Shown one piece after another: positions 1 to 64,000 of a stretch of 64,000 bases of DNA (positions are counted from its first letter, which is position 1; every line of letters starts with the position of its first letter). The stretch lies in the sequence record MN850579.1; one strand, 5' to 3'. This DNA is from Escherichia phage mogra. The translations under genes and the position numbers were made by a program. The notes under the pieces were generated by a model that was not told the origin of the DNA, ran no database searches, and saw only the letters and a program-made list of their open reading frames with translations.

Positions 1-69
1 TACTCGTCGGGTTTCTGCTCCTAAACATGTGAATGGTGGTTTTTACGACTTACTTAAGAAGGGATAATT

Positions 70-495
70 ATGGCTTTTAAAGGTTTTGAAGTTGGTAAGA
101 AATATCGTATTATCAAAGGTCAAGAAGATAATTTCTTGAGAATTCTTAATACGACTGGTAAACGTCTTAATACTAATCTGCATACTACTTTATTGTCCAA
201 AGATTTTATTGTGGAAGAGATGATTGGTTACGGTGTTTCGGTTATTGCTGTAGAAGCCGTAGGCGATTATGGCCGAACTATTCATAGTATGCAAGGTGAT
301 ATTCTGCTTTATGGTGCAGAATTTAAATTCTTTGAAGAAGTTCCGGAACCAGATACAGCTGTCGATTTCAAAAAAGACTCTATAGAATTTGTTGATGGTT
401 CTGTGATCGTATCAGGCGATGTGGTCATTACAGTTAAAAGTGAACAAGGGCGTTTGGCTGCAATTGATGCACTTCAGAAAATTAAATTTAAATAA
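70..495 (+). CDS. hypothetical protein (141 aa)
   Basis: ATG ORF from the six-frame track, immediately followed by a UUCG-loop terminator; no recognisable motif. In T4 the region upstream of gene 39 holds small early ORFs (39.1/39.2/goF) but I cannot assign one. Confidence 0.5.
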   Translation: MAFKGFEVGKKYRIIKGQEDNFLRILNTTGKRLNTNLHTTLLSKDFIVEEMIGYGVSVIAVEAVGDYGRTIHSMQGDILLYGAEFKFFEEVPEPDTAVDFKKDSIEFVDGSVIVSGDVVITVKSEQGRLAAIDALQKIKFK

Positions 496-512
496 GGGCT
501 TCGGCCCTTTTT
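496..512 (+). terminator. intrinsic terminator (GGGCTTCGGCCC hairpin + T5)
   Basis: Perfect 4-bp/UUCG-loop/4-bp GC hairpin 496-507 followed by TTTTT, 1 nt after the stop of the upstream ORF. Confidence 0.6.
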
Positions 513-536
513 GCTTTAGATTTCGGATGATAGAAT
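510..536 (+). promoter_or_regulatory. putative MotA-dependent middle promoter for gene 39
   Basis: ttTGCTTTA (matches T4 MotA box wwTGCTTyA) at 510-518, 12-bp spacer, TAGAAT -10-like hexamer at 531-536; 22 nt upstream of the gene 39 ATG. Confidence 0.4.
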
Positions 537-558
537 ACCTTCATAACGAGGAGACAAC

Positions 559-2376
559 ATGATTAAAAATGAAATTAAGGTATTGTCAGATGTAGAACAT
601 ATTAAGAAACGTAGTGGTATGTATATTGGTTCTTCAGCTAAAGAAGCCCACGAGCGTTTTTTGTTTGGTAAATATCAACAAGTTGAATATGTTCCTGGTC
701 TGGTTAAATTAATCGATGAGATTATTGACAACTCGGTTGATGAAGCTATTCGTACATCATTTAAGTTTGCAAATAAAATTGATGTGCAAATTAAAAATAA
801 TCAAGTTTCGGTGGAAGATAACGGACGTGGTATTCCTCAAGGTTTAGTTACCGACCAAACAGGTGAACAAATTCCTGGGCCTGTAGCAGCCTGGACTATT
901 CCAAAGGCTGGTGGTAACTTTGGTGATGATTCTGAACGCAAGACTGGTGGTATGAACGGCGTCGGAAGTAGTTTAACTAATATCTTCTCTACGTTGTTTA
1001 CAGGCATCACGTCAGATGGCGAAAACGAAATCACTGTTAACTGTTCAAACGGAATGGAAAACAAATCATGGTCTTCTAAGAAATCTAAAGGTAAAGGCAC
1101 TAAAGTAATCTTCACTCCTGATTTCTCTTCATTTGAAGAGCATAATTTATCTCAAATTTATTTAGATATTACTTTAGACCGACTTCAAACATTGGCAGTC
1201 GTTTATCCTGATATCAAGTTCACATTTAATGGTAAAAAGGTTGACGGTAATTTTAAACGATTTGCTAAACAATTTGGTGAAGATACCATCATTCAAGAAA
1301 ATGATAAAGTCTCTATAGCATTCACAACATCACCAGATGGCTTCCGTCATTTAACTTATGTGAATAATATCCATACTAAAAATGGTGGACATCATGTTGA
1401 ATGTGTAATGGACGATATCTGCGAACATCTTTTGCCGGGTATTAAAAAGAAATATAAGGGTATTGAAGTCACTAAAGCTCGTGTTAAAGAATGTCTCACA
1501 ATGTTGATGTTTATTAGAGACATGAGCAACATGCGTTTTGATTCTCAAACTAAAGAACGTTTAACGTCAACGTATGGTGATATTCGTAATCATATCCAAT
1601 TAGATGCTAAGAAAATTGCTCAGGCGCTTCTTAAAAACGAAGCCTTGATTATGCCTATTGTTGAAGCAGCATTAGCTCGTAAATTGGCGGCAGAAAAGGC
1701 TGCAGAAACTAAAGCAGCTAAAAAGGCAACTAAAGCTAAGGTTCATAAGCATATTAAAGCTAACCAATGTGGTAAAGATGCAGATACGACATTGTTTTTA
1801 ACAGAAGGTGATTCTGCAATTGGTTATCTCATTGATGTTCGTGACCGTGAACTACACGGTGGATTCCCATTACGTGGTAAGGTGATGAATAGCTGGGGTA
1901 TGTCATATGCCGATATGATGAAGAACAAAGAGCTCTTTGATATCTGTGCTATCACAGGTCTTATTCTTGGTGAAAAGGCAGAGAATACGAACTATCGTAA
2001 TATTGCAATTATGACCGATGCCGATCATGACGGTCTTGGAAGTATTTATCCTGCTTTGCTTGCTTTCTTTAGTAATTGGCCTGAATTGTTTGAACAAGGA
2101 CGTATTCGCTTTGTTAAAACACCTGTAATTATTGCACAAATTGGCAAAACTCAAAAATGGTTTTATACTGTAGCTGAGTATGAAGAAGTTAAAGATACAC
2201 TGCCTAAGCATAGTATTCGATACATCAAGGGATTAGGCTCCCTTGAAAAGTCAGAATATCGTGAAATGATTCAGAACCCTGTGTACGACGTAGTTAAACT
2301 TCCTGAAAATTGGAAAGAACTCTTTGAAATGTTGATGGGTGATGATTCAGAACTTCGTAAAGAATGGATGTCCTAA
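559..2376 (+). CDS. 39: DNA topoisomerase II large (ATPase) subunit, gp39 with the gp60 segment fused in one ORF (605 aa)
   Basis: N-terminus MIKNEIKVLSDVEHIKKRSGMYIGS (GyrB-type ATPase) and C-terminal part ...IAIMTDADHDGLGSIYP...RKEWMS match what I recall of T4 gp39 plus gp60; continuous frame, no stop or bypass gap. Confidence 0.9.
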   Translation: MIKNEIKVLSDVEHIKKRSGMYIGSSAKEAHERFLFGKYQQVEYVPGLVKLIDEIIDNSVDEAIRTSFKFANKIDVQIKNNQVSVEDNGRGIPQGLVTDQTGEQIPGPVAAWTIPKAGGNFGDDSERKTGGMNGVGSSLTNIFSTLFTGITSDGENEITVNCSNGMENKSWSSKKSKGKGTKVIFTPDFSSFEEHNLSQIYLDITLDRLQTLAVVYPDIKFTFNGKKVDGNFKRFAKQFGEDTIIQENDKVSIAFTTSPDGFRHLTYVNNIHTKNGGHHVECVMDDICEHLLPGIKKKYKGIEVTKARVKECLTMLMFIRDMSNMRFDSQTKERLTSTYGDIRNHIQLDAKKIAQALLKNEALIMPIVEAALARKLAAEKAAETKAAKKATKAKVHKHIKANQCGKDADTTLFLTEGDSAIGYLIDVRDRELHGGFPLRGKVMNSWGMSYADMMKNKELFDICAITGLILGEKAENTNYRNIAIMTDADHDGLGSIYPALLAFFSNWPELFEQGRIRFVKTPVIIAQIGKTQKWFYTVAEYEEVKDTLPKHSIRYIKGLGSLEKSEYREMIQNPVYDVVKLPENWKELFEMLMGDDSELRKEWMS

Positions 2377-2398
2377 GCTCCTTCGGGAGCTTCATTTT
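2377..2398 (+). terminator. stem-loop / weak terminator after gene 39
   Basis: GCTCC-TTCG-GGAGC hairpin 2377-2390 directly after the TAA, followed by T-rich TTCATTTT. Confidence 0.4.
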
Positions 2399-2418
2399 AA
2401 TTTTAATAAGGCTTAATT

Positions 2419-3519
2419 ATGAAAGTTATGTTTATCCCATCTCGTGCAGTCCCATTTAACCCAGAACGTGTACAAGGTGGTCTTGAAGCAGTACATTTAA
2501 ATGTGTTGAAATATTTAGTTTCTATTGGTGCTGATATTGATTATATCGGTTTTGATAATGACACATTTGGTGATTGGAAAGTTAATCATCATCCTGTTGG
2601 TCATCTGACTAAATTCAGTCTAGGTATGAGTTATACTATGGCTCGTAAGATTGTTGAACTAGCCGGCATCCATGAATACGATTTTGTTGTTACTATGGAA
2701 CCGACTAAACTAACCGTTCAGGCAATTAAAGACGCAGGTCTCTCTAAAGTTCATAAGAATTTTATGGCAACACCATTTGAACCGGTATCTCGTGGCATTG
2801 TTCAAATTTGGGACCAGACTATTCAAATTCATAAGAATGGTGGTAAGAGTTATGCTCCTACTAAAGCCTTCCGTGAATTTGAACGCAAATATTGTTATAT
2901 GACTTCAGGTCTGACTGACAAAATTGATTATGATTATTGGCGAGCAAATCCGTTGTTTGAAGCCGAAGATTATCCGGTTATTTGTTTGACTGAGAAACCT
3001 GAAGTTCTTCCGGCGACGGATCTGATTATTAGTGCACAACGTTATGACACTAAAATGCGTCGTACTGATGTTGCTCTTGAAGCGATTAAAGCACTAGGCG
3101 AAAATGGTGTAGGATACTGTCCTAGTAAATGGGCACCACCGGCTAAGTATCCTGTTATTATTGATGCTCCACACAGTGAAATCATGGAACGTCTTAAAAC
3201 AGCTAAAGCACTTATCAATACGTGTCCTGACACGGGTACGGTAGAGAATAGTTCTATTGAAGCCATCTCTAAAGGTGTCCCTGTGATTCAGTTAGTTTTT
3301 AAGGATTATCCGCACGCGACATTCGAATATGACCCGGATACTGTGCGTGTAGAAATTGATTCCTCTACTCCTAAGAAAGAAGTAGTTGCGCTTTACACAA
3401 AAGCTGTATTAGAATTCACTGACACATACGAAGCTCGAGTTAAACGTGCTGAAGCAGTATGGAAGAAGTATAACCGAGATGCAGTTGTTGCGATGTGGGA
3501 TAAAATCTTCACAGCGTAA
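2419..3519 (+). CDS. putative GT-B fold glycosyltransferase (366 aa), candidate DNA-modifying sugar transferase
   Basis: N-terminal MKVMFIPSRAVPFNPERVQGGLEAVHLNVLKYL (beta-strand plus Gly-rich loop) and C-terminal CPDTGTVENSSIEAISKGVPVIQ (E..EA..G.PVI donor-site-like motif) resemble GT4-type glycosyltransferases. Motif-level inference only; no counterpart at this locus in T4. Confidence 0.45.
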   Translation: MKVMFIPSRAVPFNPERVQGGLEAVHLNVLKYLVSIGADIDYIGFDNDTFGDWKVNHHPVGHLTKFSLGMSYTMARKIVELAGIHEYDFVVTMEPTKLTVQAIKDAGLSKVHKNFMATPFEPVSRGIVQIWDQTIQIHKNGGKSYAPTKAFREFERKYCYMTSGLTDKIDYDYWRANPLFEAEDYPVICLTEKPEVLPATDLIISAQRYDTKMRRTDVALEAIKALGENGVGYCPSKWAPPAKYPVIIDAPHSEIMERLKTAKALINTCPDTGTVENSSIEAISKGVPVIQLVFKDYPHATFEYDPDTVRVEIDSSTPKKEVVALYTKAVLEFTDTYEARVKRAEAVWKKYNRDAVVAMWDKIFTA

Positions 3520-3535
3520 ATCCTGAATCGCCTGA

Positions 3536-3586
3536 GGCACTATTACACATAAGATGATAGATTATATGGTCTTTAGTAATAGTGCC
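3536..3586. repeat. 11-bp perfect inverted repeat with 29-nt loop upstream of rIIA.1/rIIA
   Basis: GGCACTATTAC (3536-3546) and its exact reverse complement GTAATAGTGCC (3576-3586); the loop contains the AT-rich GATAGATTATATGG. Confidence 0.5.
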
Positions 3587-3611
3587 CTAGGAATCTACTG
3601 AAGAGAATATT

Positions 3612-3812
3612 ATGAGAACATATAACGTGGACTTGGAACTTTTTGATAAAGCAGTGCTCCGGGAATTCCGGCTTATCCAAAGATTTTTTGATATCGAGTC
3701 AGCAGAGTCCTTTAAAGAACGCTTTAAAGAAATTCGATATAAAATACAAACCGATACAGCTACTAAAGAAGAACTTCTTGAAGTAGCAGAAATTTTTAAA
3801 CGTAACTTGTGA
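3612..3812 (+). CDS. small hypothetical protein (66 aa), rIIA.1-like by position
   Basis: ATG ORF with GAAGAGAAT RBS-like sequence, immediately upstream of rIIA, where T4 has rIIA.1; sequence identity not verifiable from memory. Confidence 0.45.
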   Translation: MRTYNVDLELFDKAVLREFRLIQRFFDIESAESFKERFKEIRYKIQTDTATKEELLEVAEIFKRNL

Positions 3813-3824
3813 TGAGAGAAAAAT

Positions 3825-6038
3825 ATGATTATTGAAACGGCTAAAGAAACGATTATTGGTTCAGGCGGTAAGAGCACAGCATTCACTATTCAAGGCAATA
3901 GCAAAGTTTATAAGATTTTGTCTAATGACCTTTATACAAACAAAGAATTGGCTTGTGTACGTGAATTAATCACAAACTGTATCGATGGACAAATTCTTAA
4001 CGGTTGCACTGATAAGTTTATTGTTCAGGCTCCAGGTCGTTTGGACCCACGTTTTGTAGTTCGAGACTTTGGTCCTGGTATGAGTGATTTCACCATTCGA
4101 GGTAATGACGAAGAGCCAGGAATCTATAACTCATATTTTGCTTCAACTAAAACATCGAGTAACGATTTCATTGGTGGATTCGGACTCGGCTCTAAAGCTC
4201 CACTAGCATATACCGATACGTTTAACCTTACGTCTTATCACAACGGTGAAGTTCGTGGTTACGTAATCTACCAAGATGACACGGGTCCACAAATTAAGCC
4301 GACCTTTGTAGATAAGATGGGTCCTGATGACCGGACCGGCGTTGAAGTAGTTGTGCCTGTTAACCCAGAAGATTTTGAAAAGTTCGCATCTGAAATTGCA
4401 TATGTTATGCGTCCTCTAGGTGATATTGCAGAAGTTCGTGGTGTTAAAGATATTAAATACTTCCCTGAATTTGACGATGTATATTTGGCCAAGGAAGCTC
4501 CATGGGGTGAACGCGGTAATATCATGGCTGTTTACGGTGGTATTGTATATCCAATCGGAAGTGTTATTAAAGAACAAACATGGATGATGACACGATGCAC
4601 TACAGCTTATATTAAATTCCCTATGGGTGAACTAGATGTAGCCCCGTCTCGTGAAGCATTGTCATTTGATAAACGTACAGTAGCAAATATCCATAAACGT
4701 GTTGCAGAAATTGATGCAAAATTATTTGCTGAAGATTCTAAGAAATGGATTGATTGTAAATACCCACGTCATGTGTTCCGTGAAATTGATTCTCTTGGCT
4801 ATACCGCTCGTAAATACATGGAAAAGGCCGGGTCTAATATTGAATCACTGAAATACTCTAAAGAACAACTAACTTATTCTGAGTTGTACAAACGTTTTAA
4901 AATGGGGCCTGAGTGGTGTAATCTTGGTGTAGTATACGATATCGTTGAATCCCCTCGTCTTCGTCGTATTCGTGAAAGCGGTAGCTCAACGGCAACCATT
5001 TCAATTAACAGTCTGATTGGCATTAACATTAAAAATGTTGAAATTGTTATTGACGACGTTAATGGACGCGTTCCATTAATGCGAGCTCTTAATTCAATTG
5101 AAATGTCTAAAGACGAGGTTAAATTAACTGGTAAAGTTCCACGCGGTTTTGGTAAAAGTGTACTATTCGTTGACCCTACAGACGAAGATGCAATGAAACT
5201 TCTGGAACGCCTTAAAGTTATCTTTGATGGCGACAACATTAACATGTACAAGACTTCAGAGCTTTTACAAATCGTTAAGCCATGGATTGAAGTCAGGAAA
5301 CGGACTAATGAGCCTCGTCCTAAATCGCCAAGTGCTCATCGATTCTTTAAGAATGAAAATGACGTTTGGGTATCAGAAGACCTCTTTATTCCGGCAAGTG
5401 AAGCAGATGAAATCCAAGGTTATGCTATAGTTCGTAATCGTTCTAATGCTGAATGTCTTGACTCAGATAAAGGTTGGTTGAACTATGACTCCAATTTCTT
5501 GACCCGTATTGCTGATTTGTCAGGTATTAAAGAGTTCACTGTAGTTCGTCCACAGATTGCTAAGAAAGTTCGTAAACTTGGTGAAGTAGAATGCTTGTTC
5601 GAAAAATCAATTAATGACTATATTACGCTAATCGATAAAGTGGATTATGATGAGTATGTATCACCAAGTCGTAGAGCACAGCCCTATCTAAACCATATTA
5701 CTCGTAATGAAGAGCTTAACTTCCTTAGTAAGTATTTTAGCTCTAAGAACAAAGAAATCAGTAAAGATTTTGCAAAACTTTCAACAGTAAATAATCGTTG
5801 GGGTTGGAATCGATTCGCAGGTGCTACTAATACAGATCTGAATAAGAAGTTAGAATTGTGTGCTAAAATTTTCGATAAGCTTAAAGATAATGCTTACGAT
5901 AATGATGATAAAATGGTTATTGAATTCGAAACCAATTATCATATTGTGTCAGACTACATGGGACGACGTGGTACTCTTTCCAAAGAACAGGTCGCTCAAA
6001 TCGTTAAATTCATGAAGGCCGTGGAAGCGGCCAAATAA
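3825..6038 (+). CDS. rIIA: rIIA membrane-associated protector from prophage-induced early lysis (737 aa)
   Basis: N-terminus MIIETAKETIIGSGGKSTAFTIQGNSKVYKILSNDLYTNKELACVRELITNCIDGQ matches recalled T4 rIIA (GHKL-ATPase-like N-domain); size about 725 aa in T4; synteny with rIIB. Confidence 0.9.
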   Translation: MIIETAKETIIGSGGKSTAFTIQGNSKVYKILSNDLYTNKELACVRELITNCIDGQILNGCTDKFIVQAPGRLDPRFVVRDFGPGMSDFTIRGNDEEPGIYNSYFASTKTSSNDFIGGFGLGSKAPLAYTDTFNLTSYHNGEVRGYVIYQDDTGPQIKPTFVDKMGPDDRTGVEVVVPVNPEDFEKFASEIAYVMRPLGDIAEVRGVKDIKYFPEFDDVYLAKEAPWGERGNIMAVYGGIVYPIGSVIKEQTWMMTRCTTAYIKFPMGELDVAPSREALSFDKRTVANIHKRVAEIDAKLFAEDSKKWIDCKYPRHVFREIDSLGYTARKYMEKAGSNIESLKYSKEQLTYSELYKRFKMGPEWCNLGVVYDIVESPRLRRIRESGSSTATISINSLIGINIKNVEIVIDDVNGRVPLMRALNSIEMSKDEVKLTGKVPRGFGKSVLFVDPTDEDAMKLLERLKVIFDGDNINMYKTSELLQIVKPWIEVRKRTNEPRPKSPSAHRFFKNENDVWVSEDLFIPASEADEIQGYAIVRNRSNAECLDSDKGWLNYDSNFLTRIADLSGIKEFTVVRPQIAKKVRKLGEVECLFEKSINDYITLIDKVDYDEYVSPSRRAQPYLNHITRNEELNFLSKYFSSKNKEISKDFAKLSTVNNRWGWNRFAGATNTDLNKKLELCAKIFDKLKDNAYDNDDKMVIEFETNYHIVSDYMGRRGTLSKEQVAQIVKFMKAVEAAK

Positions 6039-6047
6039 GGAAACATT

Positions 6048-6974
6048 ATGTACAATATTAAATGCTTGTCCCAAGAAGAACAGTTAGAAGCTTACGGCCT
6101 GGTTGAATCAGGCAAATGGACTCGTCGGGAAATTGCTGATTACTTCGACATTTCAACAGATACTCTTCGTAAGATTGTTAAGAATTTTAAAGCCGAAGAT
6201 GAGACTTCGAAAGTTGAAGAAGTTCCAGAAAATGATGAACCTATTATCGGCGGCCATCGTCCTGAAATCGTATGGAATGCGTCATCTAAATTTATTTCAA
6301 TTATTGAAGGACGCGTAGCATACAATGCGACTCCATCAAGTCATGCAAATTTTGAAGAAATTAAAGCTAATCTGGTCGCAGGAAACCTTAGTAAAGCTGT
6401 CGAACTTATTAACATCAAGAAAGCTATTAGTAAGTTTGTTGACGGTAATGTTGTTATTGAAGGCGGTAGTTTATTTTATCAAGGTATAGAGATTCGTTCT
6501 GGCCTGGTTAATCGTATTATTGATTCTATGGAAAAAGGCGAAGACTTTAAATTCTATCTACCGTTCCTTGAAAACCTGTTAGAAAACCCGAGCGAAAAAG
6601 CTGTACAACGTTTATTCGACTTCTTGGTTGCAAATGATATTGAAATCACTGAAGATGGTCATTTCTATGCGTGGAAAGTAGTTCGTAAGGACTATTTAGA
6701 CTGCTATAGTGGTACATTTGATAACTCCCCAGGTAAAGTTGTTTCAATGCCTCGTACTCGTGTTAACGATGATGATACACAAACCTGCTCCCGCGGTCTC
6801 CACGTTTGTGCTAAATCTTATATTCGCCACTTTGGTTCTAGCTCAGATAAAGTTGTTAAGGTTAAAGTTCATCCACGTGATGTTGTATCTATCCCAGTTG
6901 ACTATGGCGATGCTAAGATGCGTACTTGTCGTTACGAAGTAATTTCAGACGTTACTGAATTATTTGCAGAATAA
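6048..6974 (+). CDS. rIIB: rIIB (308 aa)
   Basis: Immediately downstream of rIIA; size and N-terminus MYNIKCLSQEEQLEAYGL consistent with T4 rIIB (312 aa as recalled). Confidence 0.85.
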   Translation: MYNIKCLSQEEQLEAYGLVESGKWTRREIADYFDISTDTLRKIVKNFKAEDETSKVEEVPENDEPIIGGHRPEIVWNASSKFISIIEGRVAYNATPSSHANFEEIKANLVAGNLSKAVELINIKKAISKFVDGNVVIEGGSLFYQGIEIRSGLVNRIIDSMEKGEDFKFYLPFLENLLENPSEKAVQRLFDFLVANDIEITEDGHFYAWKVVRKDYLDCYSGTFDNSPGKVVSMPRTRVNDDDTQTCSRGLHVCAKSYIRHFGSSSDKVVKVKVHPRDVVSIPVDYGDAKMRTCRYEVISDVTELFAE

Positions 6975-6979
6975 TAATT

Positions 6980-7002
6980 GGGGACTTCGGTCCCCTTTTT
7001 TT
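6980..7002 (+). terminator. intrinsic terminator (GGGGACTTCGGTCCCC + T7)
   Basis: Perfect UUCG-tetraloop hairpin 6980-6995 followed by TTTTTTT, 6 nt after the rIIB stop. Confidence 0.7.
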
Positions 7003-7016
7003 CTTTAGGGGTAATT

Positions 7017-7304
7017 ATGATTCATCCATTTGACGTATCAGAATCCAAAATTGCTAATCTTCGTGGTCATCATAAGTGTAAATCAGTTTATTGCGCTAAA
7101 TTGGTAAAACATCCTGGTGATGCACACTACGGCTGGTTAGAATGCGACGAAGTTGTTATTGAAATCCCACCGGTAGATGCAGAATATCTTGAAGAAGGTG
7201 ACCGCATTTATTTTGGCGAACTACACATCAGAGGTATCTATGGTAAAGACGAACTTGGGGCTGTTGAGGCTGAAGAGTCTTCCGACATTTATCCTGTCGA
7301 ATGA
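7017..7304 (+). CDS. hypothetical protein (95 aa)
   Basis: ATG at 7017 with AGGGG RBS; the track ORF start at 6978 is a TTG inside the terminator hairpin and was rejected. No recognisable motif. Confidence 0.45.
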   Translation: MIHPFDVSESKIANLRGHHKCKSVYCAKLVKHPGDAHYGWLECDEVVIEIPPVDAEYLEEGDRIYFGELHIRGIYGKDELGAVEAEESSDIYPVE

Positions 7305-7797
7305 GTTTTTGACTAGCGAAATGAAGGTTAAGATTGCTGATACTGCTCGGTACTCGTTGAAACAAGATCCAGGTCAAATAAAAGAAGACGTTGTTCGACG
7401 TTGTAAGGTTGCAGTCTTTGCAGAGTATGTAGTAGCAAATTGGCTAGACGGATATGTTAATAAAGGTATTGAAGATGTAGAAGACCCGTACACGTATGCA
7501 TGGGACGTGTTAGCTCATCCTAAGTACTGTGGTCTACGCGTAGAAGTAAAGACCCATCAGATGGATTCGAAATGGATTTCGGTTACCACAGGATACAGTG
7601 GTGATTATCCGGGTGGTAATGGAATCAATATAGGGCCCTTCTTGAATCATCGAGTCGCAGATTGCATTATTATATTAGATGTCAAAGAAACCTCACCTGA
7701 CGTCTTCTCTTATTCTATAAAGTTCGTGGGAGACCATGAAGACCTAAAGAAAATCGTCCGCAAGAGCAACTACAACGGATGGTATCTTCATCTTTAA
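7240..7797 (+). CDS. hypothetical protein (185 aa from ATG 7240), possible PD-(D/E)xK-type nuclease; positional candidate for DenB-like endonuclease
   Basis: Three in-frame ATGs (7177, 7240, 7321); 7240 has a GAGGT RBS and gives 185 aa (T4 DenB recalled as 185 aa). ...AWDVLAHPKYCGLRVEVKT... fits a D-x(n)-E-x-K pattern. Lies between rIIB and ndd as denB does in T4. Start and function are uncertain. Confidence 0.3.
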   Translation: MVKTNLGLLRLKSLPTFILSNEFLTSEMKVKIADTARYSLKQDPGQIKEDVVRRCKVAVFAEYVVANWLDGYVNKGIEDVEDPYTYAWDVLAHPKYCGLRVEVKTHQMDSKWISVTTGYSGDYPGGNGINIGPFLNHRVADCIIILDVKETSPDVFSYSIKFVGDHEDLKKIVRKSNYNGWYLHL

Positions 7798-7809
7798 TTT
7801 CATAAAAGT

Positions 7810-7846
7810 GTTTACAACTAAGTAGGACTATGTTATAGTAGTCCTA
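7810..7846 (+). promoter_or_regulatory. T4-type early promoter with -10 region inside an 8-bp stem-loop
   Basis: GTTTACA -35-like (7810-7816), TATAGT-like -10, embedded in the dyad TAGGACTA(7823-7830)/TAGTCCTA(7839-7846); AGAGGA RBS and ATG at 7866 follow. Confidence 0.6.
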
Positions 7847-7865
7847 TCTAAAAGAGGATAACATC

Positions 7866-8129
7866 ATGAAATTTAAATTTTTCTACGCAAAACATAAAGT
7901 AACAGGCGAATTTGTTTCAATGTACAACACCGCAGATGACGAAGGGATGATTTATACCCATTTGGGTCTATCTCATTGGGACTCAGACGTGCCTTATATG
8001 TCATCTGAAGCCGAAATAACTCGTTTAGTTAACGGACATATGAACGACCATTTTGGTGTTATTCTTTCTAAAGACCTTAAAGAGGTTATCAACAAAGGAT
8101 ATATGGAACTCGCGGAAGTTGAGATATGA
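7866..8129 (+). CDS. hypothetical protein (87 aa)
   Basis: ATG ORF with AGAGGA RBS downstream of an early promoter; located in the rIIB-ndd interval where T4 has ndd.x small ORFs. Confidence 0.5.
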   Translation: MKFKFFYAKHKVTGEFVSMYNTADDEGMIYTHLGLSHWDSDVPYMSSEAEITRLVNGHMNDHFGVILSKDLKEVINKGYMELAEVEI

Positions 8130-8321
8130 GTTCTAAAATGTGGATAGGAATATGGTTGCTTAGTATCCCAATGATTTGTATAATATTTTCAATTGTGTTG
8201 AGGTACTTATGAAAAATGCACTTCTTATTGTACTAAGAACAATTTGTGATGCTTGGTTTTACATTGCATGTTCGTTCACTGGAACGTGGTTGGCTTTAAC
8301 ATATTTTAATGTAATTTAATT

Positions 8322-8359
8322 GTTTACAACAAGGTAGGATTATGGTATAGTAGTCCTAC
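8322..8359 (+). promoter_or_regulatory. T4-type early promoter with dyad symmetry
   Basis: GTTTACA (8322-8328) plus TATAGT-like -10; dyad GTAGGA(8334-8339)/TCCTAC(8354-8359); near-copy of the 7810 element. Confidence 0.55.
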
Positions 8360-8379
8360 TGAAACATGAGGAACACAAA

Positions 8380-8580
8380 ATGGCTAAGCTTTTTAAAGAT
8401 GTTGAAATTGGTGAAAAATTTGTTCTGAATAATGGTCAGCAGCTTATTCGTGTAGCTTCTATCGCCGGACAAACTCATAACTGTATCGCCCCAACATGTT
8501 GGATTCGATTCTTTATTGAAGATGACACTGAATGTTTAACTGTTGAAGAGCTTTTTGAACGTTCTGATATAGCCGAATAA
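8380..8580 (+). CDS. hypothetical protein (66 aa)
   Basis: ATG ORF with GAGGAA RBS immediately downstream of an early promoter. Confidence 0.5.
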   Translation: MAKLFKDVEIGEKFVLNNGQQLIRVASIAGQTHNCIAPTCWIRFFIEDDTECLTVEELFERSDIAE

Positions 8581-8582
8581 AA

Positions 8583-8618
8583 TTGTACAAACTCTTGAGA
8601 GCAGAGTATAATGCTCTC
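8583..8618 (+). promoter_or_regulatory. T4-type early promoter (ndd) with TATAAT inside a 7-bp stem-loop
   Basis: TTGTACA -35-like (8583-8589), TATAAT at 8607-8612, dyad GAGAGCA(8597-8603)/TGCTCTC(8612-8618); ndd ATG at 8657. Confidence 0.6.
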
Positions 8619-8656
8619 ATGGATTACAAAAACATTAATCAATTGAGGAAATTAGC

Positions 8657-9103
8657 ATGTCCAAATATTTAACTCGTAAAGACCTTCTGGCAGTTGGTGG
8701 TGAAGTTGTTGCAGTAGTTCGTAATGGCGAATACGGTTCCGAAGTTTCTAAAGAGTTTCGCTCTCGTGAAGGTTTTTACTTCTTTGTTAAAAGTTCATCT
8801 GATTGGCGACAAGTAGCAGCACGTTTCTTTGTAGGACGTCAACGTTCTAAACAAGGGTTGGATGCAATTCTTTCTCACATTCGCCAAGGCCGTTCGCAAC
8901 TAGCCCGTACCATGGGTACTAACAATATTGAATATGATGTAATCTTTGTTGCAGCTAAGAACATGAAACCACTGACCACTGGTTATGGTAAAGGTCAATT
9001 GGCTCTGGCATTCACTCGCAACCATACATCAGAATATCAAACACTCACTGAAATGAACCGTCTTCTGGCTGATAATTTCAAATTCATTCTGCAGAGTTAC
9101 TAA
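8657..9103 (+). CDS. ndd: Ndd nucleoid disruption protein (148 aa)
   Basis: Segments ...[11 protein letters not shown]..., ...[14 protein letters not shown]... and C-terminus ...[21 protein letters not shown]...LADNFKF... match recalled T4 Ndd (151 aa). Confidence 0.8.
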
Positions 9104-9155
9104 TTTATACAGGCCTATTAAGTTGGGCCTTTAATTTATTTTTGAGGTAATTAAA

Positions 9156-9302
9156 ATGGTAGCATGGATTATTGCATTGCTGTGTTGGTCGTTTTTATTC
9201 GTTAACACTTTAGTTACAGGCGAAACAACAGTATTTCAACAGGCCGTATCACAAGGTACCTTAGCGGTCTTAGCTCTTCTTAACGTGTTAAAAGGCGAGT
9301 AA
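9156..9302 (+). CDS. small hydrophobic protein (48 aa), possible membrane peptide
   Basis: ATG ORF with GAGGTAA RBS; MVAWIIALLCWSFLFVNTLVTG... is one predicted TM helix; below the size cut-off of the ORF track; sits between ndd and 52 where T4 has ac/stp-class small genes. Confidence 0.3.
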   Translation: MVAWIIALLCWSFLFVNTLVTGETTVFQQAVSQGTLAVLALLNVLKGE

Positions 9303-9442
9303 TGATTAAGAAAATCTTAGCAGGAGCCTTCGGGCTCTTGTTGTTGCTTACGGTTCTGTACTACGGTGTGATGTTTGGGCTAATCCAAGTAGTGCTTTTC
9401 ATTTCAGATGTTATAATGGTTATTCGTTCATTAATATGGTGA
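9302..9442 (+). CDS. small hydrophobic protein (46 aa), possible membrane peptide
   Basis: ATG overlaps the stop of the previous micro-ORF (TAATG coupling); MIKKILAGAFGLLLLLTVLYYGVMFGLIQVVLFISDVIM is largely hydrophobic. Confidence 0.3.
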   Translation: MIKKILAGAFGLLLLLTVLYYGVMFGLIQVVLFISDVIMVIRSLIW

Positions 9443-9446
9443 AAAT

Positions 9447-10772
9447 ATGCAATTGAATTCTCGTAATCTAAAAAGTATTATTGATAACGAAGCCTTAGCA
9501 TATGCGATGTACACCGTTGAAAACCGTGCAATCCCAAACATGATTGATGGATTTAAGCCGGTTCAACGTTTTGTGGTTCATCGTGCGTTAGATTTGGCTC
9601 GTGGTAATAAAGAAAAATTTCATAAACTTGCGTCAATTGCAGGCGGTGTTGCAGATTTAGGTTATCACCATGGTGAATCTTCTGCACAAGATGCAGGTGC
9701 ATTAATGGCTAACACATGGAACAACAACTATCCACTGTTAGATGGCCAAGGCAACTTTGGTTCTAGAACAGTCCAAAAAGCTGCAGCATCTCGTTATATT
9801 TTTGCTCGTGTAAGTAAAAATTTCTATAACGTATATAAAGATACTGAATATGCTCCAGCTCATGAAGATAAAGAACACGTTCCACCAAAATTCTATCTTC
9901 CTATTATTCCGACAGTTCTTTTGAATGGTGTATCTGGTATTGCAACCGGTTACGCAACAAATATTCTGCCTCATAGTTTTAAATCAGTCAAAAAGGCTGT
10001 ATTACAAGCTCTTCAAGGTAAAAATGTCACTAAGCCAAAAGTTGAATTCCCGGAATTCCGCGGTGAAGTACATGAAGTTGATGGGCGTTATGAGATTCAC
10101 GGAACATATAAGTTCACATCTCGCACTCAAATGCAGATAACTGAAATCCCATATAAATTCGACCGTGAAACGTATGTGAGTAAGGTTCTTGACCCGTTGG
10201 AAGACAAAGGTCTAATCTCATGGGAAGATGATTGCGGTGAACATGGCTTTGGGTTTAAGGTGAAGTTCCGTAAAGAGTACTCGCTTCCTGATGATGAAGA
10301 GCTACGTCATGAAAAAATCATGAAAGATTTTAGTCTCATCGAACGTCGTTCACAAAACATCACAGTGATTAATGAAAAGGGTAAATTAGCTGTCTATGAT
10401 AACGTAGTGGACTTAATCAAAGATTTTGTTGAAGTCCGTAAGACTTACGTTCAGAAACGTATTGACAACAAAATCATTGAATCTGAAAAAGCATTTAAAC
10501 TGGCTTTTGCTAAGGCGCACTTCATCAAAAAAGTTATCAACGGTGAAATTGTGATTCAGGGCAAGACTCGTAAAGCTTTGACTGAAGAGCTAGCACAAAT
10601 CGAAATGTATAAAGAACATGTCGATAAACTGGTAGGTCTTAACATCTTCCATATCACTTCCGATGAAGCACGTAAACTAGCAGAAGAAGCTAAAGCTAAG
10701 AAAGAAGAAAATGAGTATTGGAAGTCTACTGATGTTGTGACAGAGTACACTAAAGACTTGGAGGCACTTTGA
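9447..10772 (+). CDS. 52: DNA topoisomerase II medium subunit gp52 (441 aa)
   Basis: GyrA-like N-terminus ...AYAMYTVENRAIPNMIDGFKPVQRFVVHRA... with the breakage-reunion region; size matches T4 gp52 (442 aa as recalled); synteny with motA. Confidence 0.9.
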   Translation: MQLNSRNLKSIIDNEALAYAMYTVENRAIPNMIDGFKPVQRFVVHRALDLARGNKEKFHKLASIAGGVADLGYHHGESSAQDAGALMANTWNNNYPLLDGQGNFGSRTVQKAAASRYIFARVSKNFYNVYKDTEYAPAHEDKEHVPPKFYLPIIPTVLLNGVSGIATGYATNILPHSFKSVKKAVLQALQGKNVTKPKVEFPEFRGEVHEVDGRYEIHGTYKFTSRTQMQITEIPYKFDRETYVSKVLDPLEDKGLISWEDDCGEHGFGFKVKFRKEYSLPDDEELRHEKIMKDFSLIERRSQNITVINEKGKLAVYDNVVDLIKDFVEVRKTYVQKRIDNKIIESEKAFKLAFAKAHFIKKVINGEIVIQGKTRKALTEELAQIEMYKEHVDKLVGLNIFHITSDEARKLAEEAKAKKEENEYWKSTDVVTEYTKDLEAL

Positions 10773-10849
10773 GTGCCCTAGCCTTAGGATTTCTCGGTGC
10801 AATAGCTGCACTAGTGATTTGGCTGTATTGGTTGGACAAACATGATTAA

Positions 10850-10868
10850 GGAGCTTCGGCTCCTTTTT
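10850..10868 (+). terminator. intrinsic terminator (GGAGCTTCGGCTCC + T5)
   Basis: UUCG-loop hairpin 10850-10863 followed by TTTTT. Confidence 0.65.
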
Positions 10869-10889
10869 GTGCATTTTTCTCACAAAACA

Positions 10890-10918
10890 GTTTACATGTG
10901 CTTCAAACATGATATTAT
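10890..10918 (+). promoter_or_regulatory. T4-type early promoter for motA
   Basis: GTTTACA at 10890-10896 and TATTAT at 10913-10918; motA ATG at 10958 preceded by a GGAGAAA RBS. Confidence 0.55.
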
Positions 10919-10957
10919 AGACCTATCAAAACAAAACAACCAAATTGGAGAAACAAA

Positions 10958-11608
10958 ATGTCTAAAGTTACTTACATCATCAAAGCTTCTGAAAACGCTC
11001 TGAATGAAAAAACTGCTGCAATAATGGTTTATATCATTAAGAACAACTTCACCACCGCTGCCAATGTCCGTGAAGCCCTGGAAGCGGAATACAATGCATC
11101 GGTTGTTAACTCTAACATTGGTGTATTGATTAAGAAAGGTTTAGTCGAAAAATCCGGTGATGGACTTGTAGCAACAGGCGAAGCAATGGATATTATCCAA
11201 AAAGCTGCAGACCTATTTGCTCAAGAAAATGCTCCAGAACTTCTTCAGAAACGTAACACCAGAAAAGCACGTGGAGTTACTCCTGAAATGCATGAATTAG
11301 CAAACTTTGTTTTTGAAAATATTAAAGATAAAGTTGAAGTTAAAGAAATTGGTGAAAACCGTAGTAACTTAGAAGTTCGATTTGCAAAACGAGTTCTAGG
11401 TATTCGTCAGATCGAAATTCGTCGAGATGGCGCTCTTAGAATCTTTGCATACAACATGTCAGAAACTGAATCAAAGCTGTTTACTTCTCTTGAAAATGAT
11501 GTTAAGATTAAGATCGGTGGTAAATATACTTACATTGACTTCCCTAATGTGTCCAAAGAAATCATTACCCTTGTAACTAATGTACTGTCAGGAATACATA
11601 ATGAATAA
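10958..11608 (+). CDS. motA: MotA activator of middle-mode transcription (216 aa)
   Basis: N-terminus MSKVTYIIKAS... and ...VVNSNIGVLIKKGLVEKSGDGL... match recalled T4 MotA (211 aa); adjacent to gene 52 as in T4. Confidence 0.85.
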   Translation: MSKVTYIIKASENALNEKTAAIMVYIIKNNFTTAANVREALEAEYNASVVNSNIGVLIKKGLVEKSGDGLVATGEAMDIIQKAADLFAQENAPELLQKRNTRKARGVTPEMHELANFVFENIKDKVEVKEIGENRSNLEVRFAKRVLGIRQIEIRRDGALRIFAYNMSETESKLFTSLENDVKIKIGGKYTYIDFPNVSKEIITLVTNVLSGIHNE

Positions 11609-11945
11609 GCTGAATATTATTAACGAACTTCGTAAATGTGCAGAACCTACTCAGGAAGGATGGGATATTTGGTACCATGGAGCTTATCTTGGAACTATCG
11701 TTAAAGTTAGAGCTGGGTTATATTTAATTATTCGCGAAAATTCTGAATTCCATAATGGAGTAGCTCCTGGTGGTATACGTAAAAACTTTATGGCAGCGAT
11801 CAGTTCATTTGTTGATGCAGCTTACGAAATCTATAAAGAAGATTATAAAGAATATCAGCAGTCACAACCGGTTATTCGTTCAATTGGTGTTAATAAACAA
11901 GCACAAAAATCTATTTGGCAACGTATTAAGGAATGGTTTAAATGA
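11601..11945 (+). CDS. hypothetical protein (114 aa)
   Basis: ATG 11601 with AGGAA RBS (track start 11580 is further upstream in the same frame); early-region small ORF, no motif. Confidence 0.45.
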
Positions 11946-12403
11946 AAACTTTTAAAGAACGTTTAGCTCTGTTAGATAAAGCTTTGTCGCGTGAGACTCC
12001 GGAAAGTCTGGCTGCTAAATTAGCTTCTTACGGTGGTGAATATACAGAACAAAATGTTTTAGATGAAGTTCCTGAAATCTGTTGGCAGACTCTGTATTGG
12101 GATGAAAACCAAAAGTATCAACGACGAATTGTCTGCGCAGCCAACCGTTTTAAATTAAAAGATGGACGAACTCTTATTATTCCAGGTGCTCGTCATTATT
12201 CTAAAGATATGGCAGAAGTTTTAGATGTAGTTAAACCTCAATTAGTTACTCAACAAGTTTGTGATGACGACCAAGGGTTTATTGACCAATATAGTAATTA
12301 TTGGACACGTGAAGAAGCAATGATTATTGCAACTTACGCTGGACAAGTACGTATTGAACGTGGTGGTAATGAAAAAGAACTTTATTCAGAGGACCTTTAT
12401 TAA
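11942..12403 (+). CDS. hypothetical protein (153 aa)
   Basis: ORF translationally coupled to neighbours (ATGA overlap); no motif recognised. Confidence 0.5.
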
Positions 12404-12684
12404 TGAATATTAAACAACTCCAGAAAGATGCTATTGAATCACGTATCCAAGATATCAAACGTCTTAATCATATAATGGAAGAAAATTATGGTATGTATGC
12501 TAATCAGCCTGGTTGGGATGCTTTAGACCATCCTTATTTGGTTAATTTATGTAAAGGTGATACGTTAGCAATTATTCGTGATGGGTTAAAACCTTTCTTG
12601 CGCGACATGTATATTAAAATGAACGAAGAAATTATTAGCTCGTTGCAGTATCAATTAAGGAAATTAGATGATGAGAATAATTGA
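12403..12684 (+). CDS. hypothetical protein (93 aa)
   Basis: ORF with TAATG-type coupling to the upstream gene. Confidence 0.5.
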   Translation: MNIKQLQKDAIESRIQDIKRLNHIMEENYGMYANQPGWDALDHPYLVNLCKGDTLAIIRDGLKPFLRDMYIKMNEEIISSLQYQLRKLDDENN

Positions 12685-12895
12685 TTCTAAAGCAGATTAT
12701 TTTAATTCTGTTAATGATAAGAATAAAGCTTTAATTCGTCACTTTATTACTGAGATAGGATATACTAACTCTAAAGATTTGAAAGAGCACATTATCGAAT
12801 GTTCTGTGGCTAAAAAGTTTTCTTTCACAGACAAATGTTTAAATGAGGTTATAAAGCATTATGAACAATCTTGTAGCAAAACACGATTTCAATAA
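12668..12895 (+). CDS. hypothetical protein (75 aa)
   Basis: ORF overlapping the previous stop; no motif. Confidence 0.4.
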   Translation: MMRIIDSKADYFNSVNDKNKALIRHFITEIGYTNSKDLKEHIIECSVAKKFSFTDKCLNEVIKHYEQSCSKTRFQ

Positions 12896-12969
12896 GGCTT
12901 CTGTTCATAAGGACAAGAAGAAATCAGAACTTCAATCTAAACCCAAACAAAAACATAAGGGTAAAGACT

Positions 12970-13269
12970 ATGTTTACTAAAATCAAAGAAAATCCTGCCA
13001 CTGAACTTGTTATTCGTTGTGAAGAACTTGCAGAGCTTTATCAGGTTAACCGAGAAGTGTGTCGTAGTGTTATCGTAGATATGGCAGACGAAGTATGTTC
13101 TCGTATTCCTTTTAGTGTCGATTTCAATCATATGAAGCCTGGTGAAATCACTATCGTCTTTGGTTCTGACTATACTGAAGAACGGGCTCTTAATGTCCTA
13201 GAATATGAAATGTCATTCTTCGACATACAGGACTACATTGATAGTTATAAGGAACAATATGAGTCATAA
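12970..13269 (+). CDS. hypothetical acidic protein (99 aa); position compatible with an Arn-like anti-restriction protein
   Basis: Acidic composition; located between motA and asiA where T4 carries arn. Assignment is positional only. Confidence 0.4.
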   Translation: MFTKIKENPATELVIRCEELAELYQVNREVCRSVIVDMADEVCSRIPFSVDFNHMKPGEITIVFGSDYTEERALNVLEYEMSFFDIQDYIDSYKEQYES

Positions 13270-13420
13270 TCTTCAGAACGTAGTAGAGGCCGAACGTGAG
13301 CGTGAGGCTTTAGTCTATAATGAACTATTAGTTCCATTCTTGGCCTTACACTCGTATGAACAGGAAGACTACATTGATTACGTTAAAAGCGTAGAAAAAG
13401 CCGTTTACAATCAACACTGA
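13259..13420 (+). CDS. small hypothetical protein (53 aa from ATG 13259)
   Basis: AGGAACAAT RBS plus ATG at 13259; the longer track ORF (13205) would overlap the upstream gene by 65 nt. Confidence 0.35.
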   Translation: MSHNLQNVVEAEREREALVYNELLVPFLALHSYEQEDYIDYVKSVEKAVYNQH

Positions 13421-13466
13421 TAATGGTACTATATCCATATCAACTAAGTGGAATGAATAAAACGTT

Positions 13467-13739
13467 ATGAATAAAGACATTGAAATCGTACGCGAAATTA
13501 TTACTATTGCTTCTATTTTGATTAAATTCTCTAGGGAAGATATTGTTGAAGACCGAGCAAGTTTTATCGGTTTCTTGAATGAGATTGGAATTAAAAAAGA
13601 TGGTCGGCAGCTAAATCAGAATTCTTTTAGAAAACTAATTACAAATTTAACTGCCGAAGAAAAGAAAACACTGATTAGTGAATTCAATGAAGGTTTTGAA
13701 AATATTTATCGTCATTTAGCGATGTATTCTAACAACTAA
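13467..13739 (+). CDS. asiA: AsiA anti-sigma-70 factor (90 aa)
   Basis: MNKDIEIVREIITIASILIKFSREDIVEDRASFIGFLNEIG...LISEFNEGFENIYRHL aligns along its whole length with recalled T4 AsiA (90 aa). Confidence 0.85.
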   Translation: MNKDIEIVREIITIASILIKFSREDIVEDRASFIGFLNEIGIKKDGRQLNQNSFRKLITNLTAEEKKTLISEFNEGFENIYRHLAMYSNN

Positions 13740-14399
13740 TTATTTAGCCCTTCCTAGTATTCGGACCGCTTGGTTGCATATAGCTGCTAAGCGATCTTCC
13801 TCAAGTATATTACTCCCCTTATACCAATACATCGTCACAGTTCCAGCGTAGATGTTATCCAAATTAAAGTATGGACAACTATACATATAAGAAAGTTCGG
13901 CAGTCTTAGATTTTGTAGGCAAAAATGCAAATTCTGATTTAGACGAGAAATGACGGCCACTTAAATGAATTATATATTCATTGGCCGTTTTATCTACTGG
14001 GAATCCACCAAGGGACTTTTCAGAAATTGTGCTAGGCAGTTTGCCTTCATAAGCTATAAGGTCGACGAAATAATTTAAGTTTTTAGGTCTGAAAGAATAC
14101 ACAGCACTAAAATCTGCACCAGATGAGATATGAACTATTTGCAGTTGTTCTAGAGCCGCAGATTCAAAACGTAAAGCTCGTTCTTTTTGGATTATTTCAG
14201 TATAAGTATCGTACTTAGCTCTTACATAATAATCCAGCAAAATACTTCCTTTGTACCATATTAGTGCCATTAGGAACAAAAGAATAATTACCGCTACTCG
14301 GGACATTAAAACCTTTCCAGTAGCGTTATCTTTGAAAATACGATCTAGCAACCCAAATAGAATATCACTAAGCGAAAATGATACTTTTGGTGTTGCCAT
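13740..14399 (-). CDS. t: holin T (219 aa)
   Basis: ...SDILFGLLDRIFKDNATGKVLMSRVAVIILLF... and C-terminus ...YMYSCPYFNLDNIYAGTVTMYWY...RILGRAK match recalled T4 holin (218 aa). Confidence 0.9.
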   Translation of the reverse strand: MATPKVSFSLSDILFGLLDRIFKDNATGKVLMSRVAVIILLFLMALIWYKGSILLDYYVRAKYDTYTEIIQKERALRFESAALEQLQIVHISSGADFSAVYSFRPKNLNYFVDLIAYEGKLPSTISEKSLGGFPVDKTANEYIIHLSGRHFSSKSEFAFLPTKSKTAELSYMYSCPYFNLDNIYAGTVTMYWYKGSNILEEDRLAAICNQAVRILGRAK

Positions 14400-14408
14400 A
14401 ATACCTCC

Positions 14409-14960
14409 TTACTTAAAGATATTTATAATCGCTTTGATAATAGATTTGTTTTCAAGGTCAGGGAATTTAGGGAATTCGCCGCCAAGATGTTCATGTTTTT
14501 CTAAAAGGGCAAAGAATTTTTTGAGCTCTTTAAATTTTCGTTTTTCTTCTCTATTAGCAACCTCTGCGTCAATAAGAGAACTTAAAACACTGAATAATTT
14601 ATAGAGTTCATGAATTTTCTTATCACGTTGAACTACGCGTTTATATGCTTCATCTTCCTTCCACCCGTCGTCGGTCCAAATGTCAAATTCACCAGGTTCT
14701 TCCGTAGTAACATTTTGAAGAGCACCCGGAGTGTCAATAACAATTTTTTGCTTATCATAAGTCCATACTGTTTTTCCACGATGGTCTTCAACATATACCC
14801 ATTCTTGTTCGCGTTCATCAAATAAAACAGCATAGCCTTCTTTAGGGTCTAAAGGTTTTTTTGGTGTTGAATGAGCCGGAAATCCTACACCTTTTAATGG
14901 TTTATAATTTTCTTCTTTGTAAAATTCTTTAGTGTCAAAATAATAATGATAGAGTTTCAT
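14409..14960 (-). CDS. 38: gp38 tail fiber assembly/adhesin protein, T4-type (183 aa)
   Basis: MKLYHYYFDTKEFYKEENYKP...DEPGEFDIWTDDGWKED...LEKHEHLGGEFP matches recalled T4 gp38 (183 aa); directly downstream of gene 37. Confidence 0.85.
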   Translation of the reverse strand: MKLYHYYFDTKEFYKEENYKPLKGVGFPAHSTPKKPLDPKEGYAVLFDEREQEWVYVEDHRGKTVWTYDKQKIVIDTPGALQNVTTEEPGEFDIWTDDGWKEDEAYKRVVQRDKKIHELYKLFSVLSSLIDAEVANREEKRKFKELKKFFALLEKHEHLGGEFPKFPDLENKSIIKAIINIFK

Positions 14961-14965
14961 ATTAT

Positions 14966-14984
14966 AAAAAGGGACCGAAGTCCC
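14966..14984 (-). terminator. UUCG-loop hairpin plus T-run between genes 37 and 38 (minus strand)
   Basis: On the minus strand GGGACTTCGGTCCC (plus-strand 14971-14984) followed by TTTTT; sits in the 30-nt gap between gene 37 stop and gene 38 start. Confidence 0.45.
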
Positions 14985-14990
14985 TTCTCC

Positions 14991-17900
14991 TTATGCTAAA
15001 CGAACGATATAGTTAAAAGCAACGTTTTTAACAGTGTTTTCTGTATTTCCTGTGGCATTTACAGTTATTGTATGTCTATGGGAACCAATCGCTACCGAAT
15101 GAGAGTGGGCACCAATACCTACCGAATGGGTATGAGCACCAATACCCACAGTATGAGCATGGTTACCCGTAGAGCTAGTAGTACCAGACCAACTATGGGT
15201 GTGGGCACCGTCTGAAGAAGTTTTGGCCATATTCGACGATGCAGTAGCACCGCTCACGGTTGCAGTGAATTTAGCGTTGCCGTTTGCACCCGCACTATTG
15301 TATCCATCATAGAATATGCTAGTGGGTATGCCGCCTTGTACCTGAGGACCTGAACGCGCGTGTTGGTGCGCACCAGCGGAACTAGTATTACCACTCACTG
15401 TATGGTTATGGTTACCAGTGGTATTACTGGTCTTAGTACCATAATCAAAGCTTGAAGTAGTTTTGCTGCCGTAATCAAAACTAGAAGTGGTCTTAGTACC
15501 CAAATCTGTGCTTGATGCACTTGCACTATGGCTATGTGACTTAACACCGTCTGCTTCTGTACTCAATACAGCACGCCCAGATGGTTTACCCTTGATAGTT
15601 TGACCACGCATATCAGGCAGAGTGCCGGAAGGATACACCGCAGCTAACTTAGGATACAAGTCAGCATCAAATGTTTGACCTTCCATTATGGCATAACCTT
15701 CAGGAGGTGTATCAGTAGGCCATGGAATCGGAGCACCAATTGGATAGCTTGAGACGATATCTGTCTTAAGGTTATTTATTGTGGTATTCAAGTTAGCAAA
15801 ATTACCAGAACCACCAGTAATATTACCATCAGTACCAATACGAACATTACCAGCGCCTAATTTACCAGGAGAATAAAAATCACCGTTTTTATTAAATTCC
15901 CATCCAAGATCCTTTATAACAGCACCAGTAGAAACGCCGTCACCACCTTCATGATAATGAACTCTAAAGTTACCACCATTAATTAAAGTACCAATAGAAT
16001 AGCAACTATTATTTTGAACGTATCTTTGTTTCACAATAGGAACATAAGTGCTTGTATCTGTTCTATCAATATTCATATAGAACGGAGCACGAACGTTTTC
16101 ATTATTTTGTGAAGCAAAAGAACCGGCACCAGCAGGTCGTGCAGTATCAGTACATTCAGCGTCGATATATGCCGATTGTCCTAATTGCATACGGTAATTA
16201 GGAGAAATGCGACTATGGCTAGTTATAACAACAAGTTTATTATCATTATCAACGGTCACCATATTACCGCCAGCACCATCATCACCTAACGTAACAGAAT
16301 GGCGCATTTGAACCATACCGTTGTTAAGAGAAACACTCAATGGGCGAAGGTTAGAAATACCACCACTTTCACCTGCATCTTTAAATGTAGGTATAATATG
16401 CAAAGACGCTTCAGAACGACGGAAAATAGCACCGTATTCGGCATTCCAAATTCTTAATGCATCAGCAGTTCCGCCAAATTTGCCTTGACCGTTTACTGAC
16501 ATACCGTTATTAACACTCAAAGAAGATTCGGTTGTAATAGAACCAGAAGCAACAATACTACCTGAAGTCAATAAGCCACCGTTAACTCGGAATTGAATAG
16601 GTCCGACAGTAGAACCTGCACCAGGAGCAACTCGTTGAGAATAAAAATGGTAACCTTGTCCATCTGTTACTTCAAAAACTGTTTCACGGGAATGATCGCC
16701 AGATGCGTTAAAGGCATTACCCCATGCTTTAACAGTTACATAACTCTTATTCTGGCCTGCTCGAGTGCCGCCTTCCCAAAGGATTTGTTTGGTGCCATCA
16801 ATCGTGGTAGTTGCTGAAAAAGTCAAACCTGCTGTTGAGTTATTAGCTGCTAAATATACGCCGTTATATATTGAAAGCTGCTTAACAGATGTAATACCGC
16901 CATCAGCATAAAACCTTACATTATTAGCGCCTGTTACTAGTTTAAGAACACCCGGGTTAATTTCCATACCTTCTTGGGTATTAATATTCATTTGGCCTTT
17001 ACCGCGGAAATAGTGCGACATTTTTCCACCAGAGTTATAGCCAATATGCGTCTGACCGTCCCCTGCGTTATTCACATCCGCTTGAGTTTGGACTGATAAA
17101 AATGCAGCATTAGTACCAGGCATAATCCATGTAGTGCCTTGGTCTTCTGAGCGGCCAAATATACCTTTACGAGTACTACGGAAACTGTCAGGAGTGATAG
17201 AAGCAACAGATAAACCACTACCAACTAAATCATATACGCCGGTTTTTTTCCAACTCATCCCGGTTGCATTATCGCCAAGAGCAATATAAGCGGTATCATA
17301 TCCTAAAGCAGCGCCATTACCATAATCACTAGAAGGGAAATCGGCGGTCATAGTACCTATTGCGAGCGAGTTGCGTATAATCATACGCCCATCGTTGCGA
17401 ATACCTGTCTGTTTAAACGATGGTGTTGAACCGGTCCACCAAGAAATTTCATCCGATTGACCTGTCTGGGCCGATGCTAATTCGTGGAAAATAGTACCGC
17501 CGGATTTAGCTCGAACTTTACGGAGGTAGTTGACCGCATTCGTTTCACCGGTTCCACCATAAACATAGTTAACCAATGATTGTGAATCATAAGTACCAAA
17601 TGATTTACCGTCATGGTTAATTAAATTGACAGTCAAATTCGGCGTAGAAATAGATGTAGTAGCATTAACTTTAGGAGATTGGAATATACCACCATTACTG
17701 GAAATAAAATGGAACTCTATATTACCTGCACCGTCGGCAGAGCCTTGACGAACACGAAGAGTAATAGTACCTTCATTAGCTAATTGCGGTTTGGCATATA
17801 AAACACCGCGTTCACGACCGTCAGTATTTTCAAACCAAAAATGAGCATTTGATGTATCATTAGATGCGCGAGAATAAAATGAACCATTTCTTGCTCTATA

Positions 17901-18188
17901 AACTAAAGCACTCATTCCTGCGCCAGCGTAAATATCACCAGTAACTTGCATTCCGCCGGTTTGAGTGTAATCACCTTTGAGGGTTAAAAGTCCATTAATA
18001 GTCACATTTCCATCAACTTGGCCGCCTTTGGCAAACCCGAGACTAATAATATTACCGAGGTCATCTTTAGTAAAAAGAGTTCGATCTTTTAAGTTTATCG
18101 CTAATTCGCCTTCGGCTAATTGTGCTGCAGTAGGATTAACTCCTGCCACTTTGCTTCTTTTAAATTGTATCTGTTTTAATGTAGCCAT
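14991..18188 (-). CDS. 37: gp37 long tail fiber distal subunit, receptor-binding (1065 aa)
   Basis: N-terminus [13 protein letters not shown]...; C-terminal His-box array (GAHTHSWSG...[33 protein letters not shown]) and terminal ...NYIVRLA typical of the T4 gp37 needle domain; T4 size 1026 aa as recalled. Confidence 0.9.
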
Positions 18189-18196
18189 AAGTCCTC

Positions 18197-18859
18197 TTAA
18201 TAATAGCCGAAATCTTGAACAGAATCTTTAATTACAATCTGGTCGAAACGAGGAACATGATTAGCCTCAGACGCCGGATTCTGTGAGAAAAAGTTTGGTG
18301 CTGTTAAAGTACCAGTCATGGTATCGCCTTTACGCAATACACGGGAATTTGCGTTATCCGTAACAATATTTATTCGTCCATCAACATAATCTTTACGAGT
18401 AAGGTCATTTGCTGCTATAGGAGCAGTAGCGTTAGAACGGACAGGACCAATTGCATAAAAACCACCCTTAGTGCTGATATCACCGGTACGAGCGTTAATT
18501 ACAACAGTTCGGTCTGCTGAACCTTGTGATGACTTAAAACCAATACCATTCCACGAAACGATGTCAATATTTGCCATATCAAAAGTAGCTGCATCACCGT
18601 TACCTGGATAAACACCACACTGTTGACTACTACCTACAGTAGGAACATGTACTCCTCCATTAAATCGAACAGTTGCAGCGTAAGTACCACCATTAGCTTT
18701 AGAAACGAAATCGTTATCAGCCGCTTGTGGTTTATTATATTCTGAATAAAGTTTAAACGTTTTATACAGGACGTCATCACCTGCTGGCATTAAAGGGAAA
18801 TTACCTTGATGCCATATGACAGCACCGCCAGTTGTACTACCAGCTTTTAAATCGGCCAT
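18197..18859 (-). CDS. 36: gp36 long tail fiber distal connector (220 aa)
   Basis: Size (T4 221 aa) and position between genes 35 and 37; preceded on the minus strand by a TATAAATA late promoter and GGAGA RBS. Confidence 0.8.
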
Positions 18860-18883
18860 AGTTGTCTCCTTATATGTATACCA

Positions 18884-18891
18884 TATTTATA
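18884..18891 (-). promoter_or_regulatory. late promoter (TATAAATA) for gene 36
   Basis: Exact T4 late consensus TATAAATA on the minus strand, about 25 nt upstream of the gene 36 ATG. Confidence 0.6.
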
Positions 18892-18916
18892 CAAAAATGG
18901 GAGACCGAAGTCTCCC
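18891..18916 (-). terminator. intrinsic terminator after gene 35 (GGGAGACTTCGGTCTCCC + T-run, minus strand)
   Basis: 18-nt UUCG-loop hairpin (plus-strand 18899-18916) followed on the minus strand by TTTTTGT; the same 18-mer recurs at 27229 and 42840. Confidence 0.6.
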
Positions 18917-18921
18917 TAAAT

Positions 18922-20049
18922 TTATTCTGATGCTTCTTTAAATTCTTGTCCAAATACCTTACCAGTATCAGTTGAAGATTGAGTAGGTAATGTCATTATG
19001 TCTGGAGCACTTAAAGATTCTGAAACATAATTTACACGAATACCATTTATACCAAACTCAGCAGGTTTTGAAACGCTTCCATTACATGATACTTCAGTGA
19101 ATATAACGTTTCTTAATCCACCTTGCCCGACTGGAGCTGTACGATAACAATAAATCGTGAACCCGTCAGCACCAGCAGGAATTTCTATGTAGTCTTCATA
19201 TATCTTCCATTCACCTGCGCCCCCATCAAAGTTTATATCCTTAAATGAAATAGGTGAAGTAGAAGGAGATTTAAAGAAACGAATAGAAAGTCGTGTCGTC
19301 CCTTGTGCTAACAAATCGGCATCGGCCATTAGTTGGAATTTCATATAAAGGAAATCTCCAGGCTTCAATTTATACCCAGCGAGAGGTGTAATAAGGGATG
19401 TTGTAGGCATCCTTTTAATTTCATTATTAGTACCTCCAATGGCAGATAAAAATGTGTCTGACGATTCATACGTACGTCTAGGGAAGCCGGTAGCACCAAT
19501 ATCATCGATCGTGTCGTACACAACATCAAGTGGTGTACTATAGTCGGTTGAAGTTTTCTTATTACTATACTTAATATGTTCTAGTGCTATAGCATTCTTA
19601 CCAGAAATATAAAATGCAGAATAAGAAATGTCCACTATATTTAAAACTTGTTGAGCTAATGGAATAGCAGAACTCCCAGCTTTAGTAAACCATGCAAGAA
19701 CTTCTGGTGGAAAGTTTGTTTTAGCGTTAGTAACAAGAGCAAATATAAAATTTGAAGCATATGTGTCCATGAAAGTAACAAATGCACTTGACGTGGTGTC
19801 GTTTTCAGTAGAGAAATTATATGTCTTAGATTCAACTACTGCACCTGTTGTAGGATTTATTACACGAACGTTTAATCCAACGGAAAAAACCTGGGACCCA
19901 AGTGGATTATCCTGGAACTTAATATAAGCAGGAGATGTTGATAGCGGGCAAGATCCCGCTATGCTTAATTTAAATCGTACTGAATTGCTTTCCGATAAAA
20001 ATGGCGTTTGGACGTATCCTTGTCCAAACTTAGCCATAAATTTTTCCAT
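18922..20049 (-). CDS. 35: gp35 long tail fiber hinge connector (375 aa)
   Basis: Size (T4 372 aa) and position between genes 34 and 36. Confidence 0.8.
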   Translation of the reverse strand: MEKFMAKFGQGYVQTPFLSESNSVRFKLSIAGSCPLSTSPAYIKFQDNPLGSQVFSVGLNVRVINPTTGAVVESKTYNFSTENDTTSSAFVTFMDTYASNFIFALVTNAKTNFPPEVLAWFTKAGSSAIPLAQQVLNIVDISYSAFYISGKNAIALEHIKYSNKKTSTDYSTPLDVVYDTIDDIGATGFPRRTYESSDTFLSAIGGTNNEIKRMPTTSLITPLAGYKLKPGDFLYMKFQLMADADLLAQGTTRLSIRFFKSPSTSPISFKDINFDGGAGEWKIYEDYIEIPAGADGFTIYCYRTAPVGQGGLRNVIFTEVSCNGSVSKPAEFGINGIRVNYVSESLSAPDIMTLPTQSSTDTGKVFGQEFKEASE

Positions 20050-20057
20050 AATACCTC

Positions 20058-23000
20058 TTATTCAATCCACTCGAATTTAACAGATTTATTCACAGGGTCT
20101 GGAATAATGCGGACATTACCAATCCTTAAGAAATCCCTTATTGTCAAGTTTCCGATTGTTGCATTATCAGAAGGTAAAGCACCAATATCAGATGGCTGAG
20201 GAGGGTTACCCCCATCAAATACTTGAACAAAACTTGACCAAGAATTTTTAGTTTTCTGCCATGTACGAGTCCAACGGGTTGTACGTGCTTCTGGGGTTGT
20301 TGGATAAGTAATCCAATCTTGGTAAAGTGAATCAAGTGTGTTACCAAACTGAGTCAGTGTACCAGGAGATTTAACTTCTTCGCCACGTTCTAAGTATGGA
20401 AGCCCAGTCACTTCATTAGTTTTTTCAACCATTTTAAAATAACCTGGGAACTGGTTATAAGTGGCTGAATCGTTAATATCAATTGACCAGAATCCTACAT
20501 TATCAGATGTTGGCGCACGGGTATATAAATCAGATGTTTTATTACCCTGAGAACGAATTCTAGAGTTAACAGTCAAACCACCTGAATTTATAGTAGCACC
20601 TTTAGCAATAACAAGCCCTTCGGCAATTGTAACCTGGCCGGATTGATTATTAATAGCTAAAGGACGCAATCCACTAAATCCGCCAGTCTGGCCTCCTGGA
20701 TGGGTTAGCAAAAAATAGGTATTAGAGCCATCATTGCGAATAAGGAATCCGTAATCACCACTAATTGCTCTGAAAGCATTTGCAGACTTGCTAATGAATT
20801 CACCATTGGCTGTAACTGAACTACCAAATGTTGCTACACCATTCGCATTTAACGTGCCTGAAGCGTTAACATTTATTGGCATCACAGTACCATTAATGCT
20901 AAACGTTATATTCCCAGCTTTATTACGTTGAGAATAAAAGTGATTAGATGTTTCATCACCGACTTCGAATACAGTAGAACGTGTTGTATCTGAACCACCA
21001 CCAAATTCATTTCCCCAAACTCTGATAGTCATCGTCTGTGCTGGGTTAGTTCCAGTCTGAGGTCCTTTCTCAAAAATTAGACGAGTAGCTGTTCCCGTAT
21101 TAGAAATAGTCAGTGTACTATTAGCAGATACCGAACCACCAAACGTAGCAGTACTAGATGATACAAGAGGGGCACTCAGATTCGTTTGTTGGGTTAAGGT
21201 TAGTGAACCATTAACCGTCTGTGCAATATCCCTACGAATGAACTGAGATGAATCTAGACCATCTAATAAATTACTATCTACGGCTTTAGCTTTCAATGGC
21301 AAATAGTTAGCAAGTACACGGTTTAATTCATATGGAGATATAGCATAGCTATTTTTTTCATATGATTCTAAAGGTTGTGTTGAACCAACCGTATCATTAC
21401 CAACGAATGTAATAGAACCGGATGAAGTTTTAACGAATCCACGAATCGCCGTAGTAGCAGCCCATGTTGGTTCATTCTGGACAATCCATTTTAAATTCTT
21501 AGGAGATACAGCAGTATTAGCAGAAGTTCCTGTTACAGTTTCAGCCTGAGTAGCAACCTTAATTACGCCTTCAGACGTTTCAGTGGACTTAGTCCCTAAA
21601 AGCTTTTTAGGAGTAATAAGAACATCATCTAAAGTTCCTGCATTAGATTCTGCCTGGGTCGCTACGCGAAGTGTACCACGTTGTGTTTCATTTGCTTTAG
21701 AAATATCAAGAGTATAATGGTTCCACAAGGTTCCTTCTTCAATAAGTCCGGAATCAGAATTAACACTTGTACGGTCAGAAGAATCAAAATGAGTTTTAAT
21801 TTTCAGTGGAGTTGAGATACGAGTATCGTCAGTTCCAGTATCAAATTCAACTTGCGTAGCAAGTTCGGCTATGCCGGATAATCCTTCCGTAGCTTTCCTA
21901 TCATTTAACGTCTTAGGCGTTACTGCACGTGTATAATCAGTCCCATCATTAGTTTCTGCTTGCGTAGCAATTTCAATTAAACCAATACGTCCATCAGTAG
22001 AAGTTTTCTTATGTAGTGTTTCAGGAGTTACTACAGCGTGAGAATAACCTGCTTGGGATTGACCAGCAATTACTTCACTATCGACAGCTAAAATTACTGC
22101 ACCTTGTTGAGCATAAGTTGCTTTATATTGGTCAAGGGCTTTAGGAGAAATAGTTAAATTATTTACAGTTTTATTATAAACGTTAGTGCCTGCGGTACCA
22201 CGAGTTTCAGCAGGAGTAGCAGAAGTAGTTGATACATATTTAACTATACCAGATAGTGTTTCAGAACCCTGACGGGCCTGTAATTTCTTAGGCGTAATAA
22301 TCGTTGTGTCATCAAGACCAGCATCGGTTTCAGCCTGAGTAGCAATTTCAGCAAGACCACGACGAGTTTCAGTTGCTGTACGCTCATTTAGTTTTTTAGG
22401 CGTAACAACAGTATCGTCCACAAATGATGCTGTGGAATTCTGGTTAACTTGTGCTGTTGTAGCAATTTTAGCGATACCACGTCGAGCTTCAGTTGCTGTA
22501 CGATTTGCCAACGTTTCAGGAGTAATAGCCACTTCTTTAGCCGGAGTATTCTCTAAATCAACATTTGCTTGCGCTTGAGTAGCAAGAGCAATAACACCTA
22601 AACGAGCTCGTGTAGCATCAGTTCCAGCATCAACACGTTCTACAGTTGGGACGTTTTGTTGAACAACCCAATAACGTGTACCAGCAACGGTGTCTTCGAT
22701 ATACGCTAATTCTAATACAGGAACATATGAAGTAGTGCCATTGAATTCTAGTTCAGTAACAGAGACCCATTGAGCATCAGGTGGATATTCAGAACGTTTA
22801 GGGAACTGAAGCAATGCAACAGAAGAAGCAATTGTATCACCTTCGGCAGCTTTAATTTTTACTGTTTGGCCTTTACGCATGTAGTTCATTGAAATTTTAA
22901 CAGTGTCACCACTCAAAATTCCGGAAGGCAGCGTAAGATTAATAGTTCCGGCTGTACCGTTATTTGTGCCAAAAATAAGAACTTCTTCATTTGGACGAAT

Positions 23001-23933
23001 ATTTGAATCCGCACGGATAATACGAAGACGCGATTTCTGGTCGCCTTCCCATATACGCCATAAACTATTTGCAGCATCAAAAACAAAAAACGCGTCAGAG
23101 TCATTTCTGCCTTCGGCAATATGAGTCCCGACTTCACCAATAGACGTTGTATCATCAAATGTTTTAACAATTGTATGATACAGCGGGTTTAATCTATCTA
23201 AATCGACTAGGCTGATTATATCACCATTGTTAGCATTACGTGGAAGTGTAATGTTGATTGGTGCTGCACTAGTAAAACGACGAACGATAAAATCATTTGC
23301 TTGTGCTTGATATGGTGTCGCAGGTGTAACAGTGATTGATTCTTTACCGTAATCGGTAATATACATCTGCCACAAACGATTACTAAACACAAACAATAGT
23401 TGTGAACGTGGGCGCGTCATTAAAACTGTACGAACTTGTTCACCTCTAAAGTTTAAAATACTCTGCACAGACGCGTTAATCTGTACTTTAACTGTCCCGG
23501 TTCTTCCACCAATATCAGCCAAAACAACAGTATCACCATCAACCGGCGTATTTGGCAACGTGAAAACCATATCATTGCCGGCACCAGTGTTAACTGAAAT
23601 CGATTCACCTGAAGAAAGTTGATAAGTCCCAGAAGCGACAGTTATCCATTGTGCATCAGTACGAACTGCACGCCATTGTAAAAGGTTAAATGCCCCGGAA
23701 GGAGACACGATATCATTTATTGCTTGATATAAACGGTTGTCATAAAGAACAACAAATCCTTTGTTATATCCACGCGTAGAATCATATACTTGAACGGTGT
23801 TTTCTTGTACCAGGAAGTCAACGTTTACGCCATCAGTACCTACTGTACGGTCGGCTAATGCTACGTTAACAATCTTGTCGCCACCGGCGTCCAGACCGTC
23901 TTCGGCTCTGAACTTACGTTTGATGTTGGCCAT
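20058..23933 (-). CDS. 34: gp34 long tail fiber proximal subunit (1291 aa)
   Basis: Size (T4 1289 aa), N-terminus MANIKRKFRAEDGLDAGGDKIVNVALADRT..., internal ...IATQAE...TPKKL... repeats; divergent from rnh as in T4. Confidence 0.9.
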   Translation of the reverse strand: MANIKRKFRAEDGLDAGGDKIVNVALADRTVGTDGVNVDFLVQENTVQVYDSTRGYNKGFVVLYDNRLYQAINDIVSPSGAFNLLQWRAVRTDAQWITVASGTYQLSSGESISVNTGAGNDMVFTLPNTPVDGDTVVLADIGGRTGTVKVQINASVQSILNFRGEQVRTVLMTRPRSQLLFVFSNRLWQMYITDYGKESITVTPATPYQAQANDFIVRRFTSAAPINITLPRNANNGDIISLVDLDRLNPLYHTIVKTFDDTTSIGEVGTHIAEGRNDSDAFFVFDAANSLWRIWEGDQKSRLRIIRADSNIRPNEEVLIFGTNNGTAGTINLTLPSGILSGDTVKISMNYMRKGQTVKIKAAEGDTIASSVALLQFPKRSEYPPDAQWVSVTELEFNGTTSYVPVLELAYIEDTVAGTRYWVVQQNVPTVERVDAGTDATRARLGVIALATQAQANVDLENTPAKEVAITPETLANRTATEARRGIAKIATTAQVNQNSTASFVDDTVVTPKKLNERTATETRRGLAEIATQAETDAGLDDTTIITPKKLQARQGSETLSGIVKYVSTTSATPAETRGTAGTNVYNKTVNNLTISPKALDQYKATYAQQGAVILAVDSEVIAGQSQAGYSHAVVTPETLHKKTSTDGRIGLIEIATQAETNDGTDYTRAVTPKTLNDRKATEGLSGIAELATQVEFDTGTDDTRISTPLKIKTHFDSSDRTSVNSDSGLIEEGTLWNHYTLDISKANETQRGTLRVATQAESNAGTLDDVLITPKKLLGTKSTETSEGVIKVATQAETVTGTSANTAVSPKNLKWIVQNEPTWAATTAIRGFVKTSSGSITFVGNDTVGSTQPLESYEKNSYAISPYELNRVLANYLPLKAKAVDSNLLDGLDSSQFIRRDIAQTVNGSLTLTQQTNLSAPLVSSSTATFGGSVSANSTLTISNTGTATRLIFEKGPQTGTNPAQTMTIRVWGNEFGGGSDTTRSTVFEVGDETSNHFYSQRNKAGNITFSINGTVMPINVNASGTLNANGVATFGSSVTANGEFISKSANAFRAISGDYGFLIRNDGSNTYFLLTHPGGQTGGFSGLRPLAINNQSGQVTIAEGLVIAKGATINSGGLTVNSRIRSQGNKTSDLYTRAPTSDNVGFWSIDINDSATYNQFPGYFKMVEKTNEVTGLPYLERGEEVKSPGTLTQFGNTLDSLYQDWITYPTTPEARTTRWTRTWQKTKNSWSSFVQVFDGGNPPQPSDIGALPSDNATIGNLTIRDFLRIGNVRIIPDPVNKSVKFEWIE

Positions 23934-23963
23934 TCGTTTTTCCTTTATTGTTTCAATAATACT

Positions 23964-23971
23964 TATTTATA
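23964..23971 (-). promoter_or_regulatory. late promoter (TATAAATA) for gene 34
   Basis: Minus-strand TATAAATA 31 nt upstream of the gene 34 ATG. Confidence 0.6.
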
Positions 23972-23974
23972 CCA

Positions 23975-24004
23975 GTTTACGCTTTCAAATGAGTGTGTTA
24001 CTAT
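23975..24004 (+). promoter_or_regulatory. T4-type early promoter for rnh
   Basis: GTTTAC at 23975-23980, 18-bp spacer, TACTAT at 23999-24004; rnh ATG at 24037 with AGAGG RBS. Confidence 0.5.
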
Positions 24005-24036
24005 AGACAAGTTGACTAACTGAACAAGAGGTTCAT

Positions 24037-24954
24037 ATGGATTTAGAAATGATGTTGGATGAAGATTACAAAGAAGGTATTGCACTTGCCGACTTTAGTA
24101 ACATTGCATTGGCAGCCGCATTAAACAACTTTGAAGACGGCGATAAAATTACTGTACCAATGGTCCGCCATGTAATCTTGAATTCAATTCGTAAAAACGT
24201 CGTGATGTTCCGTAAGCAAGGCTATACAAAATTTGTATTGTGTATGGATAATGCTACTTCAGGTTATTGGCGTCGTGACTTTGCTTACTATTACAAGAAA
24301 AATCGTAAAACCGATCGTGAAGCTTCAAAGTGGGATTGGGAAGGATATTTTACTGCACTCCATCAAGTTGTTGATGAGATTAAGAAATACATGCCATACG
24401 TTGTAATGGATATTGACAAGTATGAAGCGGATGACCATATCGGCGTATTAACTAAATATTTGTCATTAGCTGGACATAAAGTATGTATTGTTGCATCAGA
24501 TGGTGACTTTACACAATTACACAAATATCCTAACGTTAAACAGTGGTCGCCACCACAGAAAAAATGGGTTAAAATTAAGAACGGTTCTGCTGAAATTGAT
24601 TGTATGACTAAAATTCTTAAAGGTGACCGTAAAGACGGCGTTGCATCTGTTCGAGTTCGTGGTGACTTCTGGTTTACCAGAGTTGATGGTGAACGAACTC
24701 CAAGCATGAAAACAACGATTATTGAAGCAATTGCCAATGACCGTTCTCAAGCTGAAGTATTATTAAGTGCAGAAGAATATAAACGGTATCAAGAAAATTT
24801 GGTTCTCATTGATTTTGATTATATCCCTGATAATATTGCTTCAACCATTATAGAGTATTATAACTCATATAAACCACAACCTAAAGGCAAGATTTATTCA
24901 TACTTTGTAAAATCTGGCCTTTCTAAATTAACAAGTGTAATTAATGAATTCTGA
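24037..24954 (+). CDS. rnh: RNase H / 5'-3' flap exonuclease (305 aa)
   Basis: MDLEMMLDEDYKEGIALADFSNIA...YEADDHIGVL...ASDGDFTQLHKYPNVKQWSP... matches recalled T4 RNase H (305 aa, FEN-family acidic cluster). Confidence 0.9.
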   Translation: MDLEMMLDEDYKEGIALADFSNIALAAALNNFEDGDKITVPMVRHVILNSIRKNVVMFRKQGYTKFVLCMDNATSGYWRRDFAYYYKKNRKTDREASKWDWEGYFTALHQVVDEIKKYMPYVVMDIDKYEADDHIGVLTKYLSLAGHKVCIVASDGDFTQLHKYPNVKQWSPPQKKWVKIKNGSAEIDCMTKILKGDRKDGVASVRVRGDFWFTRVDGERTPSMKTTIIEAIANDRSQAEVLLSAEEYKRYQENLVLIDFDYIPDNIASTIIEYYNSYKPQPKGKIYSYFVKSGLSKLTSVINEF

Positions 24955-24961
24955 GGTAAAC

Positions 24962-25231
24962 ATGGCTAAGAAAGAAACAGTTGAATTTAATCAAGATGTG
25001 CATGGTGAAGAACTGGCTAAACTAGTCAAGGAAGCTTCCGATAACAAACTTAAAATTTCTGGTTATAATGAACTGATTAAAGACATTCGTACTCGTGCTA
25101 AAGAAGAGCTTGGCGTCGATGGAAAAATGTTTAATCGTTTGTTAGCTCTTTATCATAAAGACGCTCGTGACCAATTTGAAGCTGAAAACGAAGAGGTAGT
25201 CGAGCTTTATGACACAGTTTTCACTAAGTGA
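24962..25231 (+). CDS. dsbA: DsbA double-stranded DNA-binding protein (89 aa)
   Basis: ATG 24962 with GAGGTAAA RBS gives 89 aa (T4 DsbA 89 aa); located between rnh and gene 33 as in T4. Confidence 0.7.
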   Translation: MAKKETVEFNQDVHGEELAKLVKEASDNKLKISGYNELIKDIRTRAKEELGVDGKMFNRLLALYHKDARDQFEAENEEVVELYDTVFTK

Positions 25232-25547
25232 TATTAAACCGGTTGATGAGGCCGGTTTATCTGAACAAGAATTAGCAGTAAAACACAATAAAGATGATAT
25301 CGCTAAATTGCTTGACCGACAAGAAAACGGATTCATTATCGAATCCATGGTTGAACAATTTGGTATGTCTTATTTAGAAGCAACAACTGCTTTCTTGGAA
25401 GAAAATTCTATTCCAGAAACACAATTTGCTAAATTTATTCCTACAGGAATTGTTGAAAAAATTACAAGCGAAGCAATTGACGAAAACATGCTTCGCCCAT
25501 CAGTTGCTCGTGGTGAAAAAACTAATACGTTAGATTTCTTATTATGA
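25209..25547 (+). CDS. 33: gp33 late transcription co-activator (112 aa)
   Basis: 112 aa ending ...TNTLDFLL as recalled for T4 gp33; synteny dsbA-33-59. Confidence 0.8.
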   Translation: MTQFSLSDIKPVDEAGLSEQELAVKHNKDDIAKLLDRQENGFIIESMVEQFGMSYLEATTAFLEENSIPETQFAKFIPTGIVEKITSEAIDENMLRPSVARGEKTNTLDFLL

Positions 25548-26197
25548 TTAAAATACGCATGCCTCCTGATGGAGAACGTTATATTAACGGAAAATCGGTA
25601 TACAAACTATACTTGATGTGCAAACAACATTTTAATGGTCGGTATGACGTAATCAAATATAACTGGTGCATGCGTGTTTCGGATAATGCGTATCAAAAAC
25701 GCCGAGATAAATATTTCTTTGAAAAACTAGCAGAGAAATATAAATTGAAGGAACTCACCTTGATATTCATAAGCAACTTAGTTGCTAACCAAGACGCATG
25801 GATTGGTGAGATATCAGACGCTGATGCATTAGTTTTCTATAGGGAATATATTGGACGTCTCAAACAAGCCAAGGAGACGTTTGCTGAAGATGTACGTAAC
25901 ATCTACTATTTCAGTAAGAAAGTGGAAGTTAGTGCGCTTCAAGAGATATTTGATTATAATAATAAAGTTCAGTCGAGCTACATATTTAAATTGCTACAAA
26001 GCAATATAATTTCATTTGAAACTTTCTTATTGTTGGACTCATTTTTGAATATTATAGATAAGCACGACGAACTCACCGATAACTTAGTCTGGCAAAATTA
26101 TTCTACCAAATTAAAGGCATATCGAAAAATACTTCAAATCGATGGAAATGCTGCTAAGAAATTGTTCATAGAAACAATCAAATCATGCAAGTATTAA
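25544..26197 (+). CDS. 59: gp59 helicase loader (217 aa)
   Basis: MIKIRMPPDGERYINGKSVYKLYLMCKQHFNGRYDVIKYNW... matches recalled T4 gp59 (217 aa). Confidence 0.9.
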   Translation: MIKIRMPPDGERYINGKSVYKLYLMCKQHFNGRYDVIKYNWCMRVSDNAYQKRRDKYFFEKLAEKYKLKELTLIFISNLVANQDAWIGEISDADALVFYREYIGRLKQAKETFAEDVRNIYYFSKKVEVSALQEIFDYNNKVQSSYIFKLLQSNIISFETFLLLDSFLNIIDKHDELTDNLVWQNYSTKLKAYRKILQIDGNAAKKLFIETIKSCKY

Positions 26198-26226
26198 GCT
26201 TTATTTCTTGTGTGTTAAAATTACTT

Positions 26227-26234
26227 TATAAATA
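26227..26234 (+). promoter_or_regulatory. late promoter (TATAAATA) upstream of gene 32
   Basis: Exact TATAAATA on the plus strand in the gene 59-32 intergenic region. Confidence 0.5.
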
Positions 26235-26244
26235 AATCATACCA

Positions 26245-26322
26245 GCTACGAGGTATAAGTGTCGTAGCAACCAACTGTAAATAAATTAAATAAATTAAAT
26301 AATCTAAATAAAGGTAAATATA
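26245..26322 (+). promoter_or_regulatory. gene 32 translational operator (hairpin/pseudoknot plus unstructured A/U-rich tract)
   Basis: Hairpin GCTACGA(26245-26251)/TCGTAGC(26262-26268) followed by AAATAAATTAAATAAATTAAATAATCTAAATAAAGG up to the ATG, the arrangement known for T4 gp32 autoregulation. Confidence 0.7.
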
Positions 26323-27222
26323 ATGTTTAAACGTAAATCTACTGCTGACCTCGCTGCTCAAATGGCTAAACTGAATGGTAACAAAGGTTTCTCTTCAGAA
26401 GATAAAGGTGAATGGAAACTGAAACTCGATGCATCCGGTAATGGTCAAGCGGTAATTCGTTTCCTGCCGGCAAAAACAGATGACGCACTTCCGTTTACAA
26501 TTCTTGTTAACCACGGGTTCAAGAAAAATGGCAAATGGTATATTGAAACCTGTTCATCTACACACGGCGATTATGACTCTTGTCCGGTATGTCAGTACAT
26601 TAGTAAAAATGACCTGTACAATACAAACAAAACAGAATATTCTCAACTGAAACGTAAAACTTCTTATTGGGCTAATATCCTGGTTGTTAAAGACCCACAA
26701 GCTCCAGATAATGAAGGTAAAGTATTCAAATACCGTTTTGGTAAAAAGATTTGGGACAAAATCAATGCAATGATTGCAGTTGATACCGAAATGGGTGAAA
26801 CTCCTGTTGATGTAACTTGCCCATGGGAAGGTGCTAACTTTGTGCTGAAAGTTAAACAGGTTTCTGGTTTCAGTAACTACGACGAATCTAAATTCCTGAA
26901 TCAATCTGCGATTCCAAACATTGATGATGAATCTTTCCAGAAAGAATTGTTCGAACAAATGGTTGACCTTTCTGAAATGACTTCTAAAGATAAGTTCAAA
27001 TCGTTTGAAGAATTGAATACTAAATTTAATCAAGTTCTTGGTACTGCCGCTCTTGGTGGTGCAGCAGCTGCCGCAGCTTCTGTTGCAGATAAAGTTGCTT
27101 CTGACCTTGACGATTTTGATAAAGACATGGAAGCCTTTAGTTCTGCAAAAACTGAAGATGACTTCATGAGTTCCTCGTCTTCTGACGATGGCGACCTCGA
27201 TGACCTGTTAGCTGGTCTATAA
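26323..27222 (+). CDS. 32: gp32 single-stranded DNA-binding protein (299 aa)
   Basis: [36 protein letters not shown]...[39 protein letters not shown]... and acidic C-tail match recalled T4 gp32 (301 aa). Confidence 0.92.
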
Positions 27223-27228
27223 TAAATT

Positions 27229-27250
27229 GGGAGACTTCGGTCTCCCTTTT
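27229..27250 (+). terminator. intrinsic terminator (GGGAGACTTCGGTCTCCC + T4)
   Basis: 18-nt UUCG-loop hairpin 27229-27246 followed by TTTT, 6 nt after the gene 32 stop. Confidence 0.7.
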
Positions 27251-27277
27251 GAGTATCTGTAAATTGCCGAAAAAGTT

Positions 27278-27306
27278 GTTTACTTCTTCCCTGGACGTGT
27301 TAGTAT
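27278..27306 (+). promoter_or_regulatory. T4-type early promoter
   Basis: GTTTAC at 27278-27283 and TAGTAT at 27301-27306; ATG at 27336 with GAGGAAA RBS. Confidence 0.5.
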
Positions 27307-27335
27307 AGACCTATCAACAACATGAGGAAATCAAA

Positions 27336-27728
27336 ATGGAAATCGGAAAATCTTATATCATTAACCCTTTATTTAAAGATGACTTTGTTCAAGAAGCACC
27401 ACATAATAACGCTAAGATGTTAAAATTGATTGAACTCCACGGGCCTAGTTTTGTTGTAAACGGAATGGAACCTGATTATGATAGCGATACGTCAAACGTA
27501 GTAAGTGTAACTATGGAAGATGGTACTGTATGTTCTGCCGGTGGTGAAATTGAAACTTATTTTGAGATTTATCCTGACGAGTTCAAATACTTTACTGAGG
27601 TAGATTTAGTAAAGCCTCAACCTACTAACGAAGGTATAACTTTAGGCGTAACAAAAATCCATTGTATCGTAGATGAAACTAACGTCGACGAAATCATCAA
27701 ACTTTTGCAAAAAACTTTTAAAAAGTAG
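27336..27728 (+). CDS. hypothetical protein (130 aa)
   Basis: ATG ORF with GAGGAAA RBS between gene 32 and frd (frd.x region in T4); no motif. Confidence 0.5.
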   Translation: MEIGKSYIINPLFKDDFVQEAPHNNAKMLKLIELHGPSFVVNGMEPDYDSDTSNVVSVTMEDGTVCSAGGEIETYFEIYPDEFKYFTEVDLVKPQPTNEGITLGVTKIHCIVDETNVDEIIKLLQKTFKK

Positions 27729-27766
27729 TTTATAACAAGATAGGGCTATGTTATAATAGCCCTATC
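27728..27766 (+). promoter_or_regulatory. early promoter embedded in a 10-bp stem-loop (PeSL-like)
   Basis: GTTTAT at 27728-27733, TATAAT at 27752-27757 in the loop of the perfect dyad GATAGGGCTA(27739-27748)/TAGCCCTATC(27757-27766). Confidence 0.6.
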
Positions 27767-27790
27767 AAATCAAAAGTGAAGGAGAATAAA

Positions 27791-28039
27791 ATGAGATTAC
27801 AACGCCAGAGCATCAAAGATTCTGAAGTTAGAGGTAAATGGTACTTCAACATCGTTGGTAAAGACGCTGAACTCCTTGAACAAGCTGAAGAAGCTTTACG
27901 TGAAATGGGTTGGAACGAAGAATGTGATGGATGTCCACTCTACGAAGATGGTGAAAGTGCAGGATTCTGGATTCACCACTCTGATGTTGAATCGTTTAAA
28001 GCTGATTGGAAAGTTGTTAAGAAAAATCTGAGGAAATAA
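27791..28039 (+). CDS. hypothetical protein (82 aa from ATG 27791)
   Basis: AAGGAG RBS then ATG at 27791; the track start 27776 is a GTG within the RBS. Confidence 0.45.
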   Translation: MRLQRQSIKDSEVRGKWYFNIVGKDAELLEQAEEALREMGWNEECDGCPLYEDGESAGFWIHHSDVESFKADWKVVKKNLRK

Positions 28040-28041
28040 TT

Positions 28042-28290
28042 ATGAATGTTGTTGTTGAATACTCTCAAGGCGCTGATGTCGGATATGAAGTTTATACTTC
28101 AGTTAATTTAGACCATCCGGATTTGGCCGAATTCATTGGTGACGCATTTGATTTGTCTGGGCGATACACAACAAAACCTCGCGTTTGTGTTATAATATTT
28201 GACCCGACCGATGGCTGTCAAATCCAGACTGATTTGGTTTCTTCTAAATCACAAATCCAAAAAGTTATTAAAGGACTTAAAAATGCTTAA
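28042..28290 (+). CDS. hypothetical protein (82 aa)
   Basis: ORF whose stop overlaps the frd start region. Confidence 0.45.
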   Translation: MNVVVEYSQGADVGYEVYTSVNLDHPDLAEFIGDAFDLSGRYTTKPRVCVIIFDPTDGCQIQTDLVSSKSQIQKVIKGLKNA

Positions 28291-28870
28291 ATTAGTATTC
28301 GCATGCGCACCGTCTAAAACAGTTGATGATAAACTGGAATATGCTTTTGGATTAGGTGATGGACTTCCATGGAAGCATATCAAACAAGATATGAGTAACT
28401 TTGTTGCTCGCACTAAAAACACTGTAATGGTTATGGGTGCTAAGACTTTTGCATCATTACCTCGTCTACTACCAGATCGTACTCATGTGGTTGTCACTGA
28501 TATGGCCAGAAAACTGCCTAGGACTAAAACTGATGAACTTGCACGGTTCTATATCACCCAATCTGAATTTATTACCTTGGTAACAGGTGGTGAAATTAAC
28601 CTGTTTAGCCCTGCAACTGATGTACCGTTTAAACTTTCTACTGAACATGTTGATGTCTCGGTTATTGGTGGTCCTGCTTTATTAAAACAAGCACTGCCTT
28701 ATGCCGATGAAATCGTGATGACTAAAATCATTAAGAAATGTCGTGTTAATTCCGATGTTCAACTTGATAAAGATTTCGTCCAAGATATTATGCTTCAACG
28801 TTCTATGGTAGAATCTCATTACTACAGAATCGATGAACTCACCGAAATTACTGAGAGCGTTTATAAATGA
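28283..28870 (+). CDS. frd: dihydrofolate reductase (195 aa from ATG 28283)
   Basis: [40 protein letters not shown]... is a DHFR N-terminus; ATGA overlap with td as in T4; T4 Frd is 193 aa as recalled. Confidence 0.8.
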   Translation: [195 protein letters not shown]

Positions 28871-29727
28871 AACAATACCAATACCTGATTAATGATATCC
28901 TAGAAAATGGCTACGAAACAGACGACCGTACAGGCACAGGAACAATTGCCCTGTTCGGAACTAAATTACGTTGGGATCTGACTAAAGGATTCCCTGCGGT
29001 AACAACTAAGAAATTAGCGTGGAAAGCTTGTATTGCCGAGTTACTGTGGTTCATGTCTGGTTCTACCAATGTTAATGATTTGCGTATTCGTACTCATGGT
29101 AGTCTTATTCAAGGTAAAACTATTTGGGACGACAACTATGAAAATCAGGCAAAAGACCTTGGGTATCATAGCGGCGAACTTGGTCCTATTTATGGTAAGC
29201 AATGGCGTGATTTTGGTGGTGTAGACCAATTGGACAAAACTATCGACCGTATTAAAGCTCTTCCTAATGATCGTCGTCAAATAGTTTCTGCATGGAACCC
29301 GGCCGAAATTGACCAAATGGCTCTTCCTCCTTGTCATATGTTCTATCAATTTAATGTGCGTAATGGACATCTTGATTTACAATGGTATCAACGCAGTGTA
29401 GATGTTTTCTTGGGCTTGCCATTCAACATTGCCTCGTACGCTGCCTTGACGCATATTGTAGCGAAGATGTGTAACCTTATCCCAGGTGATTTAGTGTTCT
29501 CAGGCGGCAACACTCATATCTACAGCAATCATGTAGAACAATGCAAAGAAGTTCTTCGTCGTGAACCTAAAGAGTTATGTTCTCTTGAAATTAATTGGCC
29601 TAGTAATTTTGAGAATTGGCCTACAAAAATCCAAATGGACTGGGTTACTGGAACGATGACACATTCTGATTTCGTTCTTAAAAATTACGAATCTCATCCA
29701 ACTATCAAAGCTAAAATGGCGGTATAA
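28867..29727 (+). CDS. td: thymidylate synthase, uninterrupted (286 aa)
   Basis: ...LPPCHMFYQFNV...QRSVDVFLGLPFNIASYA... ThyA active-site motifs; same length as T4 Td; continuous frame, so no group I intron. Confidence 0.92.
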   Translation: MKQYQYLINDILENGYETDDRTGTGTIALFGTKLRWDLTKGFPAVTTKKLAWKACIAELLWFMSGSTNVNDLRIRTHGSLIQGKTIWDDNYENQAKDLGYHSGELGPIYGKQWRDFGGVDQLDKTIDRIKALPNDRRQIVSAWNPAEIDQMALPPCHMFYQFNVRNGHLDLQWYQRSVDVFLGLPFNIASYAALTHIVAKMCNLIPGDLVFSGGNTHIYSNHVEQCKEVLRREPKELCSLEINWPSNFENWPTKIQMDWVTGTMTHSDFVLKNYESHPTIKAKMAV

Positions 29728-29982
29728 ATGATTTTACGTTTTATTAATTCATATGGCACCACAATTTTTGAAATGAAAAATCCTACCGAACTAGATATCC
29801 CTTCACCGAATAGTGAAATCACAGTTAAAGGTGAACGATTCATTTGCTATTCACATGAACGAATTTATGAATATCGTGAATTTTGTGGTGGATTCGGTAT
29901 AGAAAAAGAACCGTTGGTTTATTTCAATATCACAGTCTTGACACCTAAAGAATATGAAGAAATTATTGCTGTGGATAATTAA
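29728..29982 (+). CDS. hypothetical protein (84 aa)
   Basis: ATG directly after the td stop; no motif. Confidence 0.45.
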   Translation: MILRFINSYGTTIFEMKNPTELDIPSPNSEITVKGERFICYSHERIYEYREFCGGFGIEKEPLVYFNITVLTPKEYEEIIAVDN

Positions 29983-30013
29983 CGCTTCAGTTTAAAAGTG
30001 TATAATAAATTAA

Positions 30014-30035
30014 CGGGATAAATACTATCCCGTTT
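30014..30035 (+). other. stem-loop (CGGGATA/TATCCCG) upstream of nrdA
   Basis: 7-bp perfect dyad with 5-nt loop followed by TTT; possible weak terminator or RNA-stability element. Confidence 0.35.
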
Positions 30036-30069
30036 GGAGTAATGTCTATCAACCTATACTGAGGAATAT

Positions 30070-32325
30070 ATGCAAGTAACTAAGAGCAGTGGTGTATCCC
30101 AAAATTTTGATGCACAGAAAATTATTCAAGTCTTAACTTGGCAATGTGAAGGAACACAAATTGACCCATATGAATTGTATGAAGAAATTAAGACCCATCT
30201 TGTCGACGGGATGAGCACCAAAGATATCCAGAAGATTTGTATTAAAGTTGCAGCTAACTCGATTTCTGTCGAAGAACCTGATTATCAGTATGTCGCCGCC
30301 AAAGGGCTAATGTTTGCACTTCGTAAAGATGTATATGGGCAGTTTGAACCGCCTGCTTTTATCGACCATATTTCTTATTGTGTTAATGAAGGCAAATATG
30401 ACCCTGAGCTGTTGTCTCAATATTCAGCAGAAGAAATCATTTATCTCGATTCACAGATTAAACATGAACGAGACTTTGACCTGACTTATGCTGGTGCTAT
30501 GCAGCTTAAAGAAAAATATCTAGTTAAAGATAAAACAACTGGGAAGATTTATGAAACTCCCCAGTTTGCTATCATGGCTATTGGCATGGCCTTACACCAA
30601 GACGAAACTCATGACCGTTTGAAACATATTATTCGTTTTTATAATGCCGTTTCTACTCATCAAGTTTCATTGCCAACCCCAATTATGGCAGGTGCTCGTA
30701 CTCCAACTCGCCAGTTCTCTAGTTGTGTAGTTATTGAAGCCGGTGATTCGTTAAAATCTATTAACAAAACTTCAGCATCAATTATTGAATATATTTCTAA
30801 ACGAGCTGGTATTGGTATCAACGTTGGTATGCTTCGTGCAGAAGGTTCTAAGATCGGTATGGGTGAAGTTCGACATACGGGTGTTATTCCATTCTGGAAA
30901 CATTTCCAAACTGCAGTAAAATCTTGTTCTCAAGGTGGTATTCGTGGTGGTGCTGCTACAGCGTATTATCCGATGTGGCACTTAGAAGTAGAGAACCTAT
31001 TAGTTCTGAAAAATAACAAAGGCGTGGATGAAAACCGTATTCGACATATGGACTACGGAATTCAGATTAATGACCTTATGATGGAACGCCTTGGTAAAAA
31101 TGATTATATTACTTTATTTAGCCCTCACGAAATGTCAGGCGAACTATACTACTCGTTCTTTGAAGATCAAGATAAATTCCGTGAGCTTTATGAGAAAGCT
31201 GAAAAAGACCCAACAATCAGAAAGAAAAGAATCAAAGCACTAGAACTCTTTGAATTGTTCATGACTGAACGCTCTGGTACTGCTCGAATTTATCCGCAGT
31301 TTGTTGATAACACGAATAACTACACTCCGTTTATTCGTGAAAAAGCTCCAATTCGTCAGAGTAACTTATGTTGTGAAATCGCTATTCCAACTAATGATGT
31401 GAATGGTCCTGATGCTGAAATTGGTTTATGCACATTATCTGCTTTTGTATTAGATAAATTTGATTGGCAAGACCAAGATAAAATTAATGAACTTGCTGAA
31501 GTACAAGTACGTGCACTTGATAACCTGTTAGACTATCAAGATTATCCAGTTCCAGAAGCTTTAAAAGCTAAAAAGCGTCGTAATCTTGGTGTTGGTGTTA
31601 CGAACTATGCTGCATGGTTAGCTTCTAACTTTGCTTCATATGAAGACGCTAACGATTTGACTCATGAATTGTTTGAGAGATTGCAATATGGCCTTATCAA
31701 AGCTTCAATCAAACTCGCCAAAGAAAAAGGACGTTGCGAGTATTATTCAGACACTAAATGGTCTCGAGGCGAATTACCTATCGACTGGTACAATAAAAAA
31801 ATTGACCAAATCGCAGCCCCGAACTACGTCTGTGACTGGGAAGAACTTCGAGCTGAACTCAAAGAACATGGAATTCGTAACTCAACGTTGTCTGCACTCA
31901 TGCCTTGTGAGTCAAGCAGTCAAGTATCAAACTCTACAAACGGGATTGAGCCACCGCGTGGTCCAGTAAGTATTAAAGAATCTAAAGAAGGCAACTTCCG
32001 ACAGGTTGTTCCTAATATCGAACATAACATGAGTCTTTACGACTACGCGTGGAAACTTGCTAAGAAAGGTAATAAACCTTATTTGACCCAAGTTGCTATC
32101 ATGTTGAAATGGGTGTGCCAATCTGCTTCTGCTAATACTTACTATGACCCTGCAGTATTTGAGAAAGGTAAAGTGCCAATGTCAGTAATGCTTGACGATC
32201 TGCTTTACTTCTGGTACTTTGGCGGAAAAAACCTCTACTATCATAACACTCGTGATGGGTCTGGTACAGACGACTATGAATTAGAAACACCTAAAGCCGA
32301 TGATTGTGCAGCGTGTAAATTGTAA
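30070..32325 (+). CDS. nrdA: ribonucleotide reductase large subunit (751 aa)
   Basis: Class Ia NrdA features (N-terminal ATP-cone, ...NLCCEIA... active-site cysteines, C-terminal CxxC); T4 NrdA 754 aa as recalled. Confidence 0.92.
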   Translation: MQVTKSSGVSQNFDAQKIIQVLTWQCEGTQIDPYELYEEIKTHLVDGMSTKDIQKICIKVAANSISVEEPDYQYVAAKGLMFALRKDVYGQFEPPAFIDHISYCVNEGKYDPELLSQYSAEEIIYLDSQIKHERDFDLTYAGAMQLKEKYLVKDKTTGKIYETPQFAIMAIGMALHQDETHDRLKHIIRFYNAVSTHQVSLPTPIMAGARTPTRQFSSCVVIEAGDSLKSINKTSASIIEYISKRAGIGINVGMLRAEGSKIGMGEVRHTGVIPFWKHFQTAVKSCSQGGIRGGAATAYYPMWHLEVENLLVLKNNKGVDENRIRHMDYGIQINDLMMERLGKNDYITLFSPHEMSGELYYSFFEDQDKFRELYEKAEKDPTIRKKRIKALELFELFMTERSGTARIYPQFVDNTNNYTPFIREKAPIRQSNLCCEIAIPTNDVNGPDAEIGLCTLSAFVLDKFDWQDQDKINELAEVQVRALDNLLDYQDYPVPEALKAKKRRNLGVGVTNYAAWLASNFASYEDANDLTHELFERLQYGLIKASIKLAKEKGRCEYYSDTKWSRGELPIDWYNKKIDQIAAPNYVCDWEELRAELKEHGIRNSTLSALMPCESSSQVSNSTNGIEPPRGPVSIKESKEGNFRQVVPNIEHNMSLYDYAWKLAKKGNKPYLTQVAIMLKWVCQSASANTYYDPAVFEKGKVPMSVMLDDLLYFWYFGGKNLYYHNTRDGSGTDDYELETPKADDCAACKL

Positions 32326-33023
32326 TGAATTATCAAAAAATCTATAACGACCTAATTTCCCGAGCTCAGGCTCGGGAACCTTTATCCGAATATAAAGAGA
32401 CACATCATATAGTCCCTAAATGCATGGGAGGTTCTGATGATAAAGAAAATTTAGTTGAATTAACAGCTAGAGAACATTTTATAGCGCATGCTATTTTATC
32501 AAAGATTTATCCGGTAAAATCTGTTATATTCGCATTTTTCATGATGTGCAATATGAAAGGAACTAAGAAACGTCATTATAAAGTTCATTCTAAAATATAT
32601 GCCCATGCAAAGAAGTTAAATTCGCAATTTCGCAAAGGTACGGTCATTTCTGAAGAAACGAGACTGAAAATATCAAAAGCGAAAACAGGTCTGCGTTTAA
32701 CAGAAGAAACCAAACACAAAATATCGGCGGCAACCAAAGGAAGGGCTAAAAGCGAAGAAACTAAGAAAAAGATGAGAAAGCCTAAAACTGAAGAAGCTAA
32801 AAAGAATATAGCTGCTGCTAAAGTTGGCGTGCTTAATCCGATGTATGGTACAATTTCTCCGACAAGAGATGTTCCTCATACTAAAGAAACTCGTGATTTG
32901 ATTTCTTTGAGAACTAAACAAGGAGCAGAGTATCCACCTTGCCCGCATTGTGGCAAGAAAGTTAATAAAGGCAATGCTCTAAGATGGCATTATGATAAAT
33001 GTAAATTTAAGGATTCTAAATGA
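32325..33023 (+). CDS. mobE: HNH homing endonuclease with NUMOD3-like repeats and C-terminal Zn-ribbon (232 aa), at the T4 mobE locus
   Basis: HNH core ...ETHHIVPKCMGGSDDKENLVELTAREHFIAH...; repeated EET(R/K)xKIS modules; CPHCGKKVNKGNALRWHYDKC; inserted between nrdA and nrdB with start/stop overlaps (TAATG, ATGA). Confidence 0.75.
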   Translation: MNYQKIYNDLISRAQAREPLSEYKETHHIVPKCMGGSDDKENLVELTAREHFIAHAILSKIYPVKSVIFAFFMMCNMKGTKKRHYKVHSKIYAHAKKLNSQFRKGTVISEETRLKISKAKTGLRLTEETKHKISAATKGRAKSEETKKKMRKPKTEEAKKNIAAAKVGVLNPMYGTISPTRDVPHTKETRDLISLRTKQGAEYPPCPHCGKKVNKGNALRWHYDKCKFKDSK

Positions 33024-34159
33024 GTACAGTTTTTAATACAAATCCAGTTGATGTTTTGAATGAACCGATGTTCTTTGGTTCTGGATTAGGTTTAGCTCGA
33101 TATGATATTCAACGACATCGAGTATTTGAAGAACTCATTGAGCGGCAACTCTCGTTCTTTTGGCGTCCCGAGGAAGTAAACTTGATGTTGGACTCTGCGC
33201 AGTTCAATAAGCTTCCTCAGTTCCAACAGGACATCTTTACAAACAATCTTAAGTATCAATCATTATTAGATTCTATCCAAGGCAGAGCCCCATCTGCGGT
33301 ACTTATGGCACTGATTTCCGACCCTTCATTAGATACGTGGGTTGCAACATGGACATTCAGTGAAACTATTCACTCTCGTTCATATACTCATATTATGCGA
33401 AATCTTTATACCGATCCATCCAAAGTATTTGATGAGATTGTATTAGACGAAGCAATAATGAAACGAGCTGAATCAATAGGTAAATATTACGATGATGTTC
33501 TAGTCAAGACTCGCCTTTACCAGAATGCTTTAGAAGAATATCACGAGTTTAGCGAAGGCGTAAAACAGGCTAAATACGAACTAATGCGTTCTCTTTACCT
33601 CTGTCTGCACGTAATCAACGCTCTGGAAGCTATTCGTTTTTACGTATCATTTGCATGTACTTTCAACTTCCATAAAAATATGGAAATTATGGAAGGTAAC
33701 GCAAAGATTATGAAGTTCATTGCTCGTGACGAACAACTCCACCTCAAGGGTACTCAATACATTATCCGTCAACTTCAATCTGGTACTGATGGTGATGAGT
33801 GGGTTCAAATTGCTAAAGAATGCGAACAAGAAGCAGTTGATATTTTTATGGAAGTAAATAGACAAGAGAAGGAATGGGCTGCACACCTCTTTAAAGACGG
33901 TACATGCCCAGGTATCAATACGCAGAGTATGTGTGCTTTTGTTGATTACTTGACTGTGTCTCGTATGAAACAGTGCGGTTTGCCATGCCCAATCACTGAT
34001 GCTCCGACCAAGCATCCGTATCCTTGGATTCGTGAATATCTGAACTCTGATTTAGTTCAAGCAGCTCCTCAGGAAGTTGAAATCAGTTCTTATCTTGTCG
34101 CACAAATTGATAATGATGTAGACCAAAATGTAATCAATTCATACAAAAAATATTTCTAA
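33020..34159 (+). CDS. nrdB: ribonucleotide reductase small subunit, uninterrupted (379 aa)
   Basis: Di-iron/tyrosyl-radical R2 family by position and size; continuous frame (T4 nrdB carries a group I intron). Confidence 0.9.
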   Translation: MSTVFNTNPVDVLNEPMFFGSGLGLARYDIQRHRVFEELIERQLSFFWRPEEVNLMLDSAQFNKLPQFQQDIFTNNLKYQSLLDSIQGRAPSAVLMALISDPSLDTWVATWTFSETIHSRSYTHIMRNLYTDPSKVFDEIVLDEAIMKRAESIGKYYDDVLVKTRLYQNALEEYHEFSEGVKQAKYELMRSLYLCLHVINALEAIRFYVSFACTFNFHKNMEIMEGNAKIMKFIARDEQLHLKGTQYIIRQLQSGTDGDEWVQIAKECEQEAVDIFMEVNRQEKEWAAHLFKDGTCPGINTQSMCAFVDYLTVSRMKQCGLPCPITDAPTKHPYPWIREYLNSDLVQAAPQEVEISSYLVAQIDNDVDQNVINSYKKYF

Positions 34160-34163
34160 GGAC

Positions 34164-34177
34164 GGGACTTCGGTCCC
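34164..34177 (+). other. UUCG-loop hairpin (GGGACTTCGGTCCC) between nrdB and denA
   Basis: Perfect hairpin 5 nt after the nrdB stop; followed by ACTTTATT (poor T-run), so more likely an RNA-stabilising or attenuating element than a strong terminator. Confidence 0.45.
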
Positions 34178-34185
34178 ACTTTATT

Positions 34186-34596
34186 ATGAAAGATATCGCC
34201 GCCGAATATTCCTTTATTAAATATACAGAATTGGAGCTATTAGAAGATGCAACAATTAAAACAGTTGATGTCCCTAATAAGAAAAATGTCATATATGCTA
34301 TTGCTATAGATGACGAACTTGTGTATATTGGTAAAACCAAGAATTTAAAGAAACGCATTAACTATTATCGAACAGCCATAAATCGAAAAGACCAGACTTC
34401 AGATTCAAGAAAATCACTTATGATTTTGGATGCCTTAATGCAAGGCAAAAAGGTTGAATTCTGGGCCCGCCAATGTTTTGACCTTTCAGTCACCAACGAA
34501 CTTGGTTCAATGACCATCGCAACAATGGACCTTGAAGAACCGCTTTTTATCAAAAAGTTCAACCCGCCTTGGAATATCCAACATAAGAAAAAGTAG
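34186..34596 (+). CDS. denA: endonuclease II, GIY-YIG family (136 aa)
   Basis: MKDIAAEYSFIKYTELEL...VIYAIAIDDELVYIGKTKNLKKRINYYR...FIKKFNPPWNIQHKKK matches recalled T4 DenA (136 aa) including the GIY-YIG motif. Confidence 0.88.
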   Translation: MKDIAAEYSFIKYTELELLEDATIKTVDVPNKKNVIYAIAIDDELVYIGKTKNLKKRINYYRTAINRKDQTSDSRKSLMILDALMQGKKVEFWARQCFDLSVTNELGSMTIATMDLEEPLFIKKFNPPWNIQHKKK

Positions 34597-34625
34597 TTTA
34601 CATACCACAAGGATTGTGGTACAAT
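34596..34625 (+). promoter_or_regulatory. T4-type early promoter for rnlA with spacer dyad
   Basis: GTTTAC at 34596-34601, TACAAT at 34620-34625, dyad CCACAA/TTGTGG in the spacer. Confidence 0.55.
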
Positions 34626-34642
34626 TTAAAAAAACTAACTGA

Positions 34643-35776
<1,134 letters not shown>

Positions 35777-35778
35777 TG

Positions 35779-35808
35779 GTTTACAAACACCAAGGATGGT
35801 GTTACTAT
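35779..35808 (+). promoter_or_regulatory. T4-type early promoter with spacer dyad
   Basis: GTTTAC at 35779-35784, TACTAT at 35803-35808, dyad ACACC/GGTGT; the element lies inside the 5' extension of the track ORF 35776. Confidence 0.55.
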
Positions 35809-35838
35809 GGTTTTTATCAACAACACGAGGAGAAAATT

Positions 35839-36339
35839 ATGAATATGCAATTGATTACTAACGATATGGTTGTGGCGGCATTTGGTGATTCTACAGATGG
35901 AATCCGGGTCTTTAAGAAAGGCCGTGCAGTTGGTTATCTTACGGACCTACGTGTTACACTAGCGAAAAATGCTAAAAAGAAGTTAAAGCAAAAGGAATAT
36001 TCAACACGTTACACCGAAGAGAAACGTGAAGCGATGCCGGAAGCAGTTAATGCTATGGTAGAATTTCTTCAAAACAATTTGACTAAATATGACGCTAATG
36101 TGTTCATTAATATTAGTCAACCAAACGTACATATCTCAGGTATAAAATTCTACATTATTTGCGACCCTCTTACCGACAAATTCAACCGTCTCGGAATCTC
36201 AAGTCCATATCATACAGCAGAAGAGCTGTGTGTAATGTTTGAGACCTACAAAATCCAAACTGATGGGCCTAAAACAGTTCTTATCAATGGATTATCCCGA
36301 GATGAAATCATTGAGATTATTAAAACATGCTTAAAGTAA
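35839..36339 (+). CDS. hypothetical protein (166 aa from ATG 35839); positional and size candidate for Alc-like host transcription inhibitor
   Basis: ACGAGGAGAAAATT RBS plus ATG at 35839 downstream of an early promoter; T4 has alc (167 aa as recalled) between rnlA and the pseT.3/pseT.2 spanin genes. No sequence-level confirmation. Confidence 0.35.
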   Translation: MNMQLITNDMVVAAFGDSTDGIRVFKKGRAVGYLTDLRVTLAKNAKKKLKQKEYSTRYTEEKREAMPEAVNAMVEFLQNNLTKYDANVFINISQPNVHISGIKFYIICDPLTDKFNRLGISSPYHTAEELCVMFETYKIQTDGPKTVLINGLSRDEIIEIIKTCLK

Positions 36340-36683
36340 ATCCGATTTACGCTATAGTAGCAGCTTTTGCTCTAGTTTCTACGATAACAATAGTTGTCTT
36401 AAACAACAAAGTTGATTCGTTGAATACTGAATTAGCTTCTGTCAAAGAGACCGCTAAAAACAATGCTAAAGTATTAGACGACTTCAAAGTTCAATATCAG
36501 TCAATCGAAGAAATGACTTATAAGAATCGTGTTTTAGTTGACCAACTTAAGGCTGAAAATGAAAAGCTCCGTAAGGATTCGAAGAAGAAGAACGTGGTGG
36601 CAAGTAAACCAGGATTGGTCGAAAAACAAATCAACAGGTCCTTCGATTCCTTTGCAGAAGACCTCAGGAAGCTCTCAGAATGA
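36327..36683 (+). CDS. i-spanin (Rz-like; T4 pseT.3 equivalent), 118 aa
   Basis: N-terminal TM helix (IYAIVAAFALVSTITIVVL) followed by a charged coiled-coil-type periplasmic domain; immediately upstream of a lipoprotein ORF. Confidence 0.6.
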   Translation: MLKVNPIYAIVAAFALVSTITIVVLNNKVDSLNTELASVKETAKNNAKVLDDFKVQYQSIEEMTYKNRVLVDQLKAENEKLRKDSKKKNVVASKPGLVEKQINRSFDSFAEDLRKLSE

Positions 36684-36970
36684 TTAAATTAACCGCAGTT
36701 GTATTATCTATTGGCATTTTGGCTGGATGTGCCCAGGATGTGCCCTTAAGCCCTAAAGAAACTTTACATCCGCCATGGCCTGAATCTATTGCTGAATATA
36801 ACCAGAAATGGCAAGTAAAGGTTATTGATGGTAATCCATGGGTTGGAATGCCATTTGAAGACTCTCAAGAATTTCGTATCTGGTTAAACGACGTAAAAAG
36901 ATATATACATGACCAGAAGACTATGTTATGTTATTATCGTAGTGGTTTAAAAGAGGAAAAATGCCAATGA
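36680..36970 (+). CDS. o-spanin lipoprotein (Rz1-like; T4 pseT.2 equivalent), 96 aa
   Basis: Signal peptide with lipobox ...SIGILAGC-AQD..., proline-rich mature part (PLSPKETLHPPWPE); ATGA overlap with the i-spanin gene. Confidence 0.6.
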   Translation: MIKLTAVVLSIGILAGCAQDVPLSPKETLHPPWPESIAEYNQKWQVKVIDGNPWVGMPFEDSQEFRIWLNDVKRYIHDQKTMLCYYRSGLKEEKCQ

Positions 36971-37185
36971 CTAAAGAACAGTATGAATACATTAAAGGGC
37001 TTATCTATGAATCTGAAATGGCGGCTATGATTTATGGGCGTCAGATTCAACGATTAGAATCTTTGCCTCCGACTAATGACCGCTTGTTAGTTCAGTCTCG
37101 TGCTAATCTGAAAAATGAATATCAGAATAAGTGGGCAGTAGCGACTAAAGCTCTTCATGAGTATATTGAATCTTTAGTAAAATAG
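36961..37185 (+). CDS. hypothetical protein (74 aa)
   Basis: ORF overlapping the o-spanin stop; no motif. Confidence 0.45.
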   Translation: MPMTKEQYEYIKGLIYESEMAAMIYGRQIQRLESLPPTNDRLLVQSRANLKNEYQNKWAVATKALHEYIESLVK

Positions 37186-37219
37186 TTTACAAACTCTCGG
37201 GAGCAGAGTATAATGCTCC
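37185..37219 (+). promoter_or_regulatory. early promoter with TATAAT inside a stem-loop (near-copy of the 8583 element)
   Basis: GTTTACAAACTCT...GGAGCAGAGTATAATGCTCC: GTTTAC at 37185-37190, TATAAT at 37209-37214, dyad GGAGCA/TGCTCC. Confidence 0.6.
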
Positions 37220-37242
37220 TATGGATAATTGAGGAAATCTAA

Positions 37243-37541
37243 ATGAAAACATTACTAGAGAATTACATCAAACGGTCGGATGAGTATATTGATATCTGTC
37301 GTGGAATGTCACTTGACAATTGTGACGAAGATGCAGCAAAGGCACTAGATGAAGCAGGTAAAGCTCTTCGTAAAGCTGCTAAAGAAAAAGGGTTGGATTT
37401 GCAACAACTCAAAAGTCATATGATTAAATTTATTTCTTCAAACGTTAGAAGCACGTCAATTAATAAAAACGTTGCTGAAATTAATAAAGACCGGCGCGAG
37501 CATAACATTCGTATTCTTGAAACTTTCTTAGGAATAAAATA

Positions 37542-37542
<1 letters not shown>
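37243..37542 (+). CDS. hypothetical protein (99 aa)
   Basis: ATG with GAGGAAA RBS downstream of an early promoter. Confidence 0.5.
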
Positions 37543-38628
<1,086 letters not shown>

Positions 38629-38629
<1 letters not shown>

Positions 38630-38820
38630 TGAAACGATTATATGAAGTGATTGAGGCCATCGAACAGCATAAAGAATATTTGTTTGTAGCCTGGCCTTTA
38701 GTAAATGGACAGTTCGGTATTGATGTGCTGGACTATGAGCATGAAGAACGTTTGGACGGCGGTATATTTGATAACGTCGACCAGGCAATTGAATGGTTAA
38801 ATGAAAACTATGTACGATAA
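38629..38820 (+). CDS. hypothetical protein (63 aa)
   Basis: ORF coupled to the pseT stop. Confidence 0.4.
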
Positions 38821-39025
38821 ACATCATGAAATCGAAGATGAAGCATACAAAATGCTTCGTAAACTAGTGGGACTTAATATGAGTCCTACATTAATAAACA
38901 AACTCGCAGGAATTCGTAATGATCTGAATACTCGTTACAAAGGCGAATATCATGTAGAGTTTGTTCCTGTAGGTGAACCGACCGAGCGATTTGTTGTTCG
39001 AGTTAAAGTAAATACTGTACACTGA
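38801..39025 (+). CDS. hypothetical protein (74 aa)
   Basis: ORF from the track; overlaps the upstream ORF by 20 nt, so the true start may be internal. Confidence 0.4.
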   Translation: MKTMYDKHHEIEDEAYKMLRKLVGLNMSPTLINKLAGIRNDLNTRYKGEYHVEFVPVGEPTERFVVRVKVNTVH

Positions 39026-39032
39026 GGTAATT

Positions 39033-39308
39033 ATGTTCCCAACTTATTCTGAAATTGTAAAGGTAGTCTTCAGTCAGATTATTGCTAATAATATGTTTGA
39101 AGTGCTTGATAATGCAGCCGAACTCAGAGTTCATGCTCAACTAACTCATGTACTCAATGTTTTGCTCCCAGACCAAGTAGATTCTATTGCTATTACTCTT
39201 CTCCCTGGGTCTGCACACGCCATAGTGGTATTTGATCTTGACGGCGATTTAGTTATCCAATGTGATATCAATTTCAGTACACAAAAAATTGAATGCAAAG
39301 CAATTTAA
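39033..39308 (+). CDS. hypothetical protein (91 aa)
   Basis: ATG with GAGG RBS; no motif. Confidence 0.45.
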   Translation: MFPTYSEIVKVVFSQIIANNMFEVLDNAAELRVHAQLTHVLNVLLPDQVDSIAITLLPGSAHAIVVFDLDGDLVIQCDINFSTQKIECKAI

Positions 39309-39310
39309 TG

Positions 39311-39349
39311 GTTTACAACATGGTGGAGTTGTGATACTATAACTCTACC
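39311..39349 (+). promoter_or_regulatory. early promoter with dyad symmetry
   Basis: GTTTAC at 39311-39316, TACTAT at 39335-39340, imperfect 9-bp dyad GGTGGAGTT/AACTCTACC. Confidence 0.55.
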
Positions 39350-39368
39350 AACAAATGAGGAAATAGAA

Positions 39369-39605
39369 ATGCTAAGTGAAAACCCAATTACAGTACACGA
39401 ATTTCAGATTAAAGTAAAAGAATTTGCTCAAGCACTCATCAATAAAGTGTCTGAACGTTTCCAAGATGCATCATTACGAGTTATTCAAGAATCTCCACGT
39501 TCTTTTCTCATAATCGTTAATCCTAAAGATGGTGACCAAATTACTAATCTTAAATTAGGCAGTGATGGTCTTGTTGAAGCAACTCGAGTATACGGAACAC
39601 TATAA
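39369..39605 (+). CDS. hypothetical protein (78 aa)
   Basis: ATG with GAGGAAA RBS downstream of an early promoter. Confidence 0.5.
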   Translation: MLSENPITVHEFQIKVKEFAQALINKVSERFQDASLRVIQESPRSFLIIVNPKDGDQITNLKLGSDGLVEATRVYGTL

Positions 39606-39725
39606 TGAGAGCTATCTCATTACTATCAAGAATGGTCATAAATCTGAGCACTACCAACTTAGCCTGTCTAATCCGGTTAAAGGTATTGTTGAATCAGAAT
39701 CTGTTTATATCTCCTAAGGATTGTT

Positions 39726-40718
39726 ATGTTACCTGTCGTCGGAAAACTTATTTCTCCAAAAGAACTGGCTGAGATTATTCCTTTATCGGAAGCTTACGCA
39801 TCACAAGTGGCTTCTCATCGCGAACAAGTTAATTCGATTATGAACGGTGAAGACCCACGCAAACTTATTGTTGTAGGTCCTTGTTCAATTCATGACCCTA
39901 TTGCTGCTGTTGAATACGGCAAACGTCTGGCTGAACTTCAAACTAGTCTTCCTAATGTTCTGTTAGTGATGCGCGTTTATTTTGAAAAGCCTCGAACTAC
40001 CGTAGGTTGGAAAGGTCTTGTAAATGATCCATATCTTGACGGAAGTTTTGATATGAACCACGGTCTTATAGTTGCACGAACATTGTGTCGTAAACTTCTA
40101 CGTATGGGACTTCCATTAGCAACTGAAGTATTAGACCCATTCACGATTAAGTATCTTTCTGGTATTTTCTCATGGGTTGCTATTGGCGCCCGTACGACTG
40201 AAAGTCAGACACATCGTGAAATTGCTTCAGGTCTACCGATGTGCGTAGGCTTCAAGAACGCAACCAATGGTTCTATTAAAGTAGCTACAGACGCGATGTA
40301 TAGTGCCGCCTGGCCTCATCGGTATATGGGTATGGACGTCGATGGTACTGTAGGCATTGTTGAAGCTGAAGGTAATCAGAATACGCATATCGTATTGCGT
40401 GGCGGGACCAACGGCCCGAACTATCATTCTTCTGATATTCAAGAAGCTTCTAACAAAGCAAGTGCAGTAGGTCTGAATCATTATGTAATGGTTGACTGTA
40501 GCCATGCAAACGCTGCTGGGCATTATAGCAATCAAATTGGTATTGGTAAAAATTTAGCAGCTAATGATTTGGTCAAAGGAATTATGATAGAATCATTCCT
40601 ACATGAAGGAAATCAAAAAATTTCTGATAATATGTCCTATGGCGTTTCCATTACCGATGCGTGCATCAGTTGGGAACAAACTAAAGAGCTGTTAACTTAT
40701 ATTAATAAGGTTCAATAA
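39726..40718 (+). CDS. 3-deoxy-D-arabino-heptulosonate-7-phosphate (DAHP) synthase, class I AroG/AroF/AroH-like (330 aa)
   Basis: Hallmark motifs ...LIVVGPCSIHDP..., ...MRVYFEKPRTTVGWKGLVNDP..., ...WVAIGARTTESQTHREIASGLPMCVGFKN..., ...ESFLHEGNQ...SITDACISWE... align with recalled E. coli AroG; about 20 residues shorter at the N-terminus. Confidence 0.8.
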   Translation: MLPVVGKLISPKELAEIIPLSEAYASQVASHREQVNSIMNGEDPRKLIVVGPCSIHDPIAAVEYGKRLAELQTSLPNVLLVMRVYFEKPRTTVGWKGLVNDPYLDGSFDMNHGLIVARTLCRKLLRMGLPLATEVLDPFTIKYLSGIFSWVAIGARTTESQTHREIASGLPMCVGFKNATNGSIKVATDAMYSAAWPHRYMGMDVDGTVGIVEAEGNQNTHIVLRGGTNGPNYHSSDIQEASNKASAVGLNHYVMVDCSHANAAGHYSNQIGIGKNLAANDLVKGIMIESFLHEGNQKISDNMSYGVSITDACISWEQTKELLTYINKVQ

Positions 40719-41299
40719 TGAAAGCTAGCACATATCTTCAGATTGCTTATCTGATTTCTCAAGAATCAAAATGTTGTTCATGGAAAGTTGGCGCCGTCAT
40801 TGAAAAAGATGGACGCATTATTTCTACAGGTTATAATGGCTCTCCTTCAGGTGGTACAAACTGTTGCGAACATGCATCCGAAAACGGTTGGTTGAAGAAT
40901 AAACCAAGCCCGGTCATCGTTGCTGGGCATAAAGAAGGCACTACAGCATTTGGACGGGTGGATAATTTTGTTTTGGCTAAAGAACATCGGGCCGCTCATA
41001 GTGCATGGTCTGCTAATAACGAAATCCATGCTGAATTGAATGCAATTTTGTTTGCAGCTCGTAAAGGTAATTCTATTGAAGGTGCTACGTTATATACGAC
41101 GCTTTCTCCGTGTCCTGATTGCACTAAAGCTATTACACAGTCAGGTATTAAAAAGGTTGTATACGCAGAATTATATGACAGATCTCCTGAAAATTGGGCA
41201 GACATTCTAAAACAAGCCGGTATTGAAGTAATTCAGTACTCTCGTAATAATCTTCGTTCTCTGAATTGGGAACAAATCCGAAACTTTTGTGGTGAATAA
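40718..41299 (+). CDS. cd: dCMP deaminase (193 aa)
   Basis: Zinc-binding deaminase motifs ...HAELNAI... and ...LSPCPDCTKAI...; same size as T4 Cd (193 aa). Confidence 0.9.
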   Translation: MKASTYLQIAYLISQESKCCSWKVGAVIEKDGRIISTGYNGSPSGGTNCCEHASENGWLKNKPSPVIVAGHKEGTTAFGRVDNFVLAKEHRAAHSAWSANNEIHAELNAILFAARKGNSIEGATLYTTLSPCPDCTKAITQSGIKKVVYAELYDRSPENWADILKQAGIEVIQYSRNNLRSLNWEQIRNFCGE

Positions 41300-41300
41300 T

Positions 41301-41597
41301 ATGATTTTAACTGAACAAGAGACTATGGTTCTTCGTGAACGTATTAAAACTATTCTGTCTGTAGGCGTTCATCGTGTTGTATTTGAAAAGGCTAACGGTG
41401 AGGTACGCACTATGTTTGCTTCTCGCGATGAACTTGAAGTCAAATATGAAAATAACAATCCGGCAACAGAAGTTCGTTCTGAACCTCGTGAATCAGTTCG
41501 AGCATTCGACACCAAGTTAGGACAGTGGCGTTCTTTCCGCCTTGATAAAGTAATTTCGGTTGATGGTACTCCGGTAGAACGTTTGCTTCTTATGTAA
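41301..41597 (+). CDS. hypothetical protein (98 aa from ATG 41301)
   Basis: ATG 2 nt after the cd stop; the track start 41289 is a GTG inside cd. Confidence 0.45.
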   Translation: MILTEQETMVLRERIKTILSVGVHRVVFEKANGEVRTMFASRDELEVKYENNNPATEVRSEPRESVRAFDTKLGQWRSFRLDKVISVDGTPVERLLLM

Positions 41598-41624
41598 TAT
41601 GCTTTACGAATAGTATGGTATTAT
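41598..41624 (+). promoter_or_regulatory. putative MotA-dependent middle promoter for gene 31
   Basis: taTGCTTTA at 41598-41606, 12-bp spacer, TATTAT at 41619-41624; gene 31 ATG at 41655. Confidence 0.5.
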
Positions 41625-41654
41625 TAATCTATCGTCAAACAACAAGGAAATAAG

Positions 41655-41987
41655 ATGTCTGAAGTACAACTCCCAATTCGTGCTGTTGGTGAATATGTCA
41701 TTCTGGTTTCTGAACCCGCTCAAGCAGGTGATGAAGAAGTTACCGAATCAGGACTTGTGATTGGTAAACGTGTTCAAGGTGAAGTTCCTGAACTATGTGT
41801 AGTTCATTCTGTAGGTCCTGATGTTCCTGAAGGTTTTGTTGAAGTCGGTGATTTGACTCCACTACCAGTTGGACAAATTCGAAATGTTCCACATCCATTT
41901 GTGGCTTTGGGACTTAAACAACCTAAAGAAATTAAACAGAAATTCGTAACATGCCACTATAAAGCTATTCCGTGTCTTTATAAGTGA
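41655..41987 (+). CDS. 31: gp31 co-chaperonin (GroES analogue), 110 aa
   Basis: [60 protein letters not shown]...[11 protein letters not shown] matches recalled T4 gp31 almost residue for residue. Confidence 0.92.
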
Positions 41988-41995
41988 TATAAATA
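41988..41995 (+). promoter_or_regulatory. late promoter (TATAAATA)
   Basis: Exact TATAAATA 1 nt after the gene 31 stop; about 115 nt upstream of the next ORF. Confidence 0.45.
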
Positions 41996-42111
41996 ACTAT
42001 ATGAAGAGAACACTCTTCTAAGCGGTAGCCTACAACTGAGAGACTTGTCGAAAGAAGGTGAAATTCAGACGAACGTGGCTACTAAATATTATCTCGAATT
42101 GAGAATTTAAA

Positions 42112-42360
42112 ATGATTAAACAATTACAACACGCTCTTGAACTGCAACGCAACGCATGGAATAACGGTCACGAAAACTATGGCGCGTCGATTGATGTTGA
42201 AGCCGAAGCACTGGAAATCCTGCGTTATTTCAAACATCTGAACCCGGTACAGGCAGCTTTGGCCTCTGAACTGGAAGCAAAAGATGAACTGAAATATGCT
42301 AAGCCTTTGGCTTCTGCAGCTCGTAAAGCAGTACGTCATTTTGTTATTACCCTTAAATAA
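42112..42360 (+). CDS. hypothetical protein (82 aa); rIII-like by size and position
   Basis: 82 aa, same length as T4 RIII as recalled, located next to gene 31 and downstream of a late promoter; not verified at sequence level. Confidence 0.45.
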   Translation: MIKQLQHALELQRNAWNNGHENYGASIDVEAEALEILRYFKHLNPVQAALASELEAKDELKYAKPLASAARKAVRHFVITLK

Positions 42361-42469
42361 GTTTTAGGTGATTCGCTACCTTAGTGCGGCTAGAAAATCG
42401 AGGAGCCGTCGAACTGTCTGATTAATGATTTGTGAATCATTATAGTTTTAAGACCCCGACAGTTTTACG

Positions 42470-42498
42470 GTGTACCTCTTGAATGTATTTTGTACTAT
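42470..42498 (+). promoter_or_regulatory. putative early promoter inside the long non-coding region
   Basis: GTGTAC at 42470-42475, 17-bp spacer, TACTAT at 42493-42498; would give a leader of about 150 nt before the 59-aa ORF. Confidence 0.4.
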
Positions 42499-42654
42499 CA
42501 CGCGTCAGAAAAAGGTTATCTGTCTAAGTCGCGGTTGGTATGATGACGGGTTTATGGTTATCCTGTCGTTAAATATCCAAAACCTATGTTCCCATTGAGG
42601 GCTTGCGCAGGCAATGTCAATAAGTCCTGCATTTTCATTTAAAGAGAATTTATA

Positions 42655-42834
42655 ATGGCAAAACAAGCTAAAGCAAAGAAAGCAGTTGAAAAGAAAGTTG
42701 ATGGTACCTCTAAACGCGCTGGATACAAGCGTGGGTCGAACTCTCGTATTAATCAAACAGTTGAGAAGATCATGCGCAGAGCACGTGCAGTTCTTCGAGA
42801 TGATGCTTCTCGTTTTGGAAAGGTTGTTGCATAA
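42655..42834 (+). CDS. small basic protein (59 aa, Lys/Arg-rich)
   Basis: ATG ORF MAKQAKAKKAVEKKVDGTSKRAGYKRGSNSRINQTVEKIMRRARAVLRDDASRFGKVVA; followed 5 nt later by a strong terminator; below the ORF-track size cut-off. Confidence 0.45.
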   Translation: MAKQAKAKKAVEKKVDGTSKRAGYKRGSNSRINQTVEKIMRRARAVLRDDASRFGKVVA

Positions 42835-42839
42835 TTTTA

Positions 42840-42861
42840 GGGAGACTTCGGTCTCCCTTTT
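42840..42861 (+). terminator. intrinsic terminator (GGGAGACTTCGGTCTCCC + T-run)
   Basis: Third copy of the 18-nt UUCG hairpin (42840-42857) followed by TTTTGTG. Confidence 0.7.
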
Positions 42862-42894
42862 GTGCGTTTAGGGCAGAAAAAGTTTAAAAAAGAT

Positions 42895-42923
42895 GTTTAC
42901 TCTCCTGTAGGATGTGTTACTAT
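42895..42923 (+). promoter_or_regulatory. T4-type early promoter
   Basis: GTTTAC at 42895-42900, 17-bp spacer, TACTAT at 42918-42923; ATG at 42966 with GGAGAA RBS. Confidence 0.55.
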
Positions 42924-42965
42924 AGACTTGTACCATCTAATCAATAAAACAACCTGGAGAACAAA

Positions 42966-43334
42966 ATGAAAATCAATCTGAACTCATACATCAAATGTAA
43001 AGACCACGATGGTTATAAAGCTATCGAAATTAAAGAATTCCAGTGGATGTTATACAAAGAGCAATTTGAGTTCGTAGGTTGTATGACCCCTGAAGGTCCT
43101 TCTGATGATTTCTCTTGGAAAATTGTGTTAGCAAACTTTTTCACAGGTGACACATACGAATTAAAAACTATTATTACCAGTAAAATTCGTTCAGAAACAT
43201 ATGTTGACGAAGAAACTGGTTACTCTGAAGATGTTACATGGTATCAAAATGGACGCATTACAGCAGATAACCTGATAGAAAAAATGAAAGCCAAAGGTGT
43301 TTTAAATTTAGACAATTGGATTAAAGTTGCATAA
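42966..43334 (+). CDS. hypothetical protein (122 aa)
   Basis: ATG ORF downstream of an early promoter; no motif. Confidence 0.5.
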   Translation: MKINLNSYIKCKDHDGYKAIEIKEFQWMLYKEQFEFVGCMTPEGPSDDFSWKIVLANFFTGDTYELKTIITSKIRSETYVDEETGYSEDVTWYQNGRITADNLIEKMKAKGVLNLDNWIKVA

Positions 43335-43338
43335 ACCA

Positions 43339-43378
43339 GTTTACTTTGGTACAGGTTATGTTATTATAGACCTGTACC
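43339..43378 (+). promoter_or_regulatory. early promoter embedded in an 8-bp stem-loop
   Basis: GTTTAC at 43339-43344, TATTAT at 43362-43367 within the loop of the dyad GGTACAGG(43348-43355)/CCTGTACC(43371-43378). Confidence 0.55.
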
Positions 43379-43408
43379 AACAAACAACTTAAACATCTGG
43401 AGAATAAA

Positions 43409-43774
43409 ATGAACTACACCAACTTCGAACGTAAATATGTTTCTAACGGTATTGCTGGTTCTTCTGAAGTTATTTGCTTATGGAAACACGAAAACGGTAC
43501 AGTTTGTGAAATCGAACAGTGCATGACTCCTAATTACGTTTATATGCGATTTGAAAATGGTATCACGGTTTCAATCACGATGGAAGGTTCAAATTTTAAA
43601 ATTGCATTAGATGATGATTTCCGTCAGCGTGATTTAGGTACTCATCCTTGTTGGAATGGTGTTAATCGTAAACTTCTGGTTAAAACTTGGATTCGTCATA
43701 TCCTGAGTAACCGAGCTAAACCTGAACATCTCGAAGCAATCTTTGATGTAGTTCTTAACGAATTTGATATCTAA
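43409..43774 (+). CDS. hypothetical protein (121 aa)
   Basis: ATG with GGAGAA RBS downstream of an early promoter. Confidence 0.5.
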   Translation: MNYTNFERKYVSNGIAGSSEVICLWKHENGTVCEIEQCMTPNYVYMRFENGITVSITMEGSNFKIALDDDFRQRDLGTHPCWNGVNRKLLVKTWIRHILSNRAKPEHLEAIFDVVLNEFDI

Positions 43775-43781
43775 ATTAATT

Positions 43782-43797
43782 GGGAGCTTCGGCTCCC
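43782..43797 (+). other. UUCG-loop hairpin (GGGAGCTTCGGCTCCC) without T-run
   Basis: Perfect hairpin 8 nt after the stop, followed by ACTGAGG (RBS of the next gene) rather than a T-run. Confidence 0.45.
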
Positions 43798-43809
43798 ACT
43801 GAGGAAATT

Positions 43810-44424
43810 ATGTTTAAAGTTAATACTTTTTATAAAATGAATTTTAAAAATGGGGATATTACTCCACGCCTTAAAAACATGTTCTCATATGACCTTATTG
43901 AGCCTTTTGAAGTTTTAGAAGTTACTGATGCCGGCTCAGTTTGTGAAATTAGAACTTCTGAAGGTAAAATTTATCAGGCCGGTGTTGGTAAATTCAGTAA
44001 TTGTTTTACTTTAATATTCTCGACCGATTTAGATGAGCATTTTATTGAATGTCCTAACCCTAAGGTCTATGAAGTTCCACATCAAGAAACTAAGAAAAAT
44101 GGGCCGCACGAATATACGAAGGTTGAAACTCCTCACGGCGGGATGTGGCGACATAACTCTCCTTTTGGAAGTAAAGGAACATTTGCTCAACTGGCTAAGC
44201 CCTACGACGATGAAAAATATGTAGTAGTCCTTTTATCTGAACAGGGTACTCAAGACCGTGGATGCCAGCGTTCCGGTTTATTGAGTGAACTCGAAGCTCA
44301 TAACCTAGCACGTGAATTCGTTGAGAAAAATCCTGGTTCTGAAGCTCTAGTCATGAAAGCAATTACTCAATATATCACTGCTCAACCTGTTGTTCATCCG
44401 GTAGAAATTAATTTCATTAAGTAG
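43810..44424 (+). CDS. hypothetical protein (204 aa from ATG 43810)
   Basis: GAGGAAATT RBS plus ATG at 43810; the track start 43780 lies within the upstream hairpin. Confidence 0.5.
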   Translation: MFKVNTFYKMNFKNGDITPRLKNMFSYDLIEPFEVLEVTDAGSVCEIRTSEGKIYQAGVGKFSNCFTLIFSTDLDEHFIECPNPKVYEVPHQETKKNGPHEYTKVETPHGGMWRHNSPFGSKGTFAQLAKPYDDEKYVVVLLSEQGTQDRGCQRSGLLSELEAHNLAREFVEKNPGSEALVMKAITQYITAQPVVHPVEINFIK

Positions 44425-44454
44425 TGTACATCCAAGGACGGATTAGAGTATAAT
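44424..44454 (+). promoter_or_regulatory. T4-type early promoter
   Basis: GTGTACA at 44424-44430 and TATAAT at 44449-44454; ATG at 44479. Confidence 0.5.
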
Positions 44455-44478
44455 GATTTCTTTAGTAAGTGGAAAAAT

Positions 44479-44676
44479 ATGAAATTTTTAATAGCACAAA
44501 CAGTCCAATTAAAAGGTGTTGGAATCCCTGGGATGATTTTTAAAGTTCTCAACGAATTTAAAACTGCCGCTGGAATTATCAATGAAGCGTATGCTGTTCA
44601 ATGGGTTGATGGGACTTCTGACATACGTATGGGTAAAGAGTTATCTCCTATTAAAGGGTTGAAACATGTTGAATAA
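44479..44676 (+). CDS. hypothetical protein (65 aa)
   Basis: ATG ORF downstream of an early promoter. Confidence 0.45.
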   Translation: MKFLIAQTVQLKGVGIPGMIFKVLNEFKTAAGIINEAYAVQWVDGTSDIRMGKELSPIKGLKHVE

Positions 44677-44884
44677 ATTAATCCAGAAATTGTTTGGTAC
44701 GGAAATGATTGAAGTTACTTATCGTGTAACCGACGTTTTTCCATATTACGCGGAAAACCGTTTAGAACCATACGTTACGTCAATTAAAATGCCTAAAAAT
44801 GACAGAAATTTATCTATCGAAGACCGTATACCTGGATACGGACATTGGGCTGATGTTGAAATTATAAGTGTTAAAGATGTCTGA
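44666..44884 (+). CDS. hypothetical protein (72 aa)
   Basis: Coupled ORF; no motif. Confidence 0.45.
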   Translation: MLNKLIQKLFGTEMIEVTYRVTDVFPYYAENRLEPYVTSIKMPKNDRNLSIEDRIPGYGHWADVEIISVKDV

Positions 44885-45335
44885 ATTAGAAATAAGAAGT
44901 AATTTCAAATGGCCGTCATGTGCATTAAGTAACTTTGCTCAATGGCCTTTTGTTATGGATGGTATTCAATTCGGAGGTCTTGAAGGATTTCTCCAAGGAT
45001 GTAAGGTGAAAAATGTTGAACAACAAAGACGTATATTTGGGTTGTCTGGATTGGCTGCACAGCAAGCTGGAAGGTCTTACGCAAGAGCTCAGGACCGTGG
45101 GACTCTCTTCTGGTTAGGAGTTCCATTTTCAAGATACTCCGAAGCGTGGAAAGAATTATACACAAATGCATATTTTGAAGCCGCGATCCAAAACAAGGGG
45201 TTTCGTGATGCCTTACAAGCCTCTAAAGGAAAAATTTTGAAGCACAGCATGGCCAGCCACCTAACAAAAGATGATACAATACTAACTGAAGATGAATTTA
45301 TTGACGTGTTAAACCTATTAAGAGACTCTTTATGA
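44877..45335 (+). CDS. NADAR-domain (YbiA-like) protein, putative N-glycosidase / ADP-ribosyl hydrolase (152 aa from ATG 44877)
   Basis: ...CALSNFAQWPFVMDGIQFGGLEGFLQGCKV... matches the YbiA/NADAR core (SNFAAWPIKVDGKTWPTSEHYFQAQKF in E. coli YbiA as recalled), plus a downstream ...AIQNKGFRDALQASKGKIL... block. Confidence 0.6.
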   Translation: MSELEIRSNFKWPSCALSNFAQWPFVMDGIQFGGLEGFLQGCKVKNVEQQRRIFGLSGLAAQQAGRSYARAQDRGTLFWLGVPFSRYSEAWKELYTNAYFEAAIQNKGFRDALQASKGKILKHSMASHLTKDDTILTEDEFIDVLNLLRDSL

Positions 45336-46156
45336 AGCCTACTATTTTGACTGATATTGATGGTGTATGTTTAAGCTGGCAATCTGGACTTCCTTATTTT
45401 GCCCAAAAATATAACCTTCCATTAGAACATATTTTAAAAATGATTCAGGACGAAAAATTTATTTCTCCTGGTAAACTGTTCAATACCGACGATAACCTTG
45501 GTAAACAATTAATAGAAAAATATAATAGCTCTGATTTTATTCGTTACTTAGCGCCTTATTCTGATGCTCTTCGAGTTATCAATAAACTAAAAGAAGACTA
45601 TAATTTTGTAGCCGTGACGGCGCTAGGTGATTCAATTGATGCTCGATTGAATAGACAATTTAATTTGAATGCTTTGTTCCCAGGCGCTTTCTCTGAAGTA
45701 ATGATGTGTGGTCATGATTCTTCAAAGGAACAATTATTCGAACTAGCTAAAACAAAATATAACATAATTTGTTACGTTGACGATTTAGCTCATCATTGTG
45801 ACCATGCGGCAGAAATTCTTAATGTACCGATTTATTGGTTGGCTCGTGGTGAACGTGATGCCATTCCTCGTACTGCACAACGTGTACACACGTGGGATGA
45901 TATTGAATCTCGTTTGGTTCCACCTGAGCATAATTCAGATTCAGATCGTGAAGACCTTTTAAAACGATTGGCGGATTTGCTTAAAGAATCTGGTGCAACA
46001 AGTCCAGGTGCATGGCCTAATCAAATTGGTGGCCCCTCGACAACACGTACTCCATATACCTGGCGAACCCCAGGACCAACTGATATGCAACCGTGGTGGA
46101 CGATTCAAAACTTTCCTTTAGATTCGTCTAAATGGACTTGGACTATAAATTGTTAA
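45332..46156 (+). CDS. HAD-superfamily phosphatase-like protein with Trp/Pro-rich C-terminal tail (274 aa)
   Basis: HAD motif I ...ILTDIDGVCLSW... (DxDGV), motif II ...FVAVTAL..., motif IV ...ICYVDDLAHH...; the last 50 aa (PGAWPNQIGGPSTTRTPYTWRTPGPTDMQPWWTIQNFPLDSSKWTWTINC) have unusual low-complexity composition. Confidence 0.5.
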   Translation: MKPTILTDIDGVCLSWQSGLPYFAQKYNLPLEHILKMIQDEKFISPGKLFNTDDNLGKQLIEKYNSSDFIRYLAPYSDALRVINKLKEDYNFVAVTALGDSIDARLNRQFNLNALFPGAFSEVMMCGHDSSKEQLFELAKTKYNIICYVDDLAHHCDHAAEILNVPIYWLARGERDAIPRTAQRVHTWDDIESRLVPPEHNSDSDREDLLKRLADLLKESGATSPGAWPNQIGGPSTTRTPYTWRTPGPTDMQPWWTIQNFPLDSSKWTWTINC

Positions 46157-46165
46157 GGGTTAATT

Positions 46166-46435
46166 ATGTTTGTAGTTCATGATATTACAGATGGCAAAAA
46201 TACCACACGTGACTACGGTCACGTTAACATGTTCTTTCGAGACTGGCCATTGTTTCGTTCAGTAAAAGACGCAGAAATATTTAAAGAGTGTGTTGAACAA
46301 GGGTTCATCTACATTTCAGAATACTATGTTGAAGGACTCGGTAAATGGATTACCACTTATCAGAAAACGCTGAAATCGCTTCTAGATGAAGTGGCTTATA
46401 ATAGAACCGTAACCAAAATCGAGGATATCAAATGA
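46166..46435 (+). CDS. hypothetical protein (89 aa)
   Basis: ATG ORF immediately upstream of the DNA ligase gene and coupled to it (ATGA). Confidence 0.45.
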   Translation: MFVVHDITDGKNTTRDYGHVNMFFRDWPLFRSVKDAEIFKECVEQGFIYISEYYVEGLGKWITTYQKTLKSLLDEVAYNRTVTKIEDIK

Positions 46436-47925
46436 TTTTAGATATTTTAAACCAAATAGCTGCGATCGGTTCTACTAAAACAAAACAAGAAATCCTTAAG
46501 AAAAATAAGGACAACAAATTACTTGAACGTGTGTATCGTTTAACATATGCACGTGGTATCCAGTATTATATTAAGAAATGGCCAGGACCGGGTGAAAGGT
46601 CTCAAGCGTATGGACTTCTTGAATTAGATGACATGTTGGATTTTATTGAGTTCACATTAGCCACTCGTAAACTCACCGGTAATGCTGCAATTAAAGAGCT
46701 CATGGGTTATATCGCTGACGGTAAACCTGATGATGTAGAAGTCCTTCGTCGTGTAATGATGCGCGACCTTGAAGTAGGTGCTTCAGTGTCTATCGCGAAT
46801 AAGGTGTGGCCTGGACTTATTCAATTGCAACCACAGATGTTAGCATCTGCATATGATGAGAAATTGATTACTAAAAATATTAAATGGCCTGCATTTGCCC
46901 AATTAAAAGCAGATGGTGCTCGTTGTTTCGCTGAAGTTCGCGATGATGGTGTTCAATTCTTTTCTCGTGCCGGTAACGAATATCATGGTCTTACTCTATT
47001 AGCGGATGAACTGATGGAAATGACTAAAGAAGCTCGTGAAAGACACCCTAATGGGGTTTTAATCGACGGTGAATTAGTTTACCATTCATTTGATATTAAA
47101 AAGGCTGTGAGCTCAGGAAATGACCTGTCGTTCTTATTTGGTGATAATGAAGAATCCGAAGAAGTACAAGTTGCGGACCGTAGCACTTCAAACGGTTTAG
47201 CAAATAAATCTCTTCAAGGGACTATTTCTCCTAAAGAAGCTGAAGGTATGGTTCTTCAAGCCTGGGACTATGTTCCTTTAGATGAAGTCTATTCTGATGG
47301 CAAAATTAAAGGTCAGAAATACGATGTTCGTTTTGCTGCTCTTGAAAATATGGCTGAAGGCTTTAAACGAATTGAGCCAATTGAAAATCAGTTAGTTCGT
47401 AATCTTGACGAAGCTAAAGTGGTTTATAAAAAATATGTTGACCAAGGTCTTGAAGGTATTATCCTTAAAAACCGTGATTCATATTGGGAAAACAAACGTT
47501 CTAAGAACCTAATTAAATTTAAAGAAGTTATTGATATCGCTTTAGAAGTTGTAGGATACTATGAACACTCTAAAGACCCTAACAAATTAGGTGGTGTCGA
47601 ACTCGTATCACGTTGTCGTCGTATTACAACCGATTGTGGTTCAGGGTTTAAAGATACAACTCATAAAACAGTTGATGGTGTAAAGGTTCTTATTCCTTTA
47701 GATGAGCGACATGATTTGGACCGTGAACGATTAATGACCGAAGCTCGTGAAGGTAAATTGATTGGACGTATTGCTGATTGTGAATGCAATGGTTGGGTTC
47801 ATTCTAAAGGACGTGAAGGCACTGTAGGTATTTTCCTCCCAATTATTAAAGGGTTCCGTTTTGATAAAACAGAAGCGGATTCGTTTGAAGACGTATTTGG
47901 ACCGTGGTCCCAGACAGGTTTATAA
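46432..47925 (+). CDS. 30: ATP-dependent DNA ligase gp30 (497 aa)
   Basis: MILDILNQIAAIGSTKTKQEILKKNKDNKLLERVYRLTYARGIQYYIKKWPGPG... and adenylation motif ...FAQLKADGARCFAEV... match recalled T4 DNA ligase (487 aa). Confidence 0.92.
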   Translation: MILDILNQIAAIGSTKTKQEILKKNKDNKLLERVYRLTYARGIQYYIKKWPGPGERSQAYGLLELDDMLDFIEFTLATRKLTGNAAIKELMGYIADGKPDDVEVLRRVMMRDLEVGASVSIANKVWPGLIQLQPQMLASAYDEKLITKNIKWPAFAQLKADGARCFAEVRDDGVQFFSRAGNEYHGLTLLADELMEMTKEARERHPNGVLIDGELVYHSFDIKKAVSSGNDLSFLFGDNEESEEVQVADRSTSNGLANKSLQGTISPKEAEGMVLQAWDYVPLDEVYSDGKIKGQKYDVRFAALENMAEGFKRIEPIENQLVRNLDEAKVVYKKYVDQGLEGIILKNRDSYWENKRSKNLIKFKEVIDIALEVVGYYEHSKDPNKLGGVELVSRCRRITTDCGSGFKDTTHKTVDGVKVLIPLDERHDLDRERLMTEAREGKLIGRIADCECNGWVHSKGREGTVGIFLPIIKGFRFDKTEADSFEDVFGPWSQTGL

Positions 47926-48113
47926 TGAAAGCTTATTTAGAAACAGTTATTGTAGCTAAGAAGGATGGTGGAGATGTTTCCACCTCTTGCTCTCAGATTA
48001 TATTAGATTTTCCTAATAACGATTCCTATCATATTTTTATGGACAATTTCGATAAGTACGAAAAAGGCTCTAATTTTGAAGTTTATCGTACTTTGCTTCC
48101 GATTGTGGATTAA
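47925..48113 (+). CDS. hypothetical protein (62 aa from ATG 47925)
   Basis: TAATG overlap with the ligase stop; followed by a strong terminator. Confidence 0.4.
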   Translation: MKAYLETVIVAKKDGGDVSTSCSQIILDFPNNDSYHIFMDNFDKYEKGSNFEVYRTLLPIVD

Positions 48114-48132
48114 GAGCCTTCGGGCTCTTTTT
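48114..48132 (+). terminator. intrinsic terminator (GAGCCTTCGGGCTC + T5)
   Basis: UUCG-loop hairpin 48114-48127 followed by TTTTTGG. Confidence 0.7.
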
Positions 48133-48168
48133 GGCATAAATATAAATTATTACTAAAAGGAAAACACT

Positions 48169-50256
48169 ATGTCTGAACAATTAAATGAAGTGTTTGAATC
48201 TGAAGGCAGTCTTCCTGTCGTCAATTTGAACCCTAAAGCTAAAGTTCCACAAGTCTGGAAAATTGGTGATATCGATACAAATATTGTAGTTCGTTTATTC
48301 TCTTACCTTTCCGAAGGCGACGCTGTAAAACAAGTTAAACTTGGCGACAAATACGCTCATGTTGTTATTATGAGTCTGTCTGAAAAGGGTAATCTAGCTG
48401 AATTGAAAAATGGCCTTGGTCCTGCTCCTATTGATGCAATCAACACCATTTTCAATACAGTGTATGAACAGGTTAAAGCTCTTCGTATGGATGCAGTTCT
48501 GTTCCGATTCCCTACCAAGAAATTGAAAGGACGTGGACAACAACTTCAAACTCTTCTTGCTCGTTTAGTTTCTACTAAAACCGGTGGTCGTTTTAAAGTA
48601 TTGTCGGCAATGTATCAATTCACAGGTAAACACACCTATGTGATGATGGTTCGTAAAAATGCCAACATTGAAGATATTAAAGGCATCCCTAACATTAACA
48701 CAGAGTTGTACACGAAAGTAGATTCTGATGTTGGCGAAGTTTATGTGAGTAAAAAGACCGGCGAAAAGGTCACCAAAGAAACGGCTATCGCTGGTTCTAT
48801 TGCTGCTGTAGAAGAAAAACGTAAAGATAAGCCTGTTATTGCTCGTACTAAAATTTCTCGTCGTGCTATTGCAGCAAGTCAATCTTTAGAAGCTGACCGC
48901 CAAGAAGGTGAGTTATTCCAGAAATACGAAAATTCTGCTAAAGAAGTTAGTGGCCCAGCTACAGCCGAATTACTTCCTGAAGCATATGAAATCGTACTAG
49001 CCCAAGCATCATCCACAGCAAAAGGCACTTTAGTTGCTGATATCGAAAATAAGATTTATAATCGTATTGATGAATCCTTTAGATTTGCTGATGAAGTTTC
49101 TTATGGTAGTGTTATTAAGCCAACTTTAGAAAAGTTTGCTAAGAAAATTAAAACTGAAAAAACAACATCTGTTAAAGCATTAGCTGCTTTTGTTGAAGCT
49201 GCAAACGAAATTGCGGACTCTATTAAAGACGAATGGTTTGAAGATTTTAGACGTGATAATTTCCAACTGGCCGATGATGTTTTAGCTGAAGTATCTGAAA
49301 AAACTTGGAAACAACGTAAATCAGCGTTCTTGTCTAATGTGATGTATACTTATGCACGAGAATCGGCTAGAGGCACCTTTAATATAACAATGAATCGGGA
49401 CCCTAAACAATACTCTGTTGCTGAAAAACGAGCTATTCGCGAATATGCCTCTTCTGCGTATACAGATATCAATAATATGTTGTTAGGTCGTTATAAACCA
49501 GATTTTTACGATGTTGCAGATGAAGATGAAGTTAAACGCGCTATTGATGGTCTTGATTCGGCGTTTTTAAATGGAGACCGTTTACCTGAAGGACTAACGT
49601 TATATAGAGCTCAGTCTATCAGAATGCCTATTTACGAAGCAATGGTTAAAAATAAGGTATTCTATTTCAGAAACTATGTTTCCACTTCACTAGCTCCTAT
49701 TATTTTCGGTGGGTTTAAAGAGAACGTTGCCCTTGGACTTGCTCCTGAAGAAGTTCGCAAAGAGCTTAACATTGACAATAACGACGAAGGTGTTACTATT
49801 TCTCCTAGTCAAGTAAGAACAGCTATGCATGCACCAGAACAAATCCGTGTTAACGTTGGATGGGCTATTGATGGCGCTCATAAAGTTAACGTGATTTATC
49901 CAGGACAGTTGAGTAATCACCCTAATGAGCAAGAAATTATTTTGCCTAGAGGCATTCTCTTACAGATAAATAAAATTACAGATGCGTCATCTGACACTGG
50001 TGCAGGTTTAGAATCCAACCTTAAATTTATTCAAGCTGAAGTCATGTCCTCGGACCAGTTGGACGAAGCTGTCATTTACGATGGTGATGTTCTCATGGAA
50101 ACAGGCGAGGTAGTTGCTATGACTGGTGAAATCGAATCAGATGAGCCGGTATCTTTTGCCTCATTTGTAGAAAAAACTAGTGCACCTAAAGGTTTGAAAT
50201 TGTTAGCATCTTTAATGGATTTAGAATCAGTTCCGTTTAAATTTGTCCAAGGATAG
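48169..50256 (+). CDS. alt: Alt ADP-ribosyltransferase (virion-packaged; modifies host RNA polymerase), 695 aa
   Basis: Multiple blocks match recalled T4 Alt (682 aa), e.g. ...YFRNYVSTSL..., ...VNVIYPG..., ...NEQEIILPRG..., ...INKITDAS..., C-terminus ...VPFKFVQG. Confidence 0.88.
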   Translation: MSEQLNEVFESEGSLPVVNLNPKAKVPQVWKIGDIDTNIVVRLFSYLSEGDAVKQVKLGDKYAHVVIMSLSEKGNLAELKNGLGPAPIDAINTIFNTVYEQVKALRMDAVLFRFPTKKLKGRGQQLQTLLARLVSTKTGGRFKVLSAMYQFTGKHTYVMMVRKNANIEDIKGIPNINTELYTKVDSDVGEVYVSKKTGEKVTKETAIAGSIAAVEEKRKDKPVIARTKISRRAIAASQSLEADRQEGELFQKYENSAKEVSGPATAELLPEAYEIVLAQASSTAKGTLVADIENKIYNRIDESFRFADEVSYGSVIKPTLEKFAKKIKTEKTTSVKALAAFVEAANEIADSIKDEWFEDFRRDNFQLADDVLAEVSEKTWKQRKSAFLSNVMYTYARESARGTFNITMNRDPKQYSVAEKRAIREYASSAYTDINNMLLGRYKPDFYDVADEDEVKRAIDGLDSAFLNGDRLPEGLTLYRAQSIRMPIYEAMVKNKVFYFRNYVSTSLAPIIFGGFKENVALGLAPEEVRKELNIDNNDEGVTISPSQVRTAMHAPEQIRVNVGWAIDGAHKVNVIYPGQLSNHPNEQEIILPRGILLQINKITDASSDTGAGLESNLKFIQAEVMSSDQLDEAVIYDGDVLMETGEVVAMTGEIESDEPVSFASFVEKTSAPKGLKLLASLMDLESVPFKFVQG

Positions 50257-50285
50257 TTTACAAACACATGGATGTGTGATACTAT
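50256..50285 (+). promoter_or_regulatory. T4-type early promoter with spacer dyad
   Basis: GTTTAC at 50256-50261, TACTAT at 50280-50285, dyad ACACAT/ATGTGT; ATG at 50315 with GAGGAAAA RBS. Confidence 0.55.
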
Positions 50286-50314
50286 CATCCCATCAACAAC
50301 ATGAGGAAAACGTT

Positions 50315-50608
50315 ATGAAATCTATGCTTCGCTTTAATGGTCAAGAACTAGTAGTTGAAGATGCTATCCCAGCGGATGATGTTTTTAACGAAGCTGTGAT
50401 TGACGAATTGAATCGAGTATTCCCAGGTGCATTCCATATTGCTATGGAACCTCTTAAAAACTTTCGTGACCCTGAGCACACTGATCAAATTTTTATCGGT
50501 GTGGTGACAGGTCATTTAGAAACAGAGGTACCAATGGTCGTATTAGTTAAATACTCTAAAGATGATACTCCATTCCGAGCACCAGCATTCCTTTCATTCC
50601 GTAAATAA
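50315..50608 (+). CDS. hypothetical protein (97 aa from ATG 50315)
   Basis: ATG with GAGGAAAA RBS downstream of an early promoter; the track start 50243 is a TTG inside alt. Confidence 0.5.
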   Translation: MKSMLRFNGQELVVEDAIPADDVFNEAVIDELNRVFPGAFHIAMEPLKNFRDPEHTDQIFIGVVTGHLETEVPMVVLVKYSKDDTPFRAPAFLSFRK

Positions 50609-50617
50609 ACCCCTAAA

Positions 50618-50640
50618 GGGAGACGTTGTCTCCCTTTTTT
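50618..50640 (+). terminator. intrinsic terminator (GGGAGAC-GTT-GTCTCCC + T6) at the convergence with gene 54
   Basis: 7-bp hairpin 50618-50634 followed by TTTTTT; the gene 54 stop (minus strand) is at 50642-50644, so the element separates convergent transcription units. Confidence 0.65.
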
Positions 50641-50641
50641 C

Positions 50642-51604
50642 TTATAGTCCTAAAACTCTTGACGCAGAATTCACAACACCTGTCAATGTGTTTATATTAG
50701 ACACACCACCAGCAGTCCCACCTAATCTAGAAAGTCTTGATACTGCACTTCCTAGTCCAGAATCATTCTGATTATTTCCAAACATTCCTGAAACACTACT
50801 AATAAGTCCTGATTCCAGCCATTCTAAAGCAGCCTGTCTATTTACAGCACCTGATTGCATAACACGATAAGCAAATGTTACATCAAAAACTGTTATCTGA
50901 TTATCACCATCATACGTTAACTCAGGAGAAGAGACACTAACAGGAATACATCCGGTGAACATGACAGCGGTATGTGGTAAACCATTTCGTGCGTGTAAAT
51001 TAACCTGAATATCTGCTTCGACGTCTTGTGGTAAAGCGCGAAGACCTGTTACAGGGTCTTGGACTGAGTTTACCCAGTCTTGCATTGCTCTAAAGTTAGA
51101 TGCTTCAGAATCCATTCTAAAGCTTATTACTAACGGGTCCATTTCACGACCGGTAATTCGGATGTTCGGGGAGTTATAGTTGAAATCTGTTTCATACGAT
51201 AATCGATTCTCAGGCATTTTTACAGAATAAATCATTAAACCTGTATTATTATATGCCATATTGAAGAAGTCTATCAGATAAGCTCCTACTGTGAACTCAC
51301 CTAACAAGCTTTGTACCGTACGTTGGCTCATTGCTCCAATCAGATATTTACTTATACCCGATTTTCGAATTAATTTCTGTGTTCCTGCTGTAATCAGGGT
51401 TGTTACGCCCTGATTGATATCACCTTGAGACAATCCTAACCAATCAGAATCCAACCCTAAGTTATTATAAGCAAAACTACCAATTGACGAAATTAGCGAA
51501 GACGATTTGGTTGATGGTGTAGTAGCAAATACACAACTAAACATATTGTTTCGTTGGAAATCCGCATTTATAGCTTGGTTATTAAATTCTTCTAAAGAGT
51601 ACAT
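50642..51604 (-). CDS. 54: gp54 baseplate tail-tube initiator (320 aa)
   Basis: Same size as T4 gp54 (320 aa); last gene of the 51-27-28-29-48-54 hub operon by synteny. Confidence 0.8.
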   Translation of the reverse strand: MYSLEEFNNQAINADFQRNNMFSCVFATTPSTKSSSLISSIGSFAYNNLGLDSDWLGLSQGDINQGVTTLITAGTQKLIRKSGISKYLIGAMSQRTVQSLLGEFTVGAYLIDFFNMAYNNTGLMIYSVKMPENRLSYETDFNYNSPNIRITGREMDPLVISFRMDSEASNFRAMQDWVNSVQDPVTGLRALPQDVEADIQVNLHARNGLPHTAVMFTGCIPVSVSSPELTYDGDNQITVFDVTFAYRVMQSGAVNRQAALEWLESGLISSVSGMFGNNQNDSGLGSAVSRLSRLGGTAGGVSNINTLTGVVNSASRVLGL

Positions 51605-52713
51605 TAGAAAGTCCCCGCATAAAGTGAAGAACGGTTTAATGTAATAATTTCTCGCATTGTTATCTCTAACGTAAATGTTGATGGTAAGTTAGGAGCAACA
51701 GCAAGACCATTAAATTGTCCATTTGGAGTTTTATCAAAACGTACGCTTTGAATTTGACACGGGCCAAATACGTCAGTTAATCCATCAAATTTAGATGTAT
51801 AACCAAAGTTTTTAACCATCCAAATTGTAGGGTTGCTTACAACTAATACATTTGTTAATGACGCAGTAATCTTTTCAAATAATGTCTTATTTTTTACTGC
51901 ATCATCTGGCGTCATAGGCTCAATAAACGTTGAACGGTACCATTCGTCTAAATAACTTTTAATCTCTTGGGCGTACTGTGATTTACCGGTCTCACCATAT
52001 GAGAAATAGTTAAAATACTGGTAAATGTTTATAATAGCCATAAGGTCTTCAGTTGAACGCGGAGTTAAATCCCATGTAAAGACTTTAGTACGGTTCTCGG
52101 CACCGCCATACATACTACGAGAAGTCGTATAAATCTGTTCGTTATTATCAGCCATAAGCCCTTGAGTAATAGAATCTAATGCACCAAAAACTGCGGTAGA
52201 AGCAATGTTACTTAAAACACCCGTAGCAGTACCTCCACCTTTAGTAATAAGGCTATCACCGATATCATTAAAACGATGTGAAGTTGTATCAACATCAGAT
52301 TTGGAACGTGGCAAAAGTATATTAGCAACAGGAGTTTTGTTTATAGTAGACTTATTAGCTCCGGCAGGAAGCAAGCCATTTGAGAATTTAGTCACTGCAT
52401 CTTTCACGTTATCAGTTAAATCTGATATGATACCATTAGATGAAGTCCCAGCGTATGCCGGACGTAAATTCCTGAGGGATCCTGAATCGCGTGCAGACAT
52501 ATTGTACGCGGTAAATAATAATCCATTCTTATAAAGGTCTGTTACCTGGAAGTCTCCTGTGGAGTCATTTCCGGCTGCTCTTCCTGTAGGAAATTGAGCA
52601 ACATAAGTTTTAGTAGTTGTTTCGGTTTTAGTGCTTTGCCCAGCACTTTCTGAGACTGGGATTGCTTTATTTAAATCCTTTGCATCTACTACTATTTCTT
52701 TTACACTAATCAT
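51604..52713 (-). CDS. 48: gp48 baseplate tail-tube cap (369 aa)
   Basis: Size (T4 364 aa) and position between genes 29 and 54; TAATG-type coupling. Confidence 0.8.
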   Translation of the reverse strand: MISVKEIVVDAKDLNKAIPVSESAGQSTKTETTTKTYVAQFPTGRAAGNDSTGDFQVTDLYKNGLLFTAYNMSARDSGSLRNLRPAYAGTSSNGIISDLTDNVKDAVTKFSNGLLPAGANKSTINKTPVANILLPRSKSDVDTTSHRFNDIGDSLITKGGGTATGVLSNIASTAVFGALDSITQGLMADNNEQIYTTSRSMYGGAENRTKVFTWDLTPRSTEDLMAIINIYQYFNYFSYGETGKSQYAQEIKSYLDEWYRSTFIEPMTPDDAVKNKTLFEKITASLTNVLVVSNPTIWMVKNFGYTSKFDGLTDVFGPCQIQSVRFDKTPNGQFNGLAVAPNLPSTFTLEITMREIITLNRSSLYAGTF

Positions 52714-52721
52714 AATAATCC

Positions 52722-54494
52722 TTAATTAACACCGGTGGCATGGAAAATTCCAGGAGCCGTTGTACTTGTTACAGGGGTCATATTCTGGACTACGGTATTC
52801 TTTTTGACGACATTATTTGTGTTACTAATCGCCGCTACCGGTTGCTGTTGTTTAGATTCAGAAGCACGTCCTTTCTCTATTGACTGAACTTGTTTTGCTT
52901 CCGGAGATTTAGACGAAGATTCAGGCTTAACTGTTGTCTGAGCCTTTTTGGCTTCAGCCATTTTATTATTTAGCTTTTCAAATCTAGCATCTAATTCCTT
53001 TTTAACAACAGGAGTTTTATTAAGTTCAGGGTCTTTAATAAGTTTACTTAAATCAGCATAAGACTTCTCGACGTTTTTAGCATTTTCCGGATTAGTCATA
53101 TCGATTTTATCGATATAATCCTCAAATCTAACCAGTGCCGCACGAGTTTCATTAGCTTTTATATACGCCTCTTTACGCTCCTCTTCAGGTAACTCTTTTA
53201 ATTTTGCCGATTCCGCAGCACGCTCATCACTTGTACTAAACTCTTCTTTATTGTCATTACCACGAACCCAGTTAGTAACGAATGTTTTGCCGCGTTGTAG
53301 CATATCAAGACCTTTAGAAACGGTTCCTAATTCCCCATCGTCACGCTTCATTTGATATTTAGCGACTTTCTCTTGGTCTTCTTTCTTTAATTTGTTCCCA
53401 GTAGTTTCTTGGAATCCTTCTAAAGCACGTCCTTCTATTTCGTCTGCGGTATCACCAAAACCTATAGCACGCAATATAGACGCGGAGAGTTTAGCCATTC
53501 CTAATTGAATTAGTTCACCTAAGTTCATTAATGCTGTTCCTACACCTTTGACAATAGCAACGGTTAAACCACCCCAGTCTCCAGCTTCCCACAATTGTTT
53601 TATCGAGTCAATAGAAGTGAATATATCACTTAAGAATTTACCCCACTCTTTAGCTTCATCGGAGAATTTAGTAAAGTTTTCATCAAATAAATCCCAGGCA
53701 GAAGTGAACTTGTCTGTCCAATATTTGAAATGGACTATCAATAAATCAATACCGATAACAATACCAAGAATAAGTGCGGCCATTTTTGCCGCTTCAATAG
53801 CAGCCGTTATAGTGTATTTGAAAAGCATTCCAGCAATTCTGTCTGAAATTGATATTGATTTATTAAACCCGGCTTGAACCGTTTTGGTGAGCATTGCAAT
53901 TTTATCGCTCAATTTAAAGCTAATTCCGCCTTTAGAATCGGAAGTAGAATTAGCACTTTCTTGAACCGGCGTTGGGAAGAAATCTTCGTCTGGCTTATTA
54001 TCAATCTTTTCAGGTGTAGGTAATGCTTTAAACAACTCATCAGAAGTTTCGTTCTCAACCACTTTAACAGGTATCGCGTTCTCAATTACTTCAAGAGAGG
54101 TGCCTCCTGTATTTTGAATAGCGGTAGATGTTTGTAATTTTTGCTCTAATAATGTAGCTAATCGGTCTAACTTAGAGCTTATTGCACTAGAAACTTCGTT
54201 TATACTTTTAGTGACTTCAGTTTGTTTTTCAATAACTTCTGCGATAAGCTCTGTGCCTTCAGCAGTATTATCTGTCGAATTCTTTAAGTCTCCAATTGAT
54301 TCAATAATTCCATTGCCTTTATCTTCTACACTTTGCGATGTGAGTTCAGACGCGGCTTGGACATCGTCTAGTTTTGATGAAATATCATTCAATGCTTCTA
54401 ATGAATCGGTAGCTGCTGTTGCAGCTACTTTTTGTGGTTTATTATCGGCAATGACCTTATTTCTACGCATGGATTTCATTTCTTCAGGTTTCAT
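52722..54494 (-). CDS. 29: gp29 baseplate hub subunit / tail length tape-measure (590 aa)
   Basis: Same size as T4 gp29 (590 aa); coiled-coil-rich N-terminal half, hydrophobic central segment; synteny. Confidence 0.8.
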   Translation of the reverse strand: MKPEEMKSMRRNKVIADNKPQKVAATAATDSLEALNDISSKLDDVQAASELTSQSVEDKGNGIIESIGDLKNSTDNTAEGTELIAEVIEKQTEVTKSINEVSSAISSKLDRLATLLEQKLQTSTAIQNTGGTSLEVIENAIPVKVVENETSDELFKALPTPEKIDNKPDEDFFPTPVQESANSTSDSKGGISFKLSDKIAMLTKTVQAGFNKSISISDRIAGMLFKYTITAAIEAAKMAALILGIVIGIDLLIVHFKYWTDKFTSAWDLFDENFTKFSDEAKEWGKFLSDIFTSIDSIKQLWEAGDWGGLTVAIVKGVGTALMNLGELIQLGMAKLSASILRAIGFGDTADEIEGRALEGFQETTGNKLKKEDQEKVAKYQMKRDDGELGTVSKGLDMLQRGKTFVTNWVRGNDNKEEFSTSDERAAESAKLKELPEEERKEAYIKANETRAALVRFEDYIDKIDMTNPENAKNVEKSYADLSKLIKDPELNKTPVVKKELDARFEKLNNKMAEAKKAQTTVKPESSSKSPEAKQVQSIEKGRASESKQQQPVAAISNTNNVVKKNTVVQNMTPVTSTTAPGIFHATGVN

Positions 54495-55024
54495 TCAAGC
54501 AATCCAATAATTTCTGCTATACCCTTAATAGGACCATTAGGGCCTGGAATAGCAATAGTTGTCGAAAGGTCTTCTGCCCATTTGATTACAAAAGCAGGCA
54601 TCTCAAGGAAAGAAATTTCTTTCTCTTCGTCATTAACTTTTATTAAGCAATTTGATAGCATTTCACTGATTGTAGCGAATTGTTCAAATTTGCCTGGAGG
54701 TCTAAAATAAAAAGTATTGCCTTGGAATTGGAATTCTGTTCGTTGGCATACATAGACGTCATCTAGTTTATACGTGAATCCGTCTTTTTCAACTTCAGAC
54801 TTAAGTTTGTTATTAAATTCCAATATATGTAGACATGCAAAATCAAAATCAGCAGGACTCATATTTTTACAAATAGAATCAGCTAAGATTTTCATGTTTT
54901 CATCAGGACCTTTAACGTCCTTTAAAAGATTATAATGTTTGAGCCCTAATTTGGGAATCATTACCTTTTTATTAGACTGCGGTAGAATTATTTTCTTTAG
55001 AGGTAGAATCAGATTTAAGTTCAT
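54491..55024 (-). CDS. 28: gp28 baseplate hub distal subunit (177 aa)
   Basis: Size equals T4 gp28 (177 aa); between genes 27 and 29. The start overlaps gene 27 by 53 nt, so an internal start is possible. Confidence 0.7.
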
Positions 55025-56144
55025 TTTTAACCTTAACTGGGTTAACAGGTTCTAACACCATTGAGTTGGTAAACATGTACAGATGAGTTTGTGAGTTGTT
55101 ATTTGATAACTCATGAATAACTTCATCTACGTAAAATTCGGATTTGAATTGGTTCTTTTGGTCAACAAATATAATTTTAGTAGCAGGCGTTATGTTAAAA
55201 TTGCCTGTAGTAGTGCATTTAGCATATCCGTCATATTGAGCCATTGTCTGAAGACGACTTGCTTCTTCAAATCCATTACGATAGGTCATTTCGGAATATC
55301 CACCGGATCTTGACACAAGAATAGCATTATCACCATCGCCTGTAACAATAACCGGAATAGATGTATCTAAAAATGAATGAGCGAATATCGTGGCGTTTTT
55401 AATAGGGTCTCTTGTAAATTGGTTAGCTTTAGTCATCCAGGTGAAATCCCATACTAATGGATACTCAAGCTCTTGAATATACTGACCTACAGTATTTGGC
55501 TCACCTACAATCATCTTAATGCCTTCCTGACCAATAAGAGTATCGTAGTCAATCATGTTTACGCCTAAAATATCTTGCCATACGAATACGAACTTATCAC
55601 TCGCTGTAGCAAGTCCTAATTCTCTGACATATGCCAAATAATCATCAAATGTGCTTGTCCAAGGGATATCAGGAACATAAGCATTAATAGTGTTTATTGG
55701 CGGGGTAATTAACGCACGGTCTTTGTATATGACACCTAACATTTCACGTATAGATTCTCCTGCGTCCGGGAAGAATGGTCGCCCAAATTTAAGATTCTCT
55801 ATAGAATGTATTGTTCCAAGCTCAATTGCAATAATATTGTCACCTTTTGAGTCCACAGACACAGAATAATGTTTGCATCCATAAATTCGAGTTCTAACTT
55901 GGAGAGGTGTGTTTGAATTTGAAACAGAGATTTGAACTATCTGTCTACCGTCCATTTTAGTGTGGATGTTTTTAGTGTCATAAAATTGAAGAATCCCTTC
56001 ATTTCTTCCATATAGCGAATCTCGCATGGTTAAAGTTGTTATTGTTGCCGCGAGTTCAACGTATCTATTTTCTTGCCAAGCCGAATAATCTTGGTATAAT
56101 TTAACGCTTAAGTTAGGATATCCTGGACGTTGGAATACTTTCAT
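54972..56144 (-). CDS. 27: gp27 baseplate hub subunit (390 aa)
   Basis: Size (T4 391 aa) and position downstream of gene 51. Confidence 0.8.
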
Positions 56145-56893
56145 TTTTTATGGTCCTTTTCTACTAATGTTAAAGCAATACCACGTTCAACAGGAATCAT
56201 TTGCATAATAGAATCCAATGTGTATTGACTCTTTACCAGTGAATGGTTTATCTGATAGAATGTAAAAATCTCATCAGGGTTAACTAACAATTTAAAAACC
56301 TCTAAGATATCAGTATATGTTTTAACATGTCGTTCACAACAACCTAATCTAAGGGTCAAATTAATAGGGTTCATAGAAGCAATAACCTTCTCGAGCGAGT
56401 CAATGTCTATTGCTTCTATTACTTGGATTTGGTTCTCTTCAGTCAAATCATTCCATGGGTACCATTCGTCATTATAATATATTTCTTTTATGTTTTCACT
56501 TATCATTAATGCCTTGTTGTCATAAAACTTTTCAGGGAAAGAAAAACGTATTTTTATACCAGCAACATCAAGTTCAGGTTCGACTAGTTCTTTTTGATAT
56601 ATCTCAAATGGTGCAGTTTTTTCTTTAGAGCATTTAGGGCAAGTGAAAATAACGGGAACTTTTGTTTTGCCTATAGAGCCTGCAAAAACTTGCAGGAATA
56701 TAAATGGTTGCCATGTTTTAGGGTACTCACCAAAATAATCATCAATCAGATCGGCAATTATTTCTTTTTGTTCTTGCGGCGAACGATGTTCGATATCATT
56801 TCTAACTAGTAAAAAGTCTCTATAATCCGCCACAGTGAACGGCTTAAAACGATGAACACCATCCGGTAATTTACAACGAATTATATTAGCCAT
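56141..56893 (-). CDS. 51: gp51 baseplate hub assembly catalyst (250 aa)
   Basis: Size (T4 249 aa); divergent from gene 26 with a shared late-promoter region. Confidence 0.7.
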
Positions 56894-56910
56894 AATTACT
56901 CCTTTTCTAT

Positions 56911-56918
56911 TATTTATA
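56911..56918 (-). promoter_or_regulatory. late promoter (TATAAATA) for gene 51
   Basis: Minus-strand TATAAATA 18 nt upstream of the gene 51 ATG; overlaps the plus-strand late promoter by 4 nt. Confidence 0.6.
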
Positions 56919-56922
56919 AATA
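56915..56922 (+). promoter_or_regulatory. late promoter (TATAAATA) for gene 26
   Basis: Plus-strand TATAAATA 19 nt upstream of the gene 26 ATG, followed by an AAGGAG RBS. Confidence 0.6.
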
Positions 56923-56940
56923 CACAATAAAGGAGTTAAC

Positions 56941-57567
56941 ATGTACAAATATACGTTTACCGTACGTTTAGGCGATAAAGAAGTGAATTGTAGAGCCTTT
57001 ACTTTAAAAGAATATTTAGGACTCATAGGTGCGCGGGCTACCGGTACTATTGAATCCGCAGTGAACAATATTATCACTAATTGCTCTAACGCTAAAAACT
57101 TGACTAAACAAGAAGCCGAGCTATTGTTGGTAAATCTGTGGGCACATTCATTAGGTGAAGTGAATCAAGAACACACCTGGAATTGTTCCTGTGGGCATTC
57201 ATTTCAAGTCTATATGAATTTATTGCACACTCAATTAGATGAACAGGCCGATCCCTGGTATTCGTTTAGTGGTATTAAAATTAAGTTCCGTCAACCTAAA
57301 TTATTTGACGATAAAAATATCGCATTAATGATTGCTTCATGTATTGAGGCCGTTTTTGTCAATGGAGAGTCCATCCCTGTTGAAGATTTAACTGAAGCAG
57401 AAATAAACGACCTTTACGGCCTTATAACAGAAGATGACATGATCAATATTAAAAATCTTTTGGTATTGCCATCAATTTATCTGGCAACCCCTATTAAATG
57501 TCCCAAATGCGGGGCGTCACACGTTCACACAATACGAGGCCTCAAAGAATTCTTTGAGTTACTATAA
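56941..57567 (+). CDS. 26: gp26 baseplate hub subunit (208 aa)
   Basis: Same size as T4 gp26 (208 aa); synteny 51/26/25. Confidence 0.7.
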   Translation: MYKYTFTVRLGDKEVNCRAFTLKEYLGLIGARATGTIESAVNNIITNCSNAKNLTKQEAELLLVNLWAHSLGEVNQEHTWNCSCGHSFQVYMNLLHTQLDEQADPWYSFSGIKIKFRQPKLFDDKNIALMIASCIEAVFVNGESIPVEDLTEAEINDLYGLITEDDMINIKNLLVLPSIYLATPIKCPKCGASHVHTIRGLKEFFELL

Positions 57568-57965
57568 TGTCTAATATCAATAAACTTTATTCAGATATCG
57601 ATCCAGAAATGCGTATGGATTGGAACAAGGACGTTGCTCGTTCTGTAGGACTTCGTTCTATTAAAAATAGTCTTCTTGGTATAGTGACAACTAGAAAAGG
57701 CTCACGCCCCTTCGACCCTGAATTTGGATGTGATTTGGTTGATGAACTTTTCGAGAACATGACACCACTTACAGCCGATACGATTGAGCGTAATATCCAG
57801 GCAGCTGTCCGTAACTATGAGCCACGCATCGACAAACTTTCTGTAAGTGTAACGCCAGTATATGATGACTATACGGTTATAGTAGAGATTAGATTTTCGG
57901 TCGTAGACAACCCTGACGATATTGAACAAATTAAACTTCAGTTAGCGTCAAGCAATAGAGTGTAA
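57567..57965 (+). CDS. 25: gp25 baseplate wedge subunit (gpW/LysM-like), 132 aa
   Basis: Same size as T4 gp25 (132 aa); N-terminus MSNINKLYSDIDPEMRMDWNKD... as recalled for T4 gp25. Confidence 0.8.
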   Translation: MSNINKLYSDIDPEMRMDWNKDVARSVGLRSIKNSLLGIVTTRKGSRPFDPEFGCDLVDELFENMTPLTADTIERNIQAAVRNYEPRIDKLSVSVTPVYDDYTVIVEIRFSVVDNPDDIEQIKLQLASSNRV

Positions 57966-57990
57966 TGCTTCAAGGCAACCTATGTATAAT
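57964..57990 (+). promoter_or_regulatory. putative MotA-dependent middle promoter for uvsY
   Basis: aaTGCTTCA at 57964-57972, 12-bp spacer, TATAAT at 57985-57990; uvsY ATG at 58045. Confidence 0.55.
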
Positions 57991-58044
57991 GGTTTTAGGT
58001 CCTTCCGATACAGCCGGGAGATTATTAGTTAAAGAGAGAATATT

Positions 58045-58458
58045 ATGAAGCTGGAAGATTTACAGGAAGAGTTAGACGCGGACTTAGCTATTGATATGAC
58101 AAAGTTGCAATATGAGACGGCGAATAATGTTAAGTTATACAGCAAATGGCTACGTAAGCACTCATTTATTCGTAAAGAAATGTTGCGTATAGAGACTCAG
58201 AAGAAAACTGCTCTAAAAGCAAGATTAGACTACTACTCGGGACGAGGTGACGGTGATGAATTCAGTATGGACCGATACGAGAAATCTGAAATGAAAACTG
58301 TCCTGGCTGCAGATAAAGATGTGCTTAAAATAGAGACTACTTTACAATACTGGGGAATTTTACTTGAGTTCTGTAGTGGTGCACTTGACGCAGTTAAGTC
58401 TCGTAGTTTTGCACTTAAACATATCCAAGATATGCGAGAATTTGAAGCGGGGCAATAA
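58045..58458 (+). CDS. uvsY: UvsY recombination mediator (137 aa)
   Basis: Same size as T4 UvsY (137 aa); N-terminus MKLEDLQEELDADLAIDMTKLQYETANNVKLYSKWLRK... matches as recalled. Confidence 0.85.
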   Translation: MKLEDLQEELDADLAIDMTKLQYETANNVKLYSKWLRKHSFIRKEMLRIETQKKTALKARLDYYSGRGDGDEFSMDRYEKSEMKTVLAADKDVLKIETTLQYWGILLEFCSGALDAVKSRSFALKHIQDMREFEAGQ

Positions 58459-58682
58459 TGCGTTATTCAATTGAAGATGCCTTTAATAATGACGAAGAAT
58501 TTGAAACTGAAATTAAATTCTTAATGGAAAAGTATCGTCTACGTCGTCAGGATATTCGTATCCTGGCAGACCACCCTTGTGGCGAAGACGTCCTTTATAT
58601 TAAAGGAAAATTTGCCGGATATCTTGATGAATATTTTTATTCTAAAGATATGGGCATTGATATGCATATGAGAGTTGTATAA
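58458..58682 (+). CDS. hypothetical protein (74 aa), uvsY.-1-like by position
   Basis: ATGA-coupled to uvsY. Confidence 0.45.
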   Translation: MRYSIEDAFNNDEEFETEIKFLMEKYRLRRQDIRILADHPCGEDVLYIKGKFAGYLDEYFYSKDMGIDMHMRVV

Positions 58683-58714
58683 ATAGATATGTAATTTCAA
58701 CTTAGGAGGCAATC

Positions 58715-58882
58715 ATGTCAGATAAGATTTGTGTTGTCTGTAAAACTCCAATCGATTCTGCATTGGTTGTTGAAACAGACAAAGGTCCAGCACATCCTGG
58801 TCCTTGTTATAATTATGTCCAACAATTACCGGTTTCAGAAAGTTCAGAAGAGCAATTGAACGAAACCCAACTTTTACTATAG
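58715..58882 (+). CDS. small Cys-containing protein (55 aa), uvsY.-2-like by position
   Basis: AGGAGG RBS plus ATG at 58715; MSDKICVVCKTPIDS...PGPCYNY contains a CxxC...C pattern; more plausible than the overlapping minus-strand track ORF. Confidence 0.4.
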   Translation: MSDKICVVCKTPIDSALVVETDKGPAHPGPCYNYVQQLPVSESSEEQLNETQLLL

Positions 58883-58903
58883 TGTTACCTTTTTTGCCTA
58901 TGG

Positions 58904-58938
58904 TTTTTGGCCCTTCCAAAAAGGTCGGGCCTTTTTTT
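58904..58938. terminator. bidirectional terminator between convergent units
   Basis: GC-rich dyad GGCCC...GGGCC (58909-58931) flanked by T-runs on both strands (TTTTT 58904-58908; TTTTTTT 58932-58938). Confidence 0.5.
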
Positions 58939-58940
58939 AA

Positions 58941-59171
58941 TTAGAAGTCTTCTTCCGCATCCTCATCATCGCCTTCAAGTTCGGCACGCTTACCTGCTAA
59001 GGCATCCCTGACAGAAATATCATCTGTATCTTTTAATTCCGTTTCTTTTATACGTTTCTTATAATAAGCTTCCAATTCTTCAAGCCCTTCTAGGGTGTGA
59101 CAACTAGCAATTTTACCCATGAATTCGTCAATAGATGCTTCGTATAAAAATTGTTTAAATTCAAGTACCAT
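58941..59171 (-). CDS. small acidic protein (76 aa), UvsW.1-like
   Basis: 76 aa as recalled for T4 UvsW.1; directly downstream of uvsW on the minus strand. Confidence 0.55.
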   Translation of the reverse strand: MVLEFKQFLYEASIDEFMGKIASCHTLEGLEELEAYYKKRIKETELKDTDDISVRDALAGKRAELEGDDEDAEEDF

Positions 59172-59184
59172 TTTTATCTCCTAA

Positions 59185-59196
59185 GGGCCGAAGCCC
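59185..59196 (-). other. intercistronic UUCG-loop hairpin between uvsW and the 76-aa ORF
   Basis: Minus-strand GGGCTTCGGCCC immediately after the uvsW stop and directly followed by the AGGAG RBS of the next gene. Confidence 0.45.
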
Positions 59197-60711
59197 TTAT
59201 AAATTAATTGTTTTCATTACATAGTTAAATTTCTCATCAGCGTAACGTTGGATACGATCAATACCGTGTTTTAACAAGTAATTAAGATGAGTATACTTCT
59301 TTTTAGTATTTAATGATTTAGGTTTTACACCTGCGTCATCGATGAGATCCCAAACTGTAGCAACAGCTTTAGAACCATGCTTACGAAGCACACGACCTAC
59401 GGTTTGAAGTACGATAATTTTTGATTTAACACCATGGGCAAAAATAACATGATGAAGATTCTTGACTGAAATACCAGTAGAGAATACTCCATATGATGCG
59501 ACAATAATAATGCCTTTACCATTTTCTGCCATGACTTTAAGCGCGTTACGTGTTTCAGTATCAACTTCACCTGATACGTAATAAACTTTTTCGTATCCAA
59601 GCTCTTTAATAGCTTCAAATATTTCTTTACCGTGTGTAACGTGTTTAAACATTACAAAAGCGTTCTCGTCTTTCTTAGCCAATTTGACTGAAAGTTGAGC
59701 AATCCACTTTGTACGTCGTTTTAGTCCGGTAATAATTTTAACTTCTTCTTGGTATGTTTTACCTTTTAATTTGGTGGCGAATTCGTCTGGATAACGAAGG
59801 AAAATACTATTAATCTTAAGCTCAGTTACCTGTCCATCTTCCATTAATTTAGACGTGCTAACAGGACGGAAGATTTCGCCGAACATACCTACGTATTGCA
59901 TTACATTGGCTTTTCCGTCTCTTAATGAGCCAGATAAACCGAATTTAAACATACAATTATTTAATCCTGCGATGATTGAAGAAATACTTTTGCCTGTTGC
60001 TAAGTGGCATTCATCGTTCATCATCATACCGAACTGAGAGAACCATTCTTTAGGCTGCTTAACTACTGTTTGCCATGTGCCAACAATAATTGGAGCGTCG
60101 TTTTTAGATTTGTCTGCTTTATCAGCACCACCGCCAATTTTCTTAATCATCGAATGACTAAACAAGCGATAATCAACAAAATCATTAGCCATCTGGGTTG
60201 TCAATGCTGTTGTAGGGACGATAATGAGAATTTTACCTTCATAATTCTCTAGATAATATCGAGCTAAAAGTGCTTGGATTAGTGATTTACCTGCTGATGT
60301 CGGAAGGTTTAAAATTCGACGACGATTAACTAGTCCTTCATATACTGCATCTTTTTGATACCAATGTGGTTCGATTTTGGCGTTGCCTGAATAAATTTCT
60401 TGTTTAGAAAGCCATGCGTCAAAATCTTCTCTGGTAAGGTCTTCGGTCTCAAAGATTTTAGGGTCAATCCATACAGAATAACTCATATTGCTACAGAACT
60501 TTTTTATTTGTCCTACAAGTCCATATGGTAACAAACGGTTGTAATCTAAAAGTCGAATTCTACCATCCCATTGCCCATAGCGATATTTTGGGTTAAATTT
60601 ATACCCGTCAGCTTCAAAGCTAAAAAAGTCACGAAGTTCGTAAAACGTACTTTCGTCGCATTCAATGCGCACGTGACTAAAATCATAAAAATGTACTTTA
60701 ATGTCAGTCAT
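59197..60711 (-). CDS. uvsW: UvsW SF2 DNA helicase (504 aa)
   Basis: MTDIKVHFYDFSHVRIECDESTFYELRDFFSFEADGYKFNPKYRYGQWDGRIRLL..., Walker A ...LPTSAGKSL..., DECH box; matches recalled T4 UvsW. Confidence 0.92.
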   Translation of the reverse strand: MTDIKVHFYDFSHVRIECDESTFYELRDFFSFEADGYKFNPKYRYGQWDGRIRLLDYNRLLPYGLVGQIKKFCSNMSYSVWIDPKIFETEDLTREDFDAWLSKQEIYSGNAKIEPHWYQKDAVYEGLVNRRRILNLPTSAGKSLIQALLARYYLENYEGKILIIVPTTALTTQMANDFVDYRLFSHSMIKKIGGGADKADKSKNDAPIIVGTWQTVVKQPKEWFSQFGMMMNDECHLATGKSISSIIAGLNNCMFKFGLSGSLRDGKANVMQYVGMFGEIFRPVSTSKLMEDGQVTELKINSIFLRYPDEFATKLKGKTYQEEVKIITGLKRRTKWIAQLSVKLAKKDENAFVMFKHVTHGKEIFEAIKELGYEKVYYVSGEVDTETRNALKVMAENGKGIIIVASYGVFSTGISVKNLHHVIFAHGVKSKIIVLQTVGRVLRKHGSKAVATVWDLIDDAGVKPKSLNTKKKYTHLNYLLKHGIDRIQRYADEKFNYVMKTINL

Positions 60712-60740
60712 GTCAAATTACCATGTAATAAATATAGTTA

Positions 60741-60748
60741 TATTTATA
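60741..60748 (-). promoter_or_regulatory. late promoter (TATAAATA) for uvsW
   Basis: Minus-strand TATAAATA 30 nt upstream of the uvsW ATG. Confidence 0.55.
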
Positions 60749-60761
60749 ATGAGGAAATACC

Positions 60762-61430
60762 ATGATCGATAAAGACTATATTGAAGAGTTACGTGCTCTT
60801 TCTGATAAAAAGGAAGCCAAAGCTAAACTGTTCGAATATGCGAAACAATTTGGCATTAGTGTTAAGAAAACAAAATCATTCGATAATATTGTTATTGATA
60901 TCGAAGAAGCTCTTAACGCACTGGCTGATGAACCATTACCTGAAACTGATGGATTATCTATCACTGATTTAATTACTGCCGCAGATGATGTGGACGGTGT
61001 TAATTTCACCAACGAAGAAGTTAAAGAAGAAGCTATTCTGTTGTTTGATTCTCCAACAGAACAAGTTGAAGTATTAGAAGTTGTCGAACAAGAAAAAGAA
61101 TTCGACCATGATAAATTCGAAGAAGCAATTACTCAGGTTGTTGAATCTGAAAAAGAGCCTGAGACAGAGGTAAATAAAGAAGTAAAATTTGTTCTGCCTG
61201 AAAATTTTAGTCCTACACTCATTAAATTAGGCAAAGCCCCAGGATATGTTACTGTTCCTTGGTGGATTTATCAATGGATAGCCGAAACCCCGGATTGGAA
61301 ATCTCGCCCAACTAGTTTTGTGCATGCTTCTGCTCACCAAACATTATTTAGCTTAATTTATTATATTAATCGCGACGGATCAGTTCTAATTCGTGAAACT
61401 CGTAATTCTTCTTTCGTAACATTAAAATAA
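60762..61430 (+). CDS. hypothetical acidic protein (222 aa); Inh-like (prohead protease inhibitor) by position and size
   Basis: Located immediately upstream of hoc as inh is in T4 (226 aa as recalled); not verified at sequence level. Confidence 0.45.
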   Translation: MIDKDYIEELRALSDKKEAKAKLFEYAKQFGISVKKTKSFDNIVIDIEEALNALADEPLPETDGLSITDLITAADDVDGVNFTNEEVKEEAILLFDSPTEQVEVLEVVEQEKEFDHDKFEEAITQVVESEKEPETEVNKEVKFVLPENFSPTLIKLGKAPGYVTVPWWIYQWIAETPDWKSRPTSFVHASAHQTLFSLIYYINRDGSVLIRETRNSSFVTLK

Positions 61431-61439
61431 GGATAACTT

Positions 61440-62570
61440 ATGGCTTTTACAGTTGATATAACTCCTAAAACACCTACTGGGGTTATAGATGAGACTAAGC
61501 AGTTTACTGCTACTCCCGGTGGTCAAACTGGAGATGGACCTATTACATATGCTTGGAGCGTAGATAATGTTCCTCAAGTAGGATCGGCCGAAACTTTTGA
61601 TTACGTGTTAAAAGGACCTGCTGGAACAAAAACAATTAAAGTTGTTGCAACAAATACAGTTCCAGAAGCTGAAGCTGAAACAGCAGAAGCTTCTACAACT
61701 ATCACGGTTAAAAATAAAACTCAGTCAACTACGTTGGCAGTAACTCCCAATAGTCCTTCAGCTGGAGTAATTGGAACCCCAGTTCAATTTACTGCTGCCT
61801 TAGCTTCTCAACCAGCTGGAGCGTCTGCTACGTATCAGTGGTATGTAGATGATTCACAGGTTGGTGGAGAAACTAACTCTACATTTAGCTATACTCCAAC
61901 TACAAGTGGAGTAAAAAGAATTAAATGTGTAGCCCAAGTAACTGCGACAGATTATGATGCAAAGGAAGTTACTTCGAATGAAGTATCATTAACGGTTAAT
62001 AAGAAGACAATGAATCCACAGGTTACATTGACTCCTCCTTCTATTAACGTTCAGCAAGATGCTTCGGCTACATTTACGGCTAATGTTACGGATGCTCCAG
62101 AAGAAGCGCAAATTGCGTATTCATGGAAGAAAGATTCTTCTCCTGTAGAAGGGTCAACTAATGTATATACCGTTGATACCTCATCTATTGGAAGTCAAAC
62201 TATTGAAGTTACTGCAACTATTACTGCAACTGATTACGATAGCAAAACTATTACAGCAGAAGGTCAAGTTCAGGTAACCGATAAAGTTGCTCCAGAACCA
62301 GAAGGTGAACTACCTTATGTTCATCCTCTTCCACATCGTACTTCAGCTTACATCTGGTGCGGTTGGTGGGTTATGGATGAAATCCAAAAAATGACTGAAG
62401 AAGGTAAAGATTGGAAAACTGAAGATCCAGATAGTAAATACTACCTGCATCGTTACACTCTTCAGAAGATGATGAAAGACTATCCGGAAGTTGATGTTCA
62501 AGAATCACGTAATGGATACATCATCCATAAAACTGCTTTGGAAACTGGTATCATCTATACATATCCATAA
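61440..62570 (+). CDS. hoc: Hoc highly immunogenic outer capsid protein (376 aa, Ig-like domains)
   Basis: MAFTVDITPKTPTGVIDETKQFTATPGGQTGDGPITYAWSVDNVPQ... and C-terminus ...LPYVHPLPHR...YIWCGWWVMDEIQKMTEEGKDWKTEDPDSKYYLHRYTLQKMM...GIIYTYP match recalled T4 Hoc (376 aa). Confidence 0.9.
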   Translation: MAFTVDITPKTPTGVIDETKQFTATPGGQTGDGPITYAWSVDNVPQVGSAETFDYVLKGPAGTKTIKVVATNTVPEAEAETAEASTTITVKNKTQSTTLAVTPNSPSAGVIGTPVQFTAALASQPAGASATYQWYVDDSQVGGETNSTFSYTPTTSGVKRIKCVAQVTATDYDAKEVTSNEVSLTVNKKTMNPQVTLTPPSINVQQDASATFTANVTDAPEEAQIAYSWKKDSSPVEGSTNVYTVDTSSIGSQTIEVTATITATDYDSKTITAEGQVQVTDKVAPEPEGELPYVHPLPHRTSAYIWCGWWVMDEIQKMTEEGKDWKTEDPDSKYYLHRYTLQKMMKDYPEVDVQESRNGYIIHKTALETGIIYTYP

Positions 62571-62576
62571 TCGTAA

Positions 62577-62603
62577 GGGGCTTCGGCCCCTTTCTTCGTT
62601 TTT
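62577..62603 (+). terminator. intrinsic terminator (GGGGCTTCGGCCCC + T-rich tract)
   Basis: UUCG-loop hairpin 62577-62590 followed by TTTCTTCGTTTTT. Confidence 0.6.
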
Positions 62604-62671
62604 AAAGCATACAAAACACAACTTGAGATTGATGTATATAATGGCACAAACCAAATAATACGGGATTGATT

Positions 62672-62866
62672 ATGAGAGCTGAAGTTGAAGTTTATACATT
62701 ACATGAGGCGGGATTTTCATTCGTAGAAATTGCTCAAAAAATTGGTTTACAACCTAAAGAAGTTGGATTACTATGGACTAAAGCCGAGACAGCTCGGTCA
62801 AAGTTTAAAGCAAAAGAAAAAGTTGTATACCGTAAACGTTTGATTAACAAAAAGGTGAAGAAATGA
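62672..62866 (+). CDS. small basic protein with HTH-like segment (64 aa from ATG 62672)
   Basis: ...TLHEAGFSFVEIAQKIGLQPKEVGLLW... resembles a helix-turn-helix; Lys-rich C-terminus; weak RBS. Confidence 0.4.
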   Translation: MRAEVEVYTLHEAGFSFVEIAQKIGLQPKEVGLLWTKAETARSKFKAKEKVVYRKRLINKKVKK

Positions 62867-63114
62867 GTTTTGCACAGGAATTAAGAGAAAGGGCTCTGGC
62901 CACTAAAGCTAATTTGTTGAGTGATTTTATTACTAACTTCTCTGTGATGGCAGAGAAAGCCGCTGACAAAGGCCAGACACAATTTACATACTATCCATCA
63001 AAGAATGATTTAACTATAACTGAACAAGTCGGTCAATGGCTTCGTGATAACGGCTTTCAGTACAAAATTAATCACGACCAGCGTGATGGTCATTGGATAG
63101 AAATCAAGTTCTAA
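62863..63114 (+). CDS. hypothetical protein (83 aa)
   Basis: ATGA-coupled ORF; no motif. Confidence 0.45.
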   Translation: MSFAQELRERALATKANLLSDFITNFSVMAEKAADKGQTQFTYYPSKNDLTITEQVGQWLRDNGFQYKINHDQRDGHWIEIKF

Positions 63115-63142
63115 TATGCTTTACAATTTTTGATGGTATAAT
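63115..63142 (+). promoter_or_regulatory. putative MotA-dependent middle promoter for rnlB
   Basis: taTGCTTTA at 63115-63123, 13-bp spacer, TATAAT at 63137-63142; a 7-bp hairpin CAGAGAC/GTCTCTG (63180-63196) lies in the leader. Confidence 0.5.
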
Positions 63143-63233
63143 GAATCTAGGTTCTATCCATTCAAATTAAACATCTAGTCAGAGACAGAGTCTCTGCTAA
63201 TTATTTTGATATTATTATTTATAATGGTGATTT

Positions 63234-64000
63234 ATGTTTAAGAAATACAGCAGTCTTGAAAACCACTACAACTCTAAGTTTATTGAAAAACTCTACACTA
63301 ATGGTTTGACTACTGGTGTTTGGGTAGCACGTGAGAAAATCCATGGGACTAACTTCTCGTTAATAATTGAACGTGACAACGTCACATGCGCCAAGCGCAC
63401 AGGCCCTATTCTTCCAGCAGAAGATTTTTATGGTTATGAAATCGTACTTAAGAAGTATGATAAAGCTATTAAAGCCGTTCAGGAATTCATGTACACAGCT
63501 CGAGCCGTATCATATCAAGTATTCGGTGAATTCGCTGGTGGTGGAATCCAGAAAGGTGTTGACTACGGTGAAAAAGATTTTTATGTGTTCGATATCCTTA
63601 TCAATACAGAAAGTGGTGATAATACGTATTTGACCGATTACGAAATGCAAGATTTCTGTAATGAATTCGGTTTTAAAATGGCACCAATGCTCGGTCGTGG
63701 AACATTCGATGCTCTTATCGCGATTCCAAATGACCTTGATTCCGTCTTAGCCGCTTATAATGCTACTGCGTCAGAAGACCTTGTAGAAGCAAATAATTGT
63801 GTATTTGATTCTAATGTTATTGGCGATAATACGGCAGAAGGTTATGTTCTGAAGCCTTGTTTCCCTAAATGGCTGCCAAACGGTACTCGTGTAGCTATTA
63901 AGTGCAAGAACTCTAAATTCAGTGAAAAGAAAAAGTCTGATAAGCCTATTAAAACTCATGTTCCATTAACCGAAATTGACAAAAACTTGCTTGATGTTCT
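63234..64000 (+). CDS. rnlB: RNA ligase 2 (T4 gene 24.1), 5' partial (runs off the window end)
   Basis: [60 protein letters not shown]... with ligase motif I KIHGTN; matches recalled T4 Rnl2. Absent from the ORF track because no stop codon lies in the window. Confidence 0.88.

What the first reader, a model, noticed from the sequence alone, without database searches (positions are those of the whole stretch)
45332..46156. HAD-like phosphatase with an atypical Trp/Pro-rich C-terminal extension, coupled to the NADAR gene
Residues 1-190 carry HAD motifs (DIDGV, VAVTA, YVDD), but the last 50 residues are low-complexity and rich in W, P and T (PGAWPNQIGGPSTTRTPYTWRTPGPTDMQPWWTIQNFPLDSSKWTWTINC), which is unlike a typical HAD cap. 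The gene overlaps the NADAR ORF stop (ATGA), suggesting co-translation in one functional module. The tail could be a targeting or interaction domain, or a sign of an unrecognised frameshift or overlapping gene.
Basis: seen in the sequence. Interest (0 to 1): 0.45.

Follow-up and report, generated by a model that had tools for sequence, protein, structure and literature searches.

The report
Phage phosphatase with a floppy Trp-rich tail
This is gene 30.2 of an RB69-like T-even phage: a probably nucleotide-directed HAD phosphatase whose last 50 residues are a genuine, translated, disordered Trp/Pro-rich tail that most likely acts as a docking peptide, which makes it a mildly unusual but not extraordinary feature of an uncharacterised gene.

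Summary
Window 45332-46156 (+) encodes a 274-aa protein, the orthologue of T4 gp30.2 (phrog_420), in a Mosigvirus (RB69-like) genome.

- **Core:** residues 1-195 form a confidently modelled, C1-capped HAD-superfamily fold with all four catalytic motifs. It is closest to 5'(3')-deoxyribonucleotidase-like enzymes.
- **Linker and tail:** residues 203-221 form a helix. Residues 225-274 (6 W, 8 P, 9 T) are predicted to be disordered.
- **The tail is not a frameshift or an overlapping gene.** Only this frame stays open in all lineages examined. Indels are in frame. dN/dS is 0.05-0.34, against 0.01-0.07 for the core.
- **Distribution:** homologous aromatic/Pro-rich tails occur in most enterobacterial T4-like phages and share one short motif, W-x-x-P-G-P-[ST]-D-[LM]-x-[PA]-[WY]-[WY]. 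A second motif, GTGIEYLxxQPT, is missing here. Tails are absent from basal lineages, have been lost several times and are partly replaced in phage HX01.
- **Neighbours:** the ATGA overlap with the NADAR gene (30.3 = AdfN, anti-DarT1) is real, but this adjacency is limited to T-even lineages. Linkage to DNA ligase is far more general.

The tail is most likely a partner-docking peptide. The partner and the substrate are unknown. Interest is modest.

The parts
44877..45335 (+). Gene 30.3 (adfN), a NADAR DNA ADP-ribosylglycohydrolase. It is full length at 152 aa from the ATG at 44877; the ORF listing extends it to a GTG at 44868.
   Evidence: Pfam Phage_30_3 at E=2e-69. 146/152 residues identical to T4 30.3. 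Function taken from PMC11825919.
45332..45335 (+). ATGA start/stop overlap between 30.3 and 30.2, allowing possible translational coupling.
   Evidence: Read directly from the sequence. The same arrangement is seen in L001 and L003-L015.
45332..46156 (+). Gene 30.2 CDS, 274 aa plus stop.
   Evidence: phrog_420 at E=1.4e-77. 97-99% identical to many Mosigvirus entries and 69% identical to T4 30.2.
45332..45916 (+). HAD-superfamily catalytic core with a helical C1 cap (residues 1-195; cap about residues 14-86).
45353..45367 (+). HAD motif I, DIDGV (D8 nucleophile, D10 general acid/base).
   Evidence: D8 and D10 are invariant in 94 sequences. The motif aligns to cdN NMDGV; the 2jao entry is the D12N variant.
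45608..45622 (+). HAD motif II, VAVTA (T96).
   Evidence: T96 conserved in at least 90% of sequences; A97 invariant.
45725..45727 (+). HAD motif III lysine (K132).
   Evidence: Invariant.
45773..45784 (+). HAD motif IV, YVDD (D150, D151).
   Evidence: Conserved in at least 90% of sequences.
45938..45994 (+). Charged alpha-helical linker (residues 203-221).
   Evidence: AF2 helix with pLDDT 78-92. The homologue P0026 has a continuous helix over residues 194-223.
46004..46153 (+). Trp/Pro/Thr-rich low-complexity tail (residues 225-274), predicted disordered.
   Evidence: pLDDT 43-69. Composition statistics. dN/dS about 0.33 within Mosigvirus. No Pfam match.
46040..46048 (+). Nine nucleotides (ACAACACGT, residues T237-T238-R239) that are absent in frame from several Mosigvirus relatives.
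   Evidence: DNA alignment of the window with L080, L081, L082 and L002.
46052..46099 (+). Conserved short linear motif PYTWRTPGPTDMQPWW (residues 241-256).
   Evidence: A motif HMM matches only gp30.2 tails, across Mosigvirus, Tequatrovirus, the Karamvirus/CC31 group and others. This is the best-scoring part of the tail in AF2, at pLDDT 61-69. Tail-only tblastn reaches CC31-group 30.2 at E about 0.01.
46166..46435 (+). Gene 30.1 (DUF3045). Its Shine-Dalgarno-like AAGGG overlaps the 30.2 stop codon.
   Evidence: Pfam DUF3045 at E=1.4e-26. Junction sequence.
46432..47925 (+). Gene 30, the ATP-dependent DNA ligase. It has an ATGA overlap with 30.1 and is the most conserved neighbour of 30.2.

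Best explanation
Gene 30.2 encodes a cytoplasmic, Mg-dependent HAD-superfamily phosphomonoesterase with a helical C1 cap. It most resembles 5'(3')-deoxyribonucleotidases, so it probably dephosphorylates a nucleotide or another small phosphorylated metabolite.

A roughly 20-residue charged helix follows the complete fold. After it comes an intrinsically disordered 50-residue Trp/Pro/Thr-rich tail, translated in the same frame. The tail is a lineage-specific accessory. It appears to have arisen at the base of a clade of T4-like phages that are mostly enterobacterial, and it evolves quickly by substitution, in-frame indels and replacement of its end. It still keeps one short linear motif, W-x-x-P-G-P-[ST]-D-[LM]-x-[PA]-[WY]-[WY].

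I infer that this motif folds only on binding and tethers the phosphatase to a partner protein, either a phage replication or nucleotide-metabolism component or a host protein. Catalysis itself does not need the tail.

Shown: the ORF, the reading frame, the fold, the motifs, the selective constraint and the distribution. Inferred: substrate class, disorder and the docking role. Unknown: the partner.
For: **Fold and motifs**
- AF2 gives pLDDT above 90 for residues 1-195.
- D8, D10 and K132 are invariant. T96, D150 and D151 are conserved in at least 90% of sequences.
- NT5C is the Pfam family matched by the most members, 22 of 94, all weakly.
- The profile alignment to mouse cdN pairs DvDGvlvkWqSGL with NMDGVLADFESGL.

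**The tail is translated and constrained**
- Only frame +0 is open in every lineage examined.
- Relatives show an in-frame 9-nt indel and many third-position changes.
- Tail dN/dS is 0.05-0.34, against 0.01-0.07 for the core, in six clades.

**The tail is disordered**
- pLDDT is 43-69 here and 42-57 in the CC31-type homologue P0026. Neither model shows strand pairing with the core.

**The motif is conserved across genera whose cores are about 50% identical**
- MAFFT aligns the motif without guidance.
- A motif HMM hits only gp30.2 tails among 5,790 six-frame ORFs.
- Tail-only tblastn finds only 30.2 loci, one per genome.

**The tail is dispensable for the core**
- Tailless orthologues of 196-212 aa are nested among tailed ones.
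Against: - No partner has been identified, and no multimer prediction was possible.
- The motif does not match the T4-type clamp-binding C-terminus seen in this phage's own gp33 (...TLDFLL).
- The second and better conserved family motif (GTGIEYLxxQPT) is missing from this protein. Whatever that motif does is not done here.
- Repeated loss of the tail, and replacement of its end in HX01, also fit a weakly useful appendage.
Confidence: 0.55

Rival explanations
1. The tail is an evolutionarily tolerated, essentially functionless disordered appendix. It would be retained by drift or by weak constraints such as mRNA or translation-coupling context for the downstream 30.1-ligase genes.
For: - The tail has been lost in several nested lineages.
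- Its end is replaced in HX01, and relatives differ by a 9-nt indel.
- Constraint is relaxed by roughly 4-27-fold relative to the core in five of six clades; in the sixth it is about equal.
- pLDDT is low.
- The tail has no detectable relatives outside gp30.2.
Against: - dN/dS is clearly below 1 in all six clades, and as low as 0.05 in one.
- A 13-16-residue motif with a near-invariant Trp and Pro persists between genera whose cores are only about 50% identical.
- The extreme Trp and Pro enrichment recurs in independent tail types.
Confidence: 0.2
2. The tail works within the enzyme itself.
For: - The motif region has the highest pLDDT in the tail, 61-69 for residues 241-260.
- A long helix continues from the last core helix.
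- cdN/mdN-type HADs are dimers (my own recollection, not checked here).
Against: - Neither AF2 model places the tail with confidence. There is no beta-pairing, pLDDT is at or below 57 in P0026, and the MSAs held 71-94 sequences.
- Tailless orthologues keep every catalytic and cap residue.
Confidence: 0.15
3. gp30.2 forms one functional module with the NADAR protein AdfN (30.3). It could be the unidentified T-even factor that AdfN needs for full anti-DarT1 activity, with the tail contacting AdfN or its DNA substrate.
For: - The ATGA overlap is conserved in T-even lineages.
- 30.3 and the first 48 codons of 30.2 form a block of low synonymous divergence between this phage and T4. dS is about 0.6 there, against 1.6 or more (saturated) in the flanks.
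- PMC11825919 reports that AdfN works fully only during T-even infection and suspects an additional T-even protein.
Against: - Adjacency is lineage-specific. Loci L016-L037, most of them tailed, have no 30.3 within 3 kb upstream, and in some genomes the genes are about 50 kb apart.
- Both genes are near-universal in T4-like phages, so co-occurrence carries no information.
- Removing ADP-ribose from guanine needs no phosphatase chemistry.
- In the published chimeras the shared transferred region mapped to the 3' part of 30.3, not to 30.2.
Confidence: 0.07
4. The tail is an artefact. It would come from a sequencing or assembly frameshift, or from a separate overlapping or downstream gene fused by mis-annotation.
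For: The low-complexity composition and the GC rise to 0.43-0.47 look unlike the rest of the gene. Short alternative ORFs exist at 45993-46121 (+) and 45959-46108 (-).
Against: - The same reading frame is found in more than 140 independent Mosigvirus genomes at 95-99% identity and in T4 itself.
- Alternative frames carry 3-7 stops here and are not conserved.
- Substitutions are mostly synonymous in this frame.
- Motifs are conserved at the protein level across genera.
Confidence: 0.01

Closest known systems
T4 gp30.2 (NP_049815, 278 aa; PHROG 420), a 'conserved hypothetical protein'
   Same: It is the orthologue. The position is the same (30.3-30.2-30.1-30), the core is about 69-73% identical, it has the same helix plus aromatic/Pro-rich tail architecture, and the WRTPG part of the motif is shared.
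   Different: The T4 tail carries GGIEYLYNRPTC and ends in ...DNIFQGAF. The window protein lacks that motif and ends in ...SSKWTWTINC. Tail DNA identity between the two is only about 0.37. I found no published function for either protein.
5'(3')-deoxyribonucleotidases cdN/mdN and the NT5C family (PF06941; PDB 2jao, 2i7d, 1q92, 3bwv)
   Different: Sequence similarity is below significance: E=0.34 against the PDB and a best Pfam E of 0.002, below the cut-off. Identity is 15-18%. These enzymes are about 170-200 aa and have nothing equivalent to the helix plus tail. No substrate data exist for gp30.2.
T4 polynucleotide kinase/3'-phosphatase (Pnkp, PDB 1ltq/5uj0)
   Different: By my recollection Pnkp's phosphatase domain is capless and acts on DNA and RNA ends. 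gp30.2 has a full helical cap, which argues for a small-molecule substrate. They show no sequence relationship.
C-terminal clamp-docking peptides of T4 gp33, gp55 and gp43
   Same: The concept matches: a short hydrophobic/aromatic motif on a flexible C-terminal tail recruits a phage protein to a hub.
   Different: The motifs differ. This phage's gp33 ends in ...TNTLDFLL. The gp30.2 motif is internal to the tail, Trp/Pro-based, and is followed by 18 more residues. No binding evidence exists.

Membership tests
HAD (haloacid dehalogenase-like) superfamily | Motif I, DxDx(T/V), with a nucleophile Asp and an Asp at +2 | tested here: met
   DIDGV at residues 8-12. D8 and D10 are invariant in 94 homologues.
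HAD (haloacid dehalogenase-like) superfamily | Motif II (Ser/Thr), motif III (Lys/Arg) and motif IV (acidic DD/DxxxD) | tested here: met
   T96 (at least 90% conserved), K132 (invariant), D150 and D151 (at least 90% conserved).
HAD (haloacid dehalogenase-like) superfamily | Rossmannoid alpha/beta core fold | tested here: met
HAD (haloacid dehalogenase-like) superfamily | Score above the curated sequence-model cut-off (Pfam or NCBIfam) | tested here: not met
   HAD_2 scores 15.2 bits against a cut-off of 23.8. TIGR01428 scores 12.2 against 125.4. Other family members give only weak Hydrolase, HAD_2 and NT5C hits. The family is too divergent for the sequence models, so membership rests on fold plus motifs.
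HAD (haloacid dehalogenase-like) superfamily | Mg-dependent phosphoryl-transfer activity through an aspartyl-phosphate intermediate | not testable with these tools
   Needs an enzyme assay with a D8N control.
NT5C / 5'(3')-deoxyribonucleotidase subfamily (PF06941) | Significant sequence match to the family model or to cdN/mdN | tested here: not met
   The best Pfam NT5C E-value is 0.002, with hits in 22 of 94 members, all weak. The profile against 2jao gives E=0.34.
NT5C / 5'(3')-deoxyribonucleotidase subfamily (PF06941) | DxDGV motif I, followed by an aromatic residue at +6 and a small helical C1 cap inserted after strand 1 | tested here: met
   DIDGVCLSWQSGL aligns with cdN NMDGVLADFESGL. 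Cap helices lie at residues 16-86. 3bwv and cdN/mdN are among the best fold matches.
NT5C / 5'(3')-deoxyribonucleotidase subfamily (PF06941) | dNMP phosphatase specificity | not testable with these tools
   No substrate information can be derived here.
T4 gp30.2 family (PHROG 420) | Full-length profile match and conserved position upstream of 30.1 and DNA ligase | tested here: met
   phrog_420 at E=1.4e-77 over residues 1-259. Synteny with ligase holds in about 70 of 78 loci. The T4 annotation agrees.
T4-type sliding-clamp (gp45) binding peptide | Extreme C-terminal (S/T)LDFL(L/F/Y)-like motif | tested here: not met
   gp33 of this window ends in TNTLDFLL. gp30.2 ends in KWTWTINC and its conserved motif is PGPTDMQPWW.
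Two-gene NADAR-HAD module | Conserved adjacency or coupling of 30.3 and 30.2 wherever both occur | tested here: not met
   The genes are adjacent with a 4-nt overlap in L001 and L003-L015. 30.3 is 0.1-1.7 kb away in many others, absent within 3 kb upstream in L016-L037, and about 50 kb away in some genomes.

The most novel reading that the evidence does not exclude
The Trp/Pro motif tail may be a previously unrecognised docking peptide that recruits a nucleotide phosphatase to a specific T-even machine. One candidate is the replisome or dNTP-synthetase complex next to ligase. Another is AdfN, which would make gp30.2 the missing T-even-specific cofactor of the anti-DarT1 NADAR enzyme. The rapid turnover of the tail would then reflect co-evolution with that partner or with a host target.
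Probability: 0.1. Interest if true: 0.6.

Novelty: new variant of a known kind. Interest (0 to 1): 0.3.

Why it matters
gp30.2 is found in more than 1,400 phage genome records, nearly all T4-like, and I found no paper that addresses its function.

Three results are useful for annotation. It is a catalytically intact enzyme of the 5'(3')-deoxyribonucleotidase (NT5C) type. Its odd C-terminus is genuine coding sequence. The tail carries a conserved short motif, which gives experimenters a precise handle: W244, W255 and W256, or a stop at codon 196.

If the tail docks the enzyme to the replication or nucleotide-supply machinery, or to the AdfN counter-defence enzyme, it would add a component to a well-studied system. 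If it does not, this is one more disordered tail on a phage accessory enzyme.

Tried and rejected
- **Frameshift or overlapping gene: rejected.** I translated the tail in six frames in eight sequences from five of the six lineages studied. Only the annotated frame is always open. The antisense frame -0 is open in T4 and the L007 group but has 4 stops here, so that openness is a composition effect.
- **Tail reused on other proteins: no evidence.**
  - Tail-only tblastn against 50,697 phage records found only 30.2 loci.
  - A tail-profile search of 5.8 billion proteins returned only two gp30.2 tail fragments, P0100 and P0101.
  - A tail-profile HMMER search of 1.84 billion representatives returned 0 hits. 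The profile has only 59 low-information positions, so this search was underpowered and is not evidence of absence.
  - Motif HMMs against six-frame ORFs of the window and 83 loci hit only gp30.2.
  - Pfam finds nothing in the tails even at E up to 10.
- **Tail docking onto its own core: not supported.** A second AF2 run on P0026, which carries both family motifs, still gave pLDDT 42-57 and no strand pairing.
- **Clamp-binding or PIP-like motif: rejected as a family assignment.** The pattern [LM]-x-x-[WY]-[WY] is superficially PIP-like, but it does not resemble this phage's own gp33 clamp peptide.
- **Distant cellular homologues that might suggest a function: none found.** A profile search returned 142 proteins; every source name among the 120 listed is a phage protein or a generic label, and none gives an experimentally supported function.
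- **Solved structures by sequence:** nothing significant.
- **RNA element or promoter/terminator in the tail DNA:** no Rfam match, and promoter and terminator scans were at background level.
- **Literature:** no paper mentions gp30.2. 30.2 appears only as a map label in the AdfN paper.
Full report
**1. What is in the sequence**

The window comes from an RB69-like T-even phage (genus Mosigvirus). The ORF is 98.7-99.5% identical in DNA to the 25 best-matching records, nearly all of them Escherichia phages (FL18, JM17, APCEc01, PhAPEC2, moha and others). Some records label it '30.2', and a few call it a 'haloacid dehalogenase-like hydrolase domain-containing protein'.

The local gene order is 30.4, 30.3, 30.2, 30.1, then 30 (DNA ligase), as in T4. 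The upstream gene matches Pfam Phage_30_3 at E=2e-69. The downstream gene is DUF3045.

The 30.3 stop and the 30.2 start share ATGA at 45332-45335. 30.1 and ligase share another ATGA. The 30.2 stop is embedded in an AAGGG Shine-Dalgarno-like sequence for 30.1.

**2. Is the tail unusual beyond chance?**

Yes.
- The last 50 residues hold 6 Trp, 8 Pro and 9 Thr, against window-wide frequencies of 1.3%, 3.6% and 6.6%.
- Binomial P is 4e-5 for Trp, 4e-4 for Pro and 5e-3 for Thr.
- Of 15,361 50-residue windows in 70 gene-like ORFs, the only five with at least 6 Trp all lie in this ORF.

**3. The core is a HAD enzyme**

- *Sequence models are weak.* Pfam HAD_2 scores 15.2 bits against a cut-off of 23.8, and NCBIfam gives nothing useful.
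- *Structure and motifs are clear.* With a 94-sequence alignment, AlphaFold2 gives pLDDT above 90 for residues 1-195. The model is a Rossmannoid core with a helical insertion at residues 14-86, which is a C1 cap.
- *Catalytic residues are intact.* D8, D10 and K132 are invariant. T96, D150 and D151 are conserved in at least 90% of sequences.

Three further observations point to the NT5C type. None is significant on its own.
- NT5C is the Pfam family matched, weakly, by the most family members: 22 of 94.
- The family profile aligns DvDGvlvkWqSGL to cdN NMDGVLADFESGL (E=0.34).
- 3bwv shows the highest identity among the listed fold matches.

I therefore call the protein a HAD phosphatase with confidence. 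The call of a 5'(3')-nucleotidase-like, small-molecule (probably nucleotide) phosphatase is tentative. The presence of a cap argues against a DNA-end phosphatase of the T4 Pnkp type.

**4. The tail is real coding sequence, not a frameshift or a second gene**

- The same frame is found in 149 records covering at least 80% of the gene, nearly all at 95-99% identity, and in T4 itself, where 30.2 is 278 aa.
- I compared the eight sequences from five lineages in all six frames. Only the annotated frame is open to its stop in every one. The other frames carry 3-7 stops here.
- Among Mosigvirus relatives the tail differs by an in-frame 9-nt indel (window 46040-46048, residues TTR) and by numerous third-position changes.
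- Nei-Gojobori estimates in six clades give tail dN/dS of 0.05-0.34, against 0.01-0.07 for the core. The tail is translated and constrained, but less tightly than the core.
- There is no Rfam match, and promoter and terminator scans are at background. GC is higher in the tail (0.43-0.47), which I attribute to its many Pro, Trp and Gly codons.

**5. Comparative anatomy of the tail**

The family returned 99 proteins at first and 142 with a profile. Every source name among the 120 proteins listed is either a phage protein or a generic label.

- *Length.* Protein lengths run from 176 to 347 aa, while the core always ends at about residue 195.
- *Distribution.* On a neighbour-joining tree of the core, the basal half is tailless; its named members come from Acinetobacter, Serratia, Shewanella, Pantoea, Pectobacterium, Morganella, Citrobacter and Pseudomonas phages. 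A large derived clade, whose named members infect Escherichia, Klebsiella, Citrobacter, Erwinia and related hosts, mostly carries tails of 45-140 residues. Nearly all of these are aromatic- and Pro-rich. Tailless members of 196-212 aa are nested inside this clade (P0006-P0010, P0054, P0063, P0064, P0070; the IME08-like 212-aa loci L010-L015). The simplest reading is one gain and several losses. The tree has no support values, so this is only indicative.
- *Architecture.* All tail types begin with a charged helix. This is modelled with confidence here (residues 203-221, pLDDT 78-92) and in P0026 (residues 194-223). A low-complexity stretch follows.
- *Motif 1.* W-x-x-P-G-P-[ST]-D-[LM]-x-[PA]-[WY]-[WY] appears here as PYTWRTPGPTDMQPWW (residues 241-256). 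It is shared by Mosigvirus, partly by Tequatrovirus (WRTPGFNPY...), by the CC31/PG7 group (KKWVNPGPSDLKPWY) and by others. A looser C-terminal ...DLRAYY version occurs in further tail types.
- *Motif 2.* G-T-G-I-E-Y-L-x-x-Q-P-T is the best conserved tail element family-wide and is present in T4. It is absent from the window protein, whose end (TIQNFPLDSSKWTWTINC) is specific to Mosigvirus. Phage HX01 has yet another end.
- *Specificity.* Both motif HMMs hit only gp30.2 tails among 5,790 six-frame ORFs from the window and 83 loci.
- *Wider searches.* Tail-only searches of phage genomes and of the 5.8-billion-protein collection found nothing outside gp30.2. The search of 1.84 billion representatives found no hit at all, and Pfam found none. 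The representatives search was underpowered.

**6. Structure of the tail**

Both AF2 runs leave the tail at low confidence. pLDDT is 43-69 here, highest over motif 1. It is 42-57 in P0026, even though that protein has both motifs and the alignment was ordered around tailed members. Neither model shows strand pairing with the core. This behaviour fits an intrinsically disordered region whose conserved segments are short linear motifs.

**7. Genomic context and the NADAR link**

30.3 is AdfN, a NADAR DNA ADP-ribosylglycohydrolase that lets T-even phages escape DarTG1. The published work notes that AdfN is fully active only during T-even infection, and it speculates that another T-even protein is needed (PMC11825919).

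- *Allele.* The window carries a full-length adfN allele, 146/152 residues identical to T4.
- *Adjacency.* 30.3 and 30.2 are adjacent with a 4-nt overlap in L001 and L003-L015. In other lineages 30.3 lies 0.1-1.7 kb upstream. It is absent within 3 kb upstream in L016-L037, most of which are tailed (CC31/PG7, CIP9, S16 and JD18 groups). In some genomes it is about 50 kb away; for example, ValerieMcCarty05 has 30.2 at 121.5 kb and 30.3 at 64 kb, and TG1 has them at 121.5 and 67.7 kb.
- *Co-occurrence.* Both genes are near-universal in T4-like phages (1,438 and 1,510 records with matching taxon counts), so co-occurrence tells us nothing.
- *Ligase.* DNA ligase follows 30.2 in about 70 of 78 loci, usually within about 1.2 kb and directly or after one small ORF.

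The 'one functional module' idea is therefore not supported as a general rule. It survives only as a low-probability, T-even-specific hypothesis.

**8. Mechanism and confidence**

- *Shown:* a catalytically intact HAD fold; an in-frame, selected, disordered tail; a conserved motif; and dispensability of the tail in several lineages.
- *Inferred:* gp30.2 dephosphorylates a small phosphorylated metabolite, probably a (deoxy)nucleotide. The helix plus tail acts as a flexible tether, and motif 1 binds a partner on contact. I put the docking role at about 0.45-0.55.
- *Rivals:* a near-neutral appendage (0.2); a cis or oligomerisation role (0.15); an AdfN cofactor module (0.07); an artefact (0.01).
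- *Partner:* I tested the T4 clamp-peptide pattern and it is not met. gp33 of this phage ends in TNTLDFLL.

**9. Novelty and score**

The sequence is well represented in databases, and some annotators already recognise the HAD nature of the core. As far as the searchable literature shows, three points are new:
- the description of the tail as a conserved-in-kind, fast-evolving disordered extension with defined motifs;
- the exclusion of a frameshift;
- the finding that ligase linkage is more general than NADAR linkage.

This is a modest variant of a known kind of enzyme. I score interest at 0.3.

Noticed in passing
window 44875-45475 (30.3 plus the first ~48 codons of 30.2), compared with T4 locus L083: There is a mosaic block of unusually low divergence from T4. 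DNA identity is 0.83-0.95 and dS about 0.6 for 30.3 and for 30.2 codons 1-48. In 30.4, the rest of 30.2, 30.1 and ligase, dS is 1.6 or more (saturated). This suggests a relatively recent exchange of the adfN region between Tequatrovirus and this Mosigvirus lineage, with one boundary inside 30.2 near 45475. Unlike RB69, this phage carries the full-length and presumably DarTG1-active adfN allele.
   Followed up: partly
L082 (Escherichia phage HX01), locus 601-1437: The HX01 gp30.2 is identical in kind up to ...PGPTDM. It then carries an unrelated 27-residue end (LPHWRYTNVGEHPVPPYWAVPQGYGTTKG) in place of QPWWTIQNFPLDSSKWTWTINC. This is a cassette-like replacement of the tail tip within one genus.
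   Followed up: partly
L003-L079: gp30.2 is followed by DNA ligase in about 70 of 78 viral loci, usually within about 1.2 kb and directly or after one small ORF. This linkage is much more conserved than the linkage to 30.3. Whether it is functional or only frozen synteny is unknown.
   Followed up: partly
P0065, P0067; L036, L072 (Yersinia phage phiR1-RT/TG1 group): These gp30.2 orthologues of 312-328 aa carry a completely different C-terminal extension that is not low-complexity and probably folds (...KHPKGFGWVYxSNRKNLEEEYTKRFL). The C-terminus of this enzyme is therefore a general site for accreting domains.
   Followed up: no
P0080 (347 aa, metagenomic): This gp30.2 homologue has a 150-residue extension that ends in a Cys-rich segment (...CVGCSKEG...YYCGGAPWCCP). 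That could be a metal-binding module.
   Followed up: no
P0017 (302 aa): Here the gp30.2 core is fused in frame to a DUF3045 (gp30.1) domain. This could be a natural fusion or an assembly or gene-call artefact on a 1.4-kb contig. If real, it hints at a functional link between 30.2 and 30.1.
   Followed up: no
window 44868 vs 44877: The mechanical ORF for 30.3 starts at a GTG at 44868 (155 aa). The T4-equivalent start is the ATG at 44877 (152 aa, MSELEIRS...), which overlaps the end of 30.4 by 8 nt.
   Followed up: yes
T4 (L083) and L007 tail DNA, antisense frame: The antisense frame -0 of the tail is almost or entirely free of stops in T4 and in the L007 group, but it has 4 stops in Mosigvirus. 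I read this as a by-product of the Trp/Pro/Gly codon composition rather than a gene.
   Followed up: partly
several gp30.2 tails (window residue 274; P0048, P0045, P0057, P0024; T4 RPTCG): A Cys recurs at or near the extreme C-terminus in otherwise divergent tails (...INC, ...ISC, ...NCKV, ...ITCKV, ...PTCG). Its significance is unknown.
   Followed up: no
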